Shown here: one piece after another, positions 1 through 64,000 of the stretch
Layout of the letters: each line of letters starts with the position of its first letter
Position numbering within the stretch: the first letter of the stretch is position 1
NCBI GenBank assembly: GCA_036785375.1
Contig: JAWMAR010000008.1
Coordinates: 9,424,001 to 9,488,000, forward strand
From: Leucoraja ocellata
Lineage: Eukaryota
Direction of reading: 5' to 3'
DNA: 64,000 bases
Made by a program: the position numbers and the translations under genes
Notes under the pieces: generated by a model
The model's database searches: none
Told to the model about the DNA's origin: nothing
Seen by the model: the letters and a program-made list of their open reading frames with translations, nothing else

Positions 1-1665
1 AGTTACAGCAACACATCTGCAGAGTTATGCATTAGTCTGAAAAATCCATTTACTTTGCAATATGAAACCAAATTCACATTCACGAACATTGCTGTATACA
101 GGAAATTACATATCACAGTGAACCTGATAATTGTCATTTTACTATCTTAGTTTAATAATATTACATTGAGAAAATATATTTTAGAAATAATGAATTACTG
201 TGTTCGACCTGTGCTGTGGGTATGTAGACAAACTACTTCATCCCCCCCCACTTTTCATCCTGGAATCAATTTATAAGCATCTCATTCTAAAGAATTCAGA
301 ACTCCAAAAGGGATAGAATGGAAATGGAATTGGAGAGGACATAAACACATTGTTCAGAAGGCCTGATAGAAGAGAAATTAACGTATTGGAGTCTCATATC
401 TAATTATATAATAAATCACAAAGTTGCCAGGGCATCAAGAGTTAATTAGCTTGATTCTTTAATTGCCGCGGTTTTAATTGGCAATCTGTGGCACTCACTG
501 TGGAACCATCATATTCTGTGAGAAAGCAGCAGGGGATTACAGGCGGTGCAGTGTGGGCTCATTACCTAACACTTTCCTTCACGTTGTCCAAGATCACGTA
601 ATTTATTTTAAAAAAAAAACACAATAAGCGCAATTAATTAAACTGGGCTTTTTTTTTGTTGTTGTTGCAATCTTCCCAGAGAGTGTATGCTGAAAAATGC
701 CTGCCAGTTCAACTCATGGCTGGATGGTGCAATCGTCAACTAATGCAAAGCTGCTGCTATAGATTGTACGTGGGATATTACAGCCTCAGCCTACTACTGA
801 GAGCATAAAGGGAGAAAAATTATCACATTAAACCTAAGGTAAAAGATCCTAATAAAAACCAAGAAGACTGTAAACTTAGAATCACCATCGGCAGGAGTTC
901 ACTGAACAACTAACTCATTAGTTACCTCCAATTCATGTGATCAAAGAAACCGCTTAATTGAGCATATTTTTAAGAACACAACTACAATATCCTTTCTTCT
1001 TATCACGAGTATCCTTCCTCAATGCGAGAGGGTATCACAGTCTGGACTGTAATCGGATAAGGATGTCGTGAGCTGTGTTATAGGTAAATAGCAGTCCGCT
1101 AAATACCATGAGATGCCAGAAGGCGTCTAATGCCTCAAATAAAAACATTTTCTCATTTATAAATCCCACCTCGGAGGGGGTAGCTGTGGTGCTGTTGCGT
1201 TGCAGGTAACAACCCCGACATATTTTAAAAAGTTCAAGCTAACGATGCTAAATAATTACAAAAAAAAATGATAGCAGATTAGTGCTTGAGCGTTGCCACC
1301 TGGAGCCACCTGGCAGATTGCTTATGGGTTATGGAGAGCATTGGTAAGATTGGGGTTATTTCACCAACTATTTCACATTGTGGAAAATGCTGGAACTACT
1401 TAGCAGGACAGGCCGCATCTATCATGAAGAGAAACATATTCAACGTTTCATCCGGAGTATTTCCGGCATTTTCTATTTTTGCTTTCGATTTCCAGTATTT
1501 GTAGTCTGGTTTTTCATTTCACGTACGGAAATGATGTCGCAAATTAGGAAAACGGCCAAGGAAATACCTTCTCTCAAATTATTTGAATACATTCCCAGTA
1601 CTATGTTTAAGGTGATTCATTTCTTGGAAACTTTTACGCGGCGCCAATACATGTAGTGCACTCAC

Positions 1666-1910
1666 CCCTGTTCCTCCATCATCTCCTGAAGCTCCATGCA
1701 TTTGAGTTCGACCCTTCTTTTCCGTTCGTGGTCTAGTATTTCCCGGTTGGCCTTTTTTACCACGAGTGGTTCCATTTGCTTGGGGTCCCCTTCGGTGGTG
1801 TATTCCGCGCCACTCTCCTTCCTTTGCGGGGCTGCAGAGAGCATTTGCTGAGCGCAGCCATTTGTACAGCTCTCCCGAGCGGAGGGCAAACCGTCGCCGT
1901 TGTTGTGCAT
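1666..1910 (-). CDS. SRRM3: First coding exon of serine/arginine repetitive matrix protein 3 (cwf21 domain); gene continues to lower coordinates beyond the window
   Basis: The ORF ends ...KKANREILDHERKRRVELKCMELQEMMEEQG, matching the SRRM3 cwf21 signature (SRRM2 has PDILDHERKRRVELRCLELEEMMEEQG). Phase-2 donor CAG GG|GTGAG at 1666/1665. Polypyrimidine plus CAG acceptor(s) at 1938-1959, upstream of the ATG. Confidence 0.9.
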
Positions 1911-1937
1911 GTTGGTGATCGAATTACCAATTCAGTT

Positions 1938-1968
1938 CTGCAAGGGAACTGCAAGGGAAAACACAGAA
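1938..1968 (-). promoter_or_regulatory. Tandemly duplicated 3' splice site (TTCCCTTGCAG x2) of the SRRM3 ATG exon
   Basis: Plus strand has ctgcaagggaa at 1938-1948 and again at 1949-1959; the minus strand reads ...gtgttTTCCCTTGCAG|TTCCCTTGCAG|aactg. Confidence 0.75.
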
Positions 1969-2471
1969 CTTCGGTTCAGCCCACATGCACATAAGTGGCA
2001 GATTAATGGAAGTAGAACTAGAGTACACAGAGGCCCGGTGGATACACTATTTCAAGAGCGTGGAGCCGATTTTATCTTTACTTAAAACATTCCCCCATTT
2101 AAGTGCTATTTCGAACGTCTTGAATTCAGTTGCATCTTCGCCATGTTACCAATTGCGATGCCACCCATAGTTGAAATTTAGTCAGCAACATCCGGTGGAA
2201 ACGTTTTTTACGGCAGGTCCCAGGTTTAAAGATCTGTTACTCCACGGGACGCATAGTGTCTGCAGTTCAGCGATTACACTATTAACACACATTACCCATT
2301 TCAGTGCTGAATTCAGTTACACATTATTCGAAAAAGTATTACCGTCTAAATCCCCAACTCTACGAGCCAAATACCCGGGTGTGCCAAATACAAGTGCATT
2401 CTTTACAGCCACATTAACAAATAATAACAAACATGTGTTAATTTGCGTGCATTAGTATACACCGCCCCAAC

Positions 2472-2943
2472 TTTAAGCAGCCCGGTGCTATAAAATGATC
2501 CGGGCAAATGCCCACTAATCGCATTACCATCCGCGCAAATCCAGCTCGGTTGCCGCTATCCACGATGGTGAGAGCAGGACCCTACCTATTGTGTTGTCTA
2601 CAAAGCCGGAAGCAGGATCGCTCGCCGCGGTGTTATTGTCCAAGGTGCTGAACAGTGAAACCGTCGCCTCGTTGCTGACAGCAGGAGCGAAGCGTGTTGT
2701 GTCGCTAACCGCGGTGCTGAAAGCAGGGGCGCTGCCGCGCTGCTGCTACCCACAGTGCCAAGGCAGCAGCTCGACGCTTATGCTGCTAGCCGCGGTGCTG
2801 AAAATAGGAGTTCCTGTTGGTGTGTTGCTATCCGCGGTGCTGATAAGACTTTAACTACATGCTGCAAGTTTCCCAATAAACTGTAATATCCTGGCCTCAC
2901 CATCCGTGGTGTAGTGGTGCGAGGCGCTGTGCAGGGTGCTGAG
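2472..2943 (-). promoter_or_regulatory. Tandem array of REST/NRSF RE1 (NRSE) motifs in a CpG-rich region
   Basis: Matches to the RE1 reverse consensus GGCGCTGTCCGTGGTGCTGAA at 2632-2652 (15/21), 2701-2721 (17/21), 2782-2802 (16/21), 2824-2844 (16/21), 2923-2943 (17/21) and 2552-2572 (14/21), plus weaker in-phase copies. Confidence 0.85.
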
Positions 2944-3879
2944 ACTGTACTTATATGTGCGAAGCGTTAGCAGCAGTCGACTCGTTGCTCGATATGATCA
3001 ACGTCGAACGCCCCGGCGCTTCTGATGCTTCATTGTTCCCTTCAGAAATCGGTCGCGTCGATTGCCTGTGATAATCAGACGATACAGGCATAACCAAATG
3101 CACTCCTGAAACGCCTCCCGTGTGCCTGTCCGCGGGACGATCAAATATCTATGGCTGCCTCACTGGAGAAAAGCTTACAATGTGGCAGTACAAAAGGGGG
3201 AGTTGCTTAGCCAGCTGTCCCGTGTAACACAATGCGCCGACACTGGCAGCGCCTTGCATATATAAATACACCTCTCTACTCGTCAGCTCACCGAGAGGAA
3301 ATAAGACCCAAATGCTCCCCACAGTATAACGCTAGTTTCAGCCCTGCACTATAATTAGAAACGTGACATTAGCTCCATTCCCCAATCGCTCATCTTGAAT
3401 GATAAAAAAGACAATGACATTTGCAGTTCCCATATGGATCTAAGATTAATTCCGTGCAAAAGTTGGCGGAACGACAATTGATAGCCTATATTTAGATTTA
3501 AGATTAAATACACCACAGCTTGTATTAAATCTCCAATGTACACGGGAATGAAATCGCTTGAGAATAATTTGCCGCCTCAAAAATATGGTCGTGGTTTATG
3601 AAAATAAAAAAAGTATTTTTGACGACTTAAGTCACAAGTGAAAGTCTGTAAATTGATTAGATATTGTTGTCACTACTTTATCTATTCACAAGAACAGAGA
3701 CAACACATTAAAATATAAGTATTTCTGATTCTCAATTCTCCAGCATTTCAGGCGGGAATTAATCAACTGGCTTGCTGCCTTTATAATCACCATAACTATG
3801 ATTCTTATTATCTACAGAAAGTCTTCTTCTAACTTTCTGCCATCCTTCCGGACTGATCTGATATTGTCCATTTCACCGA

Positions 3880-4490
3880 GGGAGTGAAAACTCTACGAGG
3901 ATGGCCGAGTAAACAGAGTTGATTAAATTAACGAGCACCGACAGTCTGCATTTAAGACCAGTCGCTTTCGAATGCAATTTATCTGATTGGTTTGGGTGGA
4001 ATAAGCATTTGAACCCAACCAGTTTCATAATGCTGCTCGAGTCACACACGAGTGCATTAATAACCCGCTCGCTGAAAGCAAGACGCCAAAACAATTGAGC
4101 TCTGCTAACGTCATGGGGAGTGTTGGAGTGGGGGGAGAGAGAGATCTGATATTTTAATCTGAAGGGCTGCAACGACAGCATGACTTCAGGCGTCCATTTC
4201 TTTTTAACCCTTCGTGCTACAGGTTCCTTAAAATCGGATCCTGCTGAAGTGCGGACCTTCAACTTGGAACTTAATTCCGGCCAGAGTGAAAACATAACGC
4301 TTACTTGTACGGGAACAGGCCAATCGAAAATCTTCATTCGCGAACCAGTTTGTTGTGCAGACACTGGACTGCGCTCGTCGCCACAGTTCTTAAACCGCCG
4401 ACACGAGGCATTGAAGGTGCAGCGTTACTTGCAACAGCTCCTTTTACACTTGGCTGCACTCGGTTTTCAACGATGCATTTGCACACCGTT
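3880..4490. promoter_or_regulatory. Second CpG-enriched segment; possible non-coding exon or alternative promoter of SRRM3
   Basis: CpG is elevated relative to the flanks; minus-strand donor-like CAA|GTAAGC at 4305/4304. Confidence 0.3.
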
Positions 4491-6805
4491 TCAGTTTTTT
4501 AAAAATCACTTAACTGTGAATTATTGATAGGAAAGATGGAGGGTGTGACACCTTGCTTCAGAGGAAGGAGATCAAGTATGCACACCAATGGCTCTCATGC
4601 ATATTAGATGTGTCACATCATTAAAAGTTGAAATCGATAGACCTATAACTGAGAATTACATTGTGCTTATCTTCCCTCATAGAACAGGCTGAACTTGAAA
4701 AAAAACATTGATGCAATCCTTTTTCAATCCTCATTCTTTTTCTGTCGAGTTCAGTTGAGAGGTATTATCACCGTACCTCCATTTCTGGCGATGTTCTATT
4801 TCAGGATAACAGTGTAAAGTCCCACTCTTCCCTTTCTGTAACTAAAATGGTAAGCAGCCCACACCCACATATGTCGGTAATAATGCTTTAAAATAAAAAG
4901 CTCCATTGGGGTACTTAACTGCTCACAAATAGTCGAACCATGCAAGTCAATCCATTTTAAGCATGGTCGTGATTTATTTTAGGTATGTGTTGAGGAAACC
5001 AGTATCCATTGCCAGAGTACTTGGATGGAGGTTCAGTACAAGGCTTGTGCACCTTTTGATGGATGCTTTATGCCTATTGTCTTTGGAGCCATCCCCAATT
5101 ATTCACGCAGGAGTAGACATCAGATATCAGCCGAAAACACAGTAAAACATGATGCAATTCTCCCAGAACTGTACTTCATGGTAAATGATATCCTTGTAAT
5201 TACATCCATTCATGGTCTCACCTCTCCCCTATAAATCTACTCCAATAGAGTTTCAACTGGTCTAAAAATTATATTCCATTGTGCTATAGCTTTTGCAACA
5301 TGACTGGCAACCATGAGGTCCATTCTTCTGCAATTCAGTCAACATTCCCTCCATCTGCTTTACACTCTATCTCTGCCTACGTTTGAGGGGGAAGGGCGTG
5401 TTATTTCATCGATTGTCCCTACACCTACTTTCATCGAATTATATCTGTTCTAAAGCTCTCTAAGAATTATTTTACACAGTAGATAATGTATATTTGCCAT
5501 AAACAAATAATACAAACTGCAGAAAGGGGTAATTTTCTATTTCTCACCAATCCCAAACCAGATATGACAAGGGCTACATCAGGGTCTATGTTCACTTTAG
5601 GCTATCCGATAAGGATGGCAAACAATTGACGATCTCACTTAAAGGTCCAACATTTTCCATTAAATGGTGATGAATCTCTGTTACCCATCATGGCTCAAGA
5701 CGAGTCTGACAATTTAAACCTGAATTATTATCTGTATTGTACACTCATATCCACTGTTCATTAGGAAAGGCAACATATTTAGCCATAAAGTGGGGGAACT
5801 AATTGTCCAAAAGATGCAAACCCATTTAAAGTAAAAGAACAAGAAATTGAATCTTGGTAGAACATGTTTAGTTCTTTGTGCTAAAATTGTAAAGTGTCAA
5901 TTTCAAGACACATTAATCTCAACACAATAATTTATAACACCCAGAGGGCAAACATTTCACAGCTCAACTGTTTGAAAGCAAGGGATCAATCTATTTTTAG
6001 AACAATACACATGTTATCTTGGCCCTGGATGACTGGTTCTCAAGATTTTAAAACTCATGGTGTGTTTCAATATTATTCAAATTATGTTGAAACATAGCCA
6101 TGGCGTATAGTCCCAGTTTTGACATTGAAGAATAGCTTTACTAAAGCTGGTTGGTTGCAAAATGGTTGAAATCTAGTGGAGTTTGTGCTCTAACCAGTGG
6201 ACATGGATGTGCTTTTGTCATCTGTCTTAAGATATGATTAATATTAGGAAAGTGACAAATCTTTGGGAATGAACACTCATTGATAACTTTGCTATGTACA
6301 TATTGTACTGTTTGTACATACAATATGTACATATTGCACTGAAAGTTTCAATGGCTTGCAGACAATTTTATTTGTAATTGTTTTGACAAGCATAATACAA
6401 CGAGGAACCTGATGTTCTAACACTGTAGAATAATGTTGTTCTGGTGCTAAACTCCATGTCCATGATAGCTCAGAGAGCTTTAACAAACTATCTATTCCTT
6501 TGAGCATGAGTTCACAACACGAATCTGACAGTTTTGTTTACACTATCTCTACAGTGCAATTTTGTAGGTGTCAAATTACATTTTTGGCATGCTGATTCCA
6601 AAATCTGCATAAGTATTTCAGTGCAGGCTGTGACAAGTAAAATAGGACGAGGTAGACTTTAGACTGTTTATGCTTCACACAACCGGACTTTTTAATTCAA
6701 TAAAATATTTGGAAATTCAGAATTGGTAACTTTTGATTGGCATCAATAAAAACTAGATTAAAGCATTTGTAAGGTAGGCTATTATCCAGGCAAACGTAAT
6801 TAATT

Positions 6806-7074
6806 TTTTTTAGTTTAAAGATACAGCATGGAACAGGGTCTTCGGTCCACTGAGTCCATACTGATCATCGATCACCCGCTCACACAAATTCTCTGTTACT
6901 ACACTTTTGCATCCATTCCATACACTCTAATGAGGAAACTGGAGCACTTGGAGGAAACTCACGCGGTCACTGGAAGAACATGCAAATTCCACACAGACAG
7001 CAGACAAAGTCAGGATTGAATTTGAATCTTTAGCACTATGAGGCAGCAGCTCTTCCAGCTGTGCCATTGTGCCC
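6806..7074 (-). mobile_element. HE1-like (V-SINE) tRNA-derived SINE
   Basis: Minus-strand tRNA-like head (GGCACAATGGCACAGCTGG...ATTCAATCC), central V-domain-like segment (plus: gaggaaactggagcac...gcaaattccacacagac) and HER1-like tail. Confidence 0.75.
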
Positions 7075-7714
7075 ATTTCTGTTTATGCTGCTTATGAAGG
7101 ATAGCTGGTCCATTAAATAAATTAAAATCCGCAGATATAGTTGTAGAAGAAGAAAAGTTTCTAAACAAGTGTACAGGCACTCTATATCGACTTGTATCGG
7201 ACTAATCTTTGAGTGATTAATATTGACATTTGGTTAGAAATATTTTCATTCCAAGCACTGAGAACTCCAAAGTTGCTAAGCATTAAATTAAAAATTATAA
7301 AATGTTTTAATTGCTAATTACTAATGTAAGGTGTCTTATAAGTGGTTGTTCTCCTTAATTATTAGTGTGGTGTTTATAGGGTTAAAAATAACCATCCCAG
7401 AATAACAAAAATAGAAAGCGTTTTCAATTTGAACAAATATAAAATGACGATTAATTTAGAAAACTTTACGGAAAAGCTGAAATAAAAACAAAATTTACAG
7501 AGGGGAGGGGGAGCTCTCCTAAACAAAACTTACTGGAAAATTGCAGCATTCATGCAGAGTGAAATGAGTAACATTTCTTCATCAGACCCCCATCATCAGA
7601 ACTGATTGATGTAACATATTAAATGGAAAGGATTTCTACTTTCAATGCTTTAGCCATCTATAGATTATAATAGTAAACGCATCTATGGTGACCTTCTATC
7701 TTTTGTATTTTGCA

Positions 7715-7990
7715 TACTGGAGTGCACAGCTTTATGGCGAGATGGGCTAAGTTTAAAGGAGATGTGCAGGGCAACTTTATCTACACAGATCGCCTGGAAC
7801 ACTCTGCCGATGGTTGTGGTAGAAGCAGATATGATAGTGACATTTAAGGGACTTTTGGATAGATATTAGGACATGTAGGGACTGGAGGGATATGGAATAT
7901 GTGCAGGTAGATAAGGGATGGTCTTGGCACAGACATTGTGAGCCAAGAGGCCTGTTCTTGTGCAGTAATGTTGTATATTGTATGTTCTAT
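7715..7990 (+). mobile_element. CR1/HER1 LINE 3' end, decayed
   Basis: aagtttaaaggagatgtgcagggcaac...cctggaacactctgcc...ggcctgttcttgtgc...tatgttctat; homologous to the other CR1 tails in the window. Confidence 0.7.
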
Positions 7991-8110
7991 CATCACTAGT
8001 ACGATAACAATATTAATTGTAATATGACCATAGAGATGGGATATTATCATTATCCAGGGTTGTGGTACTTCATTCCCCAAACCCATACACCATCCCCCTA
8101 AGTAGTCATC

Positions 8111-9740
8111 TATATGAATGAATGAATAAGTTTATTGGCCAAGTATGTACACATACAAGGAATTTGCCTTGGTGCTCCACTTGCAAGTAGCAACACAACA
8201 TACAGCAACAATTAAGAATGACATATAAAACATTAAACATTAATAATAAAACATTACAGTTTAAACATGTGAATGAAATAAAATACCAGAGCAAAATGAG
8301 GCTACAGACTTATGGTTATTGAGTAGAGCTACTACTCGTGGAAAAAAAGTTGTTTTTTTTGTCTGGCTGCAGCCAACAACCTTCTCAGCTGATCGGACGA
8401 TTCGCTGCAGCCTCCGGATGTCATGCTTAGTGGCTGAGTCAAACCAGACCATGATGGAGAAGGTGAGGACAGACTACGATGGCAGTATAGAATTGGACCA
8501 TCATTGCCTGTGGCAGATTGTGTTTCCTCATCTGCTGCAGGAAGTACATCCTCTGTTGAGCCTATTTGACCACGGAGTCGATGGTGGCCCCCCACTTAAG
8601 GTCCTTGGAGAGGATGCTTCCAAGGAACTTAAAATACACAATACACAATACAATTTATTGGTCACTTGAACCTCATAGAGGCTCAAATGAAATGTTGTTA
8701 CTGCAATCATACACACAAGAAAAAAAGACCCAAGACACAACACAATTTACACAGACATCCATCACAGCGCATCTCCTCCTCGCTGTGATGGAAGGCAAAA
8801 AAACTTATCTCTCCCCTGCATTCCCCATTCCCCTCCCGATGTCAGTCAAAGCCCCCGGTGGGCGATGTCAATTGTCCCGCGGCCATTAACGCCGCGCCGG
8901 GTGATGCAAGGCCCTGCTCCGGGTCTTGTTGTTGGAGCCCCCGGCGGGCGCTAGCAAAGTCCCGCAGCCATTGAAGCCGCGCCAGGCGGTGATGTAAGGC
9001 TCCGCTCCAGGTCATCCTCGACCCCGTGACTGGAGCGGGTGAAGTCGCCATTGCGGAAGCCCCGTAAAGCGGTCTCCCAGCAGGGACCCGCGGGCTCCCG
9101 GTGTCACTGTCCACCGGACCTGCGGTAAGCCTCCGAATTCCCGGGGATTCGGTAAAAGACTGCAAAGATGTGACTGTGGTGTTGTTGATGGTGAGTGGGG
9201 GGAGGGGAGGGGGAACTCTCCTAAAGTCTACATTCAATTCCACTGTTTTTGAGCATGGAGCTCCAGGTTGTTACGAAGGCACCAGGAAACCAGCTGTGTC
9301 ACTTCCTGTCTGGAGGCAGATTCCTCTCCATCCACGGGATCAGTCCAATCAGGGTTTTGTCATCCGCGAACTTGAGAAGCTTGACAGAGATGTCTGTGGA
9401 GGTGCAATCGTTGGTGTAGAAAGAGTAAAGGAGAGGAGAGAGTACACAGCCTTGCGGTGCTCCTATGCTGAGGGTCTGTGGGTCTGAGGTGTTTTCCCAG
9501 TCTCCCATGCTGCTTCCTGTCTGTCAGGAAGCTGGTTATCCACTGACAGAGGGGTTCAGGCACATTCAACTTGGAGAATTTGTAGTAGCTCTGGCACAAT
9601 GCTGTTGAATGAAGAGCGAAAATCAACAAACAAAATCCTTGCATAGGTCCCCTGGCAGTCTAGGTGCTGGAGGATGAAGTGCAGGCCTAGGTTGACTGCG
9701 TCATCCACTGATCTATTGGCCCAGTATGCAAACTGCAGAG
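8111..9740 (-). mobile_element. Rex1/Babar LINE, 5'-truncated and frameshifted, interrupted by an insertion at 8635-9152
   Basis: RT motifs in the ORF track: WITSFLTDRKQ, GAPQGCVLSPLLYSFYTNDC, KFADD; C-terminal RRLQRIVRSAEK; AATAAA plus (CATT)n tail near 8111-8135. Confidence 0.85.
8635..9152 (-). mobile_element. GC-rich 518-bp retroposed element nested in the Rex1/Babar LINE
   Basis: Flanked by TAAAA at 8630-8634 and 9153-9157; removing it restores the host frame (SLQSF|KFLG). AATAAA plus (TTGTGTA)-type tail on the minus strand; two ~86-bp internal tandem units. Confidence 0.7.
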
Positions 9741-11699
9741 TACATCACTGTACTTTTCCACTTTTCTGCTACGAAAAAAAACAATGTCTCTGTAGCCAGT
9801 CATAACCCATATTAAACGTTCTGATGTTTGCAGCAGAGTAGGAAATCAATTTGCATATACCCCAAGTTTTCCTTCAAATTTCTCCAGCAATAAAACTAAT
9901 CTCCTTTCATCGTATTTTTGAGGGAAGTGATGGAGTAAAACATACAATATTATTGCTTAGGAAACACTATGTTCCTCCATGCCAGAATACATTTCTGGAA
10001 GTGGTTACATAATATTTACATAGTATGCTGACCATGTTAATCTCATATCTCAGTACAGCTTCCTTAGCACAGTGAGTTGATTAGTTAAACCACACAATGC
10101 CACTTGTGTGACATCGACTAGGTGAGGACATGCTATGGCTGTTTCTTCCCAAATTGCAACCTGTCAGTGATGTTCGCACCACTGTACCCTTAAACTGTCA
10201 AACATGACAGTCACCCAAATGTTCACCAGCTGGTAGACATCTTTTAATGTATGGTTTAGAGTAATGATAGGTTTGAGTATTATTATCTCCAATGGTATTC
10301 CTCGTCTCACAAAGCATTACCGTTCATTTAATTTGTGTGCGCTATTCTACTCAAATGATATCTTCATATCCGATTAGGTTGGTTAAATAAATTTGCACCA
10401 CGAATATATTTTATCAACATGCACCTGCAGTCACTGTAATCTTTAAAGTTTAGAACATCTTGCACTCAGAGATACATGTGGTGTGTGGTCCTTTCAGGCA
10501 TACCCCTCATGATCAAAGTAGGGAGAGGTGGGAAACCATAAAAGTCAAAGGACTAAAAACAAAACTCAAAGCCAGAAGATTGGGCAGCGTTTTCAGTCTG
10601 AACCAACGTTTGGAGGTTGCAATAGACAAGGATGTTGATGATCTGTGAAGTTCTCAGGGAATGTCTGGACAAATATAAGAAAGAAATATTTAAGAATGAA
10701 AATTGATGATGAAAGAGTGTATCTCCAGTACCGTTTAATCACAGGATGAATTAGTCTGGCATGAGATAAGGGACAAAACCACAACGTAATATTCTCCCAG
10801 CTTCATCAGAGGCAGTGATTTATTGGTAAATTAGCTTACTTTAATATGATTCAAAGTTCCAGAGGTCTAATCACTTGCAAGCAACATGACTGGCCATCTA
10901 GTTTTAGTGAAATCAGAAACAATGGATCCTCTCAAAGACAAGGAAAGAGCTGGCTGTTACTTCAGTACTGAGAGATAACTAGAAAGACTGTGTGTCTAGA
11001 CTTGGTCATGAAATCCCACGTGAAGTGTAAGGTCATTGTATGAATTGTCAGAACAACCAATTCCATATTTCTTTGTGCCTGCTTGGCTCAGTACCAACAA
11101 CAAGTGGTGAAGTGGAAGGTAGAGGTGATAGTTTAGCAGCTGCAGTGGGACACAGATAAACAAAATGGGTCAGAACCAAACTGGGATATCAATGTGGCAC
11201 TGTCTCATTTGAGGGAACAAACGTAGCAGGAGGGAAATGGATACTGGGTGCAACTCCCAATGGAACTCTGGACCAATGTGAAACCAATACTCAGAAATGA
11301 GAACACCTTAGTTTCTTGTTTCATAGATAACTGGGTACTACCAATCACCTTCTGTCTTGACACATAAGTGCTTATACTTTGTCTAGAAGATTAACAGTTT
11401 GAGTAATGCTAAGTATACATTTCGTCATTTGTCGCTGGTGAAAGTGTGAATTTGGCACAACACCAGTATTGTTCATCAGAGCGATATTTCTAATTAAAGC
11501 CAAAGTCAATCTTTAAATCATACAGTTATCATTCCATTGTCAGTGAAAGCGATATTCTTGTAGAAAAATGAAGATCAAAGTAAAATTAAGTCTGAGTGTT
11601 CCATGTAAAATGGAATATGTTAGCTTCCAAACTTGCTGAACTGATGATATATCAAAGGGTAAGAGAGTGATGGGACTCCATTAACACTGCAGGTGTATA

Positions 11700-12240
11700 T
11701 TGTTCTGAAAGATTAAAATCTCAGCTTTAAGTCAATTTGAACATCTATAAAACATTCCACGATACCAGAAACATATAATCTCAGCAAAACCCACCTCACT
11801 GGTGCTTGATAGATGAGGACAAAATAAATAATTTAATCATCCATTAAAGAGAACTCAACTATGAACTGTGTCCATATATAAAGACTTCCTCAATTTAGTG
11901 TGAAAGCAGTATATACTGCTGGTCGAGCCAAGAAGATGGCATGACAATGCATTTCCTTCTGTGACTTCAAAGCATTCTATTACTAGGATGATCCAAGTGT
12001 CAAAAACCAACAGCAGCTAACACTACCAGCTTAACAAATAATCATGGGAAAGTGATAATGTTGATAACAGTGACCAAACAGTGAAGCAAAGGTTATGTGA
12101 ACAGTATTGTGGTCAAATAATTCACAAGGAGCTTCGTATCAATACTCAAACCAGCAAGTAAAGATTTATATCTGAAACAAAAATCATTAGACTCCTGCAG
12201 AATCAATTTCTAAGATGTCAGATTCAAAATATATTGTCTC
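11700..12240 (-). pseudogene. Possible highly decayed hAT-family transposase fossil
   Basis: Minus-strand peptides occur in hAT order and approximate spacing: FESDI (~12225), IFV/RY (~12175), HCHAIFLA (11949-11926, cf. CxxH box), VRW (11799-11791). No continuous frame. Confidence 0.35.
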
Positions 12241-14674
12241 AATTGCTTCATGCCTTGCAGTATAAACGATGACCCTGGATCCAGTGGCTATCTGGTTAAT
12301 TCTGCATTATGTTTCAGCACGGCAATGCATTATTTTGCAAAGTAAGAATGCCTGTTACATTTAAAACTTAGAGCTTCGTAAAACGTTAATAATGTTTCAC
12401 TATTTTAATGCTGCAATTAAATTAAATCAGATTAACTGATGGTAATTTTTTCCTCATTAAAAAATCATCTTTAGCTGGTTTCATGTTTTGATGGCAACAA
12501 ACATTTGGCTCGCTGTGAGAGAAGTTTGCACAATGGCAAAGTGTATTGCAAAATAAACAGTATTACAGTTAATCCCCCTTTAATGCAATATTGTGAAAAG
12601 ATTTGACAGCTGATGGAAGCTATTGCACTGATGCAAATAGTCATTCCAGGTCACTATCTTTATAATCATATATTGATTTAATTTACAATTTAGATTACCA
12701 TGAGGTGCTTGTTACTAGAATGCACCTTGATAATTGTGAACAAACTGACGGGGAATGGCTGAGTAAATCGTTTAGTTATTTATTGGTGTTTGCGGCAATT
12801 TTAACCCTGCAAGTGGATGGATTTGAGAGCAAACAGAGGATTAATCTCTCAAAATCCGCAGTTCATCAGAAAATTGCTGCCAAATTACAAACATTTTCAT
12901 TTAACCCAGACTGTGATCAGGAGATTGTGGCCTGCAATTCCAGTGTGTTCATTCTTCATCAATGATCTATTGATATTGATGAATATTTAGGTGCATGAGT
13001 TTCATGTTTCTTGATTCCCGCCAGTGAAAGCAAGACAAGAACAAGGTGTCTTTGGAATGACGATGATAATGTGGTATAACGTCGTCAGTGGCATATGTGG
13101 AGACTATTTGTATACCTTGGCTATGCAAGGAAAAAATTCCATTGGGCCTTGTCACATGTGACAATAAACTATTCCATTCCATTTAGTGCAACTTTGGCAA
13201 TTCAACTTGGACATTCAACAGTCCTATCCTCGTCATGCGAGTGATGGTTAGTACTTCATCCATCTCCCTCACTGAACCCATCAAAGTGGTTATATTTGGC
13301 TGAAGTATATCGCTCATTACTGATGAGCAGTATACTTCTGGACAATTAACAAGGAATATGTGAATGATTGGCAGGGGCTAATCCTTGCCAAAAGATGTGG
13401 AAGACTGCTTTGGGCATGGTTCCTACGACTGCACCATTTGAAATGATCTCTTACAAGGAGGATTTCTCCTAGATCATTCTTCAAACCTGACACAGCATTC
13501 CTGCTCTCTCTCACTTTTTTTGTCACACAGTTTGACACATTTCACGTCAGCTCACTTCAGCTTAGGAATAGGCATAGACCATTCAACCCCTGGAGCTTTT
13601 CTGCCATTCAGATCATACCGATTCTGTATTCTAACTCAATTACTCGGCCCATTTCTTAATTCCTTTGTACACGCAGTTAGCAAAATGTATCTCAGTTTAA
13701 AACATATATTGAATCGGAGATTTATCATTTTTAATATATAAATACTAAGAAATACAAAATCTCTTTAACTATCATCACAGAATCATTAGCTATTTACGGA
13801 AAGAAGCTCTTTTATATTCCCCTAACGTTCGTTTGTTTAAAAAGACGCTTCTCAACATTTGCCATTTCTAAAACATCCCGGTTCCAACGTTGACCTCGTG
13901 GCCCTGTGTTTTGAAGTCTCCAAGCAGAGAAAATAAAGGTTTTGCTACACATATCCAATGTTATCAAACCATATAGTTATCAAACACCACGATTAGGTAA
14001 CGCAACTCAAGAAAATGCACCCCAAGGCTCAACAGCCGATTAAGAATGGGTGATAGAATTTGCCAAATCTCTTTTTAATAGAAGGGCAATGAGGAACTCT
14101 GATGTCAGAATATATATTTACCATTAGATCGACCATCGCCTGCAGTGGTTATGGATAAATAACAAGGTTTGTAATTTGATCTTCTGCAAAGTTCAGTGAA
14201 AAGCACAAGGTAATGGCAGGTGTTCTACCATTTGCACGCTGAAAACTTAATTCTATAAACTCCATGAGTAATTAACATTTAAACATTTCTGCAGCTCATG
14301 CAACCTCAAACTACGAAATTATTGGAAAAAAACTCCAGCAAGTCTACAAAAAAAACTGAATGAATTGCACATTGAAATCTAGAAATCAAGAAAACAAGCC
14401 TTCAAAATTCCGTGGGAAGGTCTGCCTGTCCATGCCACTGTCGCTGTGGTTTCCATGTACTAGCATTCAGTGGACAACGCATTGTTTCAGCTGTTACTGC
14501 ACAGTATGTACTTATTAGTAATTGAACACTGCACATCTGCAGACTGAGTCCTTCACAAAATGATGTCAGGGTTCCAGTTCTCAAAGAGCATGTGATCATG
14601 AAAACATTCCACTGCTGATTAAGTGACTACAGGGGACATTCAACTGGGCAGGGTGATCCCAAAGTTTTATTTAG

Positions 14675-14800
14675 GAAGGAACTGCAGATACTGCTTTAAA
14701 CAGAAGATACACACAAATAGCTATAGTTACTCAACGGGTCAGACAGCATCTCTGGAGAAAAGGAATAGGTGTCGTTTCGGGTTGAGACCATTCTTCAGAC
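14675..14800 (-). mobile_element. Penelope-like element terminal repeat (pLTR) fragment
   Basis: Minus strand reads GTCTGAAGAATGGTCTCAACCCGAAACGACACCTATTCC...GAGATGCTG...CTGCAGTTCCTTCC; same family as 24226, 37580, 39294 and 62248. Confidence 0.7.
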
Positions 14801-15676
14801 CTGTTGTTGGAGAAGATAAAGGAAAGGATTCTGCACTGGAGCCGGGTTCAGATACCGTTACAGCAGCAGGAAGCGGAGGTTAGTGCTAGGAGTAAATCTC
14901 CAAGATCCTGGATGCTGTGTTGCAAAATGTTTCCATGACCATAGTCAAGGTTGTTGTCCTGAGGGCTTAAACATGAGCAGACAAGTGTCATACGTCACAG
15001 GGCATTGGCCTCCTTCAGACCTCCTCAGGCCTTCATTGGCCTCCTCCATCTGTGATTCTGTCACTTCCATGTTGACACCGAAGCTTCCTTTGCTATTGCC
15101 AGACTTTCATTTGGTCCAGACTCCTGCTGCTCCTGCCGAGGTGGTGCAGTTGGAAGCTGCACCTTTCAAGTCCAAATCTGCTACACCTTTTAGGGCCATC
15201 AGCAACCTCTGCCATTGCAAATGGGCAGCCTTCTCCTGGTGCGGTTGCAGTTACTGGAAGAGGTGCAGAGCAGATTTGGTGGCACGGACAAGCAACCAGT
15301 TGCAAGGTATTCACATTGATAATGTTTGTACAGCTTTTGTTTTAACTGAAGACATAGATATTTGGTTTGTTATATTCATGACATGTGGTCAAAAAGACCA
15401 AATCGGCAACCGAGAAAAACTAGGAGGTGCAAGGGGGAGGTTTTGTTATCCTTTATTGTTGTTTAACCATAGGATGTAGACAAAGTTGACATGTCAGATA
15501 TTTAGCAACTGTTCCTCAATGCGTATGAAAAGGTAATGATTCTTGGGGTATAGATACTTCCATAGGTCCTGTTGTGAGTGAATGTACAGGATCACGACTC
15601 AGTAACAACAATTATGTATTTCACTTAGAAGTCAGGACGGTGTTGGGTTCAGGCATTGCTTTCTGTGTAGAACATT

Positions 15677-15981
15677 ATACAGTCATAGAGTGATACAGTG
15701 TGGAAACAGGCCCTTCGGCTCAACTTGTCCATACCGGCCAACATGTCCCCACCGGCCAACATGCCCCAGCTACACTCGTCCCACCTGCCTGGGTTTGGTC
15801 CATATCCTTCCAAACTTGTCCTGTCTATGTACCTGTCAAATTGTTTCTTTAGCATTGGGATAGTCCCAGCCTCAACCACCTCCTCTGGCAGCTTGTTCCA
15901 TACACCCACCACTCTTTGTGTGAAAAAGTTACCCCTCAGATTCCTATTAAATCTTTCTCCCTTCACCTTGAACCTATGTCC
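15677..15981 (-). mobile_element. CR1/HER1 LINE 3' end
   Basis: Peptide GHRFKVKGERFNRNLRGNFFTQRVVGVWNKLPEEVVEAGT (CR1 ORF2 C-terminus) followed by the 3' UTR. Confidence 0.85.
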
Positions 15982-15984
15982 AAT

Positions 15985-16258
15985 CACCCATTGCACCAGG
16001 AGAGAGCCCATTACATCATCACAACTGTTGGCCCACATACCCACACCAGCAGTGGGCTTTTGTGGTCTCATCAACTTTAAGAGTTGCTCTAAAACCAAAG
16101 TGAAGGAGATGCACTCCTCTGCGCTTTCATAGTGCAGACCCAGCTGAGTACACCACTCTTGAATGTATAGACACCGAGATTGAATAAAGAGTGTTTGCAC
16201 AGTTTTTGTTTTATATGCATTTTTTATTCTGAATAAAGTTTAGTTTTGGAAAAAAAAC
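15985..16258 (+). mobile_element. Possible decayed poly(A)-type LINE 3' end (Tx1/L1-like)
   Basis: T-rich 3' UTR ending ctgAATAAAgtttagttttggAAAAAAA. Confidence 0.3.
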
Positions 16259-17910
16259 ACTATTTTTGCAGGAATGGACTGGAAACTGGTGAGAGGGCTG
16301 ATGTTGGCCACAATTGCCTGGAATGAATCAGAGGCAGGTTAAAGCCCACAGTGACATCAATTTATAGGGCCACATCTGAGCACTGCCCACAAACAGATTT
16401 CAATGTCAAAAGTGGATGGTGCAAAGCATTTTTCTAAAGTGTTTGGATGCTAATTCGTTTAGAATTTTGATTTAAAAAAATCATGGTATATATTGTCACC
16501 ACTTCACACTGTTGGCAAATTGAATATTATATGTGTCGCGTGGGCAGAGTAGAAGAGACTGAGGGGCCATTGGTGATATCATCTCTTACATTATGCTGAT
16601 ATGATTCTATGTAGACATTAGCCTCTTGAATAATTACTGGTCAGTTAGGAACTCTGTAGGAACTCTGCAGGAACTCACATGGGAACTAAACTCACATCTC
16701 TAACTGCAGGGGCCCCAAATTGACTTATGGAAATCCGACTTTACACAAATGATCCCATACATTAAACAACATTTTTCAAGCTAGTAATAATAATAATAAT
16801 TGGTATCCAGATATTCAGTATTGATTAGATTCAGTATATATTCTTTAGTTTAATTATCAGTAGTGTTAGAGTAAATACTCAATGAATTTTTTTTAAAAAA
16901 GCAAATGTTTGTGGAGTGATACGATATGGATTACTAGAGAAAAATGATTTTGGAAAGTTCTCGGGAACCCTTACAAAACCCCGGAACTGCGAGAATTCTT
17001 GGACAAGTCTTTCTACCCATCATACTAGAGACCCAGCAGGGATTTCTTCCACAGGAAACTTTTGGACTGATGTGTCTTGTCTGCTCTGAGAAAACACTAT
17101 GGCATTGGTCATCAAACTTACTCGCTCATATGCAATCCCCAGCAAACCAGCAAGTCACTGAAGATCCCCTTAAATACTGCAGATTGATGAGTTCTTGAGG
17201 ATTGATGATTTGGCAGGGCAAGAATCAAATCAACATAACTGGAAAAATAACAAACAGAAGACACTGTGAACACTCGCCAGGTCAGGTAGCACTTGTGGAA
17301 AGAGAAGCAGATTTGTTGGTTCGGGTTAAAGACCTTTCCTCAGGGGAAAAGCGAGAAGAAATGTGTGCTTTCAGTTGCAGAGAAGATGGAGGAGAGACGG
17401 ATGGGGCAAAGGGAATATCTCTGACCGATTGCCTATGTGTGACTCCAGGGCCACTGTTTTCCAAACAACTTGTAAGTGTCCCCAACAAGCTGCACAGTTC
17501 AAATCATACGTGGAGCTGGTGATGACAACTTCCCATGAATAACAATGTATAAATAATGAACATAAATCACTGCAATTTCTGATATTCTCAGTCAGTGCAA
17601 TGAGGTCATCTGTAGAAAGCTTCCATTCTGGATGGTTTGGAAAAGGGAAATATTTGGAATAAAATAAATATCTACACTATGTCTAAAATAGAAAGATGAA
17701 ACAAAAACCTACCGTTTGAAGTTTGATCTTTGTTTTATGAGGTTGAAGTGAGGGATTACGTAAAGAGCCCACCAGCCCGGATGCGCGTCAATCTTCAGAG
17801 CAACTGTTTGAAACCATAAACCAGTTGCAGGACTTAAACTATAGAAAGATTAACGACCCTAGACTAAGCGGATGATCTTTATGAGAATCAGGGTTGGGAG
17901 TGGAGGGCAC

Positions 17911-17947
17911 GTTTCATCTTTCTATTTTATATCAAAGTCGCGTGAGT
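17911..17947. repeat. DIRS internal complementary region (ICR)
   Basis: 17911-17928 is the exact reverse complement of 17685-17702 (18/18). 17925-17947 is the reverse complement of 21481-21503 (21/23). The two halves share TTTT. Confidence 0.9.
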
Positions 17948-18148
17948 GGCTAAGTGAAGCCTTCAAAGCTCTGTGGTTTCATGCAGTGAGCCAGTCTATA
18001 TGTGGACACACTGCGCCGATTAACCATACATGGTTGAAAGAAAAAACATACTTCATTGAAACATGATGTTAATTTGCATACATGTACATGCTTTAATAGA
18101 AGCAATCCCTTTACCTCAGGGATAAACAATTGTCTTAATCAACATAAC

Positions 18149-19005
18149 TTAATATTCTTTTAGCAAATAAACCAGGCCTGTTAATTGGTTTATTGTAAAA
18201 CTTCTGAAAAGTGCGCTCATCTGCCCATCCTGCTGTCGTAAGAATGTGATCCAGCGGAACCTCCATTTAATTTCCCGCAGATGTAGCTGCATCCCTGGTA
18301 AAGTGAGATTTAAAAATATCAGTATCCACTCCCACATCTGATAACATACATTTTATCCATCTAGAAATGGCTTACACCGTTACTCTTTTGTGTGGCTTTT
18401 TATAACTTATGAAGAAAGCTTATTCGTTACCTCGAAGGTTTTTTGGAACCTCGATGTATTTCTTTACACGAGTAACCACACACAATCTTCAATCTGGTGG
18501 ATACGCCAACAGCTCTAATTTGTATCCCAACGCACCTGACCAGCTCTGCTTTATCAATTCATCTATGGAAAAGACCACTTTTTTTGTCGGATACAACAGC
18601 GTTATCCAGTCAAAGTTTCTGCAAAGACTGAACTCTTTGTGCCGAGACAAAGAGTGATAAGCATTACCAATTTGTGAGTGAGCTGAACCAAAGATAAAGA
18701 TGCGGCTGGTGCCAAATTGCGAAGCAGCCTTAACACTACCTTAATATTCCATACATCATGATATCTGGGTCTTGGAGGGTTCCTGTTAAAACCACCTTTC
18801 ATGAATTTAGATACCAATGGGCGAGTGCCAACAATTTGATGTCCAAATCCGAGCACTTAATATGATGATAAGGCACTACGAGCATTGTTAATAGCACTGT
18901 AACTTAACTCTTTTTCAAAATATAAAGCTGTAAGAAACTCCAAAACATCGGCTATATCCGCCGTAAAGTAATTTAGATGTGCCTCCCCACTAAACTTCTC
19001 CCATT
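18149..19005 (-). pseudogene. DIRS tyrosine recombinase, disrupted
   Basis: Across frames: LSYSAINNARSALS, PLVSKFMKG..N..PPRPRY..WNIKVVL, LTHKLVML, QRVQSL, ISRWIK, SHFTR (HSTR-like), AGW...FQKFYNKPI. Contains stops and frameshifts. Confidence 0.88.
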
Positions 19006-20165
19006 GGAAACCATGGTTGAATAGGCCAATTAGGAGCTACTAAAATGCCTGATGCCTTGAATAATTTTCTGCAAGCATCTCCCAATAAGGCAGAATGGAG
19101 TGAAGACATAGAATAATATCCCCCCCCCCCCCCCCCCCCAAGTCTATAGAAAATGCATCGATTGCTTCTGCCCCTGGGTCTAGTTGCCAGGCTATACATC
19201 TTGGTAATTGATTAAGTCTGGAAGCAAACAAATCAACCTCTGGTGTTCCATAACAAGCTATTATCTTGTTGAATACTGCCTCATTCAGCACCCATTCAGT
19301 TTGTTCATTGAACTTCCGCGACTTAGCATCTGCTACCACATTGTATCTGCCCGGCAAATGAGCAGCTGATACAAAAATACTTCCATCGAGACACCAAGAC
19401 CAAATAGTTTTTGCCAGAGCATCACATGATAGTGATCTACAACCACCCATATGATTTACATATGCCACTGCTGTCGAGTTATCCAATTGTAGCCTTATAT
19501 GCACACCATGTTCCTTCCCACAATATGCTTTTAAGGCATGAAATGCTGCTAACATATCCAAATAATTTATGCCATATTTTTGCCCAAGAAGTAACTCTTC
19601 CTTGTTCCACCTACCACCACAACTAGAGATGGTGTTAGTTGCACCCCATCCTAGTCCACTAGCATCACTTTGCAGTGTTGCTGTGGGTTTATTATGTAGA
19701 AAGCTGCCCGAACAACCATGTATATTTGCAATCCCCCCCATTGTAGTTCAGCTTTTGACTGTCAACAACTTCATAGGTCTGTCAAAATGACCTTTTTCTT
19801 TTCCCTTGAGAAAATGTTAGAGATATATTCTTCTTTCTCATGGACCGACTGCTCAATCACTCATTTTTTATGCAATGCCTCTATCTCTGCTTGAATATCC
19901 AAAGTTTCCTTTTTGGATCGAATATACGCAGGCCTCAGCATGTCTTGTCGAGGAGGAAACTTGTCAGCCAAGAACTCAATTTTGTAACCCGTTATGCTAT
20001 GTAGTACAAACGGATCAGAAGTTATCCGTTGCCATTCATTTAAAAATAACCTTAATCAGTCACCGACACGAAATTCCTCCGCACACCCTATGTGACTGAT
20101 GGTTGCACATCCACCTACCTCAATGGTCGTAGGTGGTTTATCACTAGAGCCAGCAGACCCTAGAT
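18990..20165 (-). pseudogene. DIRS pol remnant: RT N-terminus, RNase H and methyltransferase-like domain; RT core missing
   Basis: RNase H motifs LQSDASGLGWGA, INYLDMLA, DNSTAVAYVNHMGGCRS, HLPGRYNVVADAKSR. MTase-like VDLFASRLN and PNWPIQPWFP. No YLDD motif. Confidence 0.88.
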
Positions 20166-21398
20166 TTTGTTCGGCCTTCTTCCTTTAGCTCTGACATCTT
20201 GACCTGTTGGGGACTGAGGCTGAACGTACGGTGTGCGCATCTTCCAAGGTGGACGAGATGGACCTAGGCCTAAAAAAGACCTCTGGCTGGGTCTAAATTG
20301 AGTAGGCCTGGTACTCCAACCAGCCTCAGAGAAATGATTCCTGCTGCTTGTCATATAGGGGTGATATTGCCGGAGTACTGGAGCCTTACCCTTATAGGGT
20401 GTTTTAAGCATATTCACAACAGCCTGGATGACTTGCTTGCAGAAATCTTTTCCGAAGAGATATGTTGCAGACTGCACATTACTGGGCCTGCATAAGTGTG
20501 CAAATTTAGGATTTATTTCAGGCCAAATGGCATCTTTACGAAAGCAATTTATCTCAAAATAAGCATTACATGACAGTGCCAACGTATCCTGCTGTACTTC
20601 CGAAAGCTGAGCCCCATCTACTGACCTAGCAAAGGCCGTGATACCTGCAGATAGTAGTCTCAGGATTCGTTGTAACTTTAGATCGTTTGACTTTACTCTG
20701 TCCTTGAGAGTATTCCAAATGATAGTATTGACTTTCGGGACATCCAAAGACTTGCAGTTTTCTGGGGTGGGATATTTTCCAACCATATCCAGCATAATCT
20801 CCTTATTCAACTGATGAGATAGTAAGAAGTCGATGCGCCTGGCCAGCCCTTCCTCTAGTGGCCGACTTGTCCCCGAGGGGATGGCTTCCTTATGATGAGC
20901 CTGCCGCATATCATCGATTAAATCATGAGATCCCCATTTCTTAGTGATATCCCCATAATCGGAGTCACCACTGTAAGACTCTCCGATACTCCCCTCATCA
21001 GAGTGGGAGACGTACTGCAACCCTGAGCTAAGTGCTGCTACAGGCATTTGGCTGGAGCCGCCTGTTAATGCCTCCTGAGCACGGAGCATATGTCGTTCCA
21101 TCAATTTTTCAACTTGCCACTCTAGTTTGGACAGCCGGTCTTTCGTAGATGTTGGGGCAGTGTCTTCCTGTCCATACTCGTTCCATTGGACATTTCTTTC
21201 TGATTTAGCTTTGGCCTTGCCCCGACTCGGGGTTGCCGAACTGCTCCCTCTTGGAGCTGAATGGGAGGTTGCTGTGTAGACCGCGGCTGCCAGCATCTCC
21301 GAAGTCGAAACGGGTGGCCGTCGGCTTTTTCCACTTCCGCGGTCCGCTGCCGCTGCTTTCTCAGCAGCCCGTTTCCCCTTTGCCCTAGGTTTATCCAT
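20160..21398 (-). CDS. DIRS ORF1 (gag-like), 412 aa, uninterrupted
   Basis: Long open ORF 5' of pol with DIRS ORF1-like segments (KYPTPENCKSLDVPKVNTIIW, DLKLQRIL, YLFGKDF). Confidence 0.8.
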   Translation of the reverse strand: MDKPRAKGKRAAEKAAAADRGSGKSRRPPVSTSEMLAAAVYTATSHSAPRGSSSATPSRGKAKAKSERNVQWNEYGQEDTAPTSTKDRLSKLEWQVEKLMERHMLRAQEALTGGSSQMPVAALSSGLQYVSHSDEGSIGESYSGDSDYGDITKKWGSHDLIDDMRQAHHKEAIPSGTSRPLEEGLARRIDFLLSHQLNKEIMLDMVGKYPTPENCKSLDVPKVNTIIWNTLKDRVKSNDLKLQRILRLLSAGITAFARSVDGAQLSEVQQDTLALSCNAYFEINCFRKDAIWPEINPKFAHLCRPSNVQSATYLFGKDFCKQVIQAVVNMLKTPYKGKAPVLRQYHPYMTSSRNHFSEAGWSTRPTQFRPSQRSFLGLGPSRPPWKMRTPYVQPQSPTGQDVRAKGRRPNKI

Positions 21399-21635
21399 CG
21401 CGCCAAACCTCGGCCAACGTCGGAATTAGTTGTACAATTGTACTCACCTGTTCGACTTTTAAACCTTACCACTTGGGGAAACTCACGTGACTTCGATATA
21501 AAACAGGAAATCAGTTGTTAAATTTTCCTTCAAATATAACCGGGGTTTTAGTTTCAAGTACTTATTTGCCACACTGATAATCTTTTTTTTTTTTTAAATT
21601 TTACAATTCAGTACTGGGTTTCCAATGCCATAATG

Positions 21636-21990
21636 GAAGGTGTAAATAGCGTATAAAATCACGAGAGGAATAGATTACAGTCACTTGCCCGGAGTGGGTG
21701 AAGCGAGGACCAGAGGACGTAAGTTTCAAGTGAAGGGGAAACGATTTAATAGGAATCTGAAGGGTAACTTTTTCACTCAAAGTGTGGTGGATGTATGAAA
21801 GCAGCTGCCAGAGGGGGTAGTTGAGGCAGGGATTATCCTAACATTTAAGAATCAGTTAGACAGGTACATAGATAGGACAGATTTGGAGGGATATAGACCA
21901 GGTGGGACTAGCGTAGCTGGGACATGTTGGCCGATGTGGGCAAGTTGGGCCGAAGGGCCTGTCTCCACACTGTATTACTCTGTGATTCTA
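21636..21990 (+). mobile_element. CR1/HER1 LINE 3' end
   Basis: Closely homologous to 15677-15981 in the opposite orientation (gtgaaggggaaacgatttaataggaatctga...gggccgaagggcctgtctccacactgtat). Confidence 0.85.
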
Positions 21991-23681
21991 ATAACTCCAA
22001 TTTATTTTAATGCCATGCCTTTAACAGAAAAATGTCACAAGTTAACTCATCACAATCAAACATGGTTGAACATTATCATACATATGATGTACAGAGGTAT
22101 GACAGAAAGCTTAGTTGTAGCCACTGTTTTTTTATACACCCTTGAAAACGATAATATGCTTTACACATTCTTGTATTTGTGGTATTGTACGCATTATAAC
22201 GGAGAGTACTATTTTTGAAGATTTTCTTTCCTCGGTGAAGAGTGTCAGTTCAGGCTCCTGCATTTACCCATATAACAAATGAGCAAATAAAAATAAAATA
22301 AAAGATGAAAGATTGGACGCTTTCCAACTTCCATTCTGTGCAGATGTCCTTGACTCCAAAAAAAAAAAAAATTGACAGCCTCAAAGCTAAAATGATTTCA
22401 AACACACGACTAGTTAAAATAAAATTCTGGAAGCAAAGGGGATTGTTGAAAGACTTTTCATTGTACAGATTCACATATCTGTAGGGATTTTTTTTTGACT
22501 GAGTAGGCAATGATAGCACTGCATGGTAGCAGATGGTGTGTTATGCTGGTGCATCAGAAAAGACTGAACACCTAACAGCATATGATGCCTTTTATGATAA
22601 ACCTCCTTAATCTGTTTCTGTTGACTAACAAGAGACTGCAGTGAGAATGCATCTTGTTCCTGTAAAAGCAACATTCATTTACATATTGAGAAATGTCACT
22701 TTTCACTGGGGAGAAAAAGGCGTCAAGTTCCGATCCAAATTAAAAGTTTAATTCAAAAGTAAGCAAGGAAAGCTGTACAAAAATAAATGGACTTTTTAGA
22801 CTTTTTATGGTATTTATCAATAGTCTATTATTGAATCAGGTTAACACACACTGATTTGATTGTCACATTGTGCCATAGAGTACAAACAAGGTAGAAACAC
22901 ATACATAACTGCCCAAAAAACTGCTGTTACGTCCAGATTTTAAGTGTTCCAGCAGCAAAAGGGGATCAAAGCAAGAAGATACCGTTTGTACACTGCAGGA
23001 AAGTTTGCCAGAACAATATCTTCAAAATAAACTTCAGACCTTTTTGGAGACAGATATACAGGAGATAAACTGAAGCATGCAGCACAGTTCCATGTGGATC
23101 GATAAGACTGAGAAATTGAACTTGAGATAACGTCTGCCAGGAAGCACAAGAGATTTGAGCACATAACATCCAGAGCTGCAAGGTGAAGCAGCTTATTTGA
23201 TACTAGTATTGCCACTTCAACCTACACACATAAATCAGAGGGTTATAACATGGCTGCACATATCAATGTGATGCAAAGGGATTGCCAAATAATAACTAGT
23301 TAATTGCCCAGTTATTTATTCTGCTTGGTGGTGCAGTTACATATGTCCTTGGATCCTTCCACACTTGGCTCATGTTTGAGTACTCTGCGGGGCGTTTTCT
23401 GACTGGGGTTGAAGCAGTTTCTCACTCATTCAAAATCTTCTGTTGCCGTCAGGCATGGGTGGAATGCGAAACATAGAGGTGAAGAGCCTTTGTAGAGCAG
23501 GACGTGTGTTTAGAATGTAAATGGTAGCAGGTGAGCCAGTGATGGAAGTTGGTAGCTGGAAGCCCTATATAGCAAGAGAAGTTGCAGAACAAATTAATTT
23601 ATCTTGAACTCATTCAACGCCAATGGATGAAACATCTGTGTTTCATGAAGAAGCAGGTTATGGCATCAGGCACAATTATAA

Positions 23682-23954
23682 CTTTAGACCTCAGACCAGA
23701 GATACAGCTCAGAAAGAGACCCATTGGCCCACCAAGTCTGCACCGACCAGCGATTACAATTTTACCAAAGCCATTTACCCTACAAACCTGTACGTCTTTG
23801 GAGTTTGGGAGGAAACCGGAGCACCCGGAGAAAACCCACATGGTCATAGGGAGAATGTACAAACTCCGTGCAGTCCGCACCAGTAGTCAGGATCAAATTC
23901 GGGTCTCGGGCCTTGTAAGGCAGCAACTCTACCACTGCACCACTGTGCTGCCCC
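23682..23954 (-). mobile_element. HE1-like SINE
   Basis: Minus head GGGCAGCACAGTGGTGCAGTGGTAGAGTTGCTGCCTTACA...; central tttggagtttgggaggaaaccggagcacccggagaaaacccac. Confidence 0.85.
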
Positions 23955-24225
23955 GAGACCAAAGTCTCAACAGCACTAGATATGCCATCCAACACCTAGG
24001 TTTTATGTGATAGCATTCTTCCCATCCACCACTAGAGACAAATGCAACACCTTGCTCTTTGCAGTTCTGCTGCTGTGTAATAGTCTTCTCTGCTAAGACA
24101 AGCACAGTAAATGGATCAGCTATTTCCAGATCCAAGCAGCTGAAGCTAGTATGGAGTTGTCCACTGTCACAGGATACCATGAGACTCACTGATGAGCATT
24201 TTTGTGAATCGAGGAACCCCATTAC

Positions 24226-24322
24226 CTGATGAAGGGCTTCGACCCAAAACGTCACCTATTCCTTTTCTCCAGAGATGCCGTTTGACCTACTGAGTTACTC
24301 CAGCATCTGCAGTTCCTTCTTA
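24226..24322 (+). mobile_element. Penelope pLTR fragment
   Basis: CTGATGAAGGGCTTCGACCCAAAACGTCACCTATTCCTTTTCTCCAGAGATG...CAGCATCTGCAGTTCC. Confidence 0.75.
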
Positions 24323-25200
24323 TCCATTGCTTGGATGTTTAGCTGGTGAGTGCTAACAGGCAGTGAATCGTCTGGTAGCTATTTCCATTCTGCATTGGTT
24401 CTTTATGGTGCTTATATCAGCAAGTCAAAAAACAGTTGTTGAGCAACATGGTTTTACATTCTAACGTGACCAGATTGGAACACATGCCCAAACATCATCA
24501 AGCACGGTTCCAACATCCACCAGCAGAACTTTAGCTTCCTGCCACATACAGGGTCGTTCTCAGTGAGAATAAAGATGTGTGGAGATATGCACATGCTGTC
24601 CAAAGTTGCCATTATGAAGAAACTGATTTTCTAATTAACTATCAGGCAAGAAACTGAGGGGGGGATGAGGGGAATGAGAAATAATAGTAAATAGAGGAAT
24701 AACAGGAGGAACAGCTACAACATTGAACACTAGCTCAGCTTTAAACAAATTATTCCTGAGAGACAGCAGTCACCTCAACTAAACCTCCACCACAACCTCG
24801 CCATTCACTTCGCTCTCACTTGTCAACCATCTTGTTTCTTGTTTCTAATTTCATCTATTCATTCATTGCATTGTGCATGCAAATTTAATCTTATCACCTT
24901 ACTGCCTACTCTTATTGCTTGTCTTCCATATACCGTTGATGAACCCAGTATTCTACATATTGTGTCCCTACTAGGTAGTGCTTGGTGGTAAAAGGCACAA
25001 AATAAAGAGTTTTCAGATGGCCTTGAAGAATAATCTCAACTTTAAATGACTAATTTAATGCCAAGGGCTGCAAATGTTGGAGCTAGTGGCTGACAGAAAC
25101 AGACGGAATGCTAGTACTATGGTGGAGCTGTGATTAGGAATGTTCCCATTCCATTCCCAGAAAGAATCACAAGTTTGTGTTCCTTATATCATCTGTCATT

Positions 25201-25615
25201 CATAGAAACATAGAAAATAGGTGCAGGAGTAGGAGTAGGCCATTCGGCCGTTCGAGCCTGCGCTGCCATTCAATATGATCACGGCTGATCATCCAACTCG
25301 GTATCCTGTACCTGCCTTCTCTCCATACCCCCTGATCCCTTTAGCCACAAGGGCCACATCTAACTCCCCCTTAAATATAGCCAATGAACTGGCCTCAACT
25401 GCCTTTTGTGGCAGAGAATTCCAAAGATTCACCACTCTCTGTGTGAAAAATGTTTTCCTCATCTCGGTCCTAAAAGATTTCCCCCTTATCCTTAAACTAT
25501 GACCCCTTGTTCTGGACTTCCCCAACATCGGGAACAATCTTCCTGCATCTAGCCTGTTCAACCCCTTAAGAATTTTGTAAGTTTCTATAAGATCCCCCCT
25601 CAATCTTCTAAATTC
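25201..25615 (-). mobile_element. CR1 LINE 3' end (young subfamily, (TTTCTATG)n tail)
   Basis: Open peptide RGDLIETYKILKGLNRLDAGRLFP...TRGHSLRI...FFTQRVVNLWNSLP; tail catagaaacatagaaa. Confidence 0.9.
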
Positions 25616-26189
25616 CTGAAGAGCAGTGCCTTGGCATCCATTCTATCTTGTCAGAGACTGATTCAAAACAATACACATAACATGCAGCATAGGAACATAT
25701 GTTGTTGTTGAAATCTGAGACTATAGGTCTTGAAAAAAAAAAGCTGGCGAAACTTAGCAAGTCAGAGCATATGTAGAGGGAATGGACAGATTTGTGTCAG
25801 GACCCCTCATCAGACCGATGTGGTTGAACTAGTTTATAGATATATTTATGAACCTATGATAGTTCTTCCAATGTAAGTCTACCTTCATAACCACCTGGTA
25901 TGAGAACATGAGTGAAAATTATCAAACCATAAAATATAAACACTAACTTCCTGTCTTCAGTATTCTGCCAGCATTATGTTATAATAGGGAAAACCAGGTT
26001 AACGTCACAAATGCTAGCTATTGTTTGCCAACTTCACGAACAAATACAAAATATTTTCTGAAATTTTTAGAAAGTTATTTGCCCTGTGTTTAAGCTTTCC
26101 AAGTGTCTGATTATTAAGATCACATTTGTGACAAAGGATTTCCAAGGGGCAAAATTCTGCTTGTCTAATCAGAACATTATTAGGCAGGA

Positions 26190-28926
26190 GCCAGGGAGAA
26201 TAAATTGGAAGCAGCTGATATTGGATAAATTCACGTCTGAATGAGGGAGTTGTTTAAAGATGACTGATCAGAGTTCAGGATGGGCATGTTCCAGTCAGGA
26301 TGAAGGACGATGATGGCAAGGTAATAGAACTTTGGATGACGAGATCGGCTGTAAATTTGGTCAACAAGAAAAATAAAGCATATTAAAGGGTTAGGAAGAT
26401 AAGCCTTTGTGGAATGTAAAGCAAGCAGGAAAGAACTCAAGCAAGCAATTCGAAGGGACAAAAGGGGCCATGAAATGTTATTGGCAAGTCGGATTATAGA
26501 AAAGCCCATAGCACTTTCTACATGCATTAAAATCAAGAGGGTAATTAGGAAGGGAGTAGAGCCACTCAAGGATAAAGGGAATTTATGTTTGGAGTCGGAG
26601 GATGTAGCCTGTAAACAAGTACAATGCTTCTCTATTCACCAAGGAGAAGAATATAAAGGATCGTGAGGTTAGTGTGGTGTATATTAATATGTCAGGATGT
26701 ACTGAGATCAAAAGGAGGTGGTGTTCAGTCTCTTGAGCAGGAAGGTGAATGAATCTTCCGGGCCTGATGGTTATTCAGAGAGAAGAGAGGAGATGGTTGA
26801 GGCCTTGAAAAAGATCTTTGCATCATCTCCAGCCACAGGTGGGATGTTGGAGGACTAGAGAGGGGACAATATTGCTTCTTTACAGGAAATAGGGACTGAC
26901 GAGCCTTGCAACAATGGTAGGGAAACGATTGGAGAAGATTTTTAGCTTTAGGAATTACTTCAATTTGAAAGAGAATGGACTAATCAGAGACATCAGCATG
27001 GCTTTTCTGTGGCAGTTCATGTCCGGTAAAATTGATTCCGTTTTTTCCAGGTGACAAAGATGATTGATAAAGGTAGGGCAGTGGATATTGTCTGAACATG
27101 GTCTTTAGAAAGGTATTTGACAAGGTCCCTCATTATAGACTGATCCAGAAAATTAAGATGCATGGAATCCATGGTAACTTGATAGTTTGGATTCAGAGTT
27201 AATGTATCCACAGAAGCCAGAGTGTAGTGGAAAGGTGATATTCTGGCCCGAGGTCAGTGCCCTGTTGTGTTCAGCAGTGATCAGGGCTGGGAACTCTGGT
27301 GTTTGGGATATATAAATGATTTGGATGAAAATGCAAATGAGTTGGTTAGTAAGTTTGCACACAGCATAAGAATTGGTGATGTTTCAAACAGTAAAGAAGG
27401 CTGTCAAAGAATACAGAAATTGTATAAATAAATTACAGATATGGTTGAAGTAATGGTAGGTGGACATGAAAATGGGCAAGTGTGCGGTATGTTAATTTGA
27501 GAGATTCAATGTAAGGGGAAAATATACAGTCTATAGCTCCCGAAAATCAACAACACAAGCAGATTGAGTGTAAGGAAGGTATATAGTATACTTGCCTTCA
27601 TCGGTCAGGGCATAAAGCATAACATCTGGAAGACATGTTGCAACCTTATAAGACTTTGGTAAAGCCACATTTGGAATATTGTGTGTAGGTTTGGTTATCC
27701 TATTACAGGAATGATTTGGAGGCCTTGGAGAGGATGAAGAAGAGGTTTTTCAAAATGCTGCCCGAATTAGTGGGTAATAGCTATAAGGAGAGGTGGGACA
27801 AACTTGGATTAGAACAGCACAGGAATGGGAACTTCTACCCATTACATCCGTGCCGAACATGTTGCCAAGTTAAACTAATCTTTTCTGCCTGCATGTGATC
27901 CAAATCCCACCAATTCCCTGTGTTCCCACCTATCAAAAAAACACTTAAATACCACTACCGCTGCCTCCACCACCACCCTTGGCAGCATGTTCCAGATAGC
28001 CATCATTCACTGTGTAAAAAATCTTGCCCCGCATATCTCCTTTAAAATTTGCCCCTCTCATCTTAAACCTGTGTCCTCTGTGTCTGCCATTTCCACCCTG
28101 GGGGAAAGGTTCCAACTGTCTACCCGAACCATGCCGCTCATAATTTTACATACTTTTGCCAGGTTTTCCCTCAGCCTCCGATGATCAAGATAAAACAATC
28201 CGACCCCTCCTTATATCTAATATCCTCTACTCCAGGCAGCATCCTGGTAAACTTCCTTTTGCCCTCCACTAAGTTTCCTCATCCTGCCTGCAATGAGGAG
28301 ACCAGAACTATACCACAATACTCAAAATGCACCCAATCAAAGTCCAATAAAGCAGCAAAATAACTTCCTAACTCTTATACTCAATGCCCTGAATTATGAA
28401 GGCAAGCAAAACATATGCCTTTATTACCACTATCTGTGTTGACATTTTCAGTGAGATAAAAACTTGAACCACCAGACCCTCCTGTACATCAGTACTGTTA
28501 AGGGTCTTGTCATTAACAGTATACTTTCCCCTTGTTTTCTGTGGAGAAGCAGAGGCTGAGAGGAGACGATAGAAGTATTTAACATTTCTGAGAGGCACAG
28601 ATAGGAAAGCTAATCTGGATCTAGAAACAAGGGAGGCTAGGGAGCATAGCTTTAAGGTGAAAAAGGAAAGTTTAAAGGAGATGTGCGGGGCAATATTTTG
28701 TTTTTACACAGAGGGTGATCGGAACCCGGAACCTGCTGCCAGGGTGGTGTTTGAAGCAGATACGATAGTCGCGTTTAAGAAGCTTTAGATAGGCACATGA
28801 ATATGTAGAAAATAGAAGGATATAGATCATGTGTCGGCAGAAGGGATTAGTTTAATTTGGCATCATGCTCGGCTCAGACATCTGTGTCCGAAGGACCCGT
28901 CCTGTGCCATACTCTCTCTGTTCTAT
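26190..28926 (+). mobile_element. Decayed CR1 LINE ORF2 to 3' end, interrupted by an inverted CR1 copy
   Basis: Degenerate CR1 RT motifs (cagcatggc, gtaagtttgcac, catttggaatattgtgtg); the host reads through ggacaaacttggatt|gttttctgtggag across the insertion. Confidence 0.75.
27811..28532 (-). mobile_element. Nested antisense CR1 LINE 3' fragment
   Basis: Minus peptide GKYTVNDKTLNSTDVQEGLVVQV...KAYVLLAFIIQGIEYKS followed by a CR1 3' UTR. Confidence 0.75.
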
Positions 28927-31529
28927 ATTAACCTCATGAATTCACATGAGAGAAATAAACTTTAGAAAACTCTATCTGACAGCAGTGTTAACGCCTGAAC
29001 ATTTGTGACAACATTTCAAAATGTTTCCCTATTTTTTGGCCACTAAAAACATAAGAGAATGTGTTTATCCTGACACATTTTCAACTGGCAAAAGAATTAC
29101 CCATGTACAGCATCTTTGTGTTTTTAAAAAAATATCAGTGTAAATATTAACGTTTCAGACCAATTCACAGTAACATAACGTCTTTGTCAGAAATAAGGAG
29201 AAATCTTTTTTCCACAGAACATTTAGGTTTCAGAACTCACTACCGCAGGTTATTAGTGCGGTGAATGACATTGTGTTTCTGACTGGAGACTGGGGAAATA
29301 TGTATGAGATAATAAAATAGAAAGTTATACTGATAATTATGAAATGAGCAGGGGTGGGGTGAAAGGATAATATGAAGTGTAAACGCATTTAGACGTTAGC
29401 TGTGTCAATACTATAGAAGACACCATATGTGTTCAAGAAATAGCTTCTAAGATGGCGAGGAAGAATCATTTCAATCATATTCACTGAATTATTACCAAGA
29501 AGTGAAATCAGCTTAATGTGGAAGGTCATTTATCAAGACTGGCATTCTCTTCTCATAAATTAACTGGAGCTCTGACTGCTGTGGAGAGGTACTGACAAAT
29601 GGTGCAATTTGAGAAAAAATAGGGAAAGACTGTAGAATTCTATTGAGTTATCCAGAGTAGACTAACTGTCATTTCTTAAACGTTAACAAACAAGCATTTG
29701 GCTAAGAACGGCTGCATCTTGCAGTCAAGCTCACACAAATCCCTGAGCCCGGGAATAAGCAAGTTGTATTTGCATTTGATCATTCACCAATTCTTTATGG
29801 GTCATGGAGTGATATATGCAGCAAATCTGAATATTAGTTCTGGTGCTCAACCTTATTTGTGGCACTGACTCAAAGTAATTACATTTGAAGATACTGTCTT
29901 CTTTATGAGGCTGGCATAGAAACGCAGCCCATCAATAACATTAATTGCAGCTGAGCTATACTTCTCATTATCCTGGGTAAAAACATCAATATTTCAAAAG
30001 AAACGCAATCAAAACATTGGTAAGCAGTGGTCACTACTTCAAATGTTCCCTTTCACTTTGCACCTTGCGACACAAAAATAACACGAAGCAATGCTTCCCT
30101 CAAACAGTGAACCCAGGACTTTTCCGATCTATCTACAAAAAACTGTCAAAAAATATTCAGCAAATTCTCCAATGCACCGCTTTTATGACAGATGTCCTAC
30201 CTCCTGAGGTTTTATTTAGCCTGAAGAAAATCAAAATGGCAGCATGCCATCACAAACCACAGGAAATATGGCAGCAGTGAAATGTTTTAAGACTGCCCCA
30301 CATATTTTCAACATCTGTGCCAAAATTGATTTTATGTTTGGTTTGTTAAAATAAGCAAAGGGCGCAACATCGCAAGTGGGCTTAAATAAAATAGCTGTGA
30401 TGTTAATGGTCGTTTTGGTTAATTCTTGCACTGCTAATTTTAATTAACAAGCAAAACACATGAAAAATAAGTTACTGTATCTGCCGGAAGGAATGCAACT
30501 ACAATTACTTGTATTGAACCCAGTGAATTAATTAATTAATAACATTTTCGAAAAGACTAACTATGGCTTTGACTTTGCCTTTAAAATTGAACTAGGTATA
30601 TCCTTACTATTATTATTTTATGATTATATAATTCTCTCTCCTACCTAGTAATGTCCTACAGATTCAACAGTGGCTGTTCAACCCAGCTTATGAATTTTAA
30701 AAAATCTCAGCAAATAAATTATATGAGCACAGACAATGCACTCTGGATCACCAATCCCAATGGGATTCTTTCAGCAAGCAATCAATAGAATAGAGACCTT
30801 TATATCTTTCAGCTTTGTTGCTGAGGATAAATTACGGCATTGTTCATAAAACAAGCAAGCGTCAGAACTTAAAGATGTTTCATCAAGAGGGTTTCAATGC
30901 AGCATGCTCATTGTGGGATTTTTGTACACCATGATTATTTTTTCCAAGCACTTTATCTTGCACTAATCATTAATGAAATTCACGTGCGTCCAACATCAAT
31001 TCTTTAATACCATGGAGATGAGTCACTCCCAGCTGCCACAGGCCCACAAGCTGTATTCCTGAATGAATAATTACTAGGCCCGTGAATAAAAGAATAGGGC
31101 AGAAGGATTTTTAAGGCAAATCAGTATTCAGGTTAAAGTTCTTTCCAACAGAAAGGATTTAGTTACTGAATGAGTTTAAATTTAATATCCACCAATCAAT
31201 CAGACAATGGAATAATCCAAATGAGATGGGCATGAAGTGCTCTGGCTGATGGAGATTAATTAGGAAAGAAATGGTACAGTTGTAAACCAGCATCTGATAT
31301 GTTTCCAAGTAAGCAAAAAGTGAAATGGTTTCACAAATGAAGTCTTCTTCTTTCGTTTGTGGCAGCAGAGGTTATGTAACGTCCTCCAGGTAGCCAGTTC
31401 AATGTGCTGTTGTTGAGGGCCATGAGGTCTACCTCTCCACCAGGACAGCGCAGTCAAAAATGACGTGCTGTGTTGTTTGCTGGTCTGCTCCACACACGCA
31501 GGCTGCAGACCTGTAGCCACCATCTTTCA

Positions 31530-31740
31530 TGGATAGACTATCTCCACCCTGTCCCTGTAGCTGAGACACTTCCTGAATCAAAATCTACCCCTATGACCTT
31601 TATTCCTAGACTCTCCCACTGGTGGAAACATCCTCTCTACATCCACTCTATCCAAGCCTTCCTACCTTCCTCTGGGAGTAGCCACCCACCCATGCATTGG
31701 GGTCCCTACCTCTGCTACCAGTTTTGGACAACTTCTTGAG
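31530..31740 (+). mobile_element. Decayed Penelope RT fragment
   Basis: Pyrimidine-rich segment (tctctacatccactctat...tagccacccacccatg...ggtccc) resembling Penelope RT coding sequence. Confidence 0.35.
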
Positions 31741-33214
31741 CTACAGCCTGCTTCTTCAATCAGACTGGCACCTAAACAGTGTCATTAGTAAGGTTGTCAT
31801 CATTACTGTTACATCTGTGACTATCAGTGAGTTCTGTTGAACATCCATTAAAGTTTGGCATAATTACCTTGACTCAGTTCAGTCAGTGCCTGTTGACCTG
31901 ATATCTCGGAAAAGTCCCTCAAATTTATATGCCAGGTACTCTTTCAGTCATAAGGTCATTTATGATAGATGAAGAACATACATCAAGCCTCACCATTGAC
32001 AAGGAAAGGGTTAACATTTTAATACCAAGAAGTTTTGCTTTAGATCTGAGAAATGTTAGAAAATAAGCCTGTTTGAACTGGCAGTGAAGGGAGTGGGGTG
32101 GAGGGAACAAAGGGAATTTTGTGACACCACTGAGATTGAATGGCATAATTAGACTTGAATAGGAGAGGGTGCTGAAGCCTTGTTAAAAGCCACAAACCAA
32201 TTTTGAGGTGGTATCAACATAGGAAATGGGAAAAAAAGTCCTGCTGGAACTGGGACATATTAAAATTACTAAAAAATTGGAAAATAAACATGGCCCAGTC
32301 GTACAGGCAGCACATGGGGGAAAGAGCAAAACTGAGCTACATCAGAACTGGCAAAGCAAAAAACTGCTGATGCTTTTGGTCAAATTATCTGCTGCTGGCT
32401 CAGAATGCTATGCATTCAAGAACTGTACAGACTTTAACACAATCCAGTGCAATTTTGCGGGAGTGTTGCATTGTCTGAGGTGCTGTATTTTACACCTGAC
32501 GCTAAACCAAAGTTCTATCTGTCTACATACTCTGTTGAATACATTAGAACCAATGGTACTATTTGAAAATAATTCAACCAGGCTCCCCAATGCCTGAGCA
32601 AATATCCCTTCCTCAACTGTCAATACCAAAACTGATTATCTTGTGTTTCATTAATTTTCAGTTTGCAAAGCTTAAAATTAATGAAATAACTATTTTGCAT
32701 AAAATAACTGCTACATTTTGCCTGACAACAACAAAAGCACGAATCAAAACTTATTTTCTTAATAAATCTCCATCAGGCACCGTGAGAATGTAATAAGGCC
32801 GTCCTTATGATTTGAACATCACTGCATGTTAGCTATTTCTAATTGAAAGCATATTTTCTTCACCTAAATCTTAGCTTTTGCAGTAAGGGGTAATTAATGA
32901 ATTCACTGGGTTCAATTTTTGGAGCATTACAAAGATTTTGGATTGTATACCAAAACCACTGGGGTTCACAGGCTGTGTACCAGATATGTTATAATGATAG
33001 TAACTATCAAATGTATACAAGTTTCCTATTACTAAGATTAAAATGTCCCCACTACAGAGCAGGAGATATTTTCATTCATTTGGCTGAGGAACAAATGAAC
33101 TGCAATGCGGAATGTTTAAGTTACTCCATGAATAATTAAAGGGAATACGTGTCATGATTTCAGAGATGATGATGATTGTTATTGCTCTAAGCGACTTGTG
33201 CCATTAATTAACTA

Positions 33215-33870
33215 TGCCTAGCTAGGGAGAAACAGATGCGGTACGCTGGTTTGGAAGAAGCGCAAGTGAGTTTCTGCTTCACCTGGAAGAACTGTTTGGG
33301 AGCCTAGATGGTAAAGGAGGGTGAGATGACAAGGCAGGCTTTGCATCACGTGCAGTTGTACGGGAAATGTCCTGAAAGTGATGGTGGAGATAGAAGAGTA
33401 CACCAAAAGGGAAGAGTCACTTTGAAAATGCTGAAAGAGGATGATGGTGCAATGTTTTAGCTGATGGAAATCGCAGACATTACAGATGATGATCTGTTGG
33501 ATGGGGAAGCTGGTGTGGAGGAAGACAAGGGCCTTATTTTAATTGCGTGAAGAATGGAAGAGAGCAGAAGCGTGGCATTTCGGCATTCGGACGAGACTGA
33601 TTCACTCCTCCATCTCCAACACTAACTCCACTTCCCTCGGCATCTTCTCCCATGGGACATGCAAACCCTGTCTATTTATCTCTTCCCTCCCTCCCATCCA
33701 GTTGAACCAGCAATTGACTTGCAAAGCTTACATGTGTTTTTCATGACATGGCTTGTTCTACAACCAAAAGCATGTTGAGTGACAGCTTTGAAGAGCCCAA
33801 CTGTCAATTTGCAAGGGGGATCGAGCTTTGAGGTGCTTGTCACTTTAATTCTCCTTCCCACTCCCACTAC
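33215..33870. mobile_element. Penelope GIY-YIG-proximal remnants in inverted arrangement
   Basis: Minus 33215-33480 translates to a GHFPYNC..CKAC...FQVKQKLTCASS-like sequence (Cys-rich linker before GIY-YIG); a related segment lies on plus 33590-33870. Confidence 0.5.
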
Positions 33871-33876
33871 AGACTC

Positions 33877-34206
33877 TTAGATTAGTTTAGAGATACAGCA
33901 TGGAACCAGGCCCTTCGGCCCACTGAGTCTGCAATGACCAACAATCCTTGCACGTTAATTCAAGTCTACGCACACTAGAGACAATTTACACTTGTATCAA
34001 GTTTACAAACTCAAGCCAATTAACCTAGAAACCTGTACATCTTTGGAGTGTGGGAGGAAACCGAAGATCTCGAAGAAGACCCATGTGGTCACGGGCAGAA
34101 CGTACAAACTCCGTACAGGCAGCACGCATAGTCGGGATCGAACCCGGGTCACCGGCGCTGTAAGTGCTGTAAGGCAGCAACTCTACCACTACACCGCCGT
34201 GCCACC
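33877..34206 (-). mobile_element. HE1-like SINE, near full length
   Basis: Head GGTGGCACGGTGGCGTAGTGGTAGAGTTGCTGCC...CCGGGTTCGATCCCG (Pol III A/B boxes); tail (CTAAA)n. Confidence 0.88.
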
Positions 34207-34822
34207 TTCTTTGTTCCAAAGTTGCACTATGTAAGTTTAAGGAACTGCCCCCCCTCCCCCATCTTCTATCTGGAGGCATTCCAGACCTCAGGAATCACGA
34301 ATGAAAATCTTAAATGAAAATGGAGGATGCTGGTAAAACTCAGCAGGTCAGGCAGCATCAATGGAAGAAGAAACTGCCAATGTCTCAAGTCTGAGACCAC
34401 TGATCAGACCTGAGAAAGAGTGAAACAAATTAACGTGGATGGCAGAGGAGGTGAGGAAGGGTGATGGTTGGAACAATAGGCATTACACCTCTTACGGGAT
34501 GAAAAATAAGGCCATCATAGACCAATTAAGCTCCTTAACTGAATTTAAGAATTTCAGGGAATCAGTCCTTTTTGGGATGAACACTTTGTTAATACTGGCC
34601 AAATTAAAGACACCACAAAATGGAGGATCCCTGCACTTGTCACAATTGCTTAACACCTGTCAGCTGAAATATACAGGCTTTGGATTGGCCTGGGCCCAGA
34701 CTGGCATGCAGGATGGTGACGGATCCAGGTGTTCTCAAGTTTTTCCTAAATTGATAAAATATATAGGAGTTTTGCAAACAGACCCTAAATGCATCATTTT
34801 GATTGGATCGTGGCAAGGGCAT

Positions 34823-35312
34823 TGTAAATAATATAAATAATGTTGCGAGATGGTCATCCTGTTAATTGATGATTGGTCAAACTGTTGAGCCTTGGAGAAA
34901 CTGTTTGAATCCCAACGCACATGTTTCAATGTTTATTCATGTTTGCTTCCTTCTAGAAGTTTCTTTCAAACACAATGTATTCAAGATTGTATTATTGGGT
35001 TACGGAACTGTCAATTATATACTGTTATTATTAATATGTGTAATTGGTTTATAAAGAGGCCACCCCCATGTGGTTCGGGGACCTATAAAAGGTAGCTCCC
35101 ACGAGGTCTGATGTTGATCTTCTGGAAGAATGCTTGGGACTGCGTGACCTTTTGGAGTGTCTCTGCTTGAACGAGGCTAGAAGGGCTTGGCCAGGCAGAG
35201 ACAAGGATCAAACCTAGCGGTGGTTAGGTGTAGTAGAGGGGAACTGTTGTGTTTTCCAAAATAAAGTTTAGTTGCTCAAGTGCTTGACTCAGTATTTTTA
35301 AAAACTTTTCCA
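34823..35312 (+). mobile_element. Putative solo LTR
   Basis: Starts TGT and ends CA; TATAAAA at 35084-35090; AATAAA at 35260-35265; ~490 bp. No clear TSD. Confidence 0.45.
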
Positions 35313-35682
35313 GTTCTGATTAAGGGTCAACCACCCTAGACTTCACTACCACTGACTCTCTGAGGGTTTCTGGCATTTTATGTTCAGGCATTAAATACTA
35401 TGGTGGCCATAGAGGAGAGCAGAGCAGCAGAGGGAAGGAATGTGTCCTATGGTTGTCACTACAAGACCTTAGAAAATGTGGTCAATGAAACCCATGCCTG
35501 GAAGCAGCTAATGTGTGTCATGTCTTGCAGATGCTGCCGGCAGCAAGGACAGGATTGTTTCAACTCTGTTTCAATCCAGTTTTTTTTCCACACCTACCAT
35601 TCCACAACCCCTCAATTTCTCCATCACCCAAACAGGAATCCCACTGGGTCCACTGGGTCCAATGAATGTGATATGATATGAA

Positions 35683-36198
35683 TTTGATATGAATGATGAC
35701 AATTAGCTGGGATACATGTTGCAATTCACCACTGTTCCCAGCTCCCTTATGTGGTCCCATTCTTGACCTTCCTTTCCTGCATAATTCAATCATAATTCAA
35801 TTGCTGTCTCCATTGTGCCCCTCCTCACATGTAAGTCCCACCACATCCCTCACCCCACCTTCTAATACTGGTGGCTTCTTCACTACTCTTTCTGACAAGA
35901 TGAAGAATTCCACTGGAAACATTGACTGCCCATTCCCCTCCATAGATGCTGGCTGTCCTACTGTGTTATTCCAGCAATAGTTTGCTTGCTCCAGATTCCA
36001 CCATCTGGTGGTCTCTTGTGTCTCCAACTGATAGTCATGAGGGGAAAACACTGAGGTCAAATTCTGTAAAGATGTTTAATTAAACGTTATCATCTTTGTT
36101 TCAGCGATAAAAGACGTGTTTATACCTGCCCGGTTCAGGCTAGAATTGCTTTGATATGAATGATGACAATTAGCTGGGATACATGTTGCAATTCACCA
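35683..36198 (+). repeat. Perfect 49-bp direct repeat pair (35683-35731 and 36150-36198)
   Basis: tttgatatgaatgatgacaattagctgggatacatgttgcaattcacca occurs twice. Confidence 0.9.
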
Positions 36199-37579
36199 GT
36201 GGGACATGTTTTACAAATATTCAGATGACTCATTCAGGACAAAACAAGGATAATTTGGAGACATTACACCAGATGACTCAACTCTTGTACAATCTTCAAT
36301 TTTCAAAATTGCTGCCAATGAAAAATTGCTTTTGTCTTTCTAAGATGAAATGTAAAAAAAATGGCTTGAGTCACCATCACATTCGTTATGTAATCGACTC
36401 TAGGTAAAGTGCTTTTGTGATGAAAGATTATGATCTCGCTGCCTCACAGAAGGCTGAGTTTTATTTGTTTTGATAATTTGTGATAAGGACTCAATCCAAA
36501 TTACGGAAGCATCGACGGTGCAGCAATGTGATCTGGTGGAAAGATCAAAGCACAGTGACTGGGTATTTTTGGTACAGGTATGACAACATAATTTCATATT
36601 GCACATTATTAGTGTTACATATTTAGCAATTAAAGATAAATGACTGAATGCTACCATCCTCAAAGCATTGGTAGGGCTCTGCATTGAGCCCTTGTCTGAG
36701 AGACTATGCAAAGTATAAGGATTTATTGGCATTACTGATGTTTCGTTTTGTATGTGCCCTGGTGGAGCATTGCAGTTGCGAGTCCTGTTTGGTGCTAAAT
36801 GCGATAATCTGAATGTAATCGTCCAGAGGGAATCAGTTTCCCTGGGATTGTTACTCAGCCTAGAGGATTGTTACAGTTGCCAAGACTGGAGTTGAATATA
36901 GATCAATAGGTGCCCATTAAATGGTTAGCTGACATCATTGGGTGCAATTACTTTAGGGGGATTTTGTGATTTTCCCTAATGGGAAGTCCTATAATGAGTA
37001 TACAGTCATACTCTTGCAAGGGTGGTTTCACAGCTGATTGAGTAGGCATACTGATATAAGTGGTAGTACCTTATCCTCTTGAGACTAAGTGCTTGCAGAG
37101 ATTGAAGTGTGCATTATTTATAGGCATTGTGCATTTATTATAATGCACCCTTGATAAATTTGTACAGCACGTTCTTCATTCAAACATTTAACCACCCACT
37201 CTCCTTGTAGCATTTAGATCCTATGTGGAAGATTACAGAGCATATTTGAGAGGGTTTGTGGATACAAGTTAACTAACTGCGTGAGTGGAATATTGGTGAT
37301 GGTCATATGAACTGTTTTATAACCATCACAGCCTCTGAGCTCACAGCAAGATTGCACCATATTATCTTCATCAATTTGTGAGGAATATATCCCCCCCCCA
37401 CACACACACACACACACTTTTGACATTAGTCATCTATACATTGGCATATACATAACAGAATGGGCAGTGAGTAATGGTTGGCTGATGTGTGTAGGTATTC
37501 ACTGTGATTATGGGTTATGGGTGTTTCTGTGTAATGCCTCTAGTAACTTATTTTGACTGGAAGCTTCAGGAAAGGTGTT

Positions 37580-37708
37580 CTGAAGAAGGGTTTCGGCCCG
37601 AAACGTTGCCTATTTCCTTCGCTCCATAGATGCTGCTGCACCCGCTGAGTTTCTCCAGCTTTTTTGTGTAACCTTCGATTCTCCAGCATCTGCAGTTCCC
37701 TCTTAAAC
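37580..37708 (+). mobile_element. Solo Penelope pLTR insertion with 14-bp TSD
   Basis: TSD tcaggaaaggtgtt at 37566-37579 and 37709-37722; the insert begins CTGAAGAAGGGTTTCGGCCCGAAACGTT. Confidence 0.85.
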
Positions 37709-39077
37709 TCAGGAAAGGTGTTGTTGTACCCAAGGTAAGCCAGAGCCCCAGCGGGGAATGTGCAGAAGTCCACACTTCCAAACACTCTTTCCTCAAGGAG
37801 TAAACAGTGACATATGCTCTGATTTTGGCTGTCCAAAGACAAATTCCATGGAGCCTCAGATTTTGTGGTGACTATGAGCACTTTTAAAGCTGTAGAAACT
37901 GTAGAAACTGCCTCGAAAGAGAGGTCAGACGCTCTCTACTGAAGTTCGCTATTGCCATGTGAATGGCCCTTTAAATTGTCATCCACGTAACGGAGCATGC
38001 AGTAGAATCGTGACCCTTTTTAAAATATTATTTGTGCAGTGGAGCCTCTAATTTACATTGATAGCATGGAAAATGGCATCACACAAGACTGACATGAATC
38101 TGACGAGGTGATTTTACAGAGTGATAGTTTTCCATTCAGGACAATTTCTCCAATTCAGCACAGCAAACCAGAAAAGTGGGCTCCAATTTCTTGGTAATCG
38201 AATCAAAACTTTTAGGCTTCGGAATTAAACATCAGAATTTGATTTAAATGATCAATGGTGTCAGATGAAATAAAGTGGAAGTAACACTGTAGAGTACAAA
38301 TGTGAACCCTTGACCAATATTGCTTCAGTGCAATTTAGCTCTAAACCATAATTCTAACTAATCCTAATACTAACCCTTCTTTAGGTAGCAAATAAACAGC
38401 CATTATAGTTTATTTTCCACATTATCATGCGCTAAAGACAAAATACAGCTTTACAGAGATGTCCTGGAACTGCCGTGTATCTATATATTCCATCTCTACA
38501 CTACTGCATTATCATTTGTTATTATAAGTGCAATGAGATATATCGCAGATGCAGTATGGCTAGTAGAATGTCTAACCTCTATATCTCAGGCTTTCATACA
38601 CTGCATAATGGTAACATTGGATGAAGTGTTAGTATCATTGGTGTGAAGATTGAACAAATTAGAACAATGCATTTTCAATTGTAGAATTATTCATCCTGAC
38701 TTAATGTTCTTGTAAAGTAAGTTGTGCACTTCTGTGTGTGTGTTCACATCTTGCCCAGTTCTATCCCTACTCACTTTCTGTAGCCTTGACCACTTGGTCC
38801 TTGAGCAAACCAGTTAATAGGCCTCGGCAAGTGGATCCTCAGGTCACATCACCAGGCCTGCTCTATTGGCCTTTTGATAGGTTCCCTATAATCAGAGGCT
38901 CAAATGGGTACAATAATTTTTAAAACTTTTGAAAGCAATTTATATTGAAGGCCCTTAATTAAACAAGAAACCAAACCTTTTTCCTATATTGGGCTATACA
39001 ATAAAGGTCAATGACCCCATTCAATGAATAGGGCCACTATGTTTGGCAGCCATGTCTTGTATAAAGCTGACAAAATG

Positions 39078-39390
39078 TTGTAGGAAGGAAGTGCAGATGC
39101 TGGTTTAAACCGAAGATGGACACAAAATGCTAAAATAACTCAGCGAGACATATTATCTCTGTTTGCTTTGTTGTTTTGTTGCTTTGTCCTAGCTAACTGA
39201 TCTATTCTACATTTTCCTCGATCTCCATTCCCTTTGTCTCATTTTCACACCTTGCATTTCCTTATCTCCGTATCTCCCACTCCCCCGATTCAGTCTGAAA
39301 AAGGGTCTCAACCCAAAACGGGTAACCCATTCCTTCTATCCAGAGATGCTGCCTGCCCCGCTGAGTTACTCAAGCATTTGTGTCTATCTT
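39078..39390. mobile_element. Penelope element end with inverted partial pLTR
   Basis: Minus-oriented pLTR 3' part (39078-39150), then plus-oriented C/T-rich region and pLTR (gtctgaaaaagggtctcaacccaaaacg...ctgagttactc). Confidence 0.7.
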
Positions 39391-39787
39391 TAGTATAAAG
39401 CTGAGGTGTCAAATGGAAAGTGCATCTCACCACTCAGTTCAGGAATTGGAGCTGAGCCCAGCAGTGGATCTGATGCATTGCCACTGGCCACAACTTCTCC
39501 CTTATGTCCGCAAAGCATAGGTGTGGAGAGACAGGCTGACCCACAAAGATAATTTATCTGTCGACTCACTGTTCCACCTGTGAAAGGCAAACAGTTTCTG
39601 ACCCATCCTGCAGCAAACTTGAGCAACACCTGAACAAATACTATTTCTACTTTAGTAAAGTTGCAATATCCTCATCCTGACTCAGAAAGCAGTTCAGAAA
39701 GGCTGTAATAATTAATATAATGGCAGGTATGGACAAGAATAAGAACAGGCCATTGAACCTACTGTGTAAGGTTTGATTAATTCAGAT

Positions 39788-40065
39788 ATAATACGATAGA
39801 ACTTTATTTATCCCAGGAGGGAAATTGGACTGCCACAATCATAGAAACACAAAAACACAAAATACATGAAACATGAAATTAAAGTGATGAGTGGAAAGGA
39901 TTGGAGATGTGGAGGGGAGGGGATCAGTCTCAGTCTACCCCACGATAGAAGGGGGAGGGATGTACAGTTTGATAGCCACAGAGAAGAAGCATCTGCTGTG
40001 GCGTTCTGTCCTGCATCTTGGCGGAACCAGTTTGTTGCTGAAGGTACTCCTCAGGTTGACCAGTG
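39788..40065 (-). mobile_element. LINE 3' end fragment (Rex1/Babar-like)
   Basis: tacgatagaactttatttatcccaggagggaaattg tail followed by gtacagtttgatagccacagagaagaag, similar in layout to the tail at 8111. Confidence 0.5.
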
Positions 40066-41279
40066 CAGATTGTAGATTCTACTCGTAGCTCCATGTACAG
40101 CCCCTTTCACATCCCTTAATATCAGAACAAAAAAAAACAACTAAATAACACATTATTTTTCAAAATGTCTGTTGGCCTCCAGTTTTGAAGAGAGAGCTCC
40201 AGCTACTCACTATTTTGTTTGTGTGAAGAAGTGGTTTGCGACGTGCTCTGGGTCTAATGGTAAGGATATACTTCCTGAAATCTGATGAAATAGACAGGGA
40301 GGTAATGTATTCATGGGTGGTATTAGGTTTCTCATGTGGACTCAGTCTGTAAAGTCTGATAACAAAGGAAGACATGTTGATTAGCAATATGAGCCTTACA
40401 GATGATAATTAAGTTCAGGTGGCTAAAGTCACGCTTGAATAAAATTCAATGGCAACGAAAAGGAATTGGATATACTTGAAAATGAGAAATTTGCAGGAAT
40501 ATAGAGAGAGCAAAGGAGTAGGTTTCATCTGTTAACTCTGTAAAAAGCTGTGCATGATCACAATGTGTTGATTGGCTCATTCCGTATTATAGGGCTCTTC
40601 AACTTCGATTTTTTTAAAAACAGTATTTTGAAACGGAGCGATTTAGAAAATAACTAGACAGCCCGGGCACTAAAAAGGTGAGTCATGTGTGTCAAGACAA
40701 AATACAGGGTCACAGGCAGTCACTGTAGAACTGTGCATACAGCAGTGGAAGGTATGTTTCAGTTACATTTCCCACAAATTGCAATAGACAATAAGTGCAG
40801 GAGTAGGCCATTCGGCCCTTCGGGCCTTCGGCCATTCACCATGGCTATTTGACAAATTAATATTGGAGTCCCCTTTACTGAGAGCAGCCAGGTTGCCACC
40901 ACCACTTTTTTCTGATTCCCTTTGAGCTATCATCGAGTGAGATGTAAATGATGCCCAGTGCAGAACATGTGCTCTCTATTGGATGGTCAAGAGTTTGATC
41001 ACGGTTATCAAATGGTCAACCCAATCAAAGGAACGGAAGAGAAATGGAGACACAGTAGATTGCAGATGCTGGAAATTTGAGCTAAAAGTAAATATCCGGA
41101 GCAGCTCAGCAGGTCAGGCAGCATCTGATGGAAATGGATAGACGATATTTCGAGCTGGGTCTTTTCGTTAGTAAGAGGAAGGCAGCTTTGCAATCAGTGA
41201 CTGTATATATGTTTGTCTGCAGCTGCAGGCAGGAATTGTGTTGTTTTATTATTTATTAATTTTGTGTGATCTGGGTATG

Positions 41280-42780
41280 GCTCACCCTGAATTGCCCACA
41301 GGAAGGTGGTGGTGAGACTCTTTCTTCAATCATTGCTTCTGATGAACGTACACCCACGGTGCTGTTTGATAGGTAGTTCCTGGAATAACCATGTAGCGAA
41401 GATGAAAGAATTACAATATATTTCTAAGTTGGTCTGCTGCCTTGTCCATATTTGTGACAAAGATATTGAGCTGGTGAGAAGCTGTTGGAGCACCTAGCTA
41501 AGTAACCATAGTGAATAATGTAGACTGAAAACAATGCTGCCATGGTGCATTGGTAGCGAAGGGAATGAATGCTTTGGGTGGTGAATGGAATAGTATTCAA
41601 GTGGGCTGCCTTGTTCCAAATGTATAGCAATTACACTCACCCTGTAGATAGTGGAAATACTTTAGAGTGTCAGATTTTGAGTCATTTGCCACAGGATACC
41701 CAGCTTCTGACCTGTTCTTACATCCACAGTATTTACAGAGTGGGCCCATTTGAGTTTCTGGTCAATGGCGGCCCTCAGGATGTTTGCGATGGAATGACCT
41801 GGCGATGATAATACCACTGAACGTCAAGGTTAGGTGGTTGGACTCTCCCTTATTAGAAATGCCATTGTCTGGTACGTTTGTGCTGCGAATGTTATTTCTT
41901 ATTCAGCAACCCATGCCTGAATGTCGTCTGGCTCTTTCTGCATGCAGGCACAGACGGATTGCTTCACCTGCAGAGGACTTTCCCCATGGGGTTTGACAAC
42001 CGTGCAACTGTCAGCAAACCTCTCCACTTCTGACCTTGTGATGGAAGGAAAGTCATTGATACCTGGGGCTGAGATGACTGACATCCAACAACCACACCCA
42101 TCTTCCTTTGTACAAGTCATAACTAATTTCTGGAGTGGTATCCCTTTCATACCCACAGACCTCAGGTTTATCAGGAATCCTTGATGCCACACTTGGACAA
42201 TTGCTCCCTTGATGGCAAGGGCACTCGGTGTTGTTTCTTCATACCTGCAGAAGTATGTAATTCGAAAAAGCACAGGAACTTATCAGCTCCGCTCTGAGGA
42301 CCTGTTCTTACTAACTGTACCTAAAGTCCGTACTGAACTGGGGAAAAGGGCATTTAGTTATGCTGCTCCCTTCGCATGGAACCAGCTGCAGAATGAACTG
42401 AAACTAAAGGAGCTGGTTTCTATAAACAGATTTAAATCCCTTCTTAATGATGTTGAAGCGGGCTCTTCTGTCTGTACATGCTTTGTTTGATGATGTTCTG
42501 ACTGTGACTCTATTTATATGTTCTCTGTTGTTTTTAAATTATTGTCTGTAACTGTGGAAGTGTGCTGCTGCCTGTCTTGGCCAGGACTCTCTTGTAAAAG
42601 AGATTTTTAATCTCAATGAGACTTCTCCTGGTTAAATAAAGGTTAAATAAAATAAATAAAATAAAATAATCCCTTCACACCTTTGGAAGTCAGCTCTTGG
42701 GTCCATGTTTGGACCAGTGATGTGATGAAGCTTGGTGCTGAGAGATCCTGGCCAAATCTAATTGTGGCGTCGTAATGGAG
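41280..42780 (-). mobile_element. Old decayed LINE (CR1/L2 superclade) RT region, interrupted at 42227-42669
   Basis: Minus peptide ALAIKGAIVQVWHQG...INDFPSITRSEVERFADSCTV (FADD-like). Confidence 0.6.
42227..42669 (+). mobile_element. Young L2-clade LINE 3' end with conserved stem-loop and (AAAT)n tail
   Basis: Open peptide YQLRSEDLFLLTVPKVRTELGKRAFSYAAPFAWNQLQNELKL (stop at 42490); 3' hairpin CCAGG...GAGATTTTTAATCTC...CCTGG at 42581-42631, then TTAAATAAAGG(T)(AAAT)n. Confidence 0.85.
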
Positions 42781-43549
42781 AAAGTAAGCATAACAATACC
42801 CTGATGCCAAATAATAGACCGAGCTAAGCAGGAAGTCGATGCATAAATGTTTCATGGCGTCAAAGCATCTATGAATGCATTACAATCGATGTAATACTTA
42901 CGAAATATAATGCTGACAAATGACAGCCAGTAAGGGCACAGCAAGCTCCTGCAATCTAAATAAAGATCAGAACATCTGCTGGTGGTTTTGACATGTTGGC
43001 TGAAAGTCAAATATTGGATGGAGCACTCTGCTTGAGAACTGTCTCCTGGGTTCTTTTATGTCCACAAAAGAGTGCAGATTAAAGCACAGTATTGCTGCAT
43101 GCTTTGTTATTCTCTGTCACGGCACTTGATTGGTGTGCTAAACTCATACTGCGCATACGGCTCACTGGATATATCACTGCAGAAGCTTGCAAGTGGCAAG
43201 CCCTACTTAAAATAAAAAGAGTCAATGCTGAAGATAATCAGTTCTTCAGCCAGAATTCGCGAAGAGTTAACATTTCAGGTTGACGACCTTTTAGCAGACA
43301 GAAGAAAATATAGAAACTGGAAATTGTCAAGAGGGAAGGATAGCGAAAAAGAAGTGAAAGTCTGTGTTTTTGTTTTAGTATTACTCACAAGCCCTCTCTC
43401 TCCTCTTTCAGTCATTTAACTGATGACTATCAATGTGCTTCCCACTTTTATTCAAAACTCAGAAATTTCAGAATCTTTGGTGCTTTTTTCAACCTTCCCC
43501 TCACTGTAACATTTATCAGCCCCTTACCTTCAACATCCCAAACTCCATC

Positions 43550-44200
43550 TCAGAGAAAGGCCTGTGACCAGCATCCATTACAAATCACCAGGCATCCACA
43601 GGTAAGTAGTAATGAATAGCGTGCCGAGACCAGGAACAGGTTTACAAAATAAATGAGATAATAACATGGTGAAGCTGCAACACAGGACAACATGCATGTG
43701 AACAATTGAAAATAGCACGCATTAGTCAGAGGAAAGTGATCGCACAACCAATGATTCAGATGTCTGTCACATCTTATTGTGAATAGTCGTGGACAATTAA
43801 AATACTCCAAGAACATCTCCATTCTCAGTAAGGACGGGGTTCCACATACAAGTGGGATAGAAAAGATTGAAGCATTCGCAGATCTGTTCAATGAGAAGTT
43901 CATCTGGATGATCCATCTCAGCTTCTCATTGACATACTCATTGTCACAGAAGCCAGTTTAATTCATTCTCGAGATAATATCAAGAGATGACAGACTGCAT
44001 TGAATACAAAGACCATGAGACCAGAGGAAATGTTGGCTGCATTACTGGAGATTTGCAAGCCAGATGAAACCTTGTCTCTGGTCAAGCTTTTTCAGTAAGT
44101 TACCAGAATCTGGCAATGTAGAAAACTGCCCAGAGATGTCCAGTCCACAAAAGGCAAAAATGTAATCCAATTATGTATTCACAATCAGACTATTTTTGAC
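43550..44200 (+). mobile_element. Old decayed LINE ORF2 fragment
   Basis: Peptide NISILSKDGVPHTSGIEKIEAFADLFNEKF and downstream ctggcaatgtagaaaactgcccag...ccagtccacaaaag (WK.A...PVHK-like). Confidence 0.45.
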
Positions 44201-44294
44201 CAACAGTGGATCGAATCAAACCGTTTCTCAATGTCATTAATTGGGGCTCAGCAATTCAACATAGCGGCAGCGGTGGGCACAGTATGTCCATAGA

Positions 44295-44505
44295 TACATC
44301 AAACTTTTATCTCCTGTTCTGTATTTTCTTTACATATTCTGTTGTGCTGCAGCAAGCAAGAATTTCATTGTCCTATCTGGGACACATGACAATAAAACTC
44401 TCTTGACCTGACTTGACAGCATCCGTAGTCGGGATCGAACCCGGGTCTCCGGCGCTGCATTCGCTGTATGGCAACAACTCTTCTGCTGTACGACTGTGAC
44501 CACCC
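44295..44505. mobile_element. LINE-type 3' tail (plus, 44295-44415) abutting an HE1 SINE head (minus, 44416-44505)
   Basis: aagaatttcattgtcc...tgacaataaaactctcttgac; then gtagtcgggatcgaacccgggtctccggcgctg. Confidence 0.6.
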
Positions 44506-44939
44506 ACACTTTAGGTTTGCACCTGATTGTAGCTAGCCTGCAATTACATTTCATAATCTGACTATCATGACAATATATTTCCTGTTAATAAATCATTTCC
44601 ACCTGCTCTTTTAAAAATCATCCAGATAAAAGGTGCTTATTGTCCTCTTGACGAGAAGTGCATATTTATTCAGAGATGATACAATTAATTTTTTTTGCCA
44701 GAAGGTATTCAAACTACAAAGTTCATGCCAGTTGACAACCAATTGCCCTGCCTAGCCAGACATCCTAGCTATCTACCAATCACCTTGAAGACTACAGGAT
44801 ATTTGTCTATGTGCTTTTTCAATGCAATTAGAATTTCTGCCTCTAATATCTTTTCAGCCATGAGGTCTGTATCTCCACAAATGTCTGGTTCCCCTTGTAA
44901 TCCTAAATCTATGCCTCTTGATATTGAGCTCCATTCTAA

Positions 44940-45320
44940 TGGTCTGGAGAAGGGTCTCGACCCAAAACGTCACCCAGCTGGAAGAGAGGAGGTGCAGGAT
45001 AAAGCCTGGCAAGCGATAGGTAATATAGCTGAGGAGGGTTTTGATGGGCAAATGGTTGGACAGTCAGGGATAAAAAGGGCAAAAGATGTGAGATCAGGAT
45101 AAACAAGTTGCAAATGTGAAGTTGCAGGAAGAAATATAGATGGGATGGGAAGGGGAGGGGAGAAATGTGTGTACGTCCAGGCAGGGCACAGGGAAGAGTG
45201 GGGATGGGATGGGGAAAATGGGGGGGGGGGGGGGTTGGTGTACGAAGAGGGGTGTTGGTTAATTACCTAAAATTGGAGACTTCACACCATAGGGTTTTAA
45301 GCTACCCAAGCAGAATATGA
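44940..45320. mobile_element. Penelope element end (pLTR start plus inverted G-rich internal region)
   Basis: ggtctggagaagggtctcgacccaaaacgtcacc followed by purine/G-rich sequence ending gctacccaagcagaatatga. Confidence 0.6.
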
Positions 45321-45324
45321 TTTT

Positions 45325-46470
45325 TTTTTCTGCATCCTATCCAACTTAATGACATCTTTCCATAGCTAGGCAACCAGAGCTGTCCACAATACTCCAAGTG
45401 TGGTGTCACCAATGACTTGCCCAGTTGCAACATAACATCTCACTGCCTGTATTTAAGGCAAGCATAACATCTCACTGCCTGTACTTAAGGCAAGCATACC
45501 AAATGTCTTTGTCACTACTCTGTCTACCTAGGTTGCCACTTTCAGATAACTATGTACCTGTATCCCTCGGTCTCACTATTCTGTAATATTTTCCAGGGCC
45601 CTTTCATTTACCGTGTAAGTCTTGTCCTGGTTCAACTTACCAAAATGCATACGTCAGAGTTAAATTCCATCTGCCATTTCTTGGTCCACTTTCCCAATTC
45701 ATCTAGATCTTGTTGTAATCTTGGATAACCTTCTTTGTCTAATACACCACCAATTTTGGTTTCACCCACAAACTTACTAACCCATACAAACAACATGGTC
45801 ATCCATATCATTAATATAGATGATAAACAACAGTGGAACCAGCAGTGATACGTGTAGCTCAATACTGGTCACAAGCCTCCAACCTGAATAACAATCCTTC
45901 AATACCATCCACAAACCCCTTGCACCTTGTCAATTTTATATACAGCCTATCTCATCCTAGATCCGATGTGATCCAATTTTTTAGACTAGCCTACCATGCA
46001 AGATTTTGTTAAAGTCCTTGCTAAAAATCATATGGACAATGTCTACCAGTCTTTCCTCTTCAATCTTAGACACACGATTTCCCATGCACAAAGCAATGCG
46101 GACTATCCTTAATCAGTCCTTGCCTTCCAAATGCTGGTAGATCCTGTCCCCTCAGAATCCCTCCAGTATCTTTCATACTACTAATGTTAGATTCAGCGAC
46201 ATAGTTGCCTGCATTGTTCTTGAAGACCCTCTTAAATATGGCACAGCATTAAAAAAAACCCAGTCTTACAACATTTCACCTGTGGCTAAAGATGGTGCAA
46301 ATATCTCCACCAGGACCGCTGTAGTTTCCGTCCACAATGTCTTTGTATATACCTGTACTTGATCAGGCCCCGGGGATTTATTCATCTTAATATGTCTCAA
46401 GACTGCCAGCACTTCCTCTATTGTAATGTGGATATGTTCCAATACATCACTTTTCATTTTCCTTAATTCC
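45325..46470 (-). mobile_element. Decayed CR1 LINE RT region
   Basis: Minus peptides VSKFVGETKIGGV...LQQDLDELGKWTKKWQMEFN and EEVLAVLRHIKMNKSPGPD. Confidence 0.85.
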
Positions 46471-46779
46471 TTAGTTAGCTGGATAATATATCATGACCCA
46501 GACATTACAACACTAGCATCACATTGCACAGACAAAAGGTGCACCACTGTCCCTTAATGACCATTTGATTTACTCCTACCAAGGAAATACCCATTGTCCT
46601 GTTCCACCTTCTCTGCCATCCTGATTAACTTGTTTCTCTCGTTCTCAGTTATGAAACTCCAAGGCCTCAAATATTGACTGCTTTCCTCCCCACAGATGCG
46701 GCATATTCTGCTTTTATTTCATATTTCCAGCATTAGCAGTTCTTTTGATTTTCATTTATCTTCATTATTTTTCAAACCC

Positions 46780-47990
46780 ACACATTCTAAAATGTCTTAT
46801 TATCTTTTCAGTTGGTTCTACGATTCTAAGTATATTGTTCTATGTATCACAACTGACTGACATATTTTGTTTCAGTTTGCATGAATTCTACAATGAATAT
46901 TATATATCCAAAAATTCTACATGCACGTTTATATTTTAAACAAATTTACTATATTATACAATATTCTTTACTTCTACCCAAACCACAATTTTAACAATGT
47001 ATATTTTGTTCTAAAACAACTTCAATATTCTTCAATTTACCATTATATTTATATACTGTATGATTCATAGTATCCAGTATCATAGTCGCATATCTCACAT
47101 GAAGCTGATATTTTATAAGATACGTTTGTAATAATGTACACCTTAATATTCTATAATGTGCATTTGTACTCCATGCATACTCCAAAGCTCTAAAATATAC
47201 TTTGGGTATACAACCAAATTCCACAATAAACCATCCTTTCATGTAATTTCAGAATCTCAATAAAACTAAATATACTTCAGGCAATGTAAAACATCACATA
47301 CTACAGTATATCTTGATACAAACATGAACGTCAGATACTAAAATATACAAATGTGCATTGTAGAATATTCTATTTCCCCATAAACTGCAATATTCTGCTA
47401 TTCACATTCACGTATTCTACATGCACCCCAATTTCTACAACTTTTACATACCATTTGAATTCCAAGTTTTACAATATATTGCTTAAGCACCAATACACAC
47501 ATTTAAATTCATCATAAATTATTCAATACACTTGCGTGCGATACCTGCCTCTACATTTGGCAAAGGTGTTACACACTGAATAATCTCCAAAATCCACAGC
47601 CTACATTTACACATAATCTGAAGTCAAAATATTCAAATGAAATTCTATTGTATTCAATGTCAACTCATAATTTACAAAATACTCATACCATATCAATTCC
47701 AATCCTCCCTGATGTATTTTTCTATACCAAATAAACTGTAATATTCTACAGTATACTTGTGGATACTGCATAAACTCCAACATGCTACGATGTATTTCTG
47801 TATTATGTGCACGCCAAACGCTAAACTATATTTTGTGCAATGCCACTGCATATCTTGTATATATCCAATATGATCCCCCACTCCTACCTTCCCCCACACC
47901 CATACAGCTATGTTTCAAAGAAACACCAACATAATATAATGTGACTAGGAAACCTAACTGCAAAAGTACTGTTTTGTTCTGTATATTTAC
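46780..47990. repeat. AT-rich, G-poor cryptic low-complexity tract
   Basis: Recurrent ATTCTA(C) and ATAC words; attctacatgcac at 46914 and 47414; similar sequence resumes near 49480-49580. Confidence 0.55.
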
Positions 47991-47992
47991 AT

Positions 47993-48575
47993 ACCTTCTG
48001 AACCTTCTGAATTTGTAGCCGGCAGGGCAGTACTCTGCATATCGCCAACTTGGATGTGTTGTGCATACTAACGTGCTGTTAGTGGCCCCTTAAAACTGTC
48101 TAGTGAAGGTTATTTAACTATATTGTCATCTAGTTTATTTCATCCCTTAAGGTTCTTACAAAGAATGAGTTCTTATAAATATCTGTCCTGGTGAATGGGG
48201 TTTCTATTTGCATATAATTACTCTTTCTTGTTCTCCTTTCTGTTGAGTATGTTATGTATCTATCTGCAGTTATGCCCACGATCCCCTTTTGAATCTTGTA
48301 CAACATGGCTAGTCTGTTCCTTGCCCTTCTTGTTTCCAGCGTTTCTGACTCCAGGTCGGACAGTATCTGGGTGACACTGCTACCTCTATTGTAGTTCCCG
48401 ATGCAAAAGCATGCTGCTTTCCTCTGTACCCCTTCTAGTTTGTTGATATGATCAGTTTTGTATGGGTCCCAGGCGCATGAAGCGTATTCTAGCAAGTGTC
48501 TAACCAATGTTGTATATGCTGTGGTTTTCACTTCCTTTGGCAGAACCAGAGGTTTCATCTAAGGAATCCTACAAT
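47993..48575 (-). mobile_element. LINE 3' end, invertebrate-type CR1/L2-superclade ORF2 C-terminus
   Basis: AYTTLVRHLLEYASCAWDPY...LEGVQRKAA...SSVTQIL..L...LETRR..NRLAMLYKI...YKNSFFVRT; short 3' UTR ending (TTCAGAAGG)2. Confidence 0.8.
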
Positions 48576-48863
48576 ATCATTATGCTATCTATATAACTAA
48601 AAGCCTCAACTATACCACTTCCTGTCTGCGTTGTTTAGTGATTTTAGAAAAAATGCTACCGTATATCACTATCATTTTTGGCCATCTTACTCACAGTCCT
48701 CCTCCACTAAGGCAGCCCCGAGAATGTTTCCGATCGATGAAAAATAAAAAAGTTATGAATGTTAAAAAAAATTCTTGAGATCAGCTGATTGGTCCTCTTG
48801 CCTGTCAATCACCATGATGAAGGTAATGCACCTTCTGGGAGGGCAGGAGCATAATGCCCAAAA

Positions 48864-49098
48864 GGTATGAAATTGCATTTGAATTTGGTGGCTTGCACTC
48901 TGCTACAAATGGTATGAAATTGCAGTTGAATTTGGTGGCCTCAACTCTGCTTGAAATGGTATGAAATTGCATTTGAATTTGGTGGTCTGCACTCTGCTTG
49001 AAATGGTATGAAATTGCATTTGAATTTGGTGGCCTGCACTCTACTTGAAATGGTATGAAATTGCATTTGAATTTGGTGGCCTGCACTCTGCTTGAAAT
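48864..49098 (+). repeat. 47-bp minisatellite x5
   Basis: Units start at 48864, 48911, 48958, 49005 and 49052 (ggtatgaaattgcatttgaatttggtggcctgcactctgcttgaaat). Confidence 0.95.
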
Positions 49099-49114
49099 AG
49101 TATTTCAAGGAATA

Positions 49115-49337
49115 GCCATGAGTGAATTGCCAGCCCACCAGCCATGAGTCAATCAACTGCCAGCCCACCAGCTGTGTCAATCAACTGCCAGCCCTCCAGC
49201 CGTGAGTCAACTGCCAACCTAACAGCCATGAGTCAGTCAACTGCCAGCCCACCAGCCCTGAGTGACTGAGCTGCCAGCCCACCAGGCCTGTGACTGAGCT
49301 GCCAGCCCACCAGGCCTGTGACTGAGCTGCCAGCCCA
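49115..49337 (+). repeat. ~26-30-bp minisatellite x8 (core tgccagcccacca)
   Basis: Repeated gccatgagt...actgccagcccacca and gtgactgagctgccagcccacca units. Confidence 0.9.
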
Positions 49338-51529
49338 AGAATCCATATCGGCTCACAATGTCCATACTAGCCCTCTGGAAACCAGTCCCTTCGGCTCACA
49401 ACACCCATACTAGCACTCCAGAAAGCCCCCCCCCCCCCTCCCCACTGGCCCCAACGGGTCCCACTTAGTCTAGTATTGTATTAAATAGCATAAAACATTC
49501 TACAATATTCTAGTGCCCTTTTGGTTCCAAGATACCTGCTGTACCTCTATTTTAAACCATATATTTTAATTACATTTCAAACAGTTACTAAGCTGTAAAT
49601 GCTTAAAGTGCCTGTCATAACCAGTGGGGTTTACAAAGCAGGACTGATGTGTAAAGGTCTCTCACTTTTCATTTCATGTGTGAACCAATGGTCTAAATGG
49701 AATGCTTTGCAACGCTCTGCTTATGAATCATTTAAAGCCAAAGACTGTAGAGGACATGTAGGTCAACATGCTTGCAAATAACCCCAATAGATCAATGGGC
49801 TTGGTGATGTCCAAAACCAGTTACATTTCTGTGTCAGGTTATATTGAGCTTAACAGTGGGATGGTAATAAATAGACTGTAATAAATGACCTACTGAATCT
49901 GTTCTGATTCTTACATATTACATTGGGCAATGTAGATATAGACTGTACTTTGTAAAACTACCACCTCCTATCAAAGCCTTTCTCTTCCTCGCCTTTGTTT
50001 TCTGATATTTTGTCAAACAGAAAAACAATTTCACAGCACCCCAGATGCCTTTTATCAACTCGATTCTAGAGGTCATTGCGCAGTGTGATTCACATACTAA
50101 ACATGACTAAATCATTAAATGCATGCAGTGTCAGCTGAAGGAGTAAATTTAAAACAACATTTTTAATGGTTACATTATTTTCACAAAAGCATAATAACAT
50201 GTATGCTGAGAATTGGTGACTATTCATCTAATTTAAACATATGTACATGTAATTCTCATGAAAGGTCATTGACCAGAAACATTAGTCCTGTTTTTCCTCT
50301 CGCCATAGAGCATGTCTAGCATTTTTGTTGAACTACTTTTCCTCATTTAAGGAAATAGACCAATATTGACTGTGAAGCTGGCGACAAAATATATGTTTGA
50401 CCAAGTATTCACGATTGCTCTTAGTCTGCTATCACAGTTGCTCTTTGGAGATTCATCTATCAATAGCTTAGAGACAGTGCATTCTAATGGATTTCTCATT
50501 GTGTACTCTCATTTTAATTCCACGATTCCATGAGAGGTTTGAGAAATTTAGATTCCCTGGGCTTTGTGCTAATTGTTTCAATTCTCACCCTCTGTCTCTA
50601 AAATAGTTCATATTACTTTAAAGGGCATTTGAGTGTCAAAACTAACTTTACCACTGTAATATTTAGTACAAATTATCTGAAAATGAACACTATGAAAAGA
50701 CAAAGAGATTTGGGGAAAAAAAATATTCGTATCTGATTTCTCACGGATTATGATCGAGGAAGAGACACTGGCAATTTTTAGGGGAAAATTTATTAATACT
50801 TGAAACAGTGATCCAGGATGGTGGGGAAAGGACAGAACAGCAGGTTTCCAGCACATAAATGATGCCTCAAGTAGACTCACAATCTATAAACCTCTCTGAC
50901 ATTGCAAAATATTCTTACTTTATGCACTTCATTCATTACTTTCGGCTCCCAGCTGTGCTCAATTTCAATACAATATCAATGTTAATGGGTTCATTCATTT
51001 ACAATAATAGGAAGTAAAATACTTCTATTGACCCATATGCCATCATCTCTAGGGTTGGCATATATATTTTTCAATTGACCTGTAATTATTTTAGAAAATT
51101 GTAGGTCTTTTAAAAGTGCAATAAACAGTGCTAATGACTGGAAGGTTGGCAAACAATCTCATTTCAATAGCATCTTTAAATATTAAAAATACACAACTTT
51201 GTTCGGTGTTATTGATATCCTGAAAATGGCACAGTAACACGATGGAGAAATGTATTTGTGCAGCGAACTGTGCTCTAAAGTAGTGTTACGAGATGGGGTG
51301 GGGATATGGATAGGAACATGTATTTCGTTTGGACCTCCAGGGGTCCAAATGACAATTAAATTGACTCTGACTCTGACATGTATTTATCTGCCTTGCTTTC
51401 ACTTATGGCAACGGTTGGTGCATTTAAGCAGCATGTTTAGCACCATCTTTAGTATTAGTAGGGCATTTCTAGGAGACCCATGCACCAGCCTGTGGTTGGC
51501 ATGCTTGCCTTCAACAATCAAAGTATTTT

Positions 51530-52065
51530 GTACAGGAGTCGGGATGTCATTTTATAGCTGTGCAAATGTTAGTTCAGGCCACATTTGGAGCATTGTGTAC
51601 TGTCATGGTCACCCAGCTACAGGACCCGATAGGAAAAATATCATTAAACAGGAAAGGGTTAAACAAAAAAGATTTACGATGATATCACTGGGTCTGAAGG
51701 GTTTGAGTTAAGGAGAGGCTAGGTCTTTTTTCCCTGGCTCATAGGAGGTTGAGGAGTAATCTTATCAAGGTTTACAAAATCATGAAAGGCAGATGTAAGG
51801 TGAATAACCACAGTGTTTTTCCCATGATAGGGGCGTCTAAAAGTAGAGGTCAAAGATTTAAAGGTGAGAGAGGAAAGATCTAAAAGGGAATGGAGAAACA
51901 ATGCTTTCACATAGAAGGTGGTGTGTACATGCAACGAGTTGTCAGAGGAAGGGGTTGAGGCGGGCACAATTACAACATTTAAGAGACACTTCGATGGATA
52001 GACACTTTGGTTGGTATGCACAGGTTGGGCTGATAAACCTGTCTCCATGCTGTATGACTCTATGA
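51530..52065 (+). mobile_element. Decayed CR1 LINE 3' end
   Basis: gttagttcaggccacatttggagcattgtgtac...aggttgaggagtaatcttatc...cctgtctccatgctgtatgactctatga. Confidence 0.75.
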
Positions 52066-54271
52066 GTAACCCCATGTAGTAAAACATCTCTTGCCTTCTT
52101 TCAGGATGAGTACATCCCACTCTAACTGTGCCCGCTCTGATGCCTGTTCATTAGTAGTACAGATCATTGCTACTCATGATGAGAAGGTGCCGGTCCAAAG
52201 CCAAGCCTCCCGATCCCAATATTGCTTGCAGTCACACCTCACAGCCATCTATAGCCTTCTGCACTGTAAGAGCTGGCAACCATTCAACAGCTTGGCAACA
52301 ACCACTGAATGAGCATTCCATGGATGAACTGGGAGAGATAAAGCCGTCAGAAACAGGCACCAGGGGAAACACTAAGACAAGCAATTATCAATTGCATGGT
52401 TATAGTAATGATGTATAAAATTGCCTAACATGTTATGTGTTCTAGTGGACGCTGAGATAATCAGCAAAAAAATAGCATGATAATTCAGGATTTGGGTTTT
52501 CTTTCTCTGTAAATGCTCATGGCTGGTGCATCACAGGGAGGTCATTATGTTTTGAAAATCCCTGTGTGCCAATAGGACTTACCTGCCCATTGTGCCCATC
52601 TGGACTTGCACCTATTTCTCCCCTCACAATCCCCTTCGATGAACATTCCTTCTACTACTTTCACAATTCACAAATCTTCAATCAAGTTAACGCTTCTTCA
52701 ATGGTTTTGGGAGTAGGTGGAGAAAATTCTTCCCAAACGTACTTTTCACAAAAATGAAACTTTCCTGCAAGTTCAGGGGCGGCGTCTAACTGCAATAATT
52801 GCATCCTCCAATTTATTGTTGAAGCCGCAGTAGTTATGTGACTGGTCCAGATCGTTTCCTCATGATATTGTTGGTAAGAAACTGAACAATGCTAATGCTA
52901 TTGATACTATTGAACGCAAAAGGAAAATCATTAAATTGCTTTTGGTTGTCAGTACTAAATGTTAAGCACTAGTGTAACACTATGGTAACATACTGCTTAT
53001 TGCCCCAATTCTAAGTGTGGGAAGATCTTGCCGAAAGAAGGCACAGGCACTCTCTGAAATAACCATCTCAGCTGACAGAACATCTTCTTCCCTTTGCTAC
53101 TCTCCTTTTTTCCTCCATCCATGCAACATTGTGAACTTGCAGCACTGGGGAAACTCTGATGGAAGCACCACAATATACCTACTGGCCTTGTGGATGTGGG
53201 TGCAATTACATTTTCCAGCACTTCCTGGAGGCAGGAGCTCTTGACCACAGGAGCCACATGCTCTGAATGAATGCGCTACAGGCACTGATCAGCCTCATAA
53301 CTGTGCGGTCATTCTGACAATGTTCACATGCTAATTCCACATTCAGGGAGTGACTGCCAGTTGATGAACAGCCAAGGATTTGCATGTTAAGCTCAGAGTT
53401 AGACACATGTCCAGTCCATCACTCCCCGAATCCAGCCCACGGTGTGGGAAAATCTGGAAGTCTGCACTTTTGCTACTCTCTAAATGAAGAGACATATTGC
53501 CTTCTTATTTTTGGAAAGAATCCATCAGCTTGAGAATGCACTTTGTGCTGCAAACTGATTGTATGTGCACATCACCTGCTGCCACGTGGGATGAGACTGA
53601 GGTTAAGCAGTTCAATGCTTTAGTGACTTTCATCTCCACAGATAACAACATAGAACAGTGCAGCATTGCAATTGGTCTTCTGGCCCTCAATGCTTCTGCT
53701 GAACATGATGCAAAATTAAACTAATCCCTTCAGCCTGCACATGATGTATATCCTTCCATTTCCTGCATATTAATGTGCCTACCTTAAAGCCTCCTAAACT
53801 TGTTACACCTTCACTTGTTGGTTAACTGGGAAACTATGTAATCCTTGTACTAAAGTCATTAACTCAAATAAATCCCCCCCCCCCCCCACGCGTCAATTCC
53901 AAACAGACCTCTGGGGATTTAAGGATACATTTGGGTTGGGACGAGGTTGTTCCAACCAAATGTCCTGTCCCTGGTCTGCACCACTCTGCTCGGTACACAT
54001 AAGAACCAAACACCAAGTAGGCTCTGTGTGTTTCTGGCACACACACATCTCATGGTTTCATGTCACAAGCCGTATGAGATGTGCTATACTGTAATTTGTC
54101 AATTGTGAATTCTGAGTCAAGTGCATTAAAAAAATTGTTCCCATACTTAACATGTTGGTACAGAATCTGAATCTTCGCTGGCAGATAAAAAATACTTCAT
54201 GCAATTGCACCCAGTACGTCCTTGGAGCATAATGCATCCTCTAGCCACTGCCACCTCTAACTCAGCTATGC

Positions 54272-54358
54272 AACATAGAAACATAGAAAATAGGTGCAGG
54301 AGTAGGCCATTCGGCCTTTCGAGCCTGCACCGCCATTCAATATGATTATGGCTGATCA
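54272..54358 (-). mobile_element. CR1 3' tail (same subfamily as 25201)
   Basis: catagaaacatagaaaataggtgcaggagtaggccattcgg... Confidence 0.8.
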
Positions 54359-57300
54359 ACACAATCAGAACATCCATATTTTTAATTTTTTTGTAACTCA
54401 GCTAGCAAATTTTTAAGATGTTTTGACCGGTTTTAGTTTTAGTTTTCATTTAATTGTTTTGAATGCAACCAGTGTTGTAAGTAAAGATTAGCTGAACACA
54501 GTTGAACCTTCTATGGTTAAGTCTGTTGCCTTAATCCAAATTACAAAATTCAAAAGCAGTTCAGAAATACTTCATTAGCTGGAAAGCCAATTTTTAAAGA
54601 TTTAGAGATGCAAGGTCGCAAATGGCATTTTATAAATGGAACTTTTTTTTGCAAAGGATGCACTCGACGATTCTATAACTTGGAGCCCTTAATTCAAAGG
54701 AGACCATGTTCCATCCTCCAGCAGTATATTTACCCCTGGGAAATCCCTTGCTAATGCCTCATCATTCGTCTTTCTTCAGTCATTAGGGAGTCTGCAAATA
54801 TAAGTTTCTCTATAAATAAAATACATTTCCTTAGAGACTAATATATAGTAAAGCCTGTTAAGAACAGTTCAGAGGACGGACTTACTCCCTGTAGTTCACA
54901 CTGTCTAAATAAAACAGCTTAAAGCTGCTATATTCTACAATAAAACCTGCTGAAGCTTGCACTATATTGAATATTTGCAGTACATCTCTCTCCAAATACT
55001 GTTCGTAGCATGTGAAGATATAACTGGCACTATAGGCCAAGCAAAGACAATGTAATATAGATCAGCAATAAATATTGCATAGAAGAGAGGTGGAAGAGGG
55101 GGTTGGGTTACATTTTCGCATCTGCGAAAGGTTATTTGATATCAGGGATTAAAAACTGAAATGCTCCATGAGAAACCATAACACACATAAACTGTAACTA
55201 TTAAATAAATGTTGTTTTGCTGTTAGTGAATTCATAAATAAAATACATCATATAAAAATTCTCTCTGCATAGATTACTAAGCAGTTACCTATCACCATGA
55301 ACATATTTTATTAATTTAGTCATGAGATGCTTTTATCCACAGAAGCGCCATAATAGTAAACAAAATGTGTATCTGATTCAAAATGGTTACTTGCAATAGT
55401 CTAAAAATATATGCATTTGTGATGATAAATCATTCCAGTATTCATTCAACAGTCCATTATCTCTGATACAATAATGTCCGCCTGATTAGCAAAGTTTTGC
55501 ATCTTGCTGTTTCAATTAGTGTATTCCTTTATCACTGGTTCAAACATTGCACAGTCTAACCAACATAAGCCAAGAGTCATGTTACTGTATTTATCCATCC
55601 ATTTGTTACCCTTATCAAGTAACAGCTCTGCATCTGCTGCCCTTTGAATGCAAAGCACTCTATTCAACAACAATATACTGTATCACAATGATCACATCGC
55701 CGATTATGGACTTGAATCCCGAGCAACAGCCAAGTATTGTCACCCCAAACGAGCCTTGAAGACAAATTTACTGCTTGTAGAATGCAGCCAGTTATAAATA
55801 TTACCAAGATTGCAAGTCTTCTTGCTTCATATGAAGGAGATGGGTGGGATAATTCATGGCTCGTGAATTAAATGATACCCTGAAGCCATTGTGCATTATC
55901 TTGTGGAATACCAAATAGCTTTTATAAACCCAAGTACACTCAAATCCACAAGGAAAGACATATCCAAGTAGTGGGACGAAGTCTGGAATTTAGTGAAATA
56001 TTCCTGGGATGTACGGCTTCTATGGGGAGTACATGGAAGATCTAACAGGATAATGAATAATTGATCCTGGGATTACAGGATAAGTAATTAACATGAAATT
56101 GTGTGTGTGCAGATTTGAGTTTTTGATAAGAATTAAATGTCTTCTGCGACATTCATAGAGTGATAAAATAATACAGCATGAAAGCAAGAACATCAGCCCA
56201 CTGTATCCATGGTGACCATCAAGCATTAATCTACACTAATCCTATGTGTTTATCCCCACATTTCCACCAACCAGGGCAGCAATGTTGAGTTGGGCCGAAG
56301 GGTTCGTTTCTTTGCTGTATAACTCTATGAAACTCATGTGAAATTGGTCCCTTCACATGCAATTGGGAACGGAACCTCCAGGCCCCTGCATCAATTGGCA
56401 GCCTGCTTTTCCACCAATCGATGGTACATTGAGATATTTTTGGTGCACCCGAACTGGGAAGTCTCAGAAGAGTTGGTACAGGCCTCCATCCAAAAGGATA
56501 GGAGATGTTGCTGCAATACTGCAGGAGGTTGAAGAATTTTGGAAAATATTTTAAATACTACACTGGAGTAGCAACTTGCAAGACAATTATAGTCCATGAC
56601 GGGGTTCTGCCAACTGGCACAGCGTGCAATTAACAGTGGAACTTTAGTTTTTTTAATAAAATATTTCAACTCTTAATTATCAATTTTAAATGAAGCAGCC
56701 AACCTCAATGAAAATCAATACTCCTTCTACATCTGGGGGGTTGGGTCTGCGACCTGGTTCATCAATAGGTAATTGAAATCTACCGCTATTACTGTCCTAC
56801 TGTAAATTTGTCTTTCTATTTCCCTCGGATTGTTTAAAGATCTATTGTGCACCCCCACACACATCTCTTTACTTCAATGCGTATAGACTCAATTCATATT
56901 CCTTCAAAAAGGTTATCCCTTCTCACAGCTCTGACTGTTTCTTTAAACAATACTGCCCATCTCCTTCCTTTATATGCCCCTCTTGAACTCATCTGAAATC
57001 CCCCATGGCCAGGAATGTGAAGATACAGGTTCTGCCTTCTTAAGCTACGTTTCTGTAATTGCTAACAATATTATACTTCCACCTGTCTGTCAGTGACCCC
57101 TTTCTGTCTATTTTCTAGCCATTATTTGCTCTGCCATTCAAACTCTCTCACTGATTTTCTGTCATCTATTTCCAGTTCTCCCTTCTGAATTGGTGCTCCC
57201 ATCATTGATCCCATTGGCACTTTTTTTTCTCACAGTTTACCAATATGAAAATCATCCATTTATCCCGACTCTGTTTTCTCCATGCTTACATATTGCCCCC

Positions 57301-57539
57301 CAACTCCATACCTGTGCAGATATTTTTTTAATGTGGCACCTTATCAAATGGCCTCTGAAAATAGGAGCTCAAATCCCTGTTAATAATTTACATGAATTGT
57401 AATAAAAGGCTAGTGCAAGTTTTCTGATAACAAAGCTATCAAATCACCATTAAAAAGCCATTTGATTCACTAACATTTGGGGGGGGGGGGGGGGGGGGGG
57501 GGGGGAATTCTGCCAACCTTCTGTGGTACAGTGAGGTAG

Positions 57540-57630
57540 ATCTCCAGAGATGCTGCCTGTCCCATTGAGTTACTCCAGCATTTAGTGTCCACCTTCGATG
57601 TAAAGCAGCATCTGCAGTTCTTCCAAACAC
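57540..57630 (+). mobile_element. Penelope pLTR fragment
   Basis: tctccagagatgctgcctgtcccattgagttactccagca...cagcatctgcagttcttcc. Confidence 0.65.
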
Positions 57631-59089
57631 AGTGACGTAGAGGCTGAGTTGCAGACTTCAATCCCGCTGCGGCAATTTAAGGAATATAAACTCAAATTTT
57701 AAATAAATCAGGAATTATAAAAAGAGAAAATATCGGTGGCACCAACCATGAAACAACTGGATTTTTGCAAAGTAACCTGTTGCTCTTAAAGGAAGGAAAT
57801 CTGGTCTCCTTGCTCAGACTGACCTAGTGCCACCTTACACTAGTCAGATTGGTTGATTCTAAACTGCTCTCTCAGTTGAGGAGAATTAGGATAGGCAACA
57901 ATGCCAGCATCATTAATGATGTTAACATTTAAAAAAGAATATGGACCCTCCTTACATTTTATTCCAAGCTCTAGGTATTCCAAGCTCTTGACTGCTCTCT
58001 GAAATACCCTTGCAAGCTATTTGGTTAAACAAATAATTCACCCTTTTCTTAAATAAACAGTTTTAAGTAAAACTGTATCCTATAAACATATTTATTTGCC
58101 TGGAGAATTTGAGCGAAACGCTTCCTGACAATGTACTTCAAAAATCATGTATTATATTTTGTTTTAAATCAGAAACTACTTGCTTCTCTTCTATATTCAT
58201 AAATATTTTAGAAACGTCATAATACAAGCAAAGATGTAAATACTTGCAATCGCATGTTCTTAAATCTATAGAATTATTTTTCAAAGAGAAAAAGATAATT
58301 ATCTTAGCTTTAGTCACTAACAATGTCATCCACGACATGTTTTACGTCTGGAGACTGCAGTGCTCCTGAAGGCAATGTGAACTGCCACTTCCACTGTACC
58401 AATATGTCAATTGCTGAGAAGTCAAGTCCTAAATAAACTTGGTCATAATCAATACTGTGTTTCATTATGTCGTATGTCATGCTGTCTACAGGCATGAAAT
58501 CAATACAGGCCTCCACAATGTATTTCAACGCCATGTATAAAGGTGACACATATGGTATGGAAATTATACTCCAGTACATCAGATTTGCTTACCTTGAAGT
58601 TACAGAGGTGCAAATGCCTAGACATTCATTTGTTTTGTTTATGGGTTCACTGAAGAAGGTCACAAGCGCCTGCAGGAGTTCTGGAGCAATGGACCTGGAA
58701 GACATGGGAAGCAGTATGGGTCCTATTTGCTATTCTGTGAATTTCATGCATTTATTGCATGGCAGTGCTCAGTCCTCAAGGGCATTCAGAGAGAAGTTAC
58801 ACACGTTATGGCTGCCATGAGGAAGAGAGCACTCGGGAAAGAGAAGGAGCTTGAAGGTTCACTGACTGTGCTGCAAGGATTGATTGTGGAGAGAAACTAC
58901 AATAAGGGAGGTATGCTGTGTGCCAGGGAGGCCAGGAGACCTGCTGGTGCTGTGGTTCACCAGAGGTAGCAGAAAGATGCAGAAATTCCGACTTCTGGGA
59001 GTGGAGACCTAGGGAATGGAGCAATGCAGCAAAGATGCAGTGGGTGTGTCCTTAACTGTTTCTCCTTCTCACACAACACATACACAGCT

Positions 59090-59219
59090 TCTTCTTGCGT
59101 ATGGCGTGCACAGCCTAAAGTTGACGGACACTTATTTGATCTTATTTGAATGTGCATGCCAGGTTGATTGAATTCATCGAAACAGGGCAGACCACGTGAA
59201 GGTCGCAATCTCCCACCCC
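59090..59219 (-). mobile_element. 130-bp non-autonomous retroelement (Ingi/Vingi-like) with 5' HDV-like ribozyme and (AAG)n tail
   Basis: TSD acatacacagct (59078-59089) versus atatacacagct (59220-59231), 11/12; minus 3' end GCCATACGCAAGAAGA; the 5' end folds as an HDV double pseudoknot. Confidence 0.75.
59166..59219 (-). ncRNA. Minimal HDV-like self-cleaving ribozyme fold (this copy has U at the catalytic C position)
   Basis: GGGGUGG(P1) GA GAUUGCG(P2) ACC(P3) UUCACGU(L3) GGU CUGCCCU(P1', G1.U wobble) G UUUCGA(P4) U GAA UUCAAUC(P2'). Confidence 0.7.
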
Positions 59220-59584
59220 ATATACACAGCTACTAATGTAAAGACTGTAACTTGACCATCCTTCACTATCTCCTTATTTCAGACTGAGAAGTAGCGGGGG
59301 GGAGGGGGGGGGGAGGCTACAAGATGAGATGGGAATTTTCACAAAGCTGGCGATAAGTGGCCATTCCAGCTCACGGATCCAGGAACTACACTGGTCCAGA
59401 CCGAACTACGAGCAGGGGGTTTGATAAATATCCCTTCCTCTTTGATGATCTATTCCCTGCAAATGCAAAACACAGGCATCTTATTTTTGCACCTCACTTG
59501 AGGATTATCTTTGCAGACTATGAAGAGGGTTCCCCTCTTCTTGCTTTCCCTCTCACTCCCCCTCCCACCAGCTCAGATGCAACA

Positions 59585-59835
59585 GGGTGACACAGCAGTC
59601 GGCATTGCTGCCTCACAAATCCCAGGCACCCGGTTCATTCATAACCTCAGCTGGTGTCCATACGGAGCGTGCACATTTTCTCAGTGCTTCCACTGGGTGC
59701 TCTAGTTTCCTCCCCATATCCCATGGCGTATATTGGCTGCTATAAATTACCCCCCTTAGTCTAGATTAAAAATAATCTAGGTCCAGGCGGACCCGAAGGG
59801 CCTGTTTCCACGCTGTATCTCTTAACTAAACTAGG
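59585..59835 (+). mobile_element. Decayed HE1-like SINE plus tail fragment
   Basis: ggcattgctgcctcacaaatcccaggcacccggttcattc...ttcctccccatatccc; ccgaagggcctgtttccacgctgtatctc. Confidence 0.55.
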
Positions 59836-60506
59836 GTGAACTGAGGGGAATGCGGGTGGGAAAATAAGTGGCGAAGATACTAAGAACTACGAAGAGGAAG
59901 GATGGGACAAATGGGATTGTTCTGCTGTGAGCCTGCATGGATCCCGTGGAATGAATGGCCAAAGAATGATGCAGACTAAGAGGAGTGATTCCGCCTGACA
60001 TCACTTATGTCACATTGACCTGCAGTCACAATGAGAACATGCAAACTCCACATTAACAGCACCAGAGGTTGGGATCAAAACTGGGTCACTGGAGATGTGA
60101 TGCAGCAGCTCTGCTGCGCTACCCAGTCAACTGAAACTGTTGGCTCATCCCAATTTCCACTTAAAATGTTTGCAAGCCTGGAATTGCCTCAGTTGTTCAT
60201 ATTCTTTCTTTTGAATTTAAGGCTACTTCTATATTTACCTCCATTATCTCCACCAGTCTCTAAGATCTCTGCAAATTAGTCATAAGACAAGGAGAGATAC
60301 CAGGCTTTGGTGGGCTGTAGATGGTAGGAAATGTAGGGAAGCCAGTGTGGGGGCTCAACAGACCAAGAGCTGTGCGTAGGACCTGCACCCACCCATTTTC
60401 ACCCACCCATTCACTTCCTAGGGTTAGAGTTAGACATTTCTCCAAGAAGAGCAGGGAACTGTTCAGAATGAGTGGAGCTAACACGAAAGCAGGAAACAAA
60501 CTATCG

Positions 60507-60815
60507 TTTAGTTTAGTAAAGAGATACAGCGCAGAAACAGACCCTTCTGGTCCGCATCGACAAGCGATCCCCGCACATTAACACTATCCTCCACAAACTG
60601 GGGACAATTTACACTTATACCAAGCCAATTAACCTACAAACTTGTACATCTTTGGAGTGTGGGAGGAAACCGAATATCTCGGAGAAAACCCAGGCAGTCA
60701 CGGGGTGAACATACAAACTCCGTACAGACAGCACCCATAGTCGGGATTGAACCCAGGTCTCCGACGCTGCAAGCACTGTAATGCTGCAACTCTACCGCTG
60801 CGCCACTGTGCCGCC
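60507..60815 (-). mobile_element. HE1-like SINE, near full length
   Basis: Head CGGCACAGTGGCGCAGCGGTAGAGTTGCAGC...CTGGGTTCAATCCCG; tail (CTAAA)n. Confidence 0.88.
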
Positions 60816-61019
60816 GATTGGGAAACAGAATCTGACAGCTGCCTCTGTCATCGGCTTGGAGGTGAAAGTAGTCACAGCGTCATGGTTCACCTTGTGTGGT
60901 GAGCGACCCAGTCGTATTGTAAAGGTTGACTAATAATGAAACTCGCTCTTAAGAAAAACCTTCCTGTTATTAAATTGTTCCTAACAGCACTTCCAAAATA
61001 ACCTGTGGAGAGACATGGC

Positions 61020-61155
61020 ATAAGGTCATGTGATAGGAGCAGAATTAGGCCTTTCAGCCCATCAAGTCTACTCCACTATTTAGCCATGGCTCATCTATCT
61101 CTCCCTCCTAACCCCATTCTCCTTCCTTCCCCCCATAACCGCTGCCACCTGTAAT
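61020..61155 (-). mobile_element. CR1 3' tail (different subfamily)
   Basis: taaggtcatgtgataggagcagaattaggcc...ctaaccccattctcc. Confidence 0.65.
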
Positions 61156-62247
61156 CACCATGTGATTATCTTCTTCACTATGTTGGGCGTCTTCCTCCTC
61201 CAGTGGCACTTCTTCTCACACTCATCCTTGTTCTCCTCCCCTCCAGCTCCAGGTGTCCTTCAGCTGGAGGATTTGCCTCATTACCCAATGGAGGGGTGGG
61301 GCTACATTCTGCTGTGCAGCGGTGGTGCAGTGGGCAGCAAGTGACCACCGGGTGGAAGTGTTTGAAGAATCAAACGGCATCAGAGGCCGCAGAGCTGGTG
61401 AAATACGGAAAATGCTGTTAGCACTCAGCAGATTACCACAGAGTTCCTGGCGTGTTCTGATTTAATTGGTTGTGCTTCTGCATTAGACTCCAGACTGATG
61501 GAGTTGATAGATGCACTGGCATTGTCCCCCAGTGTCCTGATTGGTCTGGCACTCACTATGGTAACCATGAGACCTGGTGGTCTGTAGAGAGGTAGAGCAG
61601 GTGCTGTTAATCACCAACACGGTACACCCAACACAAAACTAAACTAAGTAGCCAGCAAAGACAAAGCCAGGGAAAACCCACTACCAGGATTTACCAGCAT
61701 TTGGATATGCAAGGCTTAATTAGTGATAGTCAGCATGCCTTTCTGCTTGTGGAAATTCTCTTCAGCTTTACCTTATAATAAAAATATTAAAGCAGCATTT
61801 TGAAAACTTGTATCCAAAAGACAATCATAATATTTCAGGCATCACGTAGAAGGTGTCATACTCATAAGTATCTCTCCACATTTATAAATATATAGCATAA
61901 ACATTGAGCAGACATATATGAAAGCAACCATTGAAGTACTAAATAGAAAACTAGTCAATAAAAAGTTAGCAAGTGGGAATCATTAATGTAATTGGAAGGA
62001 CCAATGTTAGTACAAAAGGTATGTTTCAAAACACGACTTGGCCAGCATTTTATTTTACCTGGGACTCGCAATACAATAGCATATAGGTTTGACAGTGAGT
62101 CAGGAGCTTATGAGTTCAAGTGCCATTCCAGGACTTGAGCACATAATTGCCACAGGCAATTCAGTGTAGTTCTGCATTATTACTTTAAACAAATCAAATT
62201 AAGAGTTAAGAGTGTTTAATCATCATATGTATTTAAAAGGGAACAAT

Positions 62248-62376
62248 AGATAGACACAAAAATCTGGAGTAACTCAGCGGGACAGGCAGCATCTCTGGCG
62301 AGAAGGAATGGGTGACGTTTCGGGTTGAGACCCCTCAGGATTTAAACCAGCATCTGCAGATCCTTCTTACACATAC
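62248..62376. mobile_element. Penelope pLTR insertion with inversion and 11-bp TSD
   Basis: TSD aagggaacaat at 62237-62247 and 62377-62387. Confidence 0.8.
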
Positions 62377-62472
62377 AAGGGAACAATGACTTGTTGCAGC
62401 TGGACAAGCCTGCAAATGAAATAACAGACAGATAAATATATAACAATCAAAAGTACAATAAATTAATAACCA

Positions 62473-62967
62473 TAGTTTAGTTTAGTTTAGAGATACAGTG
62501 CAGAAACAGGTCCTTCAGCACACCAGGTCCGCACCGACTAGCGACCCCCGCACATCCTACACACACTGGGGACGATTTAGACTTACACCAAGTCAATTAA
62601 TCTACAAACCTGTACGTCTTTGGACTGCGGGAGGAAACCAAAGATCTCGGAGAAAACCCGTGTTGTTATGGGGAGAACATACAAACCCCGTACAGACAGC
62701 ACCCGTAATCTGGATTGATTACAGGTCCCTGGCGCAGCAAGCGCTGTAAGGCAGCAAATTCATTGGCTATATTTAAGAGCGAGTTAGATGTGGCCCTTGT
62801 GGCTAAAGGGATCAGGGGGTATGGAGAGAAGGCAGGTACAGGATACTGAGTTGGATGATCAGCCATGATCATATTGAATGGCGGTGCAGGCTCGAAGGGC
62901 TGAATGGCCTACTCCTGCACCTATTTTCTATGTTTCTAAATCTACTGCTGCATCACCGTGCCGCCCA
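62473..62967 (-). mobile_element. HE1-like SINE whose tRNA head is split by a CR1 tail
   Basis: (TTTAG)4 tail, V-domain, and head gcgctgtaaggcagcaa|...|tctactgctgcatcaccgtgccgccc. Confidence 0.8.
62759..62938 (+). mobile_element. Young CR1 3' tail nested in HE1
   Basis: Near-identical reverse complement of 25202-25388. Confidence 0.85.
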
Positions 62968-63694
62968 CTGGGAACAATCTGTTCTTGAATCTGGTGGTTA
63001 CAATGTTTAGGCTCCTGTACCTTCTTCCCGATAACTGTGGCAAAATTAGAGTGTAGATAAGTGGTGTGGGTCTTTGACGATATTGGCTGTCATTTTGAGG
63101 CAGAGCTGCGCATACATCCCTAACATGGTGGGGAGGTCTGTACCTGTGATAGATCGGGCAGTGTCTACCCCTTTCAGCAGCTTCCTATGTGCCTGGGACA
63201 GTTGCTGAACCAGGCCATGATGCAACCAGTCAATATACTGTCTACCGTACACCAGTAAAAGTTCCATAGAGTATTCAGTGACATATTTAATGCCGTCAAT
63301 CTTCTAAGGATGTAGAGGCGTTGATGAGTTTCTTTGTAATTGCATCGATGAGTTGGGCCCAAGACGGTTCTTCAGAGATATGCACACCCAGTAACTTGAA
63401 GCTGCGTTACTGGTGACTCTCTCCACCTCCGTCCGATTGAACCACAGTTTTATGGATCCCCACGTTTCCGCTCCTGAAGTCAACACTCAGCTCTTTGGAC
63501 TTGATAATTTTGATTGTTGCTCTGGCACAATTCTAGAGATTTTCAATCTCCCTTCTACACTCTGACCTGTTATTTGTCCAACAACAGTGGTAACATTTGT
63601 GAATTCAAAGATGTCATTGGAGATGTGTCTGGATACACAGTCATTGGTTTAGAGAGAGTAGAGCATGGTACTGAACTTGCATTCCTCCAAGTCG

Positions 63695-63945
63695 AGAGAC
63701 CTAGTTCTAGTTTGATGTTAGGTTTGGGGAGGATAACTCAAAGCTGTCATTGTTTGACCGACAGTCTGACATACATTTCTACCTTGTTCAACATGATCCC
63801 ACCACCAGTCTCATCTTCTCATCCCCACCCCTTTCTACTTTCCACAGAGAGCACATCCTCCACAACTCCTTGGTGTGCTCTCCCTTCTCACTTCTCACCC
63901 AAACCGCCCCTTCCTCAGGTACTTTCTCCTGCAACTGCAGGACAT
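63695..63945 (+). mobile_element. Penelope ORF fragment (post-RT region)
   Basis: Peptide LVQHDPTTSLIFSSPPLSTFHREHILHNSLV...GTFSCNCR. Confidence 0.7.
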
Positions 63946-64000
63946 TTAGTTTAGTTTAGTTTATTGACATGTGTACAGTGAAAACCTTTATTTTCCAACA

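Follow-up and report, generated by a model that had tools for sequence, protein, structure and literature searches.

A degenerate tandem array of RE1-like sites upstream of the SRRM3 start codon in Leucoraja ocellata: a candidate multi-site REST silencer

Introduction

REST binds RE1 elements (also called NRSEs) and recruits co-repressors. In the human genome 27 pairs of RE1s lie within 100 bp, in groups of up to five, all of them head-to-tail and with unfixed spacing, and Johnson et al. (2006; PMC1557810) proposed that such groups originated by tandem duplication and permit recruitment when REST is low. These groups, the pairs at SNAP25, L1CAM and KCNN4 among them, mix strong and weak copies (PMC1557810). 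A second set of examples is provided by the tandem NRSEs of CELSR3 and PCDH-gamma (Tang et al. 2021; PMC8096226), where more than one NRSE in one orientation lies under one REST peak. The same study reports that zinc fingers 7-8 of REST contact the CAGCAC left half of the element and fingers 3-5 the right half, that CAGCAC is the main REST contact in EMSA, and that one REST is bound per site in tandem arrays. In fish, an engineered 2xNRSE, an artificial pair of perfect sites, conferred REST-dependent neuronal restriction in zebrafish (PMC3529185).

SRRM3 is both a target and an inactivator of REST in the reciprocal loop that Nakano et al. (2020; PMC7652395) described for REST and SRRM3/SRRM4 in neurons and hair cells of the mouse, a finding that supports, for mouse, the mutual inhibition that had been assumed when the locus studied here was first annotated. 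REST overexpression lowered Srrm3 by 68%, SRRM3 inactivates REST via exon 4 splicing, and in hair cells REST is removed mainly by splicing (PMC7652395). In human lines, SRRM3 is down-regulated by REST (PMC4459148). Human SRRM3 is found within hg19 chr7:75.16-76.05 Mb, between MDH2 and HSPB1 (PMC9036355), and REST peaks at chr7:75,831,661, 75,833,576 and 75,854,777 hold one MA0138.2 match each, scoring 6.6, 19.5 and 30.7, respectively (PMC9903721). Among the peaks listed, REST sites at the human gene seem to occur singly and scattered, not as an array. We place all three peaks in intron 1 of SRRM3 and take the peak table to be in hg19 coordinates.

No published RE1 array at SRRM3 was found in our literature search, which covered mainly openly available papers and did not extend to the list of tandem sites in PMC1557810. 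The portions of PMC7652395 that were available held no cis-element array, the available supplement of PMC8096226 gave no match, and nothing on such an array was found in the available parts of bioRxiv 10.1101/2022.04.02.486809, PMC11307501, PMC11283458 and PMC4092221. The available Xenopus NRSE tables of PMC4430910 have 0 mentions of srrm3, which says little because that screen demands a perfect match to the consensus.

In this study, we undertook multiple computational analyses of a 64,000-nucleotide stretch of the Leucoraja ocellata genome (assembly GCA_036785375.1, contig JAWMAR010000008.1, positions 9,424,001 to 9,488,000; hereafter the window), for which an original prediction had described a ~41-bp minisatellite of about 11 graded RE1 sites upstream of an SRRM3 coding exon. 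The array at this locus resembles the human tandem groups in having at least two RE1s within 100 bp, arranged head-to-tail, and in mixing strong and weak copies. It differs from them in its size (eight slots and a flanking site), in spacer homology that is still visible, in its occurrence in a cartilaginous fish and, as far as the pairs named above go, in its position at SRRM3. Because the array spacers are still homologous, the duplication that was only proposed for the human groups is demonstrated here. Like CELSR3 and PCDH-gamma it repeats the element in one orientation, but those genes hold two NRSEs, made up in CELSR3 of four half-sites with long gaps, whereas here the gaps are the canonical 2 bp and intact sites number five. 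The array fits a known class of head-to-tail RE1 groups and does not represent a new type of element.

Results

The SRRM3 coding exon and its surroundings

Three features define the setting of the array.

1666..1937, minus strand: first coding exon of SRRM3, with the ATG at 1910 and a GT donor beginning at 1665
1938..1970, minus strand: pyrimidine tract and duplicated 3' splice site (from the sequence; TRF reports 11 bp x 2 at 1938-1959)
751..4750, no strand assigned: block around exon and array in which CpG is undepleted (CpG observed/expected)

The minus-strand frame 1910-1666 encodes the N-terminus and the first half of the cwf21 domain (translation; Pfam cwf21 E 1.5e-9). Among 120 protein matches listed, the closest to the exon were SRRM3 sequences from Narcine (82%), from Mustelus (77%) and from Callorhinchus (62%), and the starting methionine of the frame is the same methionine as in the Narcine and Mustelus proteins, all of which bears out the earlier naming of the gene. 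These relatives point to an elasmobranch, perhaps a ray, in line with the cartilaginous fish named in the original prediction. The ATG is preceded by two AG acceptors 11 nt apart (1950-1949 and 1939-1938). They reflect an exact 11-bp duplication of the 3' splice site (1938-1959), which yields two possible acceptors in the 5' UTR. Since the ATG follows a pyrimidine tract and this pair of acceptors, its exon is probably internal, which would place the RE1 array, most likely, inside a 5'-UTR intron of SRRM3.

A search for the upstream exon between 1950 and 10000 found no minus-strand donor with fewer than two mismatches; two is the best score, shared by ten candidates and by the true donor at 1665. 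The first SRRM3 exon could lie in one of the CpG-rich patches at 13500-14250, 17500-19000 and 21000-21750. The array itself lies 0.64-1.03 kb upstream of the start codon in a CpG-rich block, CpG observed/expected being 0.66-1.03 across 751-4750 and 0.94 within the array, versus 0.38 for the whole window. On this composition, the block is probably unmethylated regulatory DNA.

RE1 matches in the array

Two standards were used for RE1. The canonical 21-mer was scored over 20 positions with a consensus in agreement with that given in PMC3529185, and the second standard was the 17-bp degenerate consensus published in PMC4430910. All features of the array read on the minus strand, as does SRRM3, and mismatches below are to the 17-bp consensus unless stated.

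2552..2865 (end approximate), minus strand: degenerate tandem repeat of eight slots, each unit being an RE1 21-mer and a ~20-bp spacer
2552..2572, minus strand: decayed RE1 slot, right half kept and left half broken, 3/17 mismatches
2590..2610, minus strand: repeat unit whose RE1 is lost, 6/17 mismatches, repeat membership z 3.4
2617..2637, minus strand: partial RE1 copy within the 2590 spacer, 42 bp before 2659 and overlapping the 2632 site, two mismatches
2632..2652, minus strand: predicted intact RE1, perfect left half, one mismatch (position 17)
2659..2679, minus strand: decayed RE1 slot, 2/17 mismatches at fixed positions 8 and 17; 9/20 versus the canonical 21-mer
2701..2721, minus strand: predicted intact RE1, perfect left half, two mismatches (positions 14 and 15)
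2742..2762, minus strand: decayed RE1 slot, 4/17 mismatches
2782..2802, minus strand: predicted intact RE1, perfect left half, one mismatch (position 15)
2824..2844, minus strand: predicted intact RE1, perfect left half, one mismatch (position 15, the common GGATAG variant)
2923..2943, minus strand: separate predicted intact RE1, 99 bp past the last unit, one mismatch (position 13)

The left-half 8-mer GGTGCTGA, which carries the CAGCAC core contacted by zinc fingers 7-8, is present exactly at 2644, 2713, 2794, 2836 and 2935, in agreement with the five intact copies first reported, and these belong to the slots at 2632, 2701, 2782, 2824 and 2923. The five sites differ from the canonical 21-mer by 3-5 mismatches in 20, ungapped, and slot 2552 by six; beyond these six, just two positions in the window, counting both strands, have six mismatches or fewer. 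Dinucleotide shuffling of 2472-2943 gave a mean of 0.01 sites at five mismatches or fewer, and 0 of 5000 shuffles reached the observed five. No perfect match to the 17-bp consensus exists in the 64-kb window, and all four of the one-mismatch matches and three of the nine two-mismatch matches in it fall in the array. The densest 400-bp cluster contains seven consensus matches, versus at most four for shuffled patterns (n=300). In all five intact sites, the mismatches to this consensus (one in four sites, two in the other) are confined to the right half. Slots 2659, 2742 and 2552 have a damaged left half. Orientation is uniform, with 14 of 14 slots of nine mismatches or fewer in 2552-2943 reading RE1 on the minus strand; the co-orientation originally noted was thus confirmed, as was the separate site at 2923.

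To what extent the imperfect right halves are known from bound sites can be judged from human REST ChIP-peak oligos (PMC9903721), among which, counting one linker and one strand in the oligos listed, the canonical right half occurs at least 40 times, GGATAG at least 13, GGACAA at least 7, GCACAG at least 3 and GGTTAG at least 3. On the same restricted count, four of the five right-half variants of the array sites occur in the human oligos, the variant with 0 occurrences among those listed being GGCTAG of site 2782. RE1 consensus sequences are known to miss some bound sites (PMC1557810). An approximate MA0138.2 count matrix gave 24.3 to 25.5 (summed by hand) for a site whose published FIMO score is 30.7, and its scores and p-values were discarded. 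In its uncalibrated state it ranked the five intact sites first, and a scan with it for non-canonical RE1s (7-9-bp gap) returned only gap-17 pairings in the array.

The original prediction had counted slots at 2472 and 2511 among its RE1 units. These have 10-13 mismatches to the canonical 21-mer, and their likeness to the other units was matched by 176 and 144, respectively, of 1000 shuffles, so both were rejected as RE1 units and as members of the repeat. The series of about 11 graded sites is consequently reduced to five intact ones (2632, 2701, 2782, 2824 and 2923), and the remainder consists of four decayed slots, two non-members and one partial copy, that at 2617, which had been missing from the earlier site list. 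Since 2472 and 2511 are non-members and 2552, 2590, 2659 and 2742 are decayed, the likely REST sites, as judged from motif matches, number about five, not eleven.

Tandem repeat structure

The eight slots start at 2552, 2590, 2632, 2659, 2701, 2742, 2782 and 2824, with spacings of 38, 42, 27, 42, 41, 40 and 42 bp, and each is related to the others beyond expectation from its own shuffles (z 3.4-9.1; 0/1000). The commonest lags between shared 5-mers in the array are 42, 123 and 81. At standard settings (minimum score 30), TRF does not include the array among its 74 rows. Permissive settings recover 2618-2847 with a period of 42, 5.5 copies, 58% matches and a score of 178 that 0 of 1000 shuffles reach, although other stretches of the window also score up to 160-240 under those settings.

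With the motifs removed, the spacers are themselves related, the sum-of-pairs score for the six full spacers being 170 versus 36.7 +/- 14.4 for shuffles (0/2000), and 7 of 36 spacer pairs have p below 0.01. Most of this signal comes from the shared first 7 nt and the remainder is modest (49/2000); the 2590 and 2701 spacers are identical at 17 of 21 positions. The spacer word GCAGGA, described earlier as following most units, holds up within the eight-slot core, but over the 11 slots originally named GCAGG is exact after four and loosely present after two more. The units also share features that are not part of the RE1 consensus, namely a T at position 15 in five of ten slots and a linker starting with G in eight of ten. 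Because the spacers are related and the units share non-consensus features, we conclude, as had been suggested, that the array descends from a ~42-bp unit through tandem duplication long ago. The term minisatellite fits in so far as the units are head-to-tail and tens of bases long in an old, degenerate repeat of period 42, but they are too diverged for standard TRF.

An alternative 42-bp register starting at 2617 showed no tail conservation (p 0.26), and the register first proposed fits the spacers better. Weak RE1-like copies are present at 2727-2747 and 2896-2916 (9/20 mismatches), 15 and 27 bp before the neighbouring slots. The copies at 2617, 2727 and 2896 suggest that the 42-bp unit may be a compound of a 27-bp monomer and a 15-bp partial copy.

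The rest of the window

The 120 listed proteins, including an MDH-fused model, matched only the SRRM3 exon of the window by tblastn, and the MDH-fused bird SRRM3 model revealed no MDH2 exon in 2000-64000, so that more than 60 kb upstream of the ATG exon appear to be free of genes. Pfam scans for further genes (41 of 193 listed frames, then 12 frames) detected no other gene. Many dispersed short repeats occupy 2000-64000. A broken LINE reverse-transcriptase remnant lies at 8260-9660 on the minus strand (RVT_1 at 9302-9523 with E 4.4e-5, a match below the curated cut-off), interrupted near 8700-9200 by a GC- and CpG-rich insert. A 421-codon open frame without a Pfam match (20160-21425, minus strand) has as look-alikes in the Atlas (0.92-0.94) invertebrate hypothetical proteins, one cluster being 21% LAP2alpha; we take it to be, probably, ORF1 of a DIRS-type retrotransposon. 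A lone RE1-like site at 32467-32487 on the minus strand (2/17 mismatches) has no copy elsewhere in the window, and its context is one that we regard as resembling an ancient LINE2/SINE tail. Two young minisatellites, one of 47 bp in 5.2 copies (92%) and one of 28-30 bp in about 8 copies, are found at 48860-49337, within which there is no RE1 match at two mismatches or fewer.

Discussion

Starting from the observed array anatomy, its duplication and the identity of the gene, and borrowing the steps of REST action from mammalian work, we propose, with a probability of roughly 0.68, that the array is a multi-site REST silencer that would hold SRRM3 off until REST is low, within the REST-SRRM3 loop. 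A ~42-bp unit of one RE1 and its spacer would have been tandemly duplicated long ago into a head-to-tail RE1/NRSE cluster, about half of whose copies then decayed while five sites were kept. Each intact site would bind one REST molecule, its CAGCAC left half contacted by fingers 7-8 and its right half by fingers 3-5, and REST would bring co-repressors to the CpG-rich DNA at the first coding exon, thereby keeping SRRM3 off in non-neural cells. Occupancy of several medium-strength sites would be additive and repression would last until REST is low; SRRM3 would then be made, splice the inactivating exon into REST mRNA and lock itself on. We infer that the five sites act additively on SRRM3 and that the loop would supply any bistability, with switch-like behavior, if any, arising from the loop and not from helically phased REST-REST contacts.

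A different explanation is that the RE1 was merely caught as a passenger in a decaying tandem expansion, so that one or two sites (2824, 2923 or 2701) work and copy number is irrelevant. Its proponents could point out that the motif is lost in four of the eight core slots, that no site is perfect, that weak motifs below a score of ~20.9 did not silence alone in an MPRA (PMC9903721), and that 80-90% of putative REST targets have a single motif (PMC4430910). We nonetheless consider it unlikely, as five left halves remain exact and the motifs of units 2701, 2782 and 2824 are alike at 18 of 21 positions while their spacers, even with gaps, fall to 8-10 of 21 (Fisher p 0.002-0.010), a contrast that is partly built in since these units were chosen for their motifs and their pairs are not independent. 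The earlier view that motifs were held while spacers diverged is upheld among these three units, as would be expected of selection on RE1. Across columns, conservation follows the RE1 consensus weakly (Spearman 0.41, p 0.06).

The original prediction went further than additive occupancy in envisaging a phased, cooperative array of ~11 graded sites, with a sharp threshold set on the DNA itself and a ~41-bp period that puts sites on one DNA face. Neighboring slots over 2617-2824 are indeed 40-42 bp apart, near four helical turns, and the sites do differ in quality. However, the distances between successive intact sites are 69, 81, 42 and 99 bp, and 2782 and 2824 are the only intact pair in phase. 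Assuming 10.4-10.6 bp per turn, helical phasing was found in none of 12 tests (Rayleigh R 0.11-0.35), with p 0.57-0.95 for the five intact sites and, when 8 or 11 slots are taken, 0.41-0.69, so that the one-face claim has to be abandoned. Two of the supposed members, 2472 and 2511, do not belong to the repeat, published work favors one REST per site (PMC8096226), and the unfixed spacing of human tandem RE1s was read by its authors as a lack of REST-REST interaction (PMC1557810). We therefore judge a phased array to be very unlikely.

Origin from an RE1-carrying transposable element, as for human LINE2 RE1s, or from a dispersed high-copy repeat might be suspected given that LINE2-borne RE1s are common in human (PMC1557810) and that the window is rich in dispersed repeats. 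Yet blastn of 2461-2960 and of 2000-3400 against the 64-kb window returned nothing beyond a 21-25-nt flank match, leaving no dispersed copy within the window, and CpG in the array is undepleted, unlike in old repeats; we regard an imported array as highly improbable. That the repeat works through RNA structure, encodes a short protein or serves another DNA-binding protein is barely credible, for although the array is GC-rich and overlapped by stop-free frames of 73-111 codons, its fold is unexceptional (z -1.13; 14 of 100 shuffles equally stable), the window has 0 Rfam matches, the longest frame over it (111 codons) has no Pfam match, and the conserved part is exactly the RE1.

A bolder version of the multi-site silencer is that in elasmobranchs the trip point of the bistable REST-SRRM3 switch is fixed by a conserved array of deliberately imperfect sites, in which site number would be a dial for how low REST has to drop before the microexon program begins. 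The kept sites combine a perfect left half with a weakened right half, and single, scattered sites seem to serve the human gene; even so, we regard the dial as quite unlikely. It could apply in hair cells, where in mouse REST is removed mainly by splicing, and, speculatively, in electroreceptors. Were the dial to exist, the array would also document directly how an RE1 cluster was assembled through duplication and then pruned by selection.

The array offers a compact, 0.4-kb, single-locus test of the old proposal that tandem RE1s come from duplication and retain REST when it is scarce. Intact and decayed sites here form a natural series, placed on the very gene closing the REST loop, and this series could separate additive occupancy from cooperativity. 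If the array is functional, direct REST control of SRRM3 would reach cartilaginous fish and thus the base of the jawed vertebrates.

Follow-up and report, generated by a model that had tools for sequence, protein, structure and literature searches.

A short retroposon family of Leucoraja ocellata with a predicted HDV-like ribozyme head, probably an internally deleted derivative of a Vingi-like LINE

Short, internally deleted derivatives of LINEs are a known kind of retroposon, and NARTc, RIME, SIDER, the SIDEs of R2 and the derivatives of Vingi all belong to it. NARTc, RIME and SIDER, which are trypanosomatid elements of the L1Tc/Ingi clade, are short and non-coding, consist of the two ends of their LINE, and are described as having an HDV-like ribozyme from nucleotide 1 (PMC4035085). 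The R2 SIDEs and R2/R1 hybrid SIDEs of Drosophila are also internally deleted and headed by a 5′ ribozyme, which self-cleaves from the co-transcript (PMC3414825). As for Vingi, internal-deletion derivatives are on record as the bipartite non-autonomous elements Vingi-1_EE derivatives and SINE2-1_ACar; the text of Kojima (2018) does not list Vingi among the ribozyme-bearing clades, and its section 23 leaves it open why bipartite non-autonomous elements have come only from RTE, Ingi, Vingi and R2 (PMC5786205). From the side of the ribozymes, the closest forms are drz-Mtgn-1 and the theta ribozymes, nested double pseudoknots without P4 in which the catalytic C is the first base of J4/2. Such P4-less HDV-like ribozymes are active in vitro, and a change of the catalytic C to U inactivates HDV-like ribozymes (PMC10879173).

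The element described here lies in a window of 64,000 nucleotides (64 kb) from Leucoraja ocellata, which is the whole stretch of DNA that was analysed. It shares with NARTc, RIME and SIDER the short non-coding form, the two LINE ends and the predicted ribozyme at nucleotide 1, while its host is a vertebrate, its parent is devoid of the RNase H that L1Tc has, its head is 54 nt without P4 in contrast to the 77-nt hallmark with P4, and its tail is (AAG)n (PMC4035085). Compared with the R2 SIDEs, it is not site-specific, has an APE-type parent, occurs as thousands of dispersed copies and, at 136 nt, is much shorter than R2Dwi_SIDE with 529 nt (PMC3414825). Unlike the bipartite Vingi elements, it carries no tRNA head (PMC5786205). 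Its P4-less fold resembles that of drz-Mtgn-1 and the theta ribozymes, nearly 99% of which come from gut phages, often beside tRNAs, whereas here the fold heads a vertebrate retroposon family and a LINE (PMC10879173). A search of the literature, with Repbase outside it, found no description of a Vingi ribozyme, of a vertebrate retroposon with a P4-less ribozyme, or of a fixed twin-priming site. What looks new is that a vertebrate retroposon should carry a predicted HDV-like fold of 54 nt that lacks P4, although the short family may already carry a name, Repbase and Dfam being outside the comparison.

The copy in the window occupies 59090-59219 on the minus strand and is bracketed by a 12-bp target-site duplication (TSD; 59078-59089 and 59220-59231) whose two copies are identical at 11 of the 12 positions, just as the first-pass annotation had proposed. 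Its parts are as follows, in the direction of the element.

59220..59231, minus strand: 5′ copy of the TSD, 12 bp, its last base immediately before G1, the geometry seen in 45 of 49 TSD-bearing copies
59166..59219, minus strand: predicted minimal HDV-like ribozyme fold, 54 nt, equivalent to nt 1-54 of the parent LINE
59213-59219 / 59184-59190, minus strand: P1 of the fold, GGGGUGG/CUGCCCU, 7/7 paired, three of them G.U
59204-59210 / 59166-59172, minus strand: P2 of the fold, GAUUGCG/UUCAAUC, 6/7 paired
59201-59203 / 59191-59193, minus strand: P3 of the fold, ACC/GGU
59194-59200, minus strand: L3 of the fold, UUCACGU
Linker, minus strand: GUUUCGA, then U at 59176, then GAA, with a 6-nt linker in the place of P4
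59176, minus strand: nt 44, the catalytic position, which reads U here and C in the family
59151..59160, minus strand: 5′ arm of a predicted 5′-3′ helix, nt 60-69, from the 5′ UTR of the LINE
59125..59150, minus strand: A-rich middle, with the LINE 5′ UTR as far as nt ~79 and then the short, rearranged junction
59090..59124, minus strand: LINE-derived 3′ end of about 37 nt, with the last codons and stop of the ORF, the 3′ arm, the ATACG motif and the (AAG)n tail
59103-59112, minus strand: 3′ arm of the predicted 5′-3′ helix, inside the LINE-derived 3′ end
59078..59089, minus strand: 3′ copy of the TSD, 11/12 match

The 54-nt nested pseudoknot, with G1 at 59219, had been described earlier, and the same fold was recovered by a descriptor which, run over both strands of the 64-kb window, gave no match with C at the catalytic position and a single match with U, this element. 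Its P1 of 7 bp, P3, L3 and P2 are all present as described. P1, P2, P3, L3 and the G after P1 follow one another in nested-pseudoknot order, with G1 at the 5′ boundary of the element. The minimal P4 capped by UUCG did not hold up as a helix: UUCG is there, and at most one U-A pair closes it. ViennaRNA, which cannot model pseudoknots, gave no support for structure in this copy (z 0.19), and Rfam matched no HDV family on it, decayed as it is. When an intact copy was compared with 4,227 Rfam families, only RF00094 (21.7 of the 50 bits required, E 0.31) and RF02682 (14.4 of 44 bits, E 1.9) matched, both on the head and both below the cut-off. The HDV-like fold at 59219 is nevertheless not a chance occurrence, because the descriptor is unique in the window and the family that carries it is found genome-wide. 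Since the linker from P1.1 to the catalytic C has 6 nt and P1.1 has one pair, the activity of the ribozyme may be low.

How large is the family? A DNA search of the 3.44-Gb genome with the element gave 3,492 candidates. The 21-nt 3′ motif has 3,968 exact matches genome-wide and the core pattern of the head 7,905, with no match of the reversed control in either case; both counts include duplicated haplotypes, tandem duplications and heads of LINEs. Contigs of four organisms also contain the short family. The first 70 listed matches of the 3′ motif were surveyed copy by copy, a sample biased to young copies (about 6% substitution from the majority sequence), and 63 distinct ones were left after seven duplicates were dropped. 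Full length, reaching nt 1-4, is found in 53 of the 63. These are independent insertions with a variable tail: 49 of the 53 have a TSD, which measures 10-14 bp in 45 and stops exactly before G1 in 45, as expected if copies begin at G1. The base preceding G1 is T in 30 of the 53. The catalytic position at the start of J4/2, U in the window copy, is C in 53 of the 57 copies that cover it, and P2 is paired 7/7 in the majority, so the catalytic C stands in the consensus as had been foreseen. The family is about 136 nt long; the 130 bp given earlier holds for the window copy, which lacks 6 nt in its A-rich middle, the segment that corresponds to the site where inverted heads begin in copies of the LINE. 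A still shorter insertion of about 76 nt with a TSD (L091/L092, G000:C1:1032470 and 2043151) consists only of the ribozyme and the last ~22 nt. A second, identical copy of the window element with near-identical flanks exists at G000:C731:679427-679556 (L001), and the many identical pairs of this sort suggest that haplotigs were retained in the assembly.

A tandem run of heads on C1 was considered as a retrozyme array and rejected, for it proved to be a single insertion within a duplicated unit of ~2 kb; tandem duplications of ~2-2.9 kb at 19.26-19.28 Mb of G000:C1 (L187-L188) each contain the same insertion of the short element, and an inverted copy of this array lies at 19.41-19.43 Mb. On G000:C30 (L118/L119) a 5′-truncated L2-like element has inserted into a short copy immediately after its ribozyme and is accompanied by a duplication of AACCT. 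L118 and L095 are both cases of another LINE within a short copy, seen in full for L118. Many other short copies have deletions at the arms of the inverted repeat.

Within the family the majority keeps the catalytic C, U20 and G25 of L3 and the adenines of J4/2. The common variants of the head, at position 8 in J1/2, G32A (U.G to U-A) and position 45, are neutral to the fold, and variation in the stems is one-sided (G32A). Among head variants genome-wide, C44T is rarer than G45A (642:1489). This is weak evidence of selection, because a neighbouring CpG is also skewed (12:20) and partly matches the imbalance. In 164 pooled copies, C44T occurs at the CpG background rate (10/91 against 15/133 and 12/111). 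Strong selection on C44 was thus dropped as a reading of the ratio, which shows only variation of position 45 among source copies. These pooled copies give no sign of special inactivation of the catalytic C, and its decay runs at the ordinary CpG rate. The window copy is predicted to be dead at nt 44 (PMC10879173). Since its insertion it has been deprived of the catalytic C and of two positions in the stems, and it is likely inert.

The partner of the short element was first glimpsed as an open frame terminating within its last 37 nt. Four earlier patterns for the partner matched only deleted, truncated or nested copies, and failed because the junction had been wrongly assumed. A pattern based on the junction gave 288 tail matches with upstream sequence other than that of the short element, and most of the 100 listed are the sequence of one LINE. 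Upstream walking led to a full-length copy, L286, of ~3.1 kb excluding later insertions, which has the same head immediately after a 13-bp TSD and the same tail at its 3′ end. An ATG lies ~105 nt after G1 and is followed by a single broken ORF, without ORF1. Another ATG, at nt 47, lies within the ribozyme (J4/2-P2) in frame with the LINE ORF (L286:6184-5945, minus strand). Nucleotides 1 to ~79 of the element align with the 5′ end of L286 and its last ~37 nt with the 3′ end of the same LINE. In the main family, to which the window copy belongs, nt 1 to ~79 are linked to those 37 nt by a short, rearranged junction, while a subfamily (L222, L226, L232) is exactly nt 1-96 of the LINE plus its last 37 nt. 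Since the head and the last ~37 nt are those of a broken LINE, the element belongs with the short LINE derivatives that have arisen by internal deletion. An Ingi/Vingi-type LINE with both ends in common had been postulated by the first-pass annotation and is found in L286. The description of the family as promoterless, ribozyme-defined and SINE-like fared less evenly: it is non-autonomous and ribozyme-headed, and its head is the 5′ end of a LINE, so that it is better called a SIDE than a SINE. ARAGORN found no tRNA in three loci, and no tRNA-, 5S- or 7SL-type head, such as a classical SINE has, was among the Rfam matches of the intact copy. "Promoterless" may not apply, since the equivalent head of L1Tc is also an internal promoter (PMC4035085).

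By domain architecture the parent is Vingi-like. Vingi is described as having no RNase H domain, unlike Ingi (PMC13708176). Pieces of L286 match RVT_1, and Pfam found no RNase H on seven pieces of L286 or on the proteins P0001, P0007 and P0020, nor does RNase H appear among the Pfam domains given for the 120 relatives listed. APE was undetected by Pfam on the broken pieces of L286 and was detected on P0001, through which the single compact ORF with APE and RT typical of Vingi can be seen. Among database proteins P0001 comes nearest, with 77% identity across the RT piece; it is an intact protein of 1,019 aa with APE and RT and without RNase H, encoded on a 3.3-kb ENA contig; the other full-length relatives are 46-49% identical to P0001. 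Horizontal transfer is a possible reason for this closeness. No intact ORF of the parent LINE was found among the copies translated.

We consider it likely, with a probability of roughly three in four, that the family consists of the first ~79 and last ~37 bases of the 3.1-kb Vingi-like LINE, and that its predicted 54-nt HDV-like head cuts the RNA at G1, after which it is copied into new sites by the protein of the LINE. Common ends, TSDs, the start at G1, the (AAG)n tail and the copy number are the directly seen basis for regarding it as a derivative; that the head cuts itself out of longer transcripts at G1 is likely from the modelled fold. Transcription of a source copy would start either at a promoter of the host or in the head itself, and the ribozyme would then cut before G1 to leave a defined, folded 5′ end. 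The LINE endonuclease and reverse transcriptase would recognise the 3′ end and prime at the nick, giving the TSDs of 10-14 bp. In a fourth step, the RNA just behind the ribozyme would likely be kept near the insertion site, and this could give rise to inverted heads at nt 65-102, to head-to-tail joins and to the repeated birth of short derivatives.

The fourth step is suggested by rearranged copies of the LINE. Loci containing the LINE were picked by 3′ sequence, some with only 1.5 kb of upstream DNA, and the 116 were reduced to 89 by the manual removal of 27 duplicates, of which three are doubtful. Fifteen of the 89 have a 5′ inversion. In 11 of these the inverted piece begins at RNA nt 65-102 (at 72-85 in nine) and runs into the ribozyme, while uniform priming predicts 0.54 of 15 and a maximum of five was reached in 2 million simulations. 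The inverted head is inside the TSD wherever the TSD is clear. Inversions of this kind are reportedly known for L1 as twin priming, from Ostertag and Kazazian in 2001, and have in common with ours the TSD, an inverted segment of upstream RNA, a direct 3′ segment and microhomology at the TSD end. What differs here is that 11 of 15 second priming sites fall within one 38-nt window behind the ribozyme, and this excess over the 0.5 expected looks new. Moreover, three loci (L296, L318, L331) have the head joined directly to a 3′ fragment, which is how the short derivative would arise.

Why should the second priming site be fixed? A possible cause of the hot spot is a helix between the stretch that follows the ribozyme and the one that precedes the terminal ATACG. 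The two arms are 10/10 complementary in the family majority, with one change in the window copy. With windows chosen after looking, no shuffle out of 300 was as good for the short family or for L406, and two were for L351; the helix is marginal in L368 (14/300) and not significant in the parent L286 (41/300) or in L367 (248/300). This candidate 5′-3′ helix, possibly new as well, thus has support in three of the five LINEs tested. L351 and L406 have an ATG that overlaps the 5′ arm of the predicted helix. A bolder proposal is that Vingi-like LINEs use an end-joined RNA, in which an active P4-less 54-nt ribozyme sets the 5′ end and the helix keeps the two ends together where insertion takes place. 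This is a tentative model, and the odds are against it. If it is true, the site of second priming would be fixed, heads would be joined to tails, and elements of ~135 nt would arise again and again; the restriction of bipartite derivatives to a few clades of LINEs would be explained, and the family would be a natural reservoir of thousands of minimal ribozyme variants in a vertebrate.

Inverted heads may also arise with no tethering of the RNA, if the accessible A-rich tract at nt 70-79 pairs with T-rich target ends or if priming occurs on a separate RNA of the short element. Five copies (L227, L264, L289, L300, L311) in which the inverted head overlaps the TSD end by its first 3-7 bases, the T before G1 in 30 of 53 copies and the lack of significance of the helix in the parent speak for this. 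However, most inverted heads have LINE-type alleles (T45 and the GAC arm), unlike the abundant short family. We regard this explanation as possible and not the favoured one; it affects only the fourth step and leaves the identity of the element as it is.

That the head is a ribozyme, as the preferred reading has it, is supported by related LINEs. Among relatives from metagenomes, the same fold with a different sequence lies just upstream of the ORF in six of the 23 loci that have enough upstream DNA, and a stricter version of the descriptor matched none of 72 ORF-interior windows; controls with T, A or G at the catalytic position re-matched the same heads in a shifted register and are not independent. 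The other 17 have no match of the descriptor, and three more have heads by eye. In the six, P1, P2 and P3 differ on both sides, though these relatives had been picked by a descriptor of pairing. In L351 G1 comes directly after an 11-bp TSD.

Less probable, though worth keeping in mind, is that the head keeps its HDV fold but acts chiefly as an internal Pol II promoter, or else as a 5′ module that binds protein and resists nucleases, so that G1 is a transcription start and cleavage has been weak or absent since P4 was lost. All six relatives with a head have P4, with linkers of 15-35 nt, while the family and its parent have 6 nt and no P4. This loss, the in-frame ATG inside the L286 head, by which the head may have other duties, and the Pr77 head of L1Tc, which is promoter and ribozyme both (PMC4035085), are in favour of a promoter or a 5′ module. 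On the other hand, HDV-like ribozymes that lack P4 do show activity in vitro (PMC10879173), and most copies of the family preserve the catalytic C, U20 and G25 of L3 and the adenines of J4/2. As a separate observation, P3 of L350 (upstream of 612) encloses an insertion of ~80 nt and not a 7-nt loop, and was missed by the descriptor.

Mobilisation by another LINE, such as an intact two-ORF Nimb/I-like one with a (GAA)n end and TSDs of 11-14 bp, is very improbable: two such families with an RNase H-like C-terminal region (L181-L186; G000:C45, C991, C2033, C303, C129, C126) do have intact ORF2s of 1,246-1,268 aa, (GAA)n tails and similar TSDs, and were probably active recently, while the Vingi-like copies are broken, but their 3′ ends and variable G-rich 5′ ends differ from those of the element and carry no HDV head, whereas the Vingi-like LINE matches both ends almost base for base. 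Two-ORF, RNase H-type, GAA-tailed LINEs had been reached through PF14529 and were rejected as the source for want of shared ends.

Under the preferred reading of a Vingi-like derivative, one genome offers a candidate series of intermediates, from one full-length LINE through 11 inverted-head copies and three direct joins to a derivative of exactly 96+37 nt and, finally, the large family of 136 nt, and the question of the origin of bipartite elements therefore becomes testable. The element would likely mark the minimal cis-signals of a Vingi-like LINE, about 80 + 37 nt. Vingi-1 is in development for RNA-only gene insertion, with truncation and junction quality as stated problems (PMC13708176). 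If the head is active, a vertebrate would carry an HDV-like ribozyme without P4, and nearly all those described until now come from phages (PMC10879173).

Concerning the surroundings of the window copy, an exon with a cwf21 domain lies on the same strand as the element at 1665-1844 (minus strand), in a gene that we take to be SRRM3. The earlier description of the element as sense to SRRM3 thus holds for the strand. An intronic location is not supported by the one transcript seen: the first coding exon is spliced to a GC-rich upstream exon at ~2588 in one RNA contig (region 1665-2700, minus strand), which puts the element ~56 kb upstream. A far alternative promoter, or another gene, may span the region. 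As nt 44 is U, this copy is not predicted to cleave a pre-mRNA in any case. Elsewhere in the window, two long frames at 19040-21425 (minus strand) resemble those of a DIRS-type element, one being RNase H/methyltransferase-like and the other gag-like.
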